From contig JAQFVV010000005.1 of NCBI GenBank assembly GCA_028023455.1, positions 12,710,001-12,774,000 of the forward strand: a DNA stretch of 64,000 nucleotides, read 5' to 3'. Position numbers and translations under genes: made by a program. Shown here piece by piece: positions 1 to 64,000 of the stretch. Numbering within the stretch: the stretch's first letter is position 1; every line of letters starts with the position of its first letter. This DNA is from Epiperipatus broadwayi (taxonomy: Eukaryota > Animalia > Onychophora). The notes beneath the pieces are model-generated. The model ran no database searches, was not told where the DNA came from, and saw only the letters and a program-made list of their open reading frames with translations.

Positions 1-637
1 AAAATATATTTATTCGGATGTCTTTTTAGTTATTGGTGTCAATGCGGGCATCTTACGACGAATGCTATTGGGTTACTTAAAAATTTCCCTCTGCAATTGA
101 CGGTATCAATGACTTTGTATTTTGATCGTTTATGTTTATTTTGAAATGTTTTTAACCGTGTAATCTATGTAACCGATCTATACTCAACATTATAAAACAA
201 ACTTTTATAAACCCATCTGTGCGAACTTATAAAAATTAAAATGTAAATTTATAAAAATTAAATGTAAATTAAAATCTAGAATAAAAGTTAAAAATGTAGT
301 TACATGCTAAAGTAAACATATAAAATAATAATGCTAAATTTTATATATATATATGTGCATAAATAAATATTTTATGTGTTAATTACTGGCAGTGGCTTAT
401 TTTATTCTTTTTTAAAAATATTCTTAGATAAGAATTAATAAAATATATTATTATAAATATAAATCTCTGCTACTCCCTGAACTAGTGACAATGGGCTAAT
501 GACCGGAATCAACCAATAATTTTTTTTAAAAAAAAAACTTAAGTATCTGCCTACTATATAAATTTTTCTAGATTCAAATGCCTAGATGGCGCCCTGTAGT
601 GCAGATCACGTTAAGAGTTATTCTTTGGATCCTTACA
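1..637 (+). mobile_element. 3' part of a diverged LTR of the same family as the arms of the 7502-11672 palindrome
   Basis: 1-235 aligns by eye to ~8440-8670 and 240-610 to ~9200-9510 (e.g. gtatctgcctact..ataaatttttctag..caaatgcctagatgg); ends in TTACA at 633-637. Confidence 0.75.
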
Positions 638-699
638 ACTTTACCTAAATCTACAATTGTCTTTTTCTTTTTCACTCACTTTTGATACTTGTATAATTA

Positions 700-1700
700 G
701 TGTTATTCCAGCTTATGATCCTTGAACAGGAGAGTTAATAGATGCAATTGCATCCAGTTTAGGTTATACCTGGACATAACATCTCTATTTTCTTTTTCCA
801 AAATAATCATGTCAAGCTTATTAATCATAAAATTATCAATAAAGGTATCTAAATTCTTTGACAAATTTTTCTTTAAGATGTTATAACAGCACATAATTAA
901 CAAATTGGAGTCTCTAAATATAATTCATTAAAACAAGCAAGAACTATGTATTCTTCCTCTAGTAATTCTGAACAAACTTAAATATAAACAACCAGGAATA
1001 ACACCTCTGGTATCTATATTTCATTGGTAAGCCTAAGTATTTCTTATCTGGAACCATATCAAAATATGCACACATTCCTGATCCAAGTATAATAACAAAT
1101 TTTTTTACATGGAACTAAATTATATCTTTTAATCCAATGGCTCTTTAAAATAAATATGTGCTTAAAATATATTCATGCATTACCTAATAAAGAATCTTCA
1201 AGGAAATACAATCTATTCCCTTTCAATCAACATATTTAATATTATCAATAACAAATCAGGCAATGGATTTAAAATGCTAGATTATCCATTGGGCCATTAC
1301 ATTTATTTAAATCCATTTATTGAACATTATTGGGTTATTATATTTGTTCATATCTATTTAATGCATATTTCAAGTTACAGATCTATTACAGATTTTCTTT
1401 ATCTCAAATTGTTAAAACAAAAAAAATTGTCTTATAAATATAAAACGTACTATCAAATAACAGCTGATATACTTTCTAGAAAATTTTTTAATTGATTAAT
1501 TATAGTGTTTCAGTTGGTATAAATTTCAAAGCTCATACTTTTCCTTTCACTGGTATAAGTTTATTGAGATACCATCTTAAGGTGACCGAACTATTTAACA
1601 GTGGTTTTATCTAGACTCATATTTTCTTCTCAGGGGTATAAGTTTGAATCTTACAATTGGGAATCTAATATTGTAATGATACAATAGCACATATTTGGTT
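700..1700 (-). mobile_element. Possible highly decayed piggyBac-like transposase remnant
   Basis: Broken frames give LYP*EENMSLDKTTVK*FGHLK and INKLDMII...WMQLHLL, loosely like piggyBac YTPxxxxSIDE...GxL and GVDKLDQ...W...HLL motifs; many stops. Confidence 0.3.
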
Positions 1701-2659
1701 ATTGGAAAAAGTACATAGTAATAAAGAAACAATAATTATTATTTAAAAATTGATTATAATCCAGCTGTTATTTCTAATTTTTGAATGCCATTCAAGTCAG
1801 AATGCTTAGCCATTACATATTTATGCTACTTCTTCCTATCTTGGTACATTAACATTACAGTCAGCTCATGAGGCAAACATTGAATGTTATATTGATGATA
1901 ATAAAGAGAATGTGTTGAACTAATGTTATAAACACACATAATATCTGTCATTCATAGAACTAAAAAATAAATGAAATCGAGACCAAAGACCATGTTGGCG
2001 ATTGATAATAACAATATACATTTTTATTGCAGTTTTCAGTAGATAACATGAATACTGTAAAATATAAATTAAATTAACAATGAGACAATAAGTAAATAAA
2101 TAAATACCTCGTGTATAACCTATTACACTGTCCTTTTATTTGTTGAAATTTATTTTATAATTCTATCCTTATATTTATACTTTATATCTCTCCGCAAAAG
2201 TAAATAATAAATGAATTGAAAACCATTTTCATAAATGACAAATAAATCCACTCTCACTACTAAAATTCATTCAAACATGTAAAGTGAATTGCAAACATGT
2301 GAAACAATAACATACCCTATTTATATTTTGCATACCAATTAATGTCTTTATATATATTTGCTTATCATATATAATTTATATTGATTTATTAAATGTTTCA
2401 GTTATGACCCCGAGTTGAAATTTTGTATAATTATATGAAACTAATCTTACAAAACCCTCTTATAAATTACTCAAGTTGAATATATTTCATAAATATATAA
2501 ATCACTTTCTCTGACATGAAATTAATTTTATTTCCTGCAAAGTAGAAAACATCTTTGTCTTATCAGGAATACTTATATTTCTTACTTTGCTGTTAATCAA
2601 ATATTCTTTTTACAGCCTTTCTACTTAACATAAAAAATAAATACTGTTCTATATTTAGA

Positions 2660-2960
2660 AAGAAATTTACTGTTAACTAAAAGGAGTCCTTTTGATTTCT
2701 CTTGGAGATCTTAAAAGAATTGAGTGAGGCATTCTCAATGTTTACTCAATACATTCTTATGATTGCAGTTGTTATTGATACGTGATTATTCTTAAATCTT
2801 ACAAATATGGATGGGCTGCTCATCAACTTGCATTAGATAGTTGGGGCTAAATTGTTTATTGGCATTTTTCCTTCTGAGTTTAAAGTAAAGAAATATCGTC
2901 TTCTCAATTGGCTGACAGCTCTTAACTAAAATATCAAAGTTTTCTAGAAGGCAGAATGAA
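2660..2960 (-). mobile_element. Decayed LINE RT fragment (homologous to 38480-38720)
   Basis: DILVKSCQPIEKTIFLYFKLRRKN here versus DILVKNCQATKKKDQFLDLKLRGKK at 38.6 kb; shared DNA tcttaactaaaatatca. Confidence 0.45.
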
Positions 2961-3024
2961 TATGGGTGCGAATGATTTTTTTTTTTAATAGATATTTAGA
3001 ATCATGATAGACAATAATAAATCA

Positions 3025-3605
3025 TGGTCCTTATTCCCAGGAAGTTGCAATGATTGGTAGCTGAAGATGCAGGATGCTAAAAATCTCCTGATTGCAGACC
3101 CAGGCTGTCCTTTGATGATGACTTTTTGTTTAAGTACTTGTAATTGCAGATCACTTTTAACTGGAGAAAGATTACAAGAATTGAAAAACTGTTTAATATT
3201 AAATGGGACATTATTGAACTTTGTTATGTTAGAAGGAAAGGTGAAGAGACTATTGATTTAAAAAAGTGATATAAACTGTGTGACAAAACATAAATATTGT
3301 AGATACAAATATATTTTAGAAATAACAGAGATAATTAAATAAAATACATGGATGAGAAAACAAGCAAGTATCATTGATGCCATTGACAGAATTCAGAGGC
3401 TGAAATGAAATTGGACTAGATATTTGATTAGAAGAAAATAATAACAGTAAGTGAATACCTTAAATTTGATTTTAAAAGACTTCAAAAGACCTAGAAAAAG
3501 ACTATATGTGAGGTTGATGGATTATATAAAATACATTACTGAAATAATATGAAGAAAATAAATTATGGATTAAAAGAAATTTATAGAAATGAGATAAGAG
3601 TTAAT
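3025..3605 (+). mobile_element. Internally deleted RTE-clade LINE (endonuclease start joined to 3' end)
   Basis: TCNCRSL..GERLQEL..IKWDIIELCYVRRKGEE (APE N-terminus, frameshifted), then WMRKQASIIDAIDRIQRLK*NW, matching the RTE C-terminus at 45696-46313. Confidence 0.75.
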
Positions 3606-4327
3606 TGTTTAAATTAAATATATTAAAAGGATAGCTGATAATGGCAATCCCCACCCCCCACTCCAGAATATGTCATATCTAATTATCTTATTTGCTTTGT
3701 AATCAAAAAACGTTAAATGCTTACAAATATGGACATAATTAGAATGTCATGAATTAATTAGTCAGAAAGAAGTTCAGAATATTTAAATTAGTTCATTTAT
3801 TTTTATTCTTTTTGTAAATATAGGGGATTTGAACACAGACTTTCAAGCACCCTTCAACTATTCACATTATCTTTTTATAAATAATTAAAAATAAATAAAC
3901 AGGACTTATAATAACCATTTTTAAAGTTATATTTAAAATGATCTGGAATGCATAATTTTAAAGCAATTTTTTTAATAATGAACCAAAAGAGAAGTTGAAA
4001 GTTGATTTTTATTTAGCAAAAAGTCCTTCGTCTATTTACAAAGACTCTTTCATGGGAATCCCTTGTAAGTATATATACTACTAAAATTTTTTTAAAACCC
4101 TGGCATAGTTTAGTGAAGTGATAAAGTCTCAGATTCTGGACCATACCATCCTTGATCAGAACAGATTTTAAAAGTTCTGGCACTTCCAGCACCGAACTTC
4201 TAATGGACTGCCAAATAATAAAAACATATGTTTATCTATTTTTTTAAAAGAAAAAATACCTTCTAGCAATAGTTTTTAAACTATTTTATCATGTGATGTT
4301 TATATTTTGATTTAATAACTGTATGGC

Positions 4328-4804
4328 TGCTATGTCTTAGTTTAATTAAGTTTAACCAGTAAGATAGCAATAAATACAATTTATTCTCATTTAAAATTCT
4401 ATATATTTTAATAACTACTTTCAACAACATGGACATACAATTATAATATAAAATAAACACACAAGATTTCATTTAGTTTATTTACATACTAATATAAACA
4501 ATGTTCGCTATTTACCAGTCCTTATTTCATGCCTTGCCACAGTAGCCATTTTATCTACTGTTGTTTTCTTTGCTACAGATTTCATATTATCCTAAAGGCT
4601 GTGCACTGGTAACATCCTGGGAACTGAGAGCGATAAATCTCTGCCACCAGTTTTATACTATACCCATTTTATCGGGCATATATCCTGGAAACCATAATTG
4701 ACAGCAGTGCTCTCTTTATATTTGTGTGGAGAAGAATTTACATTATGAGGTAAGTACAATGCCACTATTTATCACAAATCAAACGTATATACATATATAT
4801 AGCA
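4328..4804 (-). repeat. 3' LTR of the Mag-like element
   Basis: Direct repeat of 12830-13300 (roughly 93% identical by eye); preceded on the minus strand by the polypurine tract AGAGTGGGGGAAGGAC. Confidence 0.95.
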
Positions 4805-4899
4805 GTCCTTCCCCCACTCTAGTAATACATATTGCATTAGTTTACTATATAGTCCTTAAATTTAACTGGTGGTTTCCGTATTCAGGAAATTTTAGGGCT

Positions 4900-7497
4900 A
4901 TCATTTCTATTTTCCCTTTGTACTCTTGGTGAGTCCAGTTCTTGCTCTGTCATTTCATCTTCAGTCAGTTCTGGCTCATCTTTCTTCCTATTTTCTTCTT
5001 TAGTCGGTCCCTTCATGATATGATTCATTTCCGGCCATATAGCTTCATCTTCCTTTGTTTTGTGATGGCAAAGGTGCTTTATATGTTTTCTCAACACTTT
5101 TCCACTTTTCTAACTCAATTAGACAAATTTGTTTATGCAATGACTGGTTTACAACTCCTGGATTCTGTTTGTGTTTTAAAATACCCAACACCCACACACA
5201 ATCACCTGGCAAAAACTTTTACCACTTTGGTATTATTATTATTATTTCTAGTGTTTCCAGGTAGTAGCTTTGTCAAATGGGTCCTGAATGTCCAACACAT
5301 CAATAGCTCCATCGGAGTTTTACCCATTGCAGTGTTTGGAGTAAAATGTTCAGCATACATAGCCTGTATCAAAGCATCTATGTTTTTGTTCTGCAATTTT
5401 TTTAATGGTTTTTTTTAAGTGTTGTACTCCTTGTTCCACTATTCCATTGCTTTCAGGATGGTATGGGAATGTAAGAAGGTGTTTAATTTCTCCTTTGTTT
5501 AGAAAAGCCATAAATTTTCTTGAAGTGAAACCTGAACGTTGTCTGTCGCAATAGTTTCTGGATAGCCATGTGTGGCAAATAGTTCATTTCACTCTTAGAA
5601 GGTACAGTCCACACTAGTATCCTTAACTATTCTAAACTCTGTCCGTAGAGAAAAAGCATCAATCACTAATAGCATCAGGTGTCCATCTCATCGGGCAATG
5701 TGATCCAGATGAATATGTGTCCATGGAGACTTAGGGGTTACCATGTTTCGTAATGCTTTAGTGGTAATCTGGCCACTTTGACAGTTACCTGCAATTTTTT
5801 ACTTGGATCTCTATTTCATTTGTTAAGTTTGGCCACCATACATATGACCATGTGAGGGCTTTCATTCATACCACTTGTGGGTGTCCTTGATGAAGTAGGT
5901 TTAGGACTTGAGGCCCACCTTCAATAGGGACTAATACTGTCATTATTTAAGATGCATCCATCACACACAAAGTTTATCCATAGCTATCCAGATAGCTTTG
6001 TTTAATTCACTAGGGCATTTCTTTGGCCACCCATTTCTGATCCATTTTATGAGCTGTACATAACCATTTTTTCTTATCCATTCCCTTATAGTCATATTAT
6101 TTATCTCATTTGACTGTAATGTGTCAATGTAGTTTATCTCTTTAGTTTGGAACACCCTTTCTGTGGTGTCTGGCAGCCTAGACAAAGCATCTGCGATTGT
6201 TTTCCAGATTTGTAGATTAGCTTATAGTCATATTGTGACATCAAGTTTGTCCATCGCACCATATGTTGTCTTGGGGGTTCTATAGGTTCATTTTCACTGT
6301 GAAAAATCTCTGTTAAGGGGTGATTATCTGTATAGATGTGAACTTATGGCCATACTCATATTGGTGGAATTTTTTTGCCGCAAAAGTCATGGCCAATGCT
6401 TCCTTGTCTATCTGGCTATAATTTTTTTCTGCAACTGTCAATACTCTTGACACGAATACTATTGGACATTCCCCTTCATAGCATGGGTGCAATATGATGC
6501 TACCACACCATACTCGGATGCATTGGTCATGATGTTCACTGCCCAGTCACTTCAGTAATGTACCAGTAGTGCTTCTGAAATTAATAAGTCTTTTGCAGTT
6601 TTAAAAGCATTCTCCTGTGCATCAGTCCAGATATATTGCTGTTTTTTTTTTACAACATGTTTTTGGGTTTCTTAGCATTTTTTATCACCTTTACTTTTTC
6701 AGGATCAGGTTTTCGACCATTTTCATTTATTATGTATACCAGGAACTTGATTTCTTGAGCTGACCAAATGCATTTATTAACATTAAGCTTTGCTTTGGCC
6801 TGAGCAAACCTGATCTACCAGTTTCTCAAGTTCTGCCTCAGTTGCATCAATAATTAAAATGTCATCTAAATAAGGTATAACTCCTTCCATAGACCTGAAT
6901 AGCATGTCCATTTTAGCCTGAAATATATTTGGAGCAATGGTTGTCCCATATGGCAATTTATTACATGTGTATAATCTCTTATGCATGGTCAGTGTAAGTA
7001 ATTTGGATGTACCTTTTGTTACTGGGATCTGGTGGAAAGCTGCTCTTAGATCAATTTTTGCAAAATACTTGCCTTTCTGTAATGATGCCAGTATTACTTT
7101 TATGCTTGGGACCGGGTATGCACCTTTGTTTATATATTTGTTGATCGTAACTCTATAATCCCCGCATAATCTTATATTACCATCTGGTTTTATTATGGTT
7201 ACAATAGGAGTATCCCAGGATGATTCTTCAGTGGGTCTTAATACTCCTTTTGATACTAAATCCATTATTGCCTTTTCTACTCTCTCCCTCATCGCAAATA
7301 GTACTTTTCTGGGCTTACATACAATGGCTTTGGCTTCTGGTACTAATTCTATGTCTACTGGTCTTGTTCTAAATTCTGCTGGGTCTGATGTAAACAGTTC
7401 CGGATATTTTTTTATATTTTTTTTTCTATACGGACAGTCTTTAGTACCCAATGGGGCAAACCAGTTTCTATCCAATAATGGACTGTCTTTATTAACT
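4900..7497 (-). pseudogene. Mag-like pol: RT, RNase H, integrase (disrupted)
   Basis: ORF 6783-7475 has RLCGDYR, KIDLRAAFHQI, KLPYG and YLDDILI; RNase H ..YSQIDKEALA..FHQY near 6400; integrase HPESNGIVEQ near 5440. Confidence 0.95.
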
Positions 7498-7501
7498 ATA
7501 T

Positions 7502-10500
7502 TGTAATGATATATAAATATGTCGTTATATTAATTTAAAATAAAAACTTAAAAGTTCGCAAATAAAAGTAAAAAACTAAACGCTAAAATTAAAATGTTTG
7601 TTAAACGTATATACATTCGCACAGATGCCAAACTTTAAAAATATTTTTTTTAAAAAAACAAATAAATAAGTATTTGAACGTACTTTTTTATATAAAAAAA
7701 AGTACAAGATTTAAAAATAAAAACAGGTATTAATTAATTCTTGTAATCTGTAAATGGAAATGATTGTTTATAAATTGTTTGAAAATCAAGCTAGCCTTGG
7801 GCTCTTGTATAATTAAAATGGTCTGATGAAAGATAGATAAGAAAATAAAGAGAAATTAGCTTGATCAATGGAAGCACTAAGCCTTGGCTCGGACCCTAAC
7901 GAAAGTGATGGATTAGTGACGTTTTATTGATTGAATCTGTGTGGATGATATAAAAAGGGAAATATAGTTTTTTCTGACAGTTCCAGCGTTTTGTGTTTGA
8001 GAGATGTGGTAGGACGCACATACCACACTCTCTATAAAAAAAATGAAAAGACTGTGATACCTTGAACCAGCTATTGCCATCTCCAGAACATTATCTTCCA
8101 ATGGAGGCATTGCGGGAATTAAAAGCAGAAACATGGACTCTTCTACCGTGAGCTATGAACTTTACAAAGTAACAACAAAAAAAAAGTAATTAAGAACTTT
8201 CGTCAATGTTTCTTTTTTAAAGATTCAGCTAATTTAAATTTTAAAATGAACTCTTATTTGATTTTCAAATTAATAATTGATTGTTTTATATAGTTAAGTT
8301 TTGCTAAAATCATTTCCATTTTATTATTATTATTTGTAGTAATATTTATTGTAGAAATTATTAAATGCATTACATTTAAGTTGGGTATAGACGTTGCAGA
8401 GATTCGTTAGCGGTTGATTATGTTGTGGTTTTCACAGTCGATTAGAATATATAAGTCAACAATGCCACTGCGGTGTCTTATGATGAACACCAAAGGGTCT
8501 CCTGTATTCCCTCAGCAATTGACGTTACCGATTGACTTTGTATTTTGATCGGTTGTGTTTAATTTGGAATGTTTTTGACTGTGGAATCTGTGCAGCCGAT
8601 CTATACTCGACATTATAAAACAAATTGTATAAAAATAATCTATGCGAATGTATTTAAATGTTAAATTTAAGTCGGGCGTGAATGGCTATATAGTTTTGTA
8701 AAGTTATATTAAGGGAGGGTAATCTTAGGTTATTCATTTCGTAGTTGAATTGGTTCAATGGATTGGATATATTTGTGTAATTGTAGATGTAGTATGAGAT
8801 CCGCTATGGGCAGGAGTATATATATATGCCACACACCTTCTGTTTGCCTATGGATGGGTTTTTAAGACGGCAAAGGACCGCATCCATTCCTATGGAGTTT
8901 TATGTTTATTGTTCTACTCGCCAACAGATGTAACATTCCTGTTGGTGGAGAGACAATGTCTTCTCTAATTCTACTTACTGATCAGATGTACATTTCTGAC
9001 AGTATAGTATTTTGTGTTGTCGTATTTTCATGCTACATTGAATACATAAATGTATCAGATAAATTGGCGCTGGTTTGATTGCGAAATTTGTTGCCTAAGT
9101 TTAAATCAGGGAAGAATATTTTCTTTTCAAATGCAGATCTATGTAGTCCATTCATACCCGACTCACTAAATAAATATTAAACTCATGGTTGTAATTTACT
9201 TAAATGTAAAACTAAAGATTAATAGAAAAATCTAAAATGTTGAATTTATTCCTCAAAATTTAAATGTTATTTTATATGTGCGTAAATAAATATTTTTATG
9301 TGTTAATTTCTGGCAGTGGCTTTTATTTATTTATATTTAAGATATAAATTAAGATATAGATTTTTATCTCTGTGTCTCTCCACTGAGCTGGTGACTTGGG
9401 CTAACGATCTGAATATTTAAATAAAGTGGAATCTTAACAGCACGTATCTGCCTACTCTATAAATTTTTCTAGGTTTAAATGCCTAGATGGTGCCTTGTAG
9501 AGCAGATATCATAGTTTGCAGTTAGATTCGATCTTCACTTTCATTTCGATGATTATAACTGGTGCCCAACGTGGGGCTCGAACCCACGACCCTGAGACTA
9601 AGAGTCTCATGCTCTACCAACTCGAAATGAAAGTGAAGATCGAATCTAACTGCAAACTACGATATCTGCTCTACAAGGCACCATCTATGCATTTACACCT
9701 AGAAAAATTTGTAGAGTAGGCAGATACGTGCTGTTAAGATTCCACTTTATTTAAATATTCAGATCGTTAGCCCAAGTCACCAGCTCAGTGGAGACGCAGA
9801 GATAAAAGTCTATATCTTAATTTATATCTTAAATATAAATAAATAAAAGCCACTGCCAGAAATTAACATATAAAAATATTTATTTACGCACATATAAAAT
9901 AACATTTAAATTTTGAAGAATAAATTCAACATTTTAGATTTTTCTATTAATCTTTAGTTTTACATTTAAGTAAATTACAACCATGAGTTTTAATATTTAT
10001 TTAGTGAGTCGAGTATGAACAGACTACATAGATCTGCATTTGAAAAGAAAATATTCTTCCCTGATTTAAACTTAGGCAACAAATTTCGCAATCAAACCGG
10101 CGCCAATCCATCTGATACATTTATGTATTCAATGTAGCATGAAAATACGACAACACAAAATACTATACTGTCAGGAATGTACATCTGATCAGTAAGTAGA
10201 ATTAGAGAAGACATTGTCTCTCCACCAACAGGAATGTTACATCTGTTGGCGAGTAGAACAATAAACATAAAACTCCATAGGAATGGACTGCGGTCCTTTG
10301 CCGTCTTACAAACCCATCCATAGGCAAACAGAAGGTGTGTGGTGTATATATATAATCCTGCCTGTAGCAGATCTCATACTACATCTACAATTACACAAAT
10401 ATATCCAATCCATTGAACCAATTCAACTATGAAATGAATAACCTAAGATTACCCTCCCTTAATATAACTTTACAAAACTATATAGCCATTCATGCCTGAC

Positions 10501-11672
10501 TTAAATTTAACATTTAAATACGTTCGCACAGATTATTTTTATACAATTTGTTTTATAATGTCGAGTATAGATCGGCTGCACAGATTCCACGGTCAAAAAC
10601 ATTCCAAATTAAACACAACCGATCAAAATACAAAGTCAATCGATAACGTCAATTGCTGAGGGAATACAGGAGACCCTTTGGTGTTCATCATAAGACACCG
10701 CAGTGGCATTGTTGACTTATATATTCTAATCGACTGTGAAAACCACAACATAATCAACCGCTAATGAATCTTGCAACGTCTATACCCAACTTAAATGTAA
10801 TGCATTTAATAATTTCTACAATAAATATTACTACAAATAATAATAATAAAATGGAAATGATTTTAGCAAAACTTAACTATATAAATTTAAACAATCAATT
10901 ATTAATTTGAAAATCAAATAAGAGTTCATTTTAAAATTTAAATTAGCTGAATCTTTAAAAAAAACATTGACAAAAGTTCTTAATTACTTTTTTTGTTGTT
11001 GTTGTTAATTTGTAAAGTTCATAGCTCACGGTAGAAGAGTCCAGGTTTCTGCTTTTAATTCCCGTGACGCCTCCATTGGAAGATAATGTTCTGGAGATGG
11101 CAATAGCTGGTTCAAGGTATCACAGTCTTTTCATTTTTTTTTTATAGAGAGTGTGGTATGTGCGTCCTACCACATCTCTCAAACACAAAACGCTGGAACT
11201 GTCAGAAAAAACTGTATTTCCCTTTTTATATTATCCACACGGATTCAATCAACAAAACGTCACTAATCCATCACTTTCATTAGGGTCCGAGCCAAGGCTT
11301 AGTGCTTCCATTGGTCAAGCTAATTTCTCTTTATTTTCTTATCTATCTTTCATCAGATCATTTTAATTATACAAGAGCCCAAGGCTAGCTTGCTTTTCAA
11401 ATAATTTATAAACAATCATTTCCATTTACAGATTACAAGAATTAATTAATACCTGTTTTTATTTTTAAATCTTGTACTTTTTTTTTATAAAAAAGTACGT
11501 TCAAATACTTATTTGTTTTTTTAAAAAAAATATTTTTAAAGTTTGGCATCTGTGCGAATGTATATACGTTAAACAAACATTTTAATTTTAGCATTTAGTT
11601 TTTTACTTTTATTTGCGAACTTTTAAGTTTTTATTTTAAATTAATGTAACGACATATTTATATATCGTTACA
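7502..11672. mobile_element. 4171-bp palindromic insertion: inverted dimer of a ~2-kb LTR with a tRNA-Lys copy at the apex
   Basis: Arms 7502-9549 and 9622-11672 are reverse complements (about 96% identical in a 300-bp sample); outer termini TGTAA...TTACA; 4-bp TSD ATAT (7498-7501 and 11673-11676); removal restores gypsy TTG TAT ATA GTT (LYIV). Confidence 0.93.
9560..9622 (-). tRNA. Reverse-transcribed fragment of mature tRNA-Lys(CTT), nt 14/15-76 including CCA (not a functional tRNA gene)
   Basis: Minus strand (A)GTTGGTAGAGCATGAGACTCTTAGTCTCAGGGTCGTGGGTTCGAGCCCCACGTTGGGCACCA versus the conserved metazoan Lys-CTT sequence: 3 mismatches (positions 17, 38, 73); 5' acceptor strand and 5' D-stem missing; CCA encoded. 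Confidence 0.92.
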
Positions 11673-11676
11673 ATAT

Positions 11677-12751
11677 ACAATGTCAAAGATTTATGTTTGG
11701 AGTTAAGTGTCACAGGCAGTTAATTTTCCTCAGATATCAACTTTGTTTCCATTTATATCTGTTACGATTGTATCAGCCTTATGTAGCTTTAATTTATATT
11801 TACTACCTCAAGTGATCTGTGTCCAATCCTTAAGTGATATCAATGACAATCCAGCTCCACTATCCACTTCCAATGTGATCACTTTTCCACAGACCTGCAA
11901 ATCCAGAAGAATGTGATCTGTTTTATTGTCACGTTTTGATAGTGTTAATGGTTGATTTTTTATATTCTACTCCTACCTGGGGTTTGGGGTCTACATTTTT
12001 CTCTGTGCCTCACAGTATTTATAATAATACGTGGCCACTAAATGTCCTCTTGTTACATTTTCTACATTTTATCCTTGTACCTACAGCTACTTTCTATATG
12101 ACCAGATTTTCCACAGCAAGTACAATTTTGTTTGGTGTGTCCGCTGAAAGATGTAGAGTCAAATTTTTTATTTTCTTTACTGAAAGCGATCTTGTCCGGT
12201 GATTTTGATCTGGTATATTCTGATGCGATGTTGAGCATGGCCTCTTGTGTGACACATTTATCAATCACTGTTTGTATGTTAATTCTGGATCACTCAATAA
12301 AACCTTCCTGAAATTTGCATCCATCATTCCATACAAGAACTGTTCCAACAATGCGTCATTTATCTCTCGACTGTATTCACATTCTTTGGCCAGTTTTAGC
12401 AATACAAGATCGTATCCACCTACTTCTCTTGCAGTGACTGCATTGTTTCTCAGCCTAAGGCATGCTATTTATTTAGATTGTTTCGATAGAAAGTATTCAT
12501 TCAACTTTTGTATAAATTCCTGATACGTGAAATCTTCAGGACACTTCGGATTGGTAATCCTGTTTGCTAATCGGTAATCCTATTTGCTAATTAGATCGTG
12601 TCTTTTCCTACTAAATATAATAGTGTGGAAATCATATCTATCATCCTCAATTTTGTTTATGAACATAATATTCTACTTGTTCAATATAACTTTTCCATAA
12701 GTCGACATCATTTATGTCGAATTCATGCATTATGGCGTTTATGGCCGCCAT
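11677..12751 (-). pseudogene. Mag-like gag and aspartic protease (disrupted)
   Basis: ATG at 12751 (MAAINAIMHEFDINDVDLWKSYIEQVEYY); zinc knuckle CTCCGKSGHIESSC; protease ITLEVDSGAGLSLIS; LYIV|NKDSP linker split exactly by the insertion. Confidence 0.92.
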
Positions 12752-12829
12752 ATTGTTTTTATACATAACATTTTTTATGAGTGCCTCACTTTAATTTTGG
12801 ACTTCTAATCCTGTACAGCTGTGCCACTC

Positions 12830-13300
12830 TGCTATGTATTAGGGTTTTATTAAGTTTAACCAGTAAGACAGCAATAAATACAATTTACTCTCATTTAGAA
12901 TTCTATATATTTTAATAACTGCTTTCAACAACATGGACATACAATTACAATATAAAATAAACACAAGATTTCATTTAGTTTATTTACATACTAATATAAA
13001 CAATGTTCGCTATTTATCAGTTCTTATTTCATGCCTTGCCACAGTAGCCATTTTATCTACTTTCCTTTGCTATGGATTTCATATATCCTAAAGGCCGTGC
13101 ACTTGTAACATCCCGGGAACTGAGAGCAGTAAATCTCTGCCACCAGTTTTATACTATATCTATTTTATCGGGCATATATCCTGGAAACCATAATTGACAG
13201 CAGTGCTCTCTTTATATTTGTGTGGCGAAGAATTTACATTACAAGGCAAGTACAATGTCACTATTTATCACAAAACAAATGTATATACATATATATAGCA
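12830..13300 (-). repeat. 5' LTR of the Mag-like element
   Basis: Direct repeat of 4328-4804; followed on the minus strand by GAG-TGGCACAGC, a TGG-initiated PBS-like site. Confidence 0.95.
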
Positions 13301-14788
13301 ATGGCATGCCAATCATTCAATAAATATTTTTTGGAAATTTTTGGCACGCACACATAAAAAAGTTTACCAACATTGCCCTGATTAATTTATAAATACATAC
13401 GCAGGTTACATCTATTTTTTTTAAAAAAAATACGCCTTTCCAACCATGTTGACACGTGATTAAAACATTAGTTTTAATACTTTTTACAAGTGCTTTTTCT
13501 ATTTCAAAAGTTATTAAAATGTTTCTATTTCATTAAATTTAAATATAAATACTATCTGAGAAAGTTTAATATAATCTGAACCGTTTTAAGAATTCTCAAA
13601 ATAATGTATTAAAAATATTTATGCTATATAGCAATTATTAAGATTAATATAAAAGTTAATTTACAGTCTTCTTCTTAGTTTGTATTACATAGTCACACTA
13701 TTATTAAACCTGTCAACTAATGGTTACATAGGCTAATTTTAATCACCGATTGAAAGATTTGTGCTCGTAAAATGTTACGGAAATAATAATATATTGTAAT
13801 TGATTGATTCACATTTATTTATCCTCATTTAGTATTCACATATACATTGTCAAGTATAATCACAACAGTGTTAAGCGGCATTTAGAAAATAAAGAGAAAC
13901 AATACAAGTCATTAGCTTGACATCAACTACTTATATAAAAATTCATATAACTAGAAAATAGTTTTTAGTGCTGATTTTTATTATGGCTATGATGGAAAAC
14001 ATTAAAAAGATAACTTTCAACAGTATATGCTGAGTACATGCAGAAGTGTGTTGTCCATACTGCCAAAATATAATTTCTCAACAGAGAAATGATGCCATGC
14101 CAAGTCTGTAATTAATAGTCCAATACTGATGTTATAGAAACTATTTTTTTACCTGCCCTAATGTCCTTCTAGAATTTTGTGCTGCTCAAAAGTTGTCCTA
14201 GCTTCTTGAAGTAATTCAAAGACCAATGTTAAAGATTAATCCCAAATGTGATTGATAAAGCAATCAGGGTGGTATATAAAAACTACTATGCTAAAGTGAA
14301 ATCTATAATTTTCGAAAACTACCAGAACAGTAAACTTATATTTACAGTAAAACTTTTGATGTATATAAAAGTATGAACTTAGACCTAAACTAATTTTTTT
14401 TATCAACTATGTAAATATTTTTTTTTATTCATGCATTTCTTCTATTTAAAGGGGGTCTTGCATTTTCCCCCCACACAATTCAAATGCTACTATTTTGTTC
14501 ACTTAGGGATTATGGGCAAACACTATGCCCTTTGATTTACTGGGAAATACAGTAGACCATGATATATGCTATATTTTGTCTCAAGATTCCCCCCTCCCAG
14601 TGTACATAGTGTATAATAGCTCACATGTTGTTGATAAACATTAGAATACACTTTTTATTGATCTGCAAGTGTACAGTATTTTTCAACACACACATATGTA
14701 AGACTTTTTTTTTATATGTATATTATACATATATATATTAAAATTATAAACAAAATTAAAATAATAATAATAGTTATAAATAATCTAA

Positions 14789-14872
14789 ACATCACATGAT
14801 CACCATTTCTTATACTTGCTTATAACTGTTATTAAGTCAGGCAAAACTCTCTATATGTATTGCCACTTAGAG
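14789..14872 (-). repeat. 3'-end fragment of the Penelope-like short repeat family
   Basis: acatcacatgatcaccatttcttatac...caggcaaaactctctata is the reverse complement of the family 3' end seen at 20950-21013. Confidence 0.7.
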
Positions 14873-17484
14873 AATTTTACTGTTTTAATATTAGTAATAT
14901 ATGGGGGGAGAAATCTACATATATTTTTCATTGGCTGTAAAAAAAAACTTACTATACTGTATTTTTAAAATAAAATAAATGGTGAAGTCTAAGTTTCATT
15001 ATGATTAAATACATTTTGGGCAATTTTTTTTTTTTTCAGTAACTTTTTTCTCTTATAAAATTATAATAGACTAGTCTCATTATCAAAATGCTATGATCTC
15101 TAATTGTTTGATATTTTTAAGTTAGCATTGATTTAGGAAAAGAATAAAATGTAAGTGTTTTCAACATAAAACAAATTAATTTTATTAATGAAATGATTAT
15201 TTAGGAAAAATGGCTGCTGGCATAATTTAAAATTTCTTTGCAAATTTATTTTTTTAAATATGACCATGTATAGCTCTTAGAAATGGAAAATAGTTACTCG
15301 AATATTGTAAAATGTATTAAATTTTCTAATCTTAATGAGGTTTTTTTTTAAATAGCATATAATTGAAGTCATGTACTTTGATATAGCATAGTTCTGGGCT
15401 TTATTCTCTATATAAATTAAATTCAATATTTTCATGGATTTATTATATGTAAACAATGTAAAGTATGGGATGATTTTTATGTAAATATTTAGAAATAATT
15501 TTGATGATGCTGTGAAAAAATCAATTACTATCAACAGTCCCTAAGGTTAATCCATTTTTCTCTAATATTCAGTAATAGCTTTTTATCTTGAGCTTAATTA
15601 GAAATAAAAGGTTATATGGGTGTTGGCAAAAGATGTTAAATAGAATTGGTTAATGAAGACTAGATGTTGTAGCTTCTTATAAATTAGTTGGTTTGTTGTC
15701 TCTGGTTGAAAAAAGAATGTTAAAAACTTTATAATACTTCAATTAAAAGTATATTATGCTCATGTGTGCATATAACCATGAGTACTTTTTTTTTAATGAT
15801 TAAAGTTGTTTTCATAAATAAATTGTTTTTATTACTTAAAATTAAATTCAGTGTTCATGCTATTCTTATATAAGTATCATCTCATTTCTATTGCATACTT
15901 AAAAAGTTTTATATTCTGAGCATGCTTATCCTCTAGACTGGAAATATGTAAGAACATTAATGGGAAAGAAATCAGGAAATTATTATATAATGATACTAGT
16001 TCATTCTTGATAATCTTCCTTAATGGAAGTGGTGTTCAAGGTACTTATCTAGTATATCCTGATTATAATTAAAGATGTGACTCTTAGACTGATCCTTATG
16101 TAGTTATTGATAATGATTATGAAATATAACCCTTATTTCTTTTAAATTTTTTCAAAACGAGTTTTACAAAATGGAAATACATAATTTGATCATCTATGTG
16201 GCACATAAAATATTTAGTAACTTTTTCTTGATGTTACATAAATGGCTGTATCAATGTCAATTACATCCACATATATTTTCACATTTTTCAACTGATACAT
16301 AAGTGATCAACATAGTGATGCATTCTTTCATTACAGTATATATGAGGGATATCCAATAATAACCAGAATTATTCTCTAGAGGATGAGTGCATTATAATAT
16401 ACGATTCTGCTGCTGGATGTCTCTTCAGGGGAGTCCCTTGCATCAATCTACAAACTATCATTACTGAGAAAATTCATGCCATAGTGTAGAAAATGTTTTT
16501 GTTAAATGTGTCTCACTTATTGGTTGATTTTTGTAATGGCTGAAAAGTTGGAATAATGTGAAATTCTGTTAAAAGTGACAGTAAAAACATAATATTTGAA
16601 TAGCTTACAAGCAAGCTGCTCTGAGGAAAACACAAGTTTATGAGTGGTTTAATGGAAGTGTCTAATTCATCAATCCCAAACAAGCATGGCAAGTGAAGTC
16701 CAATATCAAGATGATGCTGTTTTTCTTTTTTATGCAAATGGAATTGTTCACTCAGAATTTATTTGTAATGATTAGGCATTTATAATCTAGAAGTTTCGAA
16801 ACATTTGTGTGATGCTCCCATTTTGTGCAAAATGAGGAGAGCAAGCTTCACCATGACACCATAGCTGTACAGAAAGCCTTAAGTGTGAAACAATTTTTAA
16901 TTAAATTCAGCATGACCTATCTTATCCAGTAGCCATATTTGAATGATTTTATTCCATGTAATTTTTATTTATTCCCTCAAATGAAAAAATATTCATTTTT
17001 TATTTTTTTTTGGCAGAGAAGTGGTGAAGAAAAAACAAGAGATATTAAAAGACATCATTTTGCAAGAGTTTCCATAACTATTTTAAAAAGGGAAAAATAT
17101 GTTTAGACCAAGGTATTGCATTAAATGGACTGTATGTTGAAGGGGATTCAATTTGTAACATTTAAAAATAAATATACAATTTTTTATTTCTGGTTTTTTT
17201 TTTTTTTGTGGGTCTCTCTCTTATATATATAATCATATAAGGATTTTAAATAAAATACATACTCAGATGTTTGTTTAAAATGTGTACTTATACAATAAAA
17301 TAAAAAATAAAATAAACAAACTATATATATATTTAAAAAGTGATTTTATTAAAATAACAAAAATATATTATCAACATTAGTAGTTTAACGTTTATAAAAG
17401 TAACAGATTCTTTTTAATTAAGTATAAGTTTTGAAAAATATATGTGTTTTCTCTATTGACCACATCTGGCAAAAGTAAAACTAT

Positions 17485-19410
17485 TATCATGTTTTAATAA
17501 GATGGCACAGAAGAGAAATTTTCTGGGAAGTTGGAGTAATACAAGAGTAAGGCTATTATTTAAAGGAAAAGGTAAGGATCTTAGAAAGTTAAACAATTAT
17601 AAACCGATAACGATAACATCAGTTTTATATAAAGTTTTTTCATTTATGGTGGCTGGAAGGGTTGCAAAAAGGATGGAAGAAAATAATATTAATGGGAGAA
17701 ATACAAAGAGGTTTTTGATCAGATAGGCATATAGGAGATAGTTTATTTGTAGTTACACAACTAATGGATATGAGTAGGAATACAGGTTGGTTTTTATAGA
17801 TATAGAGAAGGTGTAATATAGAATAAATAGAAATGGCTTATGGGTAAATTTAGTAAATTTGGGAATGAATGGAGCTTTAATGGATATTATTAAGAAATTA
17901 TATGAAAATAATTACTATGCGTATCAATTAGGGGATATAGAATCAGTTAAAGTTAAAAATGGGAGACTAAGGCAAGGATGCCCTATGTCACCTATTTTGT
18001 TTTTATTGTATTTGAGAGAAATGGATAGATCAATAGAAAGAATAGGAAGAGGGGTAGAGATACTATTAATAGGTGGCAAGGGAGTGTATACATTGTCGGG
18101 TCTGTTATTTGCAGATGATATCTTTTTGTGCATAAAAAGAAGATATGGAAGTTATGCTCAGGACATGCGTGAGGGTGGATAAAGAATGGGGGATTAAATT
18201 TAGTGAAGAAAAATCAAAAGTAATGATGATTAATACTGGGGAAAGAGAAGATAAAGAATTTTTATTGGGAGATATAAAGTTAAGTGTGGTGAATAGATAT
18301 AACTATTTGGGAATCATCTTAAGTAATTAGAGAAATTGCTTAGATGAATGGGAGAAAAATTGATAAATGAAGCAAAGAAAAGAAAGGAATTGATAAAGAA
18401 ATTGACTGTTTTCATATAATAAATATGATGTAGCTAGAATTGTATGGAAGGGAGAGGCAGTAGCAGGGTTAACATATGGTAGTGATGAGTTATGTGTTAG
18501 TAAAGGGGTATTAGATTACTTAGAAAAAGTACAAAGAGAAGTAGGAAGACATGCATTAGATGCAGATGTGTGGATGGGAAGGAGGCAGTTCAAAAGGAAA
18601 TGAGATGCTCAAGTTTTTATATAAGAGATGCAAAAAGCAAAATGAAAATGTTCGGTAGATTGCAGTTTATGGATAATAAAAGAATAGCCAAAATAGTATT
18701 TAATTGGGTTATGAGTAAAGGGCAGACAACAATATGGGTGAGAAAGGTAATGCACTATGCAGAAGATTTGGATAAAGAATTTATGTCAGTATACTTGTAC
18801 AAAAAATGGGATGATTGTGTTAGGAGAATTGTTGAGTGTTATAGTGGTAAGGAATGAGATAGAAGAATAGATGCATTAATAAAGAATGGAGTTGGAGAGA
18901 TGGAGAACTAGTATGGAGAGTAAAAAGAGTTTAAATATATATAGAATTAAACAGAATACTGGTTGTGAGTTAATTTATGATAATGCAATGAAAGTAGTTT
19001 ACTATTTAAGGCTCAAACAGGATTTTTAGCAACAAGGAAATATACACATAAATGGAAAAATGTGGGTGATTTAGTTTGCAAGTTATATAAGGAAGGCATA
19101 AAAATATTAGGCATCTATTAATTGAATGTAAATGCCTGAAAGCAGAAAGGGTACAAATAATGAAGTTATGGAAGAATAAATATAAACAAAGTGATTATAC
19201 AGAAAGTGGGTTATTGGGTTTGGAAAAGGATAGAGGGGATTTAGATATAAAGGTCATGGAGTTGACAAAGATTATGTTGTGGAAATGGGATGGAGCAAGA
19301 TATGAAAAAACGGTGAAAAGTGGAAAGAGAAGATAAAGTGGCTAACAGGTTTCTTGGCATAGTTGCTCCTGACTCTATATAAGGAGAACTCACAATACAT
19401 CAATCACATC
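17485..19410 (+). mobile_element. 5'-truncated decayed non-LTR retrotransposon (LINE family B: RT plus C-terminal Cys/His finger)
   Basis: RVRLLFKGKGKD..NYKPITITSVLYK, LRQGCPMSPILF, LLFADD, YNYLGII; C-terminal finger region; CATCA-type tail near 19395. Confidence 0.92.
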
Positions 19411-19419
19411 TAGTCATGG

Positions 19420-19760
19420 AAATTATTTGGCATCTGTTAATTGAATGTAAATGCTTACAAGCACAAAGGGTACAAATAATGAAATTGTGGAAGAAAGTGA
19501 TTATACAGAGAATGAGTTCTTGACTTTTATGCTGGGTTTGGGAAAAGATAAGGGGATATCTAGATATAAAAACTATGGGGTGGACAAAGATTATGTTGTG
19601 GAAATGAGATGGAGCTGGATAGAGAAGAATATGGGGAAAACTTAGGGTGGGAATGAAAAGGAAAGGCAAGGTGGCTAACAGGTTTCTCTGGGCTGGGCAT
19701 AGTGGCTGAGCGATTCTTGACTGATAAAGGAGCAGCCATAGTGCATTGCATTGCAGTACA
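19420..19760 (+). mobile_element. Second, diverged 3' end of LINE family B in tandem
   Basis: Repeats 19100-19375 (ggcatct.ttaattgaatgtaaatgc...gtggctaacaggtttct) with many differences; ends in a cattgcattgca tail. Confidence 0.85.
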
Positions 19761-20409
19761 ATGAAAAAACTTTCAAAACGAATCGGCTACTAATTTAGTT
19801 ACATTTTGTAACTGAATATCTTTCTTTTCATAAATCAGTTATAGTTAATATATATAATTAACTACATGGTTAAATAGAACTTTCTTGAAAAATAGCACTA
19901 AACGAAGCCAGACCGCTTACATTTAAAATAAAATTTACTATTTCAACTTGGGTCAGTAATTCCATATTACAAAAATGTGAAGGAAATGAAATAAAAATGA
20001 TATAATTGAAAAATAAATATACGAACCATAACATCTGAAGAACTAGTTTTTAATTAAAAATTATTAAACAGAAAAATTTTAAATTGAGCCGTAAGATGCC
20101 ATACAATTTATATTTAACAACAAGATTCAAAATCTCTGTTGAAATTAAAAGCTTGTTTAGTATTTTATATAATCTAAATAAATAATTTATATTACCCAAA
20201 TATTACCATATATATTTACTATTTTTTAACATAAACAATACTGTGGAAAATATAAATATGTTGATAATTTAATTTTTGCTTTTTATCACAAACATTTTCA
20301 CAGTATGTATTCCTAGGCCACTACTTATGAAACTGATCATAACAGATATACAGTTTTCAATTCATTTAATCTTTGTAATGACATTCAAGAATATAACTAT
20401 TAGAATTAT

Positions 20410-20630
20410 CTAAAAATGTTCAGGCTGATGTGATATATTTGATGGCTCAAGTGAAAAACCATAATTACTATATGCTACTGAATGAAGATGTTTTAAATCA
20501 GGTTTATGGTTGTAAGCTATAAGCCAACAGGATACTGCAATGGATACACAAACCATAGCTAGAAGTGCTGTTAAAACGAGTGCTAAGATGAACCATATAA
20601 GTGGAATACAATACTTATTTTGAATTTGCT
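20410..20630 (-). CDS. Terminal coding exon: transmembrane helix and cytoplasmic tail
   Basis: tttttttcag|AGCAAATT..., phase 1 matching the previous exon; QIQNKYCIPLIWFILALVLTALLAMVCVSIAVSCWLIAYNHKPDLKHLHSVAYSNYGFSLEPSNISHQPEHF*. Confidence 0.88.
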
Positions 20631-20860
20631 CTGAAAAAAAGAAAGAAATCAAAAAATTGTAATAATGTTTGCTTAAAATTTTACAACTGTTTAAATTCTA
20701 CCAATGTTTAAAATAATACATAGATTAAATCATTCATCTTCAATTAAGTCAAGAAGTGTATAAGAATAATCAATGGGCTAAACTCTTATGACTTCATTGA
20801 TAAAACAAAAAATAAAAGAATCTCACTGACTTATAGTCAGAATAACGCTTAAGCCAATAG

Positions 20861-21013
20861 ACATCACATGATCACTAGATGGGAATTTTATGCACAAGCC
20901 TTCTGGCATTCATTGATTACTCTGGCTTGCACTGAGTGGCAATAAGTATAGAGAGTTTTGCCTGTTTTAATAACAGTTATATCCAAGTATAAGAAATGGT
21001 GATCATGTGATGT
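20861..21013 (+). repeat. Penelope-like short repeat: 3' part with an inverted 15-bp copy of its terminus
   Basis: ACATCACATGATCAC...GTGATCATGTGATGT; interior matches 21330-21431 and 34610-34712. Confidence 0.75.
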
Positions 21014-21198
21014 TTATTAGCTTAAAACCAATCCTGCCTAATAGGATAGTGGTGGCTATGGTTATTAAAGTATCAAAGACCCTAAAATGTATAGGTTCTG
21101 AACTGAGTTCAGACCTATATGACTATACAAACTAATAAGCTTGAATTGAAAATATTATAGTGTTTTCAATTTAAGACTCGTAGTTTTGTAGTTAAGTA

Positions 21199-21431
21199 GC
21201 GATAAAAGGTGGCTACTGTAGGGTTGCATTAGATCCTAAGATCTACCTCCAGTGCTCTCAGATACAGGGTTCCTCACTGATGAAGGCCACAAGCCAGACA
21301 CTAGTCTGGGGATATTGGATGAGTAGGCCTTAGATGGGGATTTTATGCACAAGCCTTCTGGCATCCATTGATTACTCTGGATTACACTGAGTGGCAATAC
21401 ATATAGAGAGTTTTACCTGTTTTAATAACAG
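21199..21431 (+). mobile_element. Penelope-like non-autonomous repeat carrying a hammerhead motif
   Basis: Colinear with 34490-34712 (ataaaaggtggct...ttagatcctaagatct...cctcactga.gaag...ttttgcctgttttaat). Confidence 0.7.
21271..21312 (+). ncRNA. Minimal type I hammerhead ribozyme motif (one core mutation)
   Basis: TCCTCA-CTGATGA-A-GGC(CACAA)GCC-A-GACA-CTAG-TC-TGGGGA: helix I TCCTCA/TGGGGA, helix II GGC/GCC, palindromic helix III ACTAGT; GAAA reads GACA. Confidence 0.65.
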
Positions 21432-22699
21432 AATAATGCTTAAAGTGTTATTTTATATTTTATGTAACTTCTTTTTTTAGGCAGAAATAAACAGACCAAA
21501 GTAAGATTTGTGATTACCATTATTACATTTTTTTTTAAGTTTGGTTAACCATTAATATTTGTCAACTATTTATATTAATCTACTTATTCTAAAAATTATT
21601 TGTGTTTGCCTAAAGTAAAGTGTGCATTTATATTTTTTTATTATAATTTATTACCTAATGAAGAAATTTGATACATGTACTTATTAGTATATATTATTGT
21701 TTCATTATACAGTTCAAATCTTGATCAGGCATTTGGAGTAATAAAATAATTTTGTTGTTGGGGATAATATACATTGTTTGAGGGAATATGAAAGTTCATT
21801 ACATTTACCATTACATGGAGAAGTTATGAAAACAAAAAATATTAATAACTCAGTTAAGGCTGAATGCTTTTGAGGATCCATGCCATAGTCATATTGAAAA
21901 CTGCAGAATAAACAGACATGACTCTTGCTTTGATATTTCTAAAAAATGGACTACCTAACTCATTTACATTTAATTTGCAGATCTTAAGTCTAATGTAAAC
22001 AATTCCACAGTTTCAATATGGCTATGATTATAAGGCATGGATCCTCGAAAGTGCTCAGCCTTAACTGAGTTATTAATATTTTTCGTTTTTATAACTTCTA
22101 TAACTTGTGTATTGCATGCACTTTGTAGATTATACATTTATTGTAGAAGTAAAATTGAATATCATTCCATGGAAGAAAAACTATTGTTGCTATTTATGTT
22201 TGTCTTTGTTCACTTTTCATTTATGCATTTCACTCAGTTAACTGAGTAGTGTAATATTGTGAATGAGTTTCATGAACTCCCAAGTTAACAGAATATTCAC
22301 TAATGGATATAAATTCAAACCTGGTGTAATAGTGGTGTCATTGTAGTATAGTATAATCTACCCAAATTAACAAATATTCTAGTCATGTCAGGTATTATAA
22401 GCTATATCCATATGACGAGCAGGAAAGACTGTTGCAATAGGCTTTAAACTAATACCCTTCAGTATGCTCATCATAAATTATGAGTGGGTCTATGTGAGTG
22501 TTAAGTGATCATGATCATATATACTTGGTATCCCACAGAATCCTGTTTTATTTGGTGTGACATGATCCAATTGACATTCTTTGTAGGGCATCTGTCAACA
22601 TATCACAATTAACTATCCATGCTTTTACATATATGATGGAAATATGGGAATAAACAAAAACTTTGGGAGGAACAAGGTGATATCATACAAATAAAAGGG

Positions 22700-24080
22700 A
22701 AATGCAGGAATGAAGAAGTAGATAAAATAGTGGAGAAATGTGCTATTGAAAAAAAATTAAATGAACAAGAGCAAACATGCTAGGAAAAAGTGGTTGAGGG
22801 ATGGACTCATCATCCATTGACATATTTATATAAAAGAAAAATATTTCTATTACTATAACAAGAATTAAAGCAAAAATGCAAGCTCAAAAATCAGAAGAAA
22901 ACACTGCACTGTTAGCAGAACAAACAGATATCACAAAGCATATTGCAATGAGTAATTAAAAAAAAAAGCAGGCTGATTAAACAATGCTATGGATAATCTT
23001 AATGGCACAAATGGAAAAAATGGCTGAAAATAGTAAAAACCAAATGGAAGAGATGGCTAATCAATCAAATGAAAGAAATTAAACGTGAAATTAAAGATTA
23101 TAATGAAAAAAGTGAAAGTTTTTCAGGATAATGAAAAACATAACAACCAAAAGAACAAAGTTCATAAAGAGTCTACTGTGACAAAAAGAGGATGCAATGC
23201 TTTTATCACAAAAAGTTGAGACTAACACTAAATTGGGCAAAACAAGTTAAACTACAGATAAATGCCACAGTGCATTAAAGAGTAATGAAACTTTATCACA
23301 TAATTGAGAAGAAACTAATGACATAATAAGTAGTGATGAAGGAAAAATGCATAAACAAGGCACATAAATAGTGATACTATGAATATTGAGGCCAAATATG
23401 ATTATAAGAAAGATAATGTCTGTGTTATATCTGAACATTTGGTTGAAAACACCAATGAAAAACCCTGTGAGGCAAGTGATGTAAAAAATCATAATAATGA
23501 AGAATGGAATACTTTTTGAGTCCAAATATTAATCTAGAAGTTATAAATAATTACAAAAATGATAGCAAAATTACAGATGTGATTCACTTAGAAAGTGAAT
23601 TCTGCTACCTGAAAGTTAAAGATAGAAATGATGGAAGAAGTACTTTAGAAAATCAAAGCTAGAGGTGCTCCACATTGTAAACCCTACAAATGGAGAAGTA
23701 TAATTAGAATAAATTTAAGAAGATTGAAAATAATGAAAAAATAAAATCAAATACTAATATCTTAGATAGAAAAAAGATAAAATATAAATGGTCTTGCCAC
23801 TAATGACTATATGAATGAAGACAAAAGTGCTGGCATGGGAAAGGAAAATAGTAGAGCCTGATAAGATAAACAAGATCCATTCCAGAATGAAACGAGCAAG
23901 AGATTTCACAAATTACCCCAAATAATCTCTTTACAAGTGAATAAATACCTAGAAAGAGATAAAAATTAAATTTTATGGGAAAAAAGATGGCATATTCTCT
24001 GATGACCCTGGATCTGTCAAAAAGAGTACATGATTTTAGGAGAATAAATAAAATTATCAATTCAAACTTATAACTATAAT
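22700..24080 (+). mobile_element. Decayed A-rich coiled-coil ORF, probably retroelement gag/ORF1
   Basis: Strong purine bias; fragments such as LMAQMEKMAENSKNQMEEMANQS; many stops. Confidence 0.4.
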
Positions 24081-25681
24081 AAAAATGACTTTTATAAAAA
24101 AAATTTAGTAAGATTCATTAAACAGTGACTTTTAGCTGATGATTTATGTTTGTTTTACTCTAGTATTGTTGATGGATGGAGGGATTTTGTCATTGGCATG
24201 AGGATGCAGGGTGCTCATGTAGTTTCTCTGCACTGTATCTACCATAGTTGAAAGTCCAAGGTTCATCAAAATTAGTCCCTAAGTCTCAAAAGCACAAGAA
24301 TTGGTATCAGATCTTCTACTGTGGATATTACAATGGACAGAACTGTGCCATGGGTCATAAGCTCCTTAAACTCAATATATTTTCAAGTGAGCAAAACTTC
24401 ATTATGCCAAAAATTTAGGTTTATTATACCTTTTGGGTTGTAAGCTGCATGTTGTGCTTAAAGTGAAATAGATCTCTGGTGTTCATGTTGCATTATGTAT
24501 TTATGAACTGTGATTGAATTTTTCTATCTATCATAGTGTTAAAGTCAATATTCATATCTTTTGCTCGTTGAAGGTCATCCCAATCTCCAATAAGTAAAAA
24601 AACAAATTAATCATGACTAAAAATAAATATCAAGATAGCCCAGAGAGACATAATAACACTAGCTGATACCTCAGTAAAAGAAAATAGAAAATCATAATGA
24701 TAAAAATAACTGTGCATGAGAAAATTAATATTAAAGTAATGTGAAATGAAATTGGTTGAGGCAAATGCATGTTCTCATTACAGTTTGACGCAATTTCATT
24801 CCCCATGTTGAATGGGAATATTGCAGCCATCTACAAGCACCAATTCTAAGAATAAAGAAAGAACAATAAAGAATAATAGCATTTTCATTTATTCTAAATA
24901 CTCAGTAGACAAAGAGTTAGGTTTTATTCCAGTAGTTGTGTGTATGAGTGTCTTATCAATTTCTCTTAAACAAATATTTATGTGTATAGTAAAACAGAAA
25001 GTAAAACAGATTTCAAAACAAATCAAAGTTATTAAAGTTATTAATTATATGATAAAATTCTCAAGTTATTTAAATTTCATTTATATAAATGTGGGTTTGT
25101 TTTGAAATAAATTTGGATTATCAAAAAAGATGTTTTTCTTACTTTTTCATTTTCCTTTCTTATTTTTAATTATGAATCGTTATCATCTGTTTTCTTTCCT
25201 ATATTTTTGAAAAACATGCCATTGATAATGTTTGAAAAGGGGTTTCTAAGCTGTTTTTTAAAAATATGACATTAGGATAAGACTGAGATAAAGTTTGGAT
25301 GGAGGTTAATAATTTATCTAGAAAAAGACTTTGACAATAATTTTAATAACAAAATACGTGTTGCTGGTAGAGAGGACAAACTAGAAAATTTTACTGTGAA
25401 AGCCATATTGAACAGCATATCTTGGAATTTAAGCACAAAATTATAAGTAAATCATGAAGATTGCTGTTATTATTTTAAATGCATGATGGCATCATATGTA
25501 TGTGACTTAACTCTCACCAGAATGGCTTACTAAAAGCTTCAGTGGCCCATCTCTTGGCTGGCATAACTTCTCCATAAAGAATGAAATAATATTATCCAGT
25601 CTTTAAGTGAAAGGATACCATAGCATAAAGAAGAAAGTATAATTGTTCCATTTCAGCTCTATTTATTAATTTTATCTATTT

Positions 25682-25704
25682 TATATATATATATATATAT
25701 ATAT
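25682..25704. repeat. (TA)n microsatellite
   Basis: Direct reading. Confidence 0.9.
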
Positions 25705-26554
25705 CATTCACCCAAGCAGAAAAAGAAGAAAATCTACTGATGCCTGCCAATTGCACAACCAAAACTATGACAAACACCCATTCAGTTACAATATATATAT
25801 TTCAATTTTATCTGTATATGGACTTAATATATTATATTGATATTTTAGTTGGATTATACCTATAGCAGAAATCATTCAAGTGATGGTTTCAGTATCTTTG
25901 CAATCATCACTTCAATGGTAGGCATAATATGGTGAAAATATCAATACAATATTGATATTAATAACAAGCAACCTAATACACGGCTCAATCCAAGATGAAT
26001 GTTTTCTTTCAAATATGAAATTCTTCATTGTATATATATATGTGTGTATTAAAATGAAAGTCTTGATCTTTCTGTGTGGATGCTTGTTTTGGTATTATGC
26101 ACTAATATTTTAATTGAATTTCATTTTTTATCATCTGGGCAGTAAGAATGGAACTAAAGCTATTGCTTTAATACATATGGATTGAACTAAAAACTCTATT
26201 TACTCATGAACATGCATGCATACACATATATCTAATAAATGATTTCTTTTCTTCATGTTGTCCATTATCATTATTGTAATATCAGAATTTATAATGATGG
26301 ATAATCCTACAAAAGTAATCCACACCAGATTAAACAAAACTTTATTCAATACAGCCAATAAATAAATAACATGAGGTAGAATTATTTCTACTCACTCTAA
26401 CATTCTTATGAATAAATCAAATATATAATATTAAAAATATAACTCTGTCAAATCCAATTACATACTTGTTGATTTTCTAACAAATAAGAGTGAGTCAATG
26501 ATACCGACAGCATATGGGTAATGAAATTCCTTCTGTTCTTATATATGTAATAAT

Positions 26555-26581
26555 TATATATATATATATATATATATATAA
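26555..26581. repeat. (TA)n microsatellite
   Basis: Direct reading. Confidence 0.9.
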
Positions 26582-28146
26582 TTTAGATTTAGAGACATCT
26601 ACACCAATAATATATAATAAAATGTAATTAATTAGAATGTTTGATGCAAAGATCATGATAGAAAGTTCTTTATTAAAACTCTACAAAGCTTACTTTATAA
26701 ATGATTTCCATATCAAAGACAATTCCAATATTTTCATGTCATAATCATGATATTTGTTAATCTATTAAGCTTTAGAAATAAGGTTTATGATTTATTAAAA
26801 ATTCAAATTCTGATTTTTGCCATATTCACTTAAATGCTTTGAAAATGATTATACTTTTAAATGTATGAGGGAAATCAAAATTTGGGCTCTAAAATAACAC
26901 AATATATGCATTTATATAATAGGGTCAAAAAAAGTTCCACTTTTTAGGACATGAAATAGAAATGACTTGAAAGTATTAATATTATTTATGAAAAAGAATT
27001 TGAAAAGTTAAGGAGACATAGTTCATTATTAATTTAAAATGTGATGAACCAACACTACAATAATATTAAAATAAGAAAAATTGGTATTTGAATTTCTAAT
27101 AAAGTATAAATCTCATTCAGAAGGCTTGCAGATAGAAAATGAAACTCTACTTTCATCTTTTTTATGCTATTTTAAATAAATTGTAACTCGGACATTAGTA
27201 AATAATAGGGAACTTAAATTATATTTAGAAGATGGAAAATGGAATTCAATTTTCTATCTATTTGTAATATAGTTTGATTATCATTGTTGAGACATAGCTA
27301 GATATTGCAAACATGGTTTGATATAAAAATGATTTCATATACAAAGAGTTATTACTGTTATAGTTCTGTGTAGAATGAAAGTTTTAGGTCCAGTATAGCC
27401 AGAAAATTGGCAATTTAACCAGAGAAACATTTTATTAGTGGTTTTGATGATTACTCAAGATTCACACTATTAAAAATAATAAGAATAGTTCCATTATTTA
27501 CTTTACTTATTCTTAAATGCTTATTAATAGATGTTACTATGCATGCAATGTAGATTGAAATTGTAAATTAGTTCTAATACATTGAAAAGGGCAATTATTG
27601 TTATTATATATATATATATATTGCTGTTATATAAAGATATTTTACATCATATGATTTATTTAATATATGAAAAAAGCAGCATAATGGATTAAACTTCTTT
27701 CCATTTTTGATGTTCGGCTAATATAATTATATATATATAGAAACAAAAATACAAAAACAGTCTTTAAATGATCAGTGCAGAGCAAACATCTTTCTAATTT
27801 TTTAGAAAAAAAAAAGAGTGAAAAAGAATTTATTCCCTAAACTAGCAAACTGTCATATGATTAGAATATAAAGATTATATTGTATAGATAAATCTTTTAT
27901 CAACCAATACTGAGTGGTCAACTGATCACTTAAAGAACTATCCCAACCCCATTTAGAATCTGAAAAAATGTATGTTAACCTGATTTGAGATCGAATTCCA
28001 AGTCATGGCATGAATATACATTAATTACAATGTCACAAAACTTTTTATATAATTATATATGCAATATAATTCTTAAAAGTTAGTATATAATGCAAAAACT
28101 CAACAAATGCAAATATTATTGGACATATTGCATATAACAAACTTAC

Positions 28147-28315
28147 GATCTGATCTTCTTTTATTAGACAGTGGATTATTAGGATGAACATTAAGTGTAT
28201 GAGAAGAAAGAGACCAACTTCCAAGTAATTCACCCTTTTTTATGAGTGGTGATAAATCATTCCGACGTTTTCTTTTTTTCCCATAAGATGGTTGCATATC
28301 TGAACCACATCTAGC
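28147..28315 (-). CDS. Post-ZP exon with furin cleavage site
   Basis: tattgtag|GCTAGA...TCAGATC|gtaagt; phase 0-1; ARCGSDMQPSYGKKRKRRNDLSPLIKKGELLGSWSLSSHTLNVHPNNPLSNKRRSD. Confidence 0.9.
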
Positions 28316-29603
28316 CTACAATAATAATAAAAAAATTAATACAAAATTATATTTTAAAGCCCCTTTTCAATTTTAAGATTTTATGACTTTTATTTCATAC
28401 ATGATAAAAATAATCATTAGAATGTTTTCTCTGAGTTAGACAATTTCTGAGTGAAAATTATCCTAAAAGAGAAAGTGGATCCAGAATTAGTGCTACTATT
28501 GGGTTAACTAAGCACCCATCTAAAATGCAGATCTCAATAAAGAGCACAGTAGTAACATAGTGACAATTTTATACAAACTGTTTGTTTTGTACTTTTTATT
28601 TATTTATTTTCTAAAAAACATGTTTTTAAAAACAAAAAAAACACCATATGACTTCCACAACACTTTCAAATAAATCAATTTCTCCTACTCTGGTTCTGTC
28701 AATAACCTGAGGGATATAGATGGAACAGTTCTGGATAGAGATTTATTGAACAGTGCCATCTAGCACCAAATTATTATTCAAGCTTTGCAATTGAAACTAG
28801 AACTAAAGTATGAGAAATTGATTTGCTACTTAAATATATTGTATATGCTGGGGTCACACGATATTTTGTTGGTTTTATGTCAAACCTGACTAAACAATTT
28901 AAATGTATGATTACTAAAAAATTAAATCATTAAAATTAAGATAGTCAACTGATGTCAGATCTATCTAACTTTCCAAGTAAGTTAGTTTAGATTCAAAATA
29001 CTGACATTTTTGATTTTCAGAATAATAGCATGATAATAAAAAAAATGCAAACAATGATTGCTTGAAGAAAGATTCATTACACCCAAAAGTTCATAAGTTC
29101 TAGATGCAGATTCAAAATTCTTAATTCCATGAAACTGTTCTGGAAATATAAATAGGATGGTTTTTGATTATTCAAGCTTACCCTGTGTGGCAGAACTGGA
29201 TTAAAAGAAATTGATTTGCCATTTAACATGTATTCTTAAAAATCAAAATTGGCAATTTCAGGAGACAAGGAATAACTGGTAGCCTTGATGAATTAAGGGT
29301 AACCAATGTTCACTAGATTTAAACTGTTTGGAATACTTTCTATTTAAATAAGATTTGTACTTATTACATTTCTTAACAGTTCATTACTCACATTTTTTAT
29401 TATGCACTTATTAATACCTCCATAAATCTTAGCAGAGATTTTTTATACAAGAGTCAAATTATGGTTAATTGTTTCTCATTTGCATTTAAATGTATAATTA
29501 ATATATGTAAATTTTCTAGAGTAGTTTAACACAATAAAGAGAATTTATTCAGAACTGTCAGCATGTATTTACATAGTAAAAATAATCATGTTTATTTACA
29601 TTC

Positions 29604-29612
29604 ATATATATA

Positions 29613-29652
<40 letters not shown>
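29604..29652. repeat. (TA)n microsatellite
   Basis: Direct reading. Confidence 0.9.
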
Positions 29653-29654
29653 CA

Positions 29655-31250
29655 TGCTCAGACAGTCCATTCCTCCAACCTACTCTAGAAATAAAGCTCT
29701 TATTCATATAGTAATTCTTTAATTTTTCAGGTTTTATATATATATAAGCTTTTCTAGAGAGGTCTTTGTTCCTCTTCTTGTAAAATTATAGTCCCTTTTG
29801 ATTTTAGCTCCCTTAATGTATCATGATCTTCAACTGGTTCAATGGTTTGATTCCTTATTGAATCATTTATTATACCTGGATCAATATTGATAGTTTGACC
29901 CTCTTTATTTTCAATAAACTGTTCATCATCATTTGCTGACTTAACATTAATACTATTGGCATCTGGTGACTCACTTTCATGAAGTCTTAAAAGGTTTATA
30001 TGCACCTAAAATATTTATCCATTATCACTTTTTGCTCCTGGAAGCCATTTATTTTTTAAAGCATTGCATATCCAGACACTTTCTTTTACTTTAAAATGTT
30101 CATAATCCATGGAGTCTTGTAAATTTTCATTAGGCAATAATTTAGAAATATGAGTATGGAATTTTGTGTGCATTAACAATTTGACCGGTGTCTTATTTAC
30201 TAGCTGTACACAAAGTTTTGGGAAAACATTGCATCTAATAATATTTCCATAATATCCTTGTGGCAAGTTTTATTCAATATAGACTTTAAGTGTTGAATTG
30301 TCTTTGTCATGAAACCATTAAACTCAATATGATATGATGTGTTAAGAAGGTGGCATATTCCCTTATCATCTAGATAATCCTTAAATTGTAAGATGCAAAG
30401 TCAGTCCTTACAATAGCCTTGAGATAACCATGATTTACAAAGATCTCTTTCAGTGCTCTAATGGTACTCTCAGCATTAGTGTTTTTGATAAATTTATATT
30501 TCATCCACTATGTTCTTTGGACAAGCTTAAACCAGGTGAAGGCATTTCCAGGGCTGAATTGATTTATGGGCAACACCTGGATAACCTTGATGAAGCAAGC
30601 ACATGCTTAGATGTAAATAGGTCTTTACTTTTTGAAAGGTTATATCCTGTTCTTCAGACCAGGTCCAATGTCACTTTTTCAATAATTTATACAAATGGTG
30701 ATAACACATGAGACTTTCATTTAAGAAAGCTTTTGGAGTTCAAGAGATCTAAATATATTTGTAATCCTTTTCTATTTTTAAGTCACTCAGCAATTTTTAG
30801 TTTTTACTTTAGCTTCCAACTGTACTCTCTTAGTAATGTTTATATGAATTCCTAATGGCCAGAATCGATTTTTTCCCTAGTAATAGGCTAAAATCTTTAT
30901 AGATCATGTACAGTAATATAAATTTAATTCTAGAATTTAATTACCATGTACAGTTACTTTTCCACACATATCTTATTTCCCTTCATATATGTAGCAATAC
31001 CATCAGTTTTCATGAGTAATGTTTTCTTCTTAGATTTATTGTTAATTTTCATCCAGTCTTTATAATAATGACAGACACTTCACTGTCTACTTCCATGATA
31101 ACTTTCTGCTCAAATATTTTCATGTCCATTAGAATATGATCATTATTCATATCATTTAATACAATTTTTACTTCTTATTCTCACTCAGATTTATAGTCTG
31201 GCATTAATTTTGTTTTAACAATTCTGTCTTTATTGCAACAGACAGTAACT
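29655..31250 (-). mobile_element. Second Mag-like gypsy remnant, internally deleted (RT connection fused to integrase)
   Basis: SHVLSP...KDLFTSKHVLA, then STIRALKEIFVNHG...KDYLDDKGICHL..SYH..NG..TIQHLK; PPT AGAGTAGGTTGGAGGAATGGAC followed by TG at 29664, resembling the PPT of the 4328-13300 element. Confidence 0.78.
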
Positions 31251-33110
31251 AAATGTTCTGTTGTTTTGCAAATATTGTGTTTCTAATTTCTAAGTAGTTA
31301 TTGTGAAAACAGTTTTTGCACTCTTGCAGTCTGATCTATCAGTATGTTTGCTAATAAAGTTTAATGCATGATGCATTTTTCTACTAAACATTTATAACTA
31401 AAATCTAGTTCACTTAATAATACTTTTCTAAAATGCTGTTAACTTAATGTATTAGCATATATCAGTGGTGTGATTGATATATGCCATGATTCCAGTGAAT
31501 AGCATCATAAACAAGTGTATAAGGCCATTACATCATCTACCAATCCTATGATCGGCAAAAATAACATTATTATTTGAGTCTCAAGCACCAATCTATTCAG
31601 GACAATTGTTTCTAGGTCTACAATAAAGACCTGGGCAGGATATAGTCTGCAATGATCCTATATTTTTTTTGCATGGCTAGTATGAATACTTTATACTTGT
31701 TTTCAAAGGGCATGATCATATTTATTATCTTGACTATTACCCTTCGGATTATATTTTACAATTTACATTAAACCATATTTTATTCCTATTTTCAAATATA
31801 ATTGCTTCCAAAAAATGTATCTGTGAGATTAACTATTTTGTAACACCCCCATATACTTTATTTGTTTACTGATCATCATCTACTCCGCATACTAATAAAT
31901 ATGTTTTAGTTAGCTTCATCAGAGAAGCTATGTCATAACATTCTAAATTTTAAACATAAATCAAATACTTGCCTGACAGATGAGACATCATTGATAAATG
32001 AGACTTTTTTAAACAATAACAATTTATTAATATTCAAAAAAATTTAACAAAATAAATTAACTTTTCTACCCTCACATTTACAAATATACATAATAAAAAA
32101 ATATTTTAGGACAGCTCAGTACATGAATGACCTAATTTGTTTTTCTTAATTTTGTTTAGGTACTTCAACTTGACTGATGTCGAGGTTTCAGAGTTAATAA
32201 CATGAGAATAAATTTTATAATATATAAAACCATTTTTTATAGAGTTAGATTAATGTTCTTAAAGACACATATGTTAAAATAAAATTGAGAAAAAAATCTC
32301 TTCACAAAATTAAATCAATTTTGCCAATTATTACCAAAATTAATAATTATTCAAAATAAATCAATTTAAACAATCTTATTAAATTTTTGTTGAGCTCAAC
32401 ATTGACACAGTCTTTCCCTTCTCAATTTAATGTTGAGGAGGTCTCTATTGCTGAAGTAACTGGAATTTGTTTCCTTGTCATGACTTTATATAATTTTCAG
32501 CTTACTTAAGAATATCAGGTAGATATTTTATATATTGGTTTACTCTTTGGTACAACTCTTAATTTCTGGTCTGTTGTTTTCAATAGATATTACAGACAAT
32601 TAATTGTAGTGATGGCAGACAATCCCAACAATGATAGGTATTAACTAGATATCTATTTTAGAAATTCTTTAATCATGTCACTGTATCAAAAGGCTACATT
32701 CTGGAAGATGTGGAGCAAACATCCCTATGGGAACTCTACTCAGGCATGGTGATTCTTACATAAATTTGGGGAATAGTATAAATGTCCCTTTTTATAGTTG
32801 ATTAGCATGATCAAAGCTACAACAGCAAATGAATAAAACAATAAAAAACGAACCTTTTATACCCATATTCTCTTATTGACTGTGGATTATCAGCTAATAT
32901 TTTGAAAATAATTAATTTTTATTTTTGAATTATAATAACAAAAAAAATTTTTTACTTCAATATTTTGCTTTGATTTCTTACATTGTACAGATAAGATAAA
33001 ACAAATGTATTTTAAAACTGATATTCAGAACCAAAGATTTTAATCTGTTCTATTTATCTCACTAATCCTTTAGTTTATAATTAATTAAACTAAAAATTTT
33101 ATCTCAATAT

Positions 33111-33160
33111 CTTTGATTTAAGTGAAACAAAATTTCTTTGATTTAAGTGAAACAAAATTT
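33111..33160 (+). repeat. 25-bp tandem duplication
   Basis: ctttgatttaagtgaaacaaaattt x2. Confidence 0.9.
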
Positions 33161-34437
33161 CATTGCTTTAAATTTTTAATTAATTCTTTTCTTTTCCAAT
33201 ATATTTTTATTAAAGTTAACTTTATTATATCTTTATATTTTCTTTTAAATTAATTCTTTTTAATTATTTCCTGATTAAACTTTAATAAATTTAAAATATA
33301 TAGCAATTCTTTTTTATTTTTAAATATTAAAACTAGCTAAGATATTATTAATCTTAACTTTCCCTTAGCTTTTATATTTATTTATTGGGGAAAAAATAAC
33401 AAACACAGTTATGTGTGGTCTGTTGTATATATATTTATTGGGTTGTTTGTGCAACTCATGACAGAGACTACAATATAAACATAAGCTTACTGGTACAATA
33501 ATAATAATTCGTCTTCCTGCTATGTCTTTGATCTGTATTTTAGTCTTAGCTAAGTAAAAGTAAAAAAATTTTAATAGATGTAAAAAAATTTTTAGTGGCC
33601 TTTAGCCAACCCACCTAACTGTCTAATATTAATCAGTAAATGAATATTTAGTCATTTTCAGCTAGAATAAAAAGAAGATTAATAGATTGTTCAATTCCTC
33701 ATTATTCAGCAATCAGCAAATTTGATGAATATAGCCTTCCCTTCATTGTTCTATGTGGAAGTACTGGAGAGACTTTCAATATGCTGTGAATTATTTAAAA
33801 AATCTTTACCAATATATATCAAATAATATAAACATTGTGCTTTATTTTCACATGTCTCCCAAGATAAATTCAATGTGGGACATGACTTTAAAGTAACCAT
33901 ATATCCTAATGCACTATTATTTTTCTGCATATCTAATGATAATGATAATAAACCATCAATTGTCTCAAAATAACTTCACTATTAAAGCTACTATATATTT
34001 TTAATGCTAGAAATTACTGCATTTCTTTAATTTTACATTAAAAATAACATATATCTTTTTTCTTTTTTAAAAAAAATCACATATATTTTAATCTTTAATG
34101 TTAAAAAAATGTTAATACTTTCTAACATTTAAAATATATATCAGATTTAATACATAATTTTGAAGAGAGGTCAGCTCCAATTATTGTGTGTAATACATTT
34201 TTTTACCACAGCAAAATGTTTAAGTTGTTTGAGAAATGTCTTTAATAAAAATGGTGTTGTAATGTGGAATTGTAAAATGGTCACATGTTAATAACAAGTT
34301 AATTGATATGTTTAATACCTGTATTAAAAAATGTAATTAATTATTTAAAAATATACTCTGACAAAATAATAGTTATAAATTAGATACATAATTAAGCACC
34401 CATATAAATCTATAACAATTTTGAATAAACAGCAAAC

Positions 34438-34712
34438 ATCACATGATCACCATTTCTTGTGTTTTCAATTTTATTCTCATAGTATAAAAGGTGGCTGCTG
34501 AAAAGTTGCATTAGATCCTAAGATCTAGGTACAGTGCTCTCAGATCCAAGGCTCCTCACTGACGAAGACCACAAACCAGAAATTAGTCTGGGGATATTGG
34601 ATGAGTAGGCATTAGATGGGGATTTTATACACAAGCCTTCTGGCATCCAATGATTACTCTGGCTTGCACTGAATGGCACTACTGTATGGAGAGTTTTGCC
34701 TGTTTTAATTTT
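34438..34712 (+). mobile_element. Penelope-like non-autonomous repeat with inverted 5' tail and hammerhead motif
   Basis: Starts with the inverted terminus catcacatgatcaccatttctt; body colinear with 21199-21431. Confidence 0.72.
34553..34594 (+). ncRNA. Minimal type I hammerhead ribozyme motif (helix II decayed)
   Basis: TCCTCA-CTGACGA-AGACCACAAACCA-GAAA-TTAG-TC-TGGGGA; both core boxes intact, helix II mismatched. Confidence 0.6.
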
Positions 34713-36888
34713 GAATAACATTAATTTAACTTATCCTTTCAAATGGCATTATTAGATGGGGGGAAAAAATCAATCAATGTTTGTTAATCTTATATTTCAG
34801 TCATAATCAGTATCATCATAATCATCCACCAGCACAAAAAAATCATACTACCCTCTCTCATTATGCTTGCATTTCATGAATAAACTTCATATATCATATA
34901 AAGAAATCTTTAATATGAATGACAAAATATTATTTAAAAACTTTATATTAATAATTACTTAAAAAGATTATTAGATTATATCTTCAGGTTATCAATAATA
35001 AGTCAGCTAATTTCAGCATTAAATAGCAATTAGAAAGTCATGTGATGATGTTATTATACATGCACTTTGCCCTTTCCACATACATATTGTACATCTAATT
35101 TACTACATGATTGCTCTTTTTTGTATTTATTACTAAAAACATTGAAATTTTAAACAGATTTTATTCTTCTATTCTGACCCCTTGTAAGAACATATAAATC
35201 ATCTTCAGGGATATTATCTTATGATTAAATAAACATATCAAAATAATGAGAACATCAAAATCAGACTTTTATTATTACTTCTACAAATATTATCACATAC
35301 AAATTTTTTATATATTATAAACATTTTTATTATTAAAATTATTAAATTTGGTATTAAATTTTTAATTTATCTTATTTTCATTTATAAATTATAACTAAAT
35401 TTATTGTTTATCATGTTTAAAATTTTATGAAACCTTTTCAGTTCAATTTTTCAAAATATGCTGAATTGAATATTTATAGAATATTTTTGGAGCATTGCTC
35501 TCTTTTGATCATTCATAATATTATTTATATAATCAGATGTACCCAGTCTATATGTTTTTTTTAATTGGTTGATTTAACAATTTTTTTTAAAGATTTAATG
35601 TAAATTAAAAGATTTTAATATTATATAAATAAATTTGATAAATGTAACTGGCCTGAAAGACTCATTTTTGTATTATAGTTTATTAATGGGGAATTATTTT
35701 TTTGTAATGTCGATTGCTTTAACAATTTTTTTTTTGCTTTGCAAAAGTACGTTATATTTGATATGCGAATTTGACAGTCTTACAGATAACTATTGATGGT
35801 AGATTTACTTCCTTCACATAAAATACTCTTCATAATGTGGACAAACGTAATATTTTTTTTAATTGTTTGTGAATTTGACACATGACAGCATTACAAACAA
35901 ACATTCATTCACCAATCAGACAACAGAGAAAATAGGGATTTTATATATAAGATTAAAATATCACATGACCACCTTTTCTTAATGTAGCTTGCACTAGGGG
36001 TGGCACTACTGTATAAAGAAATTTGCTCCTGTTTTAATATTAATATTCATAAATCTATTTTTTCATATATAAATATATTATTTAAACAAAATATAAATAT
36101 TTATCTCTACCAATATAAAGGCAAAAATTATATTTATATATAATAATTCTTTAATAGCTTTTTCTTTATAATTTTTTAACAAATTCAATCATTTCTATAG
36201 TATAATTATAATGTTTGTTTTTTATCTTATATTTATCAAATACTGATTTTTTTGTCATTTAAAAGTTGTTGTAATCTGGTATGAATATATATTTAAACAA
36301 ATAGAATGTAAAATGGAAAAATTGTGATTTTAACCAAATACAATGAAAATTTTAAGCAAGCAGTATTTAAAAATCTATTAAACCAAAAAAAAAATAAAAA
36401 GAAAAAGAAAACTTTCAATCAAGATTTCTGATATTCAATGGTTGTATTTTTCAAATAATATTAGTCTTAATATATTTAAATTATAATACTGCTAACAAAG
36501 AAAGATATTTTATACATTACATCTAAAGCCATTATAAGAACAATTGTTTATATAAACAAAATGAAAATGACTATTTAAAAAGCTTTCAAAAAATCTCATA
36601 TATATTGCATCTATAATGGCATTAAAAGATCAAGTAAATAATACTTGAAAATAAATGAAGACTTTTGCTAACAGCTACAATAATAATAATAATAGTCAAA
36701 ATATTACACATTTGAAAAACAAGTATTTCACTTTTTTATGCATGCATGTGCAAAGATATAAAATTAAAACTTTTAGTTTCAAGTAATTTTAGAGTGACTT
36801 AGTCCAAAATTTCTTGCTCTCTCTCTCTCTTTCACATGCACTTTCTTTTTGTGTATACATCAAATTTATATGTAGACATTGAACTTAC

Positions 36889-37039
36889 TGCTAGACAAGA
36901 TCCATAGCAAACAGCAATATTGCAATTAAAATTCAAGCCTTTTGTACCACTAAATTTAAATGCATAAAATGTAGCAGTTAAATAGCCATAATCCGGATGA
37001 TATGCCCACTCACTAAATAAACTCCTATCAGTTGAACAT
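36889..37039 (-). CDS. ZP-C exon
   Basis: tattttcag|ATGTTC...CTAGCA|gtaagt; phase 2-0; CSTDRSLFSEWAYHPDYGYLTATFYAFKFSGTKGLNFNCNIAVCYGSCLA (GC..D, AFKF and CxIxxCxxxC motifs). Confidence 0.95.
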
Positions 37040-38479
37040 CTGAAAATAAAAATTATTGCAAACATTAAGTAGAATTAAACAAAAAAAGTCCATTAAATTA
37101 GTTGTAAATTAAAAAAAAAATTATTTAAAAATGAATACATAAAGAGATTAACAGCAGTTATATATCATTTATGAACAATTCAATGAGAATGATTCAGGCA
37201 TCAGGTAAACTTCATGCATCATTCATTTTGTTGTTAGGAAATTGGTGACTTTTTAATGTCTTCAATTATTGTGTAATGCTCAGTTTTTGATGGGCAGATT
37301 TGATTATCTTCATATGAAGATAGCACTTAGTTCTTATCTTGATAATATTCATCATTATCATCATTTCCAGTTGTTATTGATTTTTTTGCAAAATGAAGAT
37401 TTCTCCAGGCTTAATCCAGTTACTCTGATCCCATAGCCTCTGAGATTTAAATTCAATTTCAGCTAATATTGTTAAAACTATTAACAATCACTAGCTACTA
37501 AGTCTCCTATTTACTAATAATCAAGTAACTATAAAGTGTTTGATTTACTTTTGCTGATGAAAATGTTTATTGAGTATTGCTTTAAAGTATTCAAAAACAT
37601 ATTAACAATAATAATTGTAATCACATGGCACAATATACAAATCATTATAGTCAGCTACCAAATTTTGGAAACTGAGTTCTATAATCAAAAATACTTCTTA
37701 GATCAATGCATTTCTGTACATGTAAATGGTCTGGTATAACTCACCAGCAGAATTTTTAGAAGTCATTTCTCATTAATGCATTAACAACATTCAAAAATAT
37801 TTGCACCTCATAATCCTCACTAAAATACGTATTCAATTTGCTTGGCCCCACGTATGTCTATGTAGAAAGTGTCCAGAAGATATGATCCATTTATTCAAAA
37901 TATATACATACTTTGCATAAATCAGACTATTTATCTTTCATAAACAGTCAATCAGACAGAAGATGCTATTACATACTTGGGTCAAAACATCTGTACATTA
38001 CTATTATGATCTTTATCTTCTCAGAATAATGCAACAACATAATTTTTTACTTACAATAAAAATATAATAAGCTTAGAGAATGTTTTACACATAGCAAACA
38101 TATGTGTGTGGTCTTAAATTAATATAATAAAAAAAACTACTAAAACATGACCATCAACATATCTTCTCTAATTAAGTGATCTTGCAAGCTCTATATTTTT
38201 CAATCTTTCTTCTGATTTTTATTAGATTTATATTTTTGTAGAATATTTTTTATTTATTTGAGTTTCTATATCATTAGCTACACTTTTGCTACATTTTAGA
38301 TATGTTAAGATTAGTCATTTCAAGGATAAGTTCATTCTAAATTGAAAACTTCTATAAATATTTTATATACTTTGTTATTTTTTTTTTTAAAAAGAAATAA
38401 AAACACATTACTTGTCAATAAACTTCTTTAATCAAGAAAGATATCAAAAACTTTTATTTTGCTAATTAATGCAGGGCTG

Positions 38480-38720
38480 CAGAAAGAAGTTCACTGTTAT
38501 CTGAAAAGAGACCTTTTGATTCCTCTTTGAGACCATATGGAAACGGAGCAAGGCAATTTATATTTCTCCATACGGCTGCTCACCAACATACACCACCAAT
38601 GTGGTGAGTTTATTGTTTTTTTACCTCTGAGTTTCAAATCAAGAAACTGATCTTTCTTTTTAGTTGCTTGACAGTTCTTAACTAAAATATCAGCTGAGTT
38701 TTTGTGAAAACAAAAAAAAA
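38480..38720 (-). mobile_element. Decayed LINE RT fragment (homologous to 2660-2960)
   Basis: ORF 38497-38733 DILVKNCQATKKKDQFLDLKLRGKK..CMLVSSRMEK; DNA similarity to 2880-2940. Confidence 0.45.
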
Positions 38721-38754
38721 TGTATGTGTACACATGTCATAAACAAAATTAAAT

Positions 38755-39600
38755 AGTGGCTTTATTCCCAGGAGAAGATAAAATCACTATCTAAGATTTC
38801 AATTGGCAGCTGAAAGTGAAATATGCTAAGAATCTGCTAATTGCAAACATAGAGTGCCATTCAGTGATGAACCTTTTATAAAGATACTTATAACAGTAGT
38901 TCACTTTCAAGTGAAGGAAGATTGCATAAATTAGAAAAGCTATCTAAGATTAAATGGAATGTTGATGGCTTTGTAGATTTAAAAGAAAAAAAAAAAGATT
39001 TAAAAAGTGGGCCTGTATTTCACTACAAAGGCATAAGTGAATTGGGATTTGTTATAAATAAAAAAGTTGAAAAACAACATTGTGAAGATTGATCAGGTAT
39101 CAGATAGAGTAGTAAGATTAGTTATTCAACTTAATGAAAGATACATATGCAGATATTTCATGTTTTGCCCCCAATAAGTTCTCATTGTAATGAAATAGAG
39201 AATTTTTGTATGATTTTTGATCAAACATTTTAAACTTATCTTGGGAGACTTTGATGCTAAAATTGGTAAACGATTTAAAGATGAAACTCTCATGACTAAA
39301 TTTAATTATGGTGATAGAAATAAAACAGGATATAGACTTGAGGGATTTTCAGAAAAAGAAAAAGTATATTAGGAATTTTTCTTTGGAAAAAAAGGTTAAA
39401 TGGAAATGGAGATGAAAGCATCTAAATAAAGATACATTTTAATTAATAGAAAATATGTATTTTAAGATTGTACAGGAAGTGATCATTGATTAGTGAGATG
39501 TAAAAAATGAGTTACTGTGAAACTAGAGAGACAAAAATTATTAAGGAAAACAGTATTCACAATCAATATTTCTAACTTTCTAAACAGATCTTAATTATGA
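38755..39600 (+). mobile_element. Decayed RTE-clade LINE 5' region and apurinic endonuclease domain
   Basis: Homologous to 3030-3260; GFVINKK, DQVSDRVVRLVIQLNERY, LILGDFDAKIGK motifs. Confidence 0.8.
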
Positions 39601-40172
39601 AAACTATATTCATATCAAATGAAAATATTAGCCAAGTAACTCTTGCAACAAAAAATCTACTATTAATGTAGTGATATATATTGTCTCCTAGTTTCTTTTC
39701 AGACTTTTTAGTAATATTTACTCCTTAACATAATATTTATTTATTGTTCATTTATTATTATTCAAATATTATATATTCATAGTTGCATCAAACTATGCAA
39801 GTTTATTTGTAACTAATTGTTAATCATGTGTATATTTACTATAAATAACAATTATTATAACAACATCAACAATAGTTTCTATAATGATCCATTTATATGT
39901 TTCAATTGTATAATAAACTGCCATGTGTGGTTTGATGCAATGGTAAAATAGTAGATTCTGGAATTTAAGGTTCCTGAATCATGCCCAGCTGTGATACTTC
40001 AATCCTTGAACTTCTTATGAATTTTCAAGTAATAAAGCCATTCAATTATTTATTTATTGTATAATAAGTATAATAAACTAATTTTCACAATGAACAAGTT
40101 GTAATAAAATATATTTTTAAAAGCAGTAAATTTTAAGTCATGTAATTTTAAGATTACTATTATAAGATTCTG

Positions 40173-40370
40173 ATAAACAAAGCAAAACTCTCCATACAGT
40201 AGTGCCACCTTGTGCCAACAAGAGTAATCAATAAATGCCAGAAGGCTTGTGCATAAAATCCCTATCTAATGCCTATTCTGGTTGGTACAGGGTGGCACTA
40301 CAGTATGGAGAGTTTTGCTTTGTTTATAAACAATTATGTGCTAGTATAAGAGATAGTGATCATGTGATGC
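40173..40370. repeat. Penelope-like repeat: inverted fragment plus forward 3' end (hairpin)
   Basis: ataaacaaagcaaaactctccatacagtagtgccacc / ggtggcactacagtatggagagttttgctttgtttat, ending in gtgatcatgtgatg. Confidence 0.75.
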
Positions 40371-40914
40371 TTAATGGTTTAAGATTCTGATAGATATTAC
40401 AATGTTATTTTTCTAAACTTTTTTTTTAAAAAAATTAGTGGGATTTCATTATTAGCACATTTCAATATATAAAAATATATATAACATCGTTTCCACACAG
40501 CATGTATAAAAACTTAAATGGTGAATGAAATAAATTTGTCTATATTTTATCAAAAACTTCCCTCTGATTTTTTTATTAAGAATTTACCTCAAAATAACTT
40601 TGTTTAAATGTAATAACATGTACATGATATAATTATAGTAACATATACAGTCATGATTATCTAGAGGATAAATAGTATGTGTGTATAAAATTGATTTACA
40701 CTCTTTAAGTATATATTACAGTTGGTTAATAAATGTAAAATCTTCAGTAAAATAAAGTAGTATAAAATAAATGTGAATAGAATTAATTAAGAGTAAGGTA
40801 ATAAAATTGAAATGATTATTTATAATGGTAAGGTTAAAATGTATGTTTTATTTTGTGTATTTAATTACGTATATGAATATGTGTATAAAATGTATTAATT
40901 ATATATTTGGATAT

Positions 40915-40962
40915 TGTAGCTCTGATGATGACTGCAGGATAGTTGAAACTGTTAGAATAAAG
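40915..40962 (+). ncRNA. Degenerate hammerhead-like motif of a second Penelope-type family
   Basis: CTGATGA-T-GACT(GCAGGAT)AGTT-GAAAC-T-GTT followed by AGAATAAA; helix I weak. Confidence 0.45.
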
Positions 40963-41713
40963 TTGTGATATAAAAAATAATATTGTTAAAGTGTTTAAGA
41001 AAGTTGTAAATGGTACTTATAAACATTATTAGCCTATAGTGAGTTAGCATTTTATCTTTGAACCTATAAATTTAATTTTAAAAGTTTAATGTCTTGCATC
41101 ATGGGTAACATTATAAGATTACAATTAGTATATTACATATATCAATTTTGATATTTTATTTTGGATATACTAAAGATGTTTCTATCAAGTAAAATGAAAT
41201 ATTGTGTTATGATAAGGTATTCTTCTGTTTGAACATTTACAGTGTTATGGATATTTTAGACTTCCCTCCAATACAAATGTAGTTTAACAAATGTTTTCAA
41301 AATAATTTCTTTTTTAATTTGATTATTTCTCATTGAAAAAACACCATCAAAATGTTACCAAAGATATTTTAGAGCCAGTAATTTTGATTATTTTATGAGA
41401 TAGAGATATAAAAAATTTTTAAAGCACTTCTGCAATTAGAAAGTCTTTTTATTTTTATCACATTAAATCTGATTTCACATGTGAAGAAACTTGTAAATAT
41501 AACATTTGCTAAAATTTTCTTAACTTTGGAAGAAGTAGACTGAATTTATTATTTTCAAAAGCAGTTGATTCTTTGACTAAATTTTTTTCATGAAGGTTCA
41601 CCCATTATTTTGTTATCCACTGTAATTAATGTAATCTGTATTCCTAGTAATTAATAATTTTTTTTTACAGTTGTTTCTTTTTTAAATACATTTTTTAAAA
41701 AACATTAATATAG

Positions 41714-41963
41714 CAATGAGGATTGCCAATTCTTCTACAAGCTTTACGATAAATGCTTAGCCAGAGCCAGCACTTAAATTATCTTTGTCAGGAACCCCTG
41801 ACCATGGTTTCATGCTTTGGCACTCCTCAAAGAGGTGTCAGGGTAGGTTCAGACACTATATCTACCATGGTCAGGGGTTTGGGGGGGGGGCGAGATATTT
41901 TAAGTGCTGGTTCTGGCTAAGCATTTATCATAAAGCTTGTAGAGCAATTGGCAATCCTCAGTG
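41714..41963. mobile_element. MITE-like foldback (~250 bp, ~95-bp arms)
   Basis: caatgaggattgccaatt..tctacaagcttta.gataaatgcttagccaga.ccagcacttaa / reverse complement at 41890-41963; cccctgaccatggt / accatggtcagggg; no clear TSD. Confidence 0.8.
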
Positions 41964-43487
41964 TTTATAACTTACAAGCTTAAGAGATAGGGTCATGTGA
42001 TCTATGAGTCTTATTTTGATTAATATAGCAATCTCTATATTAATTGCATTTGGCTTCAAGCATTTTTATGGATAGTGAAAATGTAAATAATAGTAAAACC
42101 TTATATAATAAACATGTTTAACATAGTATGTTCCAGAAAAAAAATGACAGGTTTGTTCTCCAAACTTTTTTGCAATGATATTTCCATATCAATGAATGTG
42201 TTACATAGTGACCTATCCTAGCTTATCCACCATAAAAATTTTAAGGGACTAGTATGCCTGGATGATAATTTTGGCATTAAATATGGCAATAGTGTTTTTT
42301 ATCTTTGTAGTTTATCTATAATGATCTCTCTGTCATCAGAAAATTTGGCAAAGAACTTGACAATCTTCATGAAATTCATGGTTTCACTGCCATATACAAT
42401 TTGAATCATTTAAAATGTTTAGTAGCAGTTTTTCCCAATTTAAGACAAAAAAAATTAATGTTATCATATTATTATGAGTAAATTAAGGGACAAAACACAG
42501 TCACATTTAATGTTATAACTCAAATTTAGAGAAGTTAGTACCTTTAAATTTTTATTGTGAATATCTAAAATATACCACTACATATACATGCATTGATTTA
42601 GAAATGGTCCTGCAAATAACTTGTAAAGAGATCCAATCACCTTTTTACCGAAACACACTGAACATATTTATACCTATGATACAATTTAATTTTAAAATGT
42701 ACTATTTTACATATTAACAAAAATAATTAACAAAAAACACAAAAAGAATAATGCAATTATAAAAAAGACAATGCAGTAATAAATCGAGAGAGAGAAAGAG
42801 AGCAACCACATGATAGGTTAAATGTACACTTAGTATGGAAGATGAGAAAATGGCTGACTAATCGAGAAATGAATTATAATAGTAAACATGAGCAGTTACA
42901 TGAAACTTATGAATTCATATTTATAAATTTCTGATTTTTTATTTAATATTTTTTTAATTCATAGATTATTGAAGTTGGATATGAGACTTTCCAATGACAT
43001 TTTTTTCCAGGTATTTCTATTACACAATTCCTTTAAAAGAATGTTCTAGCAACCAATTTTTTTAAAAAGAGATTACTTTTGAAAATAATATGGGAACAAT
43101 TATATTATTTTTATATAACTTTGAATTAAAATGAATTCTAGATGAAAATTAGAAGATATTGTATTTAACACTCTGTGCAAATTCAGCACAAACATGGATT
43201 CAGAGAAGTTCCAAAATCAATTCTCAACTGAGTAACATAAATAAGACAAAAAATTTGATCATATTAATGGAACAGCTCCTTCTGACATTAAATACTTAAA
43301 CATCAAATGACAACTTGGACAATATATCATAAGATTTATTTTTATTGTATTTAATAAATCCAAGCAATTTATATATTACTTTATTGAATTTAATAAGTGA
43401 GAATGAATTAAAATAGCTCTTTAACTAAAATAAAAGCGTTTTAAGATTAATTTTTACATATAAAAAACATGATCACAACTAACTTAC

Positions 43488-43569
43488 CCATTTTCATCAG
43501 TGACTTTGAATGAGTATGAGCCATCTAATGTTCTTGCACTACAGTTTGTTGCTTTTGCACCATAAATAG
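43488..43569 (-). CDS. ZP-C exon
   Basis: ttctgcag|CTATTT...AAATGG|gtaagt; phase 1-2; IYGAKATNCSARTLDGSYSFKVTDEN(G). Confidence 0.93.
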
Positions 43570-43649
43570 CTGCAGAAAATAGAAAAAGTTTTAAAAAAGA
43601 TTGTAAAATGAAAGAAATTTTACTAATTAACTTTGTAAATTCAATTCAC

Positions 43650-43792
43650 TTTTGGGGGTTACATCAATCCTCAGAACCAGCTCTTCACCCAAGACTGCTT
43701 TAGAAACTTCTCTGCCTTCTTTGGTTAATATCTTTATACTGTGTTCTGGTGATGGTCCAGAATTACCAATGGTGGCACGGCTTGTTGCCATA
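43650..43792 (-). CDS. ZP interdomain/ZP-C exon
   Basis: atttttcag|TATGGC...CCCAAAA|gtgaat; phase 2-1; MATSRATIGNSGPSPEHSIKILTKEGREVSKAVLGEELVLRIDVTPK. Confidence 0.92.
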
Positions 43793-44169
43793 CTGAAAAA
43801 ATTCAAATACAAAATTGCCGAAAAATAAGTTATTTAGAAGCAAATCATTGCAGTTTTATTTGATATGATATTTTAAAAACAAAAATAATTTTTATAAAAC
43901 CAATTCAAATATCACATAATTCTATTGACTTACTTCGTTGCATTAAACAGTGATGATTTCTATCTACACTCTCAGTAATAAATTAATCATAGGTTCACAC
44001 AAAAGACATTAGATGGCACTAGTTTAGGAGAAAGAAGAACTGACATAGGGAAGTTATAATAATAAAAAGTAGTCACTCATAATGAATATGGCCATTTTTA
44101 TTCTGAGAGAAAAAACTACTCTAATAATGAGTTTTGTAATGATTATATAAATCAATCTGTGAAACACAA

Positions 44170-44450
44170 ATACATCCTGACAGTTCATGTCGATCCATTT
44201 TTCTGTTTGCTTGATAAATAACAATGTTATCTTTTAATTTCTTCAGCAGAAAACTTTTCTTTTTGAAATACTTCAATATCATGTCTAATTATAGTTCTCC
44301 AATATATTTTTTTCTCTGCCATATCTTCCCAATGAAAACATTTGCCATTGCACTTCTTAATAAAATGTCTTTGAGTTTTAATCATTATAAGATAGTGGGA
44401 TCTACCTCTCCCATGAAAACCACATTCAAATATATTATAAAATACGTTTT
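44170..44450 (-). mobile_element. Decayed RTE-type LINE C-terminal fragment
   Basis: IKKCNGKCFHWEDMAEKKIYWRTIIRHDIEVFQKEK resembles the RTE C-terminal WE..A.DR..WR..I...I..F pattern. Confidence 0.55.
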
Positions 44451-45644
44451 TGAGAAATCTTGTGTTGTTTATTTGTTTTACACGTCTAATACAATGAAAA
44501 TGTAATTTTACAATGTTGGATTTTATAATAATATATTAAGGAAATTGAAGAACACATTGATTTGTCTTATGATCTTGTTATTGTATTTCTAAAATTTTAT
44601 GAAGTATTCTTAAACAAAACTTTTTTCTAATGTCTTTAGGGTGTTCAAATCTTACTTCCATACAATAAATTAAGTAAATATTAGCTCTCTATATAACTAA
44701 CTTGATAACAATAATTTCTCTGTAATGAATACTCTATCTTTTAACTTGTTAAAAGCAGCACGAGATTGGAGTCCATATTGCATATCGATATCTAAGTCCA
44801 CCGTTCCACTTATAAACCTATCAAGGTACTCAAACTAGTTTACATTAACACAGAGGCAATACTCTCCATACAGTAGTGGATGGTGATCATGTGATGTTTA
44901 GTAGTTAATATTAAATAAGTTGTAATTGAAATGAAAATAATTGTACTTTCCACCCAGTTATGTAAATGTCATCAACTGCAAAAAGATAGAATAATACCAA
45001 TCTATCTTTTGGTTCTGTTGTTATATATGCTTAGTTTTTTGAATAGACCAAATTCACCCTATAGTTTAAAACTACAGCTTATATAATAACAGAATTAAAA
45101 AATAGATTGATACCATTCTATATTTTCATAGTTATTGATATTTCATAACTCAGTGAAAGATACAGTTACTTTTGTTTCAAAAACTTATATTTAAAATTAT
45201 GATTATTTATTATTAAGTTGATAACTATTCAAGATAAAAGTTGCTGAAGATTTTTCTTCTATCAAAGAATGATAAAGAACTTGAGTTTTTTTTTAATATT
45301 AATTATAAACCAAAATCTTAATATGTGATATGTTGGATTGTTTCCATCATCTATGATTAAATGTTGAATGTATAAAAAAATTTAAATTTTATGTAAACTT
45401 TTCAAATACAAACAATTTTTTTTTCCTCAAAAAGTTTATTAGTTCTATAATGGAGTTACATAGTAAAAGGAACTAGTCCTAATTATTAACAGTCCTGTTG
45501 AGTTGAGAGTAGTATTTTAATCCCTATAGTTAAGGAATGCTTCAACAGCCGAACAGTTCTCACGAATGTAATTTGTCCATTGTTACTAGATTCCAAGTAG
45601 CGTTAAATATGAAAGGTGGTGCCAATCTCTTCTCTCTCTTTGAT

Positions 45645-48028
45645 TTTTTTATTGGGGGATATAAAGTTAAGTGTGATGGATCATCATCATCATCATCAAC
45701 CATTATCAATCCACTGCAGGATGAAGGTCTCTCCAAGTTTAATCCATCTTCTCCGATCTTTAGCTTCTCTTCTCCACAACACCCCTGCACATTTTCTTAT
45801 TTCATCCATCCATCTCACATGTGGTCTCTTTCTGGGTCTTTTACAATCTCTTGGAATCCAGTTTAAAATTTCAATTGTCCATCTATTATCATCTCTTCTA
45901 GCAATATGTCCAGCCCAACTCCATTTCAATCTTTTAATTTTTTCAATAAGGTTAGTAACACCTGTTTGTTGTCTTACCCATACATTGCATTTTCGATCTC
46001 TTCTTGTTACTCCCAACATACATCTCTCCATACTCCTTTGAGTGGTCTGAAGTCTCTGTATTGCTCTTCTATTAAGTGTCCAAGTCTCAGATCCATAAGT
46101 AAAAACTGGTAAAACACATTTGTTAAAAACCATCCTTTTCAAACACATAGGCATATTTCCTTTTAGTATCAAGTTATTTCTACCAAAAGCACTCCAACCA
46201 AGTTTAATTCTATGATTAATTTCCTCCATTATGTTTCCATCTGTATTAATAATCTGACCAAGGTATTTGTAACTGTTAACTTCTAATTTTTCATAATCAA
46301 TCTTTATTTTCATATTTTGAGCAAATCAATTAAACATTACTTTAGTCTTTTTAACATTTATCTTTAGTCCTACTTTTCTACTTCCATCTGCTAACTCCTG
46401 CAACATTTCCTGCAGCTCTGAAGCATTATTTGCAAAAACAACTACATCATCTGTGAAATCTAAATGACTTAAATACTCTCCATTTACTTTCACTCCTTTA
46501 GTTTTCCATTTTAATCCACAAAATACTTCTTGCAGCACTGCTGTAAAGAGTTTTGGAGATATGGAGTCACCTTGTCTTACACCTTTCTCAATGTTGATTT
46601 TTCCAGTATCATTATGTAATCTAATTGTTGCTGTTGCATTTTTATAAATATTCTTTAAAATATGACAATATCCTGGATCTATACCTTGATGATCCAATGC
46701 TTTAATCACTGAAGAAATGTGTATAGAATCGAATGCCTTTTCATAATCTACAAATCCAAAACATAATGACAACTCATATTCGTTTGTCCTTTCTATGACT
46801 TCTCTCAATACCTGGATATGATCTATTGTACTAAAACCACTTTTAAATCCAGCTTGTTCTCTTGGTTGGTTGGTGGATAGATATAGTTATTTGGAAATCA
46901 TCTTAAATAATCAGGAAAATTGCTTGGTTGAATGGGAGAAAAAATTGGTAAATGAAGCAAAGAAAAGAAAGGGTTTAGTAAAGAAATTAACAGTGTTTTC
47001 ATATAATAAATATGATGTAGCTAGAATTGTATGGAAGGGAGTTGTAGTAGCAGGGTTAACATATGGTAATTATGTCTTATGTGTTAGTAAAAGGGTATTA
47101 GATTACTCAGAGAAAGTACAAAGAGAAATAGGAAGACATGCATTAGATGCAGAGGTATGGACACCAAAGGAGGCAATTCAATGAGAAATGGGATGGTCAC
47201 GTTTTTATGAGAGATGCAAAAAGTAAAATGAAAATTTTTGGTAGGTTGCAGTTTATGGATAATAAAAGAATAGCCAAAATAGTATTTAATTGGGTTATGA
47301 GTAAAGGGCAGGCAACAAGATGGGTGAGAAAGGTAATGCAGTATGCAAAGGATTTGGATAAAGAATTTATATCAGTATATTTGTATAAAAGGTGGGATGA
47401 TTGTGTTAGGAGGATTGTTGAGTGTTATAGTGGGAAGGAATGGGATAAAAGAATAGATGCATTAATAAAGAATAGGGAGTTGGAGAGATGGAGAACTAGT
47501 ATGGAGAGTAAAAAGAGTTTAAATATGTATAGAAGTAAACGGAACATTGAGTGCAAGTGAATTTATGATAATAGTAAGGAAAGTAGTTTATTGTTTAAGG
47601 CTCGAATGGGATCTTTAGCAACAAGAGATTATACATGTAAATGGGAAAATATGGGTGATTTAGTCTGAAAATTGTGTAAGGAAGATATAGAAAATATTGG
47701 GCATCTGTTGATTGAATGTAAATGCTTGAAAGCAGAAAGGGTACAAATAATGAAGTTATGGGAGAATAAATATGAACAAAGTGATTATACAGAAAGTGGG
47801 TTATTGGTTTTTATGCTGGGTTTGGGAAAAAATAAGGGAGATTTAGATATAAAGGCCATAGAATTGACAAAGATTATGTTGTGGAAATGGGATGGAGCAG
47901 ATTATGGGAAAGCTTAGTGTGGGGAATGGAAGTGGAAGGTAAAGTGGCTAACAGGTTTCTTTGGGCAGAGTTGCCGAGAGATTCCTGACTCCGTTTAATG
48001 AAAAGTCATGGTACATCACATCACATCA
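45645..48028 (+). mobile_element. 5'-truncated LINE family B copy, split by an RTE insertion
   Basis: 45645-45680 plus 46871-48028 are colinear with 18255-19400; C-terminal CKEDIENIGHLLIEC; (CATCA)n tail at ~48013-48028. Confidence 0.92.
45681..46870 (-). mobile_element. 5'-truncated RTE-clade LINE (RT and 3' end) nested in LINE B
   Basis: QPREQAGF..GFSTIDHI, FVDYEKAFDSI, KGVRQGDSISPKLF, YKYLGQ, KWSWAGHIARR; (TGA)n tail; flanked by TGATGGA/TGGTGGA probable TSD. Confidence 0.95.
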
Positions 48029-48944
48029 TTGATGGCCCAGAGCTTTGCAATGAGCAGTTGGTGACAGTTGTGTATGGTGGGATCATAAATAAGTGTGCGC
48101 CTAATAGTCCAATAAGTGAACAGTAAATATGTTATGATCCTTATGCTTGGGAACACTCTGCTGGCGATGAGTGAGTGCATTGAATTTTCAGTCCTATTTA
48201 TGTCGCCACCTCGTTGAATGAATTTAATTAAATTTTATTAATTATTTGTCATTGTCTCTTAATCCGCATGCTTGCTTAGATCAATCTACCTTTGGATAAG
48301 ATACTGTTTTTAATTATTCCCATTGTTTATGTTTGTAGCAGTTTATAAATACTAATTCCCATTCTTTATTTATTGGACAAGCAATCTTTGAGTGAATTTT
48401 AAATTTGCTTATAAACTTTCCTTTACTTATTTAAATTTAACTTTCATTTTCCTTTTTCTTTAACATGCACACATTTTACTTCTTTATGTATTTTGAAATC
48501 AACCTTATTTATGCACACTTCCCTCATTCTTAAATAAATTGAGAAATTTTTTAGTTTTTTTCAAGATTTCTTTTTTTTTTTTATAGTTGTGTTTTGTTTT
48601 TTTTTAAAAAAAAAACTTCAAATTTCTACATTAAACTTCTCTTTATTAAATTTTTAATTATTTCTTTCAACGAAATTTACCTCAATCATTTATTGATAAT
48701 GATTCCGTAATGTTTTTATTTCTTTAAAATTTTTTTTCCTTTTTTTATAAATCTTTAAGCTGCTTAAAAATTATTTTTATCTTATTTTTTTAATAAAAAT
48801 TAGGGACATGTAACAGGAGGGAGAAAGAGGAGGAAAGACTATAAGGAAGAGTGGGATGAAGGAGAGTTAGACATAATAAATACAGCATTATTTCTAAAAT
48901 TATGTGTAATTTCTACTCTTGACTAATGAGCCAAATGATGTTAA

Positions 48945-49032
48945 TAAACATTTTAGCACCTCTTTATTTACTAAATTGGTCATTGTGCATTGGCTGAACA
49001 ATGTAGTAAGTAAAGAGATGCTAAAATGTTTA
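48945..49032. repeat. Small inverted repeat (29-bp arms)
   Basis: taaacattttagcacctctttatttacta / tagtaagtaaagagatgctaaaatgttta, 2 mismatches. Confidence 0.8.
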
Positions 49033-49290
49033 CTAATTGTATTTGGATTATTAATTAAGCATGCTTTATTATTTTTTCATGAAGTTTGATAGATAGTTTA
49101 TAAAATTACGAAGCTTACATTTACATTATTTTTATTGCACTTACAGCTTTGCTTTTTTTTTTTATTTATTTAATGAACTGAATATATTCTATAATTAGAT
49201 GTTATCTATACATCTATAGAATTTTAATGAATTGGACTGAACTGAATTACAAAATAACTTTAATTTTGTTCTAAACAATATGTAATTTAC

Positions 49291-49421
49291 CTGATATTGT
49301 AGCTGTATTTAAGATTAATAACATCTTGGTCATTATAATTACATCTGATGAGGAAGGCAACAGCATTATGGGTAACTAACTTTGGATGATTCTGGATTAC
49401 TAATGTGTAATGTGCTTCTTC
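49291..49421 (-). CDS. ZP-N exon, second half
   Basis: ttattttag|GAAGAAG...ATATCAG|gtaaat; phase 0-2; EEAHYTLVIQNHPKLVTHNAVAFLIRCNYNDQDVINLKYSYNI (VIQxHPxLVT...CxY motif). Confidence 0.92.
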
Positions 49422-49693
49422 CTAAAATAAAAATAAAAATTGGAAACATTATTACATTAGTTACAATAATGACATGGTTTTTATTTCATGATCAATTACA
49501 TACTGCCTAAAAGTAATTACATGAGAAAATGTCCAACTATTAATCCCAATACAATTTTAGAATATTCAAATAATTTTAATACTTCTATAAATAATTAAAT
49601 ATATATCTTGATAATATACAATCTTATATATGGAACCCTAAGTCCAAATATGCTACTGTAATAACAATTTACAAGACAAACTTAGAGGGTCAT

Positions 49694-49802
49694 GTCAAGC
49701 ATTGGTGGTCGAGAGGTCAGTGATGGCTGCTTTACATGCAGTTGTCCTGGGGTTAGCGGGTTCACGTCCCGGCTGATGCGATGACACATGAGAAAAAAAA
49801 AA
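49694..49802 (+). mobile_element. tRNA-derived SINE-like head with A-tail
   Basis: A-box-like TGGTCGAGAGG, B-box-like GGTTCACGTCC, ends in an oligo-A run; no tRNA cloverleaf. Confidence 0.5.
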
Positions 49803-50379
49803 CTTAGAGTGTCATTTTAACAACTAAATAGCAATGATATGAAAAAGAGAGCATTATTTAAAAGTTCATTAAAAATGGCCATCTAGATATAGTTGCTCCA
49901 TGTTTAAGATTAGCTTTAGAATATATTATAAATTTTGATTGCAATCACTTGTCCTTAATTACACACAAAAGGAAAACAGTCACGAATAGTTCACTGCAAG
50001 GTAATGATCTTTTCAGGTTTTTTTCTTAAACTAATAGAGAGAAAAATTAATCAGATCAAATTTCCTTTCTTGTTTTATCCTCTATCAAATATGAGCTAGA
50101 TGATGTTCATTCACCAATTAAAAATTGCAACACTATTTGGGTTAGCTATAGAACATCTACTAAAAATAAATCCTAAGATTGTTGGTATATTCTCAGCAGC
50201 CAATAAGAATTTCTAAATCAGATATATATTTCACCACAAATCTTTTTTTATAGATATGCTATGAAGTTAATAACAGAAACATTTATTTTGGTATTACATT
50301 TTTATCATCATGCAACACAGAAATAGAAATACATATCAAAGTTAAGAAACTTAGGGAAGAGATAAAACTATCTGATGGC

Positions 50380-50510
50380 AAATTGAAATAATCTTATAAA
50401 GAAGAACTACCAAACCACATAAGTCTTAACAAGATCCAAAATATGGAAAATTGAAATCATCTTATAAGAAGAACTACCAAACCACATAAGTCTTAACAAG
50501 ATCCAAAATA
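50380..50510 (+). repeat. ~65-bp tandem duplication
   Basis: aaattgaaat.atcttataa(a)gaagaactaccaaaccacataagtcttaacaagatccaaaata x2. Confidence 0.9.
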
Positions 50511-50900
50511 CTGGTGTACAATAAGCTGGATCTCAATACTTGAAAATGTTTAATGTTTCAGTATTTTTACTTAGGATTTTTTTTAGAAAGTCATATTAAA
50601 TTCTAAGCACTTGGAATTCTAAAATAAAAAAGCTTTAATGTAGATATATGTTAAATTGAGATAAATTTTGTCTATAATATCATATTCATAGCAATGAGTA
50701 GTAAATAGGAGATTAGTGGATATGGCATTGTCATTTATGATTTCACTAGAGAAAGAACTAATTCAGTGAAATGCAAACATTTTAGAACATTTAGCTTTTC
50801 AAATCAGATAGCTATATGAGTCTGAATTCAGCTCAGTTTCACCATATAGCAATAGCCTCTGCAATATAGCATCACAAAAGCCTTCAAAGGTACACTTATA

Positions 50901-51524
50901 ATAATTAATAAAACAAGTCATAAATTTCGTAACTTGCTTTTAAGCTTGCATTTAAACTATCACTAGATGGAGCTTACCAATAGCTCTAATCAAGCTTTAT
51001 TTTATAAGTGCCAAAAGAGAAAGAATTCAAAATCTCTATCGGAAAGTCCCTATCTCCAGACCAATTGGTTTTGAGCTTATGGCTCATCTCAGTGGAGCGC
51101 AGGGACTCTAGAAACTAGATCTAAAATACTAACTCAAAAGTCAGCACTTATAAAGGATGTTTCTGTCAATTTGAAAGCCTGAACATTTCAGACATGTGAA
51201 TGTCTTCAAATCCAACTTTACAAACCAGATTAAAAAAAAAGTTCAGACTTTCAAATTGATAGAAACATGTTTTATAAGTGTTGACTTTTGAGTTAGTACT
51301 TTAGATCTAATTTCTAGAGTTCTAGCGCTCCACTGAGGTGAGCCATAAGCTCAAAACCAATTGATCTGGAGATAGGGACTTTCCGATAGAGATTTAGAAT
51401 TTTTTCTCTTTCGGCACTTATAAAATAAAGCTTGATTAGAGCTATTGGTAAGCTCCATCTAGTGATCATTTAAATGCAAGCTTAAAAGCAAGTTACAAAA
51501 TTTATGACTTGTTTTATTAATTAT
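50901..51524. mobile_element. Foldback/MITE element (~620 bp, ~290-bp arms)
   Basis: ataattaataaaacaagtcataaattt...tcaatttgaaag.ctgaac reverse-complemented at 51240-51524; ~50-bp spacer. Confidence 0.85.
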
Positions 51525-54500
51525 ATATATTGTAATAGAATTCTTTGTAACCACTAGCCCTAATCGTTGGGCAACCAAGAACTATACCCATCAATTTTGT
51601 AACTGAATGCCCCAATCATTGTGGTGCCAAGAACTATAACCAAAAGCATATCGTGCCATCTATATTGTGCACCGAAGACTATAACCGAAATCTGGAGCAT
51701 ATCACAACAAACAAAATTAATGATATAACATGAAATTGTTATGATCTAATCTGGTCGCAGCCAGGGTACACCACGAAGACCCATCATAGCAGTATGTGAA
51801 AGTACATTAGACAAATTATAAGTATGTAATTTTATTACTATTCAAACCCTAATTTGCGATTTTTCATTGCATGAGACCTTATGGCCGACCATAGACAAGA
51901 TGGTATAATTTGTGAAACTATTAGGGATTATGAATTTTAAAATGACATATGAGTTTTGGTACAAATCTAGTCTAGGTATGAGCTTTGCAATAATAAATAA
52001 GCATGGAAAACTTGGGTTCTTTTCTTATAAACTTAAATTTATAATTTAATAAATAGCAGTGAGACTCTTGTTATATTGATGAATGACAATTATAACATTA
52101 AGCAAATAAATTCAATCATATCATTACCTGGTAACTCTGTTTATAAGTTTATAAAATTAATCAATTTTGTATCATGTACTAGAATCAACAACGCAAAGCT
52201 AAAATGATGGAAAAAGGCAAATGGGATTTTATTGTACCTTATACATCATAAACTACCAAGAACAAAAGCATTCAAATGTTTTCTAAACTCATATCATGCT
52301 AACAACAGTATGTACTCCAATGTATGCTCTATTCAAAATATATGATTTCTAGTTTTATGAATGACAAATAGCAACGGCACAGTAAATTTAATTATAAATC
52401 AACATTTATTTACAATTTTATGATTAACAAAAAATTGATATAGGATGTTTAATATAATAAATAAATACATAAATAAACAAATAAATAAAATAAATAAATA
52501 AAATATCATTCCATTTGCTCACTTCACTAAATATATCATAGGCACAGTTTATAAAAGCTTAATCATACATTTTATTATAATTTGATTTAATTTATGCCTT
52601 GAGAAAACAATACTGAAATTCAACATCAAATCATAAAATATCCAATGTGTCAGTTCCAGAACCAATAAACCTATACTATAGACCTATAATAATATAATAA
52701 ATAATATTATATTTGCAGGAATTAGCTAATATGCAAACCTAAAGCAAAGTAAAAATTCAAACTTCATTTCAGATCAAATATTAATTAACAAACAGTTAAT
52801 CATCAATAAGATAATTTAAATAAGATGCCCTGTTACACTTTATGACTCAACTTATAAGTTATACTTATAAATGGAAGAAAATGATTTTAGCATAATAATA
52901 CAAAATACTTTGCCCAAACTTACATTTATGAAGTAAAATGATATTCCTGTGGATGCATTCATCTACACATAGGAATGATACAACACTGAGTGCCCTGTGG
53001 GTTTATACACCACCATAAAGCAACAAATATAATTCCACAATTCTGCGGATTAACCACCAGCACAGAAATGAGTGTAAAATACAGAAAGTAGCAAATAATT
53101 AATCTGCAGATTAACCACCAGCACAGATTAATGCCATTTAACATTGTAAAGCAATATTAATATTCACTTCATATTTAAAGTGCAAAAATCATCCTCCTCA
53201 ATTATTCTAACAATTCAGAAAACACCAACAATTTAGCAGATGTGGGTTCATACATAATGAAAAGTGTTTCAATAATAAGGACAAATAATATACTGAATTA
53301 TCTTGCTTAAAATATAAACACAGTAACAATGTAATATAAATGACATGAGTATAGGAATAGAACTCTGGAAAGACTCATAAGATACCTCATGAGAGGTTGA
53401 CATACACCATAAATTTATTAATAATTCTCAAGCTTTTTTCGCAAGCACTATCCCTTGAATAAATATTTTATTCAATCTCATGAGTTTAATTTAAACACAA
53501 TAAAATATAAGTCATGAACTTCACATATAAGTTCATATAACAATAAAATTAAATCAATTCATTTTTACTTAAATACATAAATTAAAGTGTACAACATTTT
53601 TAGAATACTAAATATGATCCATGAAATCAATGTAAAAATGTCTTGAACACTAAGTACACATTACACAAAGTAATAATTAGAAATTATAGGCAAATTCCAT
53701 AAATGTGATTATATCCGTTCATTCTAGTTATTATGAGCACTTTTAAATTAATGAATTTTGTGTGGTTCCATGAATATGAGACAATTCCAAAAGCATGACA
53801 TGTAGAGTTTAAATGAAAATGTTCTTCATAAGTTATTAAATTCTACATTTTTATATAAAATTGTTCCAAGTTTATGATATCCAGGCTATATTAGTTTATT
53901 TATCCACATTTAAATTTAGGAATAATAATTAGAGCAAAATAATTTAATAATTCAAAATTGACGATAAAAATCAGAAAGTAGTTTTAGTTAATTATTTGAA
54001 GGCCGTTATTATTATTCAAATAGTAAACAAATTAAATAGCAAATACATTACTAGCAGTATACATTTAGATAAAATAATCAATGCTTTATTATTTAAATAA
54101 TAAGCAGAAATATTAAACCAGCATTTCAATAAACTTTAACATTTAAATTTGATTTTAAACCTCTTCTTTTTTAAAAATAAAGTTTTCATATCCGAAAAGC
54201 TTTTGCAATTAAAATATTTATTTAATGTTGCCAATTTGTATGTAGTAAAATATTTCAAAACATACTGATTTTCTGCAATTAATTCTTCTTTTAAATCTGA
54301 GAGTTCCGACATATTTTTAAATATAAATATTGAGAAAATTATTAGCGATTTGATCCACTTGGCTAGCTGACTTGAACAGATCTTTTAAATCTAGCAATTC
54401 ACACTATTATAAAGTACCATCATTTTATTTTTAAATTTGTAGGAAAATTTTTGGTAAATCCGTTTGCTTATTAATTATTTTTAAAAAAATATGCTTAACA

Positions 54501-54986
54501 TATTTTGCTTATATTTTATTCTTACACCATTTTTTTTTTCTTAATATAATCCAGAAATGCTGTCACTGGAACACTATCTGAAACGCACACGTGAATTTAT
54601 TATATTCTTATCTAATAATTAAAAATTAGTTAAACAAATGGTTTTTGAATTAAATGAAAATAATTTCTAAGACTATTTTAAATAAATAAGAATTATTATT
54701 ATTTTTAGCCACATTTTACTAAACTTAATGTGTACTGTCAATTTCTTACAAGTTAAACATATTTGATCCAAATCAGTGGATAAAAAAAAAAACAATTTTA
54801 AATACATTAAAATAATACAGGCAATAAGCAAGGCAAAATATTACTTATTCTCACCAATAAAATCACCAAGAAGAAGACAGAGAAATTTTTATATCAGTTA
54901 TATCAATCTTTATATTTTATACTAAAATACAAGGTTACAATATATATTAAATAAGGAAATTGCAATTAAGGTTTATAATAAACTAT

Positions 54987-55330
54987 AAAGATCAGCTTTT
55001 CAAGTTAATGCACATGCGCTTTATGAATCATAATAATAAATGAATACTTTCATTTCCAACACAAGATAAAGTCTTTGTGAAAGAATAGAATGAATCACCT
55101 ATTCTTTCAACCCAAACGCTTAAGTATGGGAAAATTGTAAGCACTGGAAATGAAAGCGTGAAGATAAACCAATCATTTTAAATTACTTTTTACTATGTCT
55201 GAATGAATGACACCTGCGAAATTTTCTAGAATTTATGATACATCATTGTGCATGTGCATTAGCTTGAAAAGCTGATCTTTAATTTATTACAATTCATAAA
55301 CATCACGCTATATAAAATATCTAATTAAGG
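54987..55330. mobile_element. Non-autonomous repeat with ~30-bp inverted repeats; same family as 58658-59299
   Basis: aaagatcagcttttcaagttaatgcacatgc / gcatgtgcattagcttgaaaagctgatcttt; interior homologous to 58730-58950. Confidence 0.7.
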
Positions 55331-56041
55331 TTTATGAAAATTTAGTTCTTGCAAATTACATCATGACAAAATTAATTATTTATTAATAAGAGCAATTCTC
55401 TGCATCCTATTCTAGAACCATATATTATAAATTTGAGTAATCAATAAAAACCAGATGATATAATGATGCAATATTGATAGTCCTAGACATTTCATACATT
55501 TTGTCTTTAACAATGAGGACCAGGATTCAAAGATGGAACTAATGCACTTATGCCTTTAGCACTCATTTTATTCATTTCTATTATTTAAGCATGTCTAAAT
55601 CATGTAGAAACTGACATGGTGTCCAATTTATATAACTACATGATATTGGCATAGGTTCAAAACCTTAAGGTTTTTCTTCCCAATATCACACTATTAACTT
55701 GAATAATATAAAATAATAAAAGATAATTGCAAGAGGCAAAAGCAAATTAGTTCTAATTTTTAATCCTTGTCTTCACTAATGAAAGCAAAATTTGAAAAAA
55801 TCTTAAGTTGGAGATATTATAGCAATATATCATCTGATTTTTGTAGTTATTCAAATTTATAATAGCCGTCTTCAGTGATAGATGAAGAGAACTGCTTATG
55901 TAACCATATGAGAAAGTTGAATAATTTTGTTAGTACTGTACTTACTAACAATATATTTACATTAATAGTTGTATAACTTTTTACTAATATTTTTTAATAT
56001 TCTAGCTTCAAAATAAAGTATAAATTCTATTAACAACTTAC

Positions 56042-56220
56042 ATTACTATAAACAATTCCACACTGCCCAATGTTTACAGCAAAGTCAACAATTTGTCCAG
56101 TTGCAATGTTAATAATATGAAAACAACCACTGTCCCTGCTATGGTTTTTAACATATACAATACCAGTAAATGGAGCCTGATTTGAGATTTTGGTTATAAT
56201 CTTATCATTCTCACACTCAA
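56042..56220 (-). CDS. ZP-N exon, first half
   Basis: ttctttag|TTGAGTGT...AGTAAT|gtaagt; (V)ECENDKIITKISNQAPFTGIVYVKNHSRDSGCFHIINIATGQIVDFAVNIGQCGIVYSN; FxGxVYVK and C..CG motifs of cuticlin-type ZP-N. Confidence 0.92.
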
Positions 56221-56318
56221 CTAAAGAATAAAAAAATAATATTTAATTTTCATAAGAAAAACAAATCTATTTATTAAAGTTATAAATTAAAAAGTAAACA
56301 ACATTTTTGAATACCTAC

Positions 56319-56342
56319 CTGAAATATTCCAAACTTGATTCC
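56319..56342 (-). CDS. 24-nt microexon (linker before ZP-N)
   Basis: ttttctttag|GGAATCAAGTTTGGAATATTTCAG|gtaggt; phase 1-1; encodes (G)NQVWNIS leading into VEC of ZP-N; 98-nt intron to the next exon. Confidence 0.75.
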
Positions 56343-58259
56343 CTAAAGAAAAATGTCATTAAAATTACATAAATATAAATTATATACACATGCATACACA
56401 CATACATATATATTGCATTCTACAAATTGTACTTAAAAAACTAATAGAATATAGGCACTCTATCATCAAAGCAACACTATAATATCATAATTAGAAAACA
56501 CTAACTATTTTTATCCAAGATCTTAAATAGATTCCGAGTGAAAGCAATAATTTAAACAGATTGAAATTTAATCTCTTTATTACTTAAAATAGTGTTGCTT
56601 GGCAACAGACTCCTATATTTACCAGTATTAAGCATGAGAGTTGTGGAATGTGATAAATAATTAGAAGTTGACAGCTATGTTTTCATTATTAACATATAAA
56701 ATTAAAAAAGCTTTTGGGAACACTATGTGAAAAGACTCAATAAAAATGCAAATTTCTCACATTCATAACCAAATGGATTAAAGTTACTGAAAATCTTTAA
56801 AAAGATTTTTGATCCTGAGATGTAGAAAATTTCTCCATAGAATATTAACTGATATTTGTTTCCAACTTCCTTCAGCTACGATTAGTCATCCATATAACAA
56901 AAATACGTTAAATGCACAATCTGATTATTTTATAACATATCAAGTGCTTTCAAGGACATATTTAAATATAAAGAAGATGAATGAGCACCAAAATGTTGAT
57001 TGCTGACTTCTATGTAGAATTATTCTTCAATTGTGGATTTTGATCATAAAAATTCTCTCCATAATTGAAGACTTCTTACACATATATGATATATATATAT
57101 AGAATCACTACTATTTTTACTAATTAATCAGCGAACTCAATCATCCCCCCTTCCCTTTCAAATGTCTGAATTCACACTCTAAATACAAAAAATGTGATAG
57201 AAATTTCTTACATATTCCAATTTTTTTTTAAGACTCCATATGTTCAGCTAATTTCTATTCAATTAACTCATGCAATATTAATACATTGTACAGGCTTAAA
57301 CCTGCATTTATATATGTAATATATGCAGGGTTCGAACTCAGACTTTCACACGATATTATAACTCTATTCATAATCATTAAAAGATTTTCCCATGAACTGA
57401 CCATTGAGTTATATATATATATAGAAGTGTGTTAATACAACTATTTCCATGAACAAAAGATGATTGTTTATAATTATTTCATTAAAAAAACTATACATTT
57501 ATAATTTAAAACTATCTCGAGTTGATTTAACAATCCTGAAAGAAATGTCTGCAATGTTTTTTACTAGGATATACAATCTTAATAAAAACTTTTCTATTAA
57601 AACACATGTTAGCAATCAAATAAAACAATTATCCAATATATAACTAAATTGTAGATAATGCATAAAAAAAAAGGTCTGAAAGAGGAAAATGATTTATGAA
57701 TGGACAGATAGCCATGGGTTTAGGCATTGTAAGATGTCACAGATAAAAAGAAGAAAAAGCTATTTTAAAATAATTGCAAAAGTTAAAGACATAACTTAAT
57801 TTTTTTTTACTTAATTAAATAGATTGCCATTAGTTCCATTAATTTTTCAGTAAACCAGAATTTATCAGACTCCTAGGAAGCTCTAGTAGACAATTATCAA
57901 GTGGGAGTTGATGTCAAACCACACATCTGCAAAAATACATTGTATAATGGAAATTCATGTCTTTTCACAATGCACAGTTTAATTCTGTTAGCTTTCTATG
58001 CATTCACTCTATATTTTATTTTCATAACCAGAAATATATTTAAGTATAAATATATGAATATCACATGATCACTATATACGTATAAAGAGTTTTGCCTGTT
58101 TGTATAAGCATATGATAGGATAGGAAAGAAAAGTAATTTAACTATCAAAATAGCACTGGAAGATTGAAATAAATGTATTATAAGTGAATCATCACAATTT
58201 ACTCAGAGAAATGGCAGAGGAGAAGAAACATTGTAGCAACTTTCACCATACAATATTTC

Positions 58260-58592
58260 TGGCTAATTCAAGCCACAGCAATCAATAGATGCTAGAATGT
58301 TAAAATCCTTATCTAGTGCCTACTCATTAAATATTCCCAGATTAATTTCCGACATATTTTCATCAGTGAGAAGACTTGGATATGAGAACACTGCATCATA
58401 TTGATGAAACCATAAGCTAGAAACTATTCTGGGAATATTGGAAGCACAGGCATTAGAGAGATTTTGATGCACTAACCTTCTAGCAGCCACTGATTAGTAT
58501 GTCTTACATGAGGTGGCAATACTGTCTAGAAAAAGTTGCTATTGCATCAACAGATTGTGTAAGCATAAGAAATGATTATCCTGTGATGTTAC
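58260..58592. mobile_element. Old Penelope-like repeat: reverse copy plus forward copy, each with a decayed hammerhead
   Basis: Minus strand ctcactgatgaaaatatgtcggaaattaatctggga (58335-58372); plus strand ttgatgaaaccataagctagaaactattctggga (58401-58434); ends tgattatcctgtgatgt. Confidence 0.6.
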
Positions 58593-58645
58593 AGAGGAGA
58601 AGATACCAGGAAAATAGCCAGGAAAAAGATCTCAATTTTATTTTC

Positions 58646-59311
58646 ATAAACCAATTATAATGAGATATTATTTTATATAGCGCTATGTTTTAATACTGTA
58701 ATAGTAATATTAGCGATTAAGCCAATGCACATGCGCTTTAAAGATAAATTATAAATGAATACTCTCACTTTTTTCCAGACACAAGATATAGTATTTTAGA
58801 AAGAATGGAATGAATCCACCCATTCTTTCAACCCAAACATTTATGTATGGGCAAATCTTAAGCGTATGGAAATGAGAGTGTGAAGATGTTAAGCAATCAC
58901 TTTAAATTACATTTGTTATGTTTGAACAAATGACGTCTGTAAAATCTTTACAATTTACAACCCGTCATTCTTTAGTTGAAATTAAACATATTTGTAATGA
59001 GATATTATTTTATATAGCACTATGTTTTAATACTGTAATAGTGATATTAGCAATTAAGGCAATATAAAGATTTCACAGGCATCATTCGTTCAAACATAAT
59101 AAATGTAATTTAAAATGATTGCTTAACACCTTCACGCTCTCATTTCCATATGCTTAAGATTTGCCCATACATAAATGTTTGGGTCGAAAGAATAGGTGGA
59201 TTCATTCCATTCTTTCTAAAATACTATATCTTGTGTCTGGAAAAAAGTGAGAGTATTCATTTATAATTTATCTTTAAAGCGCACGTGCATTGGCTTAATA
59301 AACCAATTATA
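58646..59311. repeat. Composite A-B-spacer-A-B(inverted) repeat bounded by 14-bp direct repeats
   Basis: A 58658-58726 = 58995-59063; B 58716-58950 inverted at 59065-59299; ATAAACCAATTATA at 58646-58659 and 59298-59311. Confidence 0.85.
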
Positions 59312-60873
59312 TAAAATTAATAGTACTTAGAATGATAATGAATTAAAGCAAATAGGAGAATATCATCATCTACTAGAACTTTTACTCAGTATTTGAATGA
59401 AAGACATTAATGATGGTAATGCAGCACATAAAGTACAAGGAGCCTCTAAGCCTAATGATTCTACATTTTCATTTCTCAGAGTAAGAATATTAGTTCCCTT
59501 GATTGTAAGTTATTAGTTGACATATGGCAAAGCTTCATATAATTCTTTCCTTCAGAATCATTGTGAGTATAAATGCAACCCTTATGGTATTTTATTTTCT
59601 TGTTCATTAGATATAACAGATCTCTTTTTAAATAACAATCTGTTACACATTTTTCAGGGCAAATTCTCCTTTATTTTACTCTACTTCTGCCACCTAACAT
59701 GAGCTTGAGCAACCAATAGATAATAGTGCTTTCTATATCTTTATTCACTGCTGTCTAATCTGTATTTCCAGACTAGTGACTTTTGGATGTTTTTTGGATT
59801 TGATTCATCTTTTATCAATGCCATCTTTTATTTTTTGTATTATCAAGCTGCCATTCTGAAATTCAAAAAATATCTTAATGTTTGAATCTGAGACGATTTT
59901 CTTGCACAGTTATTCCAGTTTAGTATTTATAACTACTGGCATTCTCAGTCTTATAATAATTGTAGGCATGCTTTGATCAAAATTAACATATTATTAAAAT
60001 GACTAAAGCAATAATTTGACTAAGTGCATTAACTTGGAAATATTTTTTGATATCTCCAAAAGTATAAACCAGAAAAAATGGATAGAATGGAAGAAATAAA
60101 TCCCATGATACATCTACTATTTTTTTAAATCGGATTACTCAATATTTACAAAGTTTAGTTGGAGAACATGAATTTAAAGAAAAGGGTCACTATTGTTTTA
60201 ATTCAGATTGAATGTGAACACTATAATGGTTTGTTTGGTATAAGCCAATATTTTTTTAAAAAGTGGCTGTTGTATGCTTATAACTGATGCCATTACAATA
60301 TAGAATAGATGGCCCAGTGTCTAACATTATTATTTAGATAAACTGACTTGGATTCAGAACATTAAAGGTTCAAAAATTCAACCTATTTATCCTGATAGCA
60401 TAAGAGCAGCATTTAATAATGAATAGATACAATGCCTCATGATCTAAAAAATAACAATTTTCAAAAATTTATCATAGGAGTTTGTTTGCACTGCCATCAA
60501 ATTCTATTGATTATTTGATGCATGCATTGGGTGGTTCTACAGTAAGATGGGAGTGATACAAAATGAATACAATGATTGCAGTAGTTTGCAGTATGAATTC
60601 AAAACAATATGGATAATTAATTTTTAAAAATGTTGATGATAAGTAAATTATTAAATATGATGCATAATAAACTGCATAATTTATAACAAAATGGTCTTTA
60701 ATTTTATAGCTACTTTAATCTTAAATTTCTATTATATTTTTTCTATAGAACATAACATAGATAATAAATAAGGAACACACAATGGCTAGTCAATGATTTG
60801 CAACATAGAGGAACAATCAGAGAGATGAACAGAAATGGACATAATAATTTGACAAAGAAATTTAAGAACTTAC

Positions 60874-60987
60874 CACAACATTGTGGCCATTCACCCTCAC
60901 AAGGTGGCTTGCAAAGACATTTAAAAGTATCTTGAAATCTTGAGCAAATACCCATTTCGCCACAATCATCCTTGTTACACTCAACAG
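60874..60987 (-). CDS. EGF-like exon 2 of the ZP gene
   Basis: tttctag|CTGTTG...TGTTGTG|gtaagt; 114 nt, phase 1-1; VECNKDDCGEMGICSRFQDTFKCLCKPPCEGEWPQCC. Confidence 0.9.
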
Positions 60988-61729
60988 CTAGAAATTAGAA
61001 TTAAAAATATTTATTGTATTTTTCAGATTATAATTCAATAAGTATTTCAACAAGAGGTATATCTTAATCATTTATAAACCAAATAATTTCACTTTTAAAA
61101 AGAAACCTTAAAAGAATAATAAAAAAATTTTCCATGCATGATTATTTATCAAATTATTTTTATTATTTCTAAAATTATCTTACATTTAGAGCAAATAATT
61201 TATTAATTAATGTAAACTTATATTTTATATAACATTTAACTTCCATTAAGTTCAGCCCTTTTTTCCATTTGCCCCTGGTTTTCCAATGTAAAATTTATAT
61301 GTTTTAACTTTCATTTTATCATATGTACATGAATAAAACATTTTAAAAAAGTTAATACCTTTCAAGATGTATTTCATACTGAACAAGCACTCATCAGTTG
61401 GAATCATTTTTCACATGTCTCTACTAATGTAATTAGAATGATAAAATGAAAGTTATAAGAATATTATTAGATATAGAAAAAAATAAAATGGAGTTAAAAT
61501 AATGATTCCACATAATAGCTCTATTTAATAATAAATATATTCATCTTCAATTAAAGTTTAAAGTATATATCTGAACTAGAAATAATATGATAAGACTTCT
61601 AGATTAAAAAATGATTAGTCATAATCATTTAAGTATTTATTTTGGAGGGATTATATCATAATTATGCTTGCATTAAGTTTAGCCCTTTCATAATAAATTG
61701 TAATAATTTAATCTTTGTAATTTGATTAC

Positions 61730-62950
61730 TTTAGCCATCCTTTCTCAAAATCAAAAGCATATTTTAATCCTCCTCTTCATTTCTACAAATAAGCTGCCCC
61801 AATTCTTCTTTGAGCAACTAAACAACAATCTCTTTTCTTTTTCACAGTACACACAATTCGTACTTGCATGTTTCATATTGTATACTTTATCATTACATAA
61901 TCTACATTTTCCACCTTCTGCCATCATCCTTTATATTCATAATAAACTACTTATCACCCATTATCAAATATATCCACAGACTTGATATTCTTACATTCTG
62001 GTATTTATATTCACATTTTCTCCTTTTTATCGATTTTGATCCTATTATCCATTTATCCCAATTTCCAAAATCCCACTTGACTTGAAAATGTTTATATTTA
62101 TTCATCTCATTTTCTAAAAACATACCATTAAAAATTCTTCATTTGACAATCTAACAAACATAAATTACACTGTCAACCACTTTGTCACTTTTTCTTTCCA
62201 CGCTATTTGGTATCTCCAAAATAGTATCTACTGCTGACCATATGTTTACTTCATTTTGTATTTTCCAATTTCTCTAAGTCTTTCTCATAAGATCCTTTAC
62301 CTTTTTGATCAAACATTATTTTATTATTACAAATTAAGCCTATAATAGCATCTTTTCCATAAAATTTGATATTTTCCATACCAATTACTAAAAATTATTG
62401 CATACTTCTTGATTCTAATTTTTTTTTTTAATTATTTTCTTCTGTTTATTTCATTTACTCAAAAATTCTCTCCCCTTCACTTACTTTTAAATAAATAAGT
62501 TTACTTTCAGTCATTAAATTTAAATCTCCCAACATCCAACTCTCATTTAGTTTCTTTCATAATTTATCAAAAATATTTTGAACTTAGTGTTTAGTAATTC
62601 AACATACCTTTCTCCTACAAATCTTGTACCTATTTCTCAAAACATATTCATATATCACAAAGAAATATCATTAATATATCTAAGGGTTTTCAAAAAAATA
62701 ATTCTTACAAATATTTTTTAACACCCTCTATCTACCAGGTGGAATTTAGTCTTTAAATTCTGGATAAAAAATTACTGTATTTCACTCACTTCACTTTTTT
62801 TTATTTTCATAAATGAAGAAATCTAACTCATAAAGACTTATTACACACATTTTTATATCCTAGTTAAAGACATATATGCACATATATTTTCTTTAAATTT
62901 CTTCATAACTTTTTGCCTTATCAATTTATTGTATGCTTTGTTCTATGTCT
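61730..62950 (-). mobile_element. Highly decayed LINE endonuclease region
   Basis: Strong pyrimidine bias on the plus strand; minus-strand fragment MLGDLN (APE ..GDFN motif); many stops. Confidence 0.4.
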
Positions 62951-63281
62951 AAAAAAGTTATCATCCACTTCTATACAATTTATAGAACATTTCTATTATT
63001 TAGATCAAATCAAATATGTTACTTCATAATATATCACTTCTATAACATTCTTCATTTCTCTCATCATTATTTACCATCTAGTACATAAATCTGTAGCACA
63101 TGTAATGTGATATTGAAGCGGAAAACTCTTGTGTGAAGCATTAAACAATCATCTGTGTATCGGAGACACCACATTTATATTTGTTTGTAATGTAAACACT
63201 GATTATATTAGTCTATGATACATCTTTAAAAGTTCTTGAAAATGTAGATTCTTACTGTTACTAATAGCATAAAAATCTTAC

Positions 63282-63398
63282 GTAAGCATTCCTCTCCTGG
63301 AATACTGAATCTATAACCTTCTTCACAATGACACAATGGCTCATTGGAAGTGATGTCACAAACTTCATGCTTATTGCAGTGGGTTGTTTCACATAAAC
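63282..63398 (-). CDS. EGF-like exon 1 of the ZP gene
   Basis: aattatag|GTTTATG...GCTTAC|gtaaga; 117 nt, phase 1-1; LCETTHCNKHEVCDITSNEPLCHCEEGYRFSIPGEECL has the 6-Cys EGF spacing. Confidence 0.9.
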
Positions 63399-64000
63399 CT
63401 ATAATTAATTTAAAAAAAGATGTAAACACAAAAAAATCATCAAATTTTTAAAGAAATATGGTACAGAGTGATTTTAAACTAGATAAAAAACATTTCTTGA
63501 TATTCTAATAAAATTCTAGTTTTTTTCATAAAAAAAAAAAAACAACAGAAATATATGTGACATTCAAATTTAACAATAAAAATTATAAATTTAGAATTTA
63601 TATGAATGGTCCTAAAATAAGACTTCATATTACTTCAGAGCCATCTATTGCAAGCTTGAGTAATCAATAGACATTAGATAGAAGTGTTATTATATCTATA
63701 CCCCAAAACTAAAACAAAATGCTAATGGCTTTATTGCTTGGAAGTTCATAAAAAATTTGAGCACCAGAACTGTGAGCACCAACCATATCAAACTGTGCAG
63801 GGTTCCCCAAACTATTTTTTGATTTATAAAATTTTATTAGTGAGGACATTAAATTTGAAGTTGGAACTAATACATTTACACAACAATCTGCTATTTTTAT
63901 TTTCCTTATATTATCAAGATATTAGCTGGAAATTTAAAAAACCTCTAAGATTTTGAATCCAAGCCAATTTGTTTGTATAATATATAGATCTGATACTAGA

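Follow-up and report, generated by a model that had tools for sequence, protein, structure and literature searches.

The palindrome described here, which lies in the window (the whole 64,000-nt stretch of Epiperipatus broadwayi DNA that was analysed), is probably an integrated fossil, of a rare sort, left by an accident of reverse transcription, that is, a dead-end by-product which an integrase inserted in the germline. It is not a new kind of mobile element. The element occupies 7502-11672 (4171 bp), with ATAT outside either end, and consists of two long terminal repeats (LTRs) in inverted orientation around a DNA copy of a primer tRNA. The features of the locus, including the older retrotransposon into which it was inserted, are as follows.

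4328-13300, minus strand: host element, a Ty3/gypsy-like LTR retrotransposon that is older and degraded, with RVT_1 (4e-17), RT_RNaseH and a weak RVP match
7498-7501, no strand: left copy of the target site duplication (TSD), ATAT, by direct reading; identical to 11673-11676
7502-9557, plus strand: complete LTR (U3-R-U5), 2056 nt, TGTAATGAT...ATGATTATA, with U3 outward and U5 toward the centre
9558-9559, plus strand: spacer of 2 nt, AC, that separates the LTR from the primer-binding sequence, by direct reading
9560-9621, minus strand: DNA copy of tRNA-Lys(CUU), nt 15-76 (nt 14-76 with T9622), with the tRNA sense on the minus strand
9622-11672, minus strand: inverted second LTR, 2051 nt, without the last 8 nt of U5, its U3 terminus ..TTACA facing outward
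11673-11676, no strand: right TSD copy, ATAT, by direct reading

Between the arms lie 72 nt (9550-9621) that form an asymmetric centre, made up of the last 8 nt of the LTR, the 2-nt spacer and the antisense copy of tRNA-Lys(CUU). Read along the strand of the left arm, the order is U3-R-U5, AC, the tRNA complement, and then the same LTR in complement, which ends with the first base of U3; the inverted copy begins 8-9 nt inside U5 and overlaps the tRNA copy by 1 nt. By direct reading the outer ends are 5'-TG (7502-7503) and CA-3' (11671-11672), and the termini of the left LTR, TGTAATGAT and ATGATTATA, match at 7 of 9 positions as a terminal inverted repeat. The sole preserved U5 terminus is ..TTATA, i.e. 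TA, where symmetry with U3 predicts ..TTACA. The inverted repeat, the 72-nt apex, and the right arm that falls 8 nt short, all described by the first-pass annotation, agree with the arm alignment and with direct reading, and the TG..CA outer ends and the 4-bp ATAT duplication that it recorded are present, the latter at 7498-7501 and 11673-11676. The landmarks of its span, 7498-11676, are likewise real, but this span includes both TSD copies. Identity of the 4-nt flanks has a chance of about 0.7% at the local composition. Since ATAT is self-complementary, the inverted repeat runs through both TSD copies, and this property, together with the AT-rich surroundings, makes the argument from duplication somewhat weaker.

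The element has no internal region, no polypurine tract, and no gag or pol. Its longest ORF has 73 aa and none carries a Pfam domain, in keeping with the earlier statement that gag, pol, and transposase are all absent. The arms were also searched for tandem sub-repeats, and none were found.

The primer-binding site (PBS), TGGTGCCCAACGTGGGGC at 9560-9577, an 18-mer on the plus strand, is unique in the window, with no occurrence expected by chance, and it is one base off the tRNA-Lys1,2 PBS of PMC8775094. The earlier recognition of an LTR followed by 2 nt and a tRNA-Lys PBS is thus confirmed, except that the centre is far longer than an 18-nt PBS. Beyond it, 44-45 further nt are complementary to mature tRNA-Lys(CUU), and the whole is a gapless antisense tRNA copy of 62-63 nt that extends from the CCA end of the mature tRNA back to nt 14 and contains, besides the CCA, T arm, variable loop, anticodon arm (CTT), and D loop. 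Without gaps, 58 of 63 positions are identical to nt 14-76 of tRNA-Lys(CUU) from human (sequence from PMC12140204); with a human reference, the five differences may reflect species or decay. The change at the 29:41 pair is compensatory, and the predicted fold of the centre contains the anticodon and T hairpins. The copy ends at the boundary between D loop and D stem (nt 13/14), and so falls short, by a few nucleotides, of the positions where a tRNA usually imposes a hard stop, and the 13 nt past this junction match the 5' part of the tRNA at 2 of 13 positions. A scan of the whole window at the Rfam gathering threshold gave no match; the Rfam tRNA model RF00005 matches 9571-9622 on the minus strand with 22.2 bits (E 0.019), which is below threshold since the tRNA copy lacks 13 nt. 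An antisense tRNA copy with a non-encoded CCA and a compensatory stem change is explained only by reverse transcription of a primer tRNA.

Plus-strand strong-stop DNA normally stops 18 nt into the tRNA due to m1A58 (PMC13191261; PMC11912779). When the tRNA is unmodified, the reverse transcriptase continues toward the tRNA's 5' end, and the over-extended products are non-functional for transfer (PMC13191261; PMC11912779). Here A58 was copied without misincorporation, a faithfulness which hints that the primer was unmethylated at this position.

The two arms are not identical. Global alignment over about 2040 aligned positions gave 49 substitutions (41 transitions and 8 transversions) and 10 indels of 1-5 nt each, so that the arms differ by 2.4% in substitutions (K2P 0.0245). 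This difference and the 10 small indels indicate that the element is old and is no assembly artefact. The differences are evenly distributed along the arm, with a 5:1 transition bias and half of them at CpG, and are the ordinary post-insertion decay of copies that were identical at birth, with about 1.2% of decay per arm since insertion.

The host element is bounded by LTRs at 4328-4804 and 12830-13300 (TGCTAT...ATAGCA) and by a 5-bp GCCAT duplication. Its coding regions are all fragmentary, with several in-frame stops, at least one frameshift and the palindrome insertion itself, and its longest ORF has 230 aa. The palindrome sits in the protease-coding stretch, where the flank, on the minus strand, reads D-I-V-Y and not the LYIV codon run of the first-pass annotation; close to the insertion site the host gene had lost its reading frame already. 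Since the protease-coding sequence resumes on either side of the palindrome with no sizeable loss, a single simple insertion is indicated. The K2P distance between the palindrome arms (0.0245) is lower than that between the LTRs of the host element (0.058), which fits a nested, younger insertion. Elsewhere in the window there are two other foldback/MITE-like palindromes and a LINE ORF whose best relative is 63% identical.

By its anatomy, the arm is the putative LTR of an LTR retrotransposon. The arm belongs to a repeat family, as is shown by positions 85-606 of the window, where a related LTR has left a diverged fragment. No match was found when DNA patterns at family level, taken from the conserved R-proximal block, were compared with metagenome, viral, and prokaryotic genome contigs, nor when ten ORFs of the window, those of the arm and apex included, were looked up as exact proteins, nor in a word-indexed protein search with the 73-aa arm ORF, and these searches gave neither a proviral nor a solo copy of the arm. 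An HMMER scan with a 58-aa arm ORF gave two hits, which were rejected as chance, being weak matches of 11-14 residues multiplied by repeats in the targets.

A likely course of events can be described as follows. Plus-strand DNA, primed at the polypurine tract, would have copied the minus-strand LTR and, instead of halting after 18 nt at a methylated A58, would have read through the T arm, the anticodon arm, and the D loop, the tRNA probably being hypomodified. Such over-extended strong-stop DNA would have been unable to make the second strand transfer. Its 3' end would then have jumped, with near zero homology, to a plus-sense LTR strand and been extended to run-off at the 5' end of that strand; run-off at the 5' end of a template would recreate a precise U3 terminus. 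For this jump, the template may have been the strand itself, folded back, or another strong-stop DNA that had been displaced from the template they shared. Two strong-stop DNAs that primed on each other's 3' ends would directly yield a blunt, fully double-stranded U3/U3 dimer, whereas a pure fold-back would need an extra second-strand step; the step that gave the two-ended duplex is a conjecture. Integrase would have bound the two identical U3 ends and carried out a concerted insertion with the usual 4-bp stagger. That an integrase placed the product in the protease region of the older LTR element is indicated by the two U3 ends together with the 4-bp duplication. The core proposal of the first-pass annotation, that integrase inserted a plus-strand strong-stop product which had gone astray and had U3 at either end, is well supported, and the tRNA-Lys(CUU) copy strengthens it. 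Against it count the 1-nt overlap at the switch, the U5 end in TA, the lack of a proviral or solo copy among the matches to the arm, and the absence of this form of product from the literature found.

One alternative for the junction is that the over-extended strong-stop DNA primed itself through the D-arm hairpin of the tRNA copy, which gave a near-perfect palindrome, and that a central deletion of about 65 bp followed later. The intermediate would have read LTR-AC-tRNA copy / tRNA-GT-LTR', and 8 nt of U5 would have been lost in the deletion along with the spacer and the second tRNA copy. Perfect palindromes usually suffer central deletions, the junction at nt 13/14 is where such a snap-back turns, and a 1-nt overlap is expected of a deletion junction. 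Moreover, self-priming of strong-stop DNA by 3' hairpins is documented (PMC6088434). However, this scheme needs two events where one suffices, and the second tRNA copy has left no trace. The copy of the D stem (nt 10-13) that would form the priming hairpin is also absent, as the 2/13 match past the junction illustrates. This origin is therefore unlikely.

It is quite improbable that two LTR-length cDNA fragments, one of them with tRNA read-through, were joined at their U5 ends by the end-joining machinery of the host and then inserted by integrase. End-joining typically leaves a 1-nt overlap and small terminal losses, such as that of 8 nt from one U5, and the tRNA copy and the U3 ends would be accounted for as in the main model. 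The scheme, however, needs free double-stranded LTR-only fragments with exact U3 ends, which would themselves be run-off copies of strong-stop DNA; it adds one step and removes none, and the junction has no filler DNA.

The exact ends of the element also bear on whether the palindrome arose by rearrangement after integration, either from a single aberrant unit of LTR and tRNA, or a normal element, that was later duplicated in inverted orientation, through a replication template switch or the repair of a hairpin-capped break, or from two independent head-to-head insertions followed by deletion. Fold-back replication errors do yield inverted duplications with 1-nt junctions, and an integrase that prefers ATAT could give matching flanks to independent insertions. 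Yet both outer ends are exact U3 termini, and a chromosomal fold-back would not stop at the first base of the element. The host sequence is continuous up to both ends, a duplication of just 4 bp aside, and the centre holds no host DNA. Head-to-head insertions with deletion would require several precise coincidences and still the tRNA read-through. Rearrangement of either kind is very improbable.

It is hardly credible that the locus is no retroelement product at all but a DNA transposon or foldback element whose terminal inverted repeats measure 2 kb, or else an artefact of the assembly or of chimeric long reads. The other two palindromes of the window and the capacity of missed-adapter chimeras to produce palindromes in assemblies speak for it. 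Against it, the centre was copied from a mature tRNA with CCA and lies 2 nt from the end of the unit, the TG..CA ends come with a duplication of 4 bp, sub-repeats in the arms and a transposase are both absent, and 49 substitutions (5:1 transitions) plus 10 indels between the arms are impossible for an artefact.

Several known classes of element were considered and rejected. An intact or non-autonomous LTR retrotransposon (provirus, LARD, or TRIM) does not fit LTRs that are inverted, with neither internal region nor polypurine tract. In a solo LTR there would not be two inverted copies and a tRNA-derived centre between the TSDs, and in a 2-LTR circle junction U5 with a tRNA copy would not meet an inverted U5 while the U3 ends point outward; the earlier exclusion of a solo LTR, a 2-LTR junction, and a normal provirus stands on these same features. 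A foldback/MITE DNA transposon is rejected by the reverse-transcribed mature tRNA with CCA, the lack of sub-repeats, the TG/CA ends, and the 4-bp TSD. DIRS-like retroelements, which encode a tyrosine recombinase and make no target duplication, are rejected since the element has no coding capacity and does have a target duplication. An autointegration inversion circle is rejected by the tRNA read-through, the free U3 ends, and the chromosomal duplication.

The structure can be compared with several known systems. The over-extended plus-strand strong-stop DNA of retroviruses likewise consists of U3-R-U5, the PBS, and more of the tRNA complement, with the m1A58 stop failing; according to reviews, reverse transcription cannot be completed from it (PMC13191261; PMC11912779). 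Colicelli and Goff (J Virol 1986) are said to have described a clone of a murine retroviral circle in which tRNA sequence separates the LTRs. Retroviral read-through products are unintegrated intermediates or circle junctions with direct LTRs, whereas here the LTR is inverted and the product is integrated with a TSD; the read-through goes to nt 14 of the tRNA, is followed by the inverted LTR, and is found in the germline. Self-primed strong-stop DNA, in which the 3' end folds back and is extended on itself, ends as a hairpin dead end (PMC6088434). That snap-back concerned minus-strand strong-stop DNA (R-U5 only), in vitro, with a defined 3' hairpin; in contrast, the present product has whole-LTR arms and a 1-nt overlap, and is double-stranded and integrated. 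Solo LTRs likewise show an LTR without internal genes and a short target duplication. They hold one copy, which results from recombination between the LTRs of a provirus, and two inverted copies with a tRNA centre are beyond what direct-repeat recombination can make. Inversion circles formed by autointegration also carry the two LTRs of one cDNA in inverted orientation (PMC7197481). However, they retain internal sequence, their complete U5 ends are joined to an internal target, and tRNA read-through, free U3 ends, and a chromosomal duplication are all lacking in them. Among the literature found, where older work is thinly covered and an absence therefore weighs little, there was no account of inverted LTR dimers that have a tRNA centre and are integrated.

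With no gag, pol, polypurine tract or sense-oriented 3' R, the insert is unable to propagate. A transcript of it would contain a PBS and would lack the polypurine tract and sense 3' R, so that the normal LTR pathway would be unable to copy it, and recurrence would therefore require independent accidents. A self-propagating palindromic class is thus unlikely, and the non-autonomous U3-U3 palindromic class suggested in the first-pass annotation is improbable on mechanistic grounds.

The locus is a natural, germline-fixed record of the read-through of a primer tRNA during plus-strand synthesis, a step usually seen only in vitro. As 62-63 nt of the primer are preserved, the isodecoder, tRNA-Lys(CUU), can be identified far better than by an 18-nt PBS. 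The structure also implies that integrase is capable of concerted insertion in vivo with two U3 ends. Annotation pipelines would probably label such a locus as a terminal-inverted-repeat or foldback element or as a pair of solo LTRs with no relation to each other; a search for an LTR, a tRNA copy of more than 18 nt and an inverted LTR in succession could show the frequency of these accidents.

Hairpins of LTRs have been searched for as triggers of silencing (PMC11624286). The present locus offers a direct path from a replication error to a long inverted repeat of LTRs, the structure that has been proposed and sought as a trigger of transposon silencing. Loci of the Mu killer type are likewise inverted duplications of the terminal or regulatory region of a transposon and may form a hairpin or dsRNA against the family; they derive from a DNA transposon and a chromosomal rearrangement, whereas this inverted repeat would derive from the element's own replication error. 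With a 2-kb inverted repeat and both LTRs facing inward, the structure appears compatible with a killer locus. It is doubtful that the palindrome represents a class of insertion, so far uncatalogued, in which integrase recurrently inserts inverted U3/U3 dimers of LTRs whose centres are tRNA copies and which silence their own family. If it does, such dimers would arise whenever the primer tRNA escapes methylation at A58, inward LTR promoters over a 2-kb inverted repeat would be a ready-made source of hairpin RNA or dsRNA against the family, and the replication error of a retrotransposon would itself create the locus that silences it.

The inverted LTR dimer consists of a chain of collinear segments in inverted orientation (7497-9549 and 9622-11677 in a repeat search of the window), with 72 nt separating the innermost arms. 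The repeat search extends through the target-site duplication (TSD) because ATAT is self-complementary, and base-by-base reading of the ends gives the following features, listed with those of the older Ty3/gypsy-like host element that carries the palindrome.

7498-7501 and 11673-11676: TSD of the palindrome, ATAT
7502-11672: palindrome proper, 4171 bp, outer ends 5'-TGTAA... and ...TTACA-3'
7502-9557: complete left LTR unit, 2056 nt, ending ATGATTATA and followed directly by AC, then TGGTGCCCAACGTGGGGC
9622-11672: right arm, starting 8 nt short of the LTR unit's end
4328-4804 and 12830-13300, minus-strand element: LTRs of the host element, TGCTAT...ATAGCA, 471-477 nt, with a 5-bp TSD, GCCAT

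The first-pass annotation had described the inverted arms, the 72-nt apex, both outer ends, the TSD, the complete left unit with its AC and TGGTGCCCAACGTGGGGC, and the shortened right arm, all of which are confirmed by alignment or base reading. Its span of 7498-11676 has the right boundaries but includes both TSD copies. TGGTGCCCAACGTGGGGC occurs once in the window. The longest ORF within the palindrome has 73 aa, none of its ORFs carries a Pfam domain, in keeping with the reported lack of gag, pol or transposase, and no tandem sub-repeats are found in the arms. A BLAST search of the window with one arm returns the other as a single 2065-column alignment with 96.5% identity; in global alignment the arms differ by 49 substitutions (41 transitions and 8 transversions) and 10 indels of 1-5 nt each, evenly distributed over the arm length (K2P = 0.0245).

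At the start of the LTR, 28 nt (7502-7529, 11645-11672) hold a local inverted repeat of 8 nt, which reads TGTAACGA ... TCGTTACA in the right arm, so that the U3 terminus sequence recurs inverted 20 nt inside the LTR. The sole preserved U5 terminus (9550-9557) reads ..TTATA, with TA in place of the expected CA; a terminus symmetrical with the U3 end would be ..TTACA. Either a later transition occurred or the source copy had a U5 end that was a poor integrase substrate, in which case U3/U3 products would be favoured.

The main new result is that the 72-nt centre (9550-9621) is not a U5 end, a spacer, an 18-nt primer-binding site (PBS) and something else, but holds a tRNA copy. The tRNA-Lys PBS recognised there earlier is present, but the copy extends beyond it to tRNA nt 14. 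Read on the minus strand, 9560-9622 comprises the acceptor 3' strand including CCA, the T arm (GTGGG/TTCGAGC/CCCAC), a variable loop of 5 nt, the anticodon arm with a CTCTTAG loop and the lysine anticodon CTT, and the D stem 3' strand and D loop with A14, G18, G19, and A21. Compared with mature human tRNA-Lys(CUU), printed as two halves in PMC12140204, these 63 nt align without gaps to nt 14-76 with 58/63 identical. The five differences are at positions 17 (D loop), 29, 41, 38, and 73, and those at 29 and 41 make up a compensatory G-C to A-U change in one anticodon-stem pair. Past the junction, the next 13 nt match tRNA nt 1-13 at 2 positions. T9622 can be read as the complement of A14 or as a U5 base; thus, the junction has a 1-nt overlap. 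The Rfam tRNA model matches 9571-9622 on the minus strand (22.2 bits, E 0.019), a score that falls short of the gathering cut-off solely because the copy lacks tRNA nt 1-13 and with them the acceptor and D stems. The isolated centre RNA folds into an anticodon hairpin and a T hairpin. In eukaryotes, the CCA end of tRNA is added post-transcriptionally. Since CCA is not encoded, and since one stem pair carries a compensatory change, the sequence argues for the organism's mature tRNA as the template, rather than a gene for the tRNA or an accidental resemblance.

Synthesis of plus-strand strong-stop DNA starts from the polypurine tract, copies minus-strand U3-R-U5, continues for 18 nt into the primer tRNA, which is still attached, and halts at m1A58; on unmodified primer tRNA, reverse transcriptase continues toward the tRNA 5' end, and only products that end in the T loop complete the second transfer (PMC13191261). 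Complete tRNA copying aborts reverse transcription, a linked tRNA copy blocking post-transfer elongation (PMC11912779), and strong-stop DNA is also known to prime itself, a reaction that leads to a dead end (PMC6088434). The plus strand of the palindrome runs U3-R-U5-AC-tRNA complement to nt 14, exactly as over-extended strong-stop DNA, and then continues as the LTR complement, which starts at U5 minus 8 and reaches the first U3 base. The only possible template for this second half is a plus-sense LTR strand with its 5' end at the polypurine-tract-defined U3 terminus, and therefore the strong-stop DNA itself or a sister copy, which agrees with the template proposed in the first-pass annotation. 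The palindrome resembles two phenomena familiar from retrovirology acting together: over-extension of plus-strand strong-stop DNA, and a snap-back or strand-switch reaction. A full-text literature search, in which older retrovirus work is sparsely covered, revealed no earlier account of an inverted LTR dimer that had integrated with a tRNA copy at its centre. Colicelli and Goff reportedly observed in 1986 a tRNA sequence between the LTRs of a cloned circle.

Overall, it is likely that the palindrome is an integrated dead-end reverse-transcription product with primer-tRNA read-through. The primer tRNA was probably hypomodified, as A58 and A37 are both copied error-free in the centre, and the switch after nt 14 may reflect a lost RNase H-nicked 5' tRNA remnant rather than a modification block. 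Each outer end must have arisen by run-off copying of the 5' end of a strong-stop DNA. A dimer that is blunt and double-stranded throughout would therefore form most simply by mutual 3'-end priming of two strong-stop DNAs, one ending at tRNA nt 14 and the other paused 8-9 nt before the U5 end; a pure fold-back would give a hairpin and then require second-strand synthesis. Integrase would synapse the two identical U3 ends and insert the dimer with a 4-bp stagger. An unlikely alternative route to the same structure is snap-back at the D-arm copy and a later deletion of the centre; host end-joining of two fragments is somewhat less likely still, and a rearrangement after integration appears very improbable.

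The palindrome is a real, old, single insertion. With a G+C content of 28%, the whole window shows a CpG observed/expected ratio of 0.26, against 0.90 still found in the arms, and CpG sites account for 20 of the 41 transitions between the arms. The arm differences are therefore the ordinary decay of two initially identical copies, a pattern that excludes an assembly artefact, and a non-retro origin or an artefact is the least credible explanation. The low CpG of the window beside that of the arms, together with the CpG transitions, suggests that repeats in this very AT-rich genome undergo CpG methylation in the germline.

The host element (4328-13300, minus strand) contains reverse transcriptase (RVT_1, 4e-17) and RNase H (RT_RNaseH) pieces in Ty3/gypsy order, a zinc-knuckle gag remnant, and a D-S-G protease motif with a weak RVP match. 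The palindrome interrupts the protease-coding stretch, and the flanking host residues sum to an uninterrupted domain of ~100 residues; therefore, no sizeable loss of host sequence accompanied the insertion. The element is thoroughly decayed: several in-frame stops and at least one frameshift break up its coding sequence, and the longest remaining ORF has 230 aa. Between its two LTRs, K2P is 0.058, more than twice that of the arms, which is the order expected for a nested, younger insertion. Its ends are complete, and since its size without the palindrome is only ~4.8 kb, it probably also carries internal deletions.

The arm has the TG/CA ends, 4-bp TSD, and adjoining tRNA-Lys PBS of a Ty3/gypsy-type LTR, and the 18-mer PBS differs by one base from the tRNA-Lys1,2 PBS printed in PMC8775094. 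A diverged fragment at 85-606 is 82% identical to LTR positions 1006-1169 and 72% identical to 1760-2006, the best conserved block being a TATAAAT-containing one 50-100 nt before the LTR 3' end. This fragment shows the arm to be a member of a repeat family. Pattern scans of metagenome, viral and prokaryotic contigs and protein look-ups gave no further copy beyond the window. The similarity stops 50 nt short of the LTR 3' end, and the conserved block with ~45 nt downstream is possibly the core promoter and the start of R.

Other repeats occur in the window. A 624-bp non-coding, MITE-like foldback (50901-51524; 288-nt arms, 93% complementary, 48-nt spacer) has no sequence relation to the LTR palindrome. 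In a second foldback (58716-59299; 235-nt arms, 95%, 114-nt spacer), ~65 nt adjoining its left side (58660-58725) are directly repeated within the spacer (58998-59063), which suggests duplication of flank plus arm. LINE-type reverse transcriptase ORFs lie at 45696-46808 (minus), 18407-19309, and 46994-47911; their best database relative is 63% identical, their relatives include a psyllid protein, and LINE-adjoining sequence is directly repeated ~28.6 kb away (85-94%). At 49699-49780, ARAGORN predicts an 82-nt tRNA-Val(TAC), but no tRNA in the window passes the Rfam gathering threshold, and the prediction may be spurious or represent a pseudogene.

The defining features of a solo LTR, a provirus, and a 2-LTR junction each fail, as had been stated from the first reading, and so do those of a LARD, a TRIM, an autointegration circle, a foldback or MITE transposon, and a DIRS element. 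A transcript from either inward-facing LTR would consist of R-U5, the PBS, and then antisense LTR; it would lack both a polypurine tract and the 3' R in sense orientation that the first strand transfer needs. Therefore, such a transcript could not be copied by the normal pathway, which speaks against the earlier suggestion of a palindromic element class; any further examples would be independent accidents rather than the result of amplification. The palindrome would yield antisense LTR RNA and, potentially, a hairpin or double-stranded RNA of 2 kb. On the model of Mu killer, it has been suggested that hairpins formed by LTRs trigger retrotransposon silencing, and such hairpins have been looked for (PMC11624286); by that analogy it is conceivable, if doubtful, that the palindrome could serve as a source of such RNA to silence its retrotransposon family. 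For retroelement specialists, its value is mainly that of a natural record and a search template.
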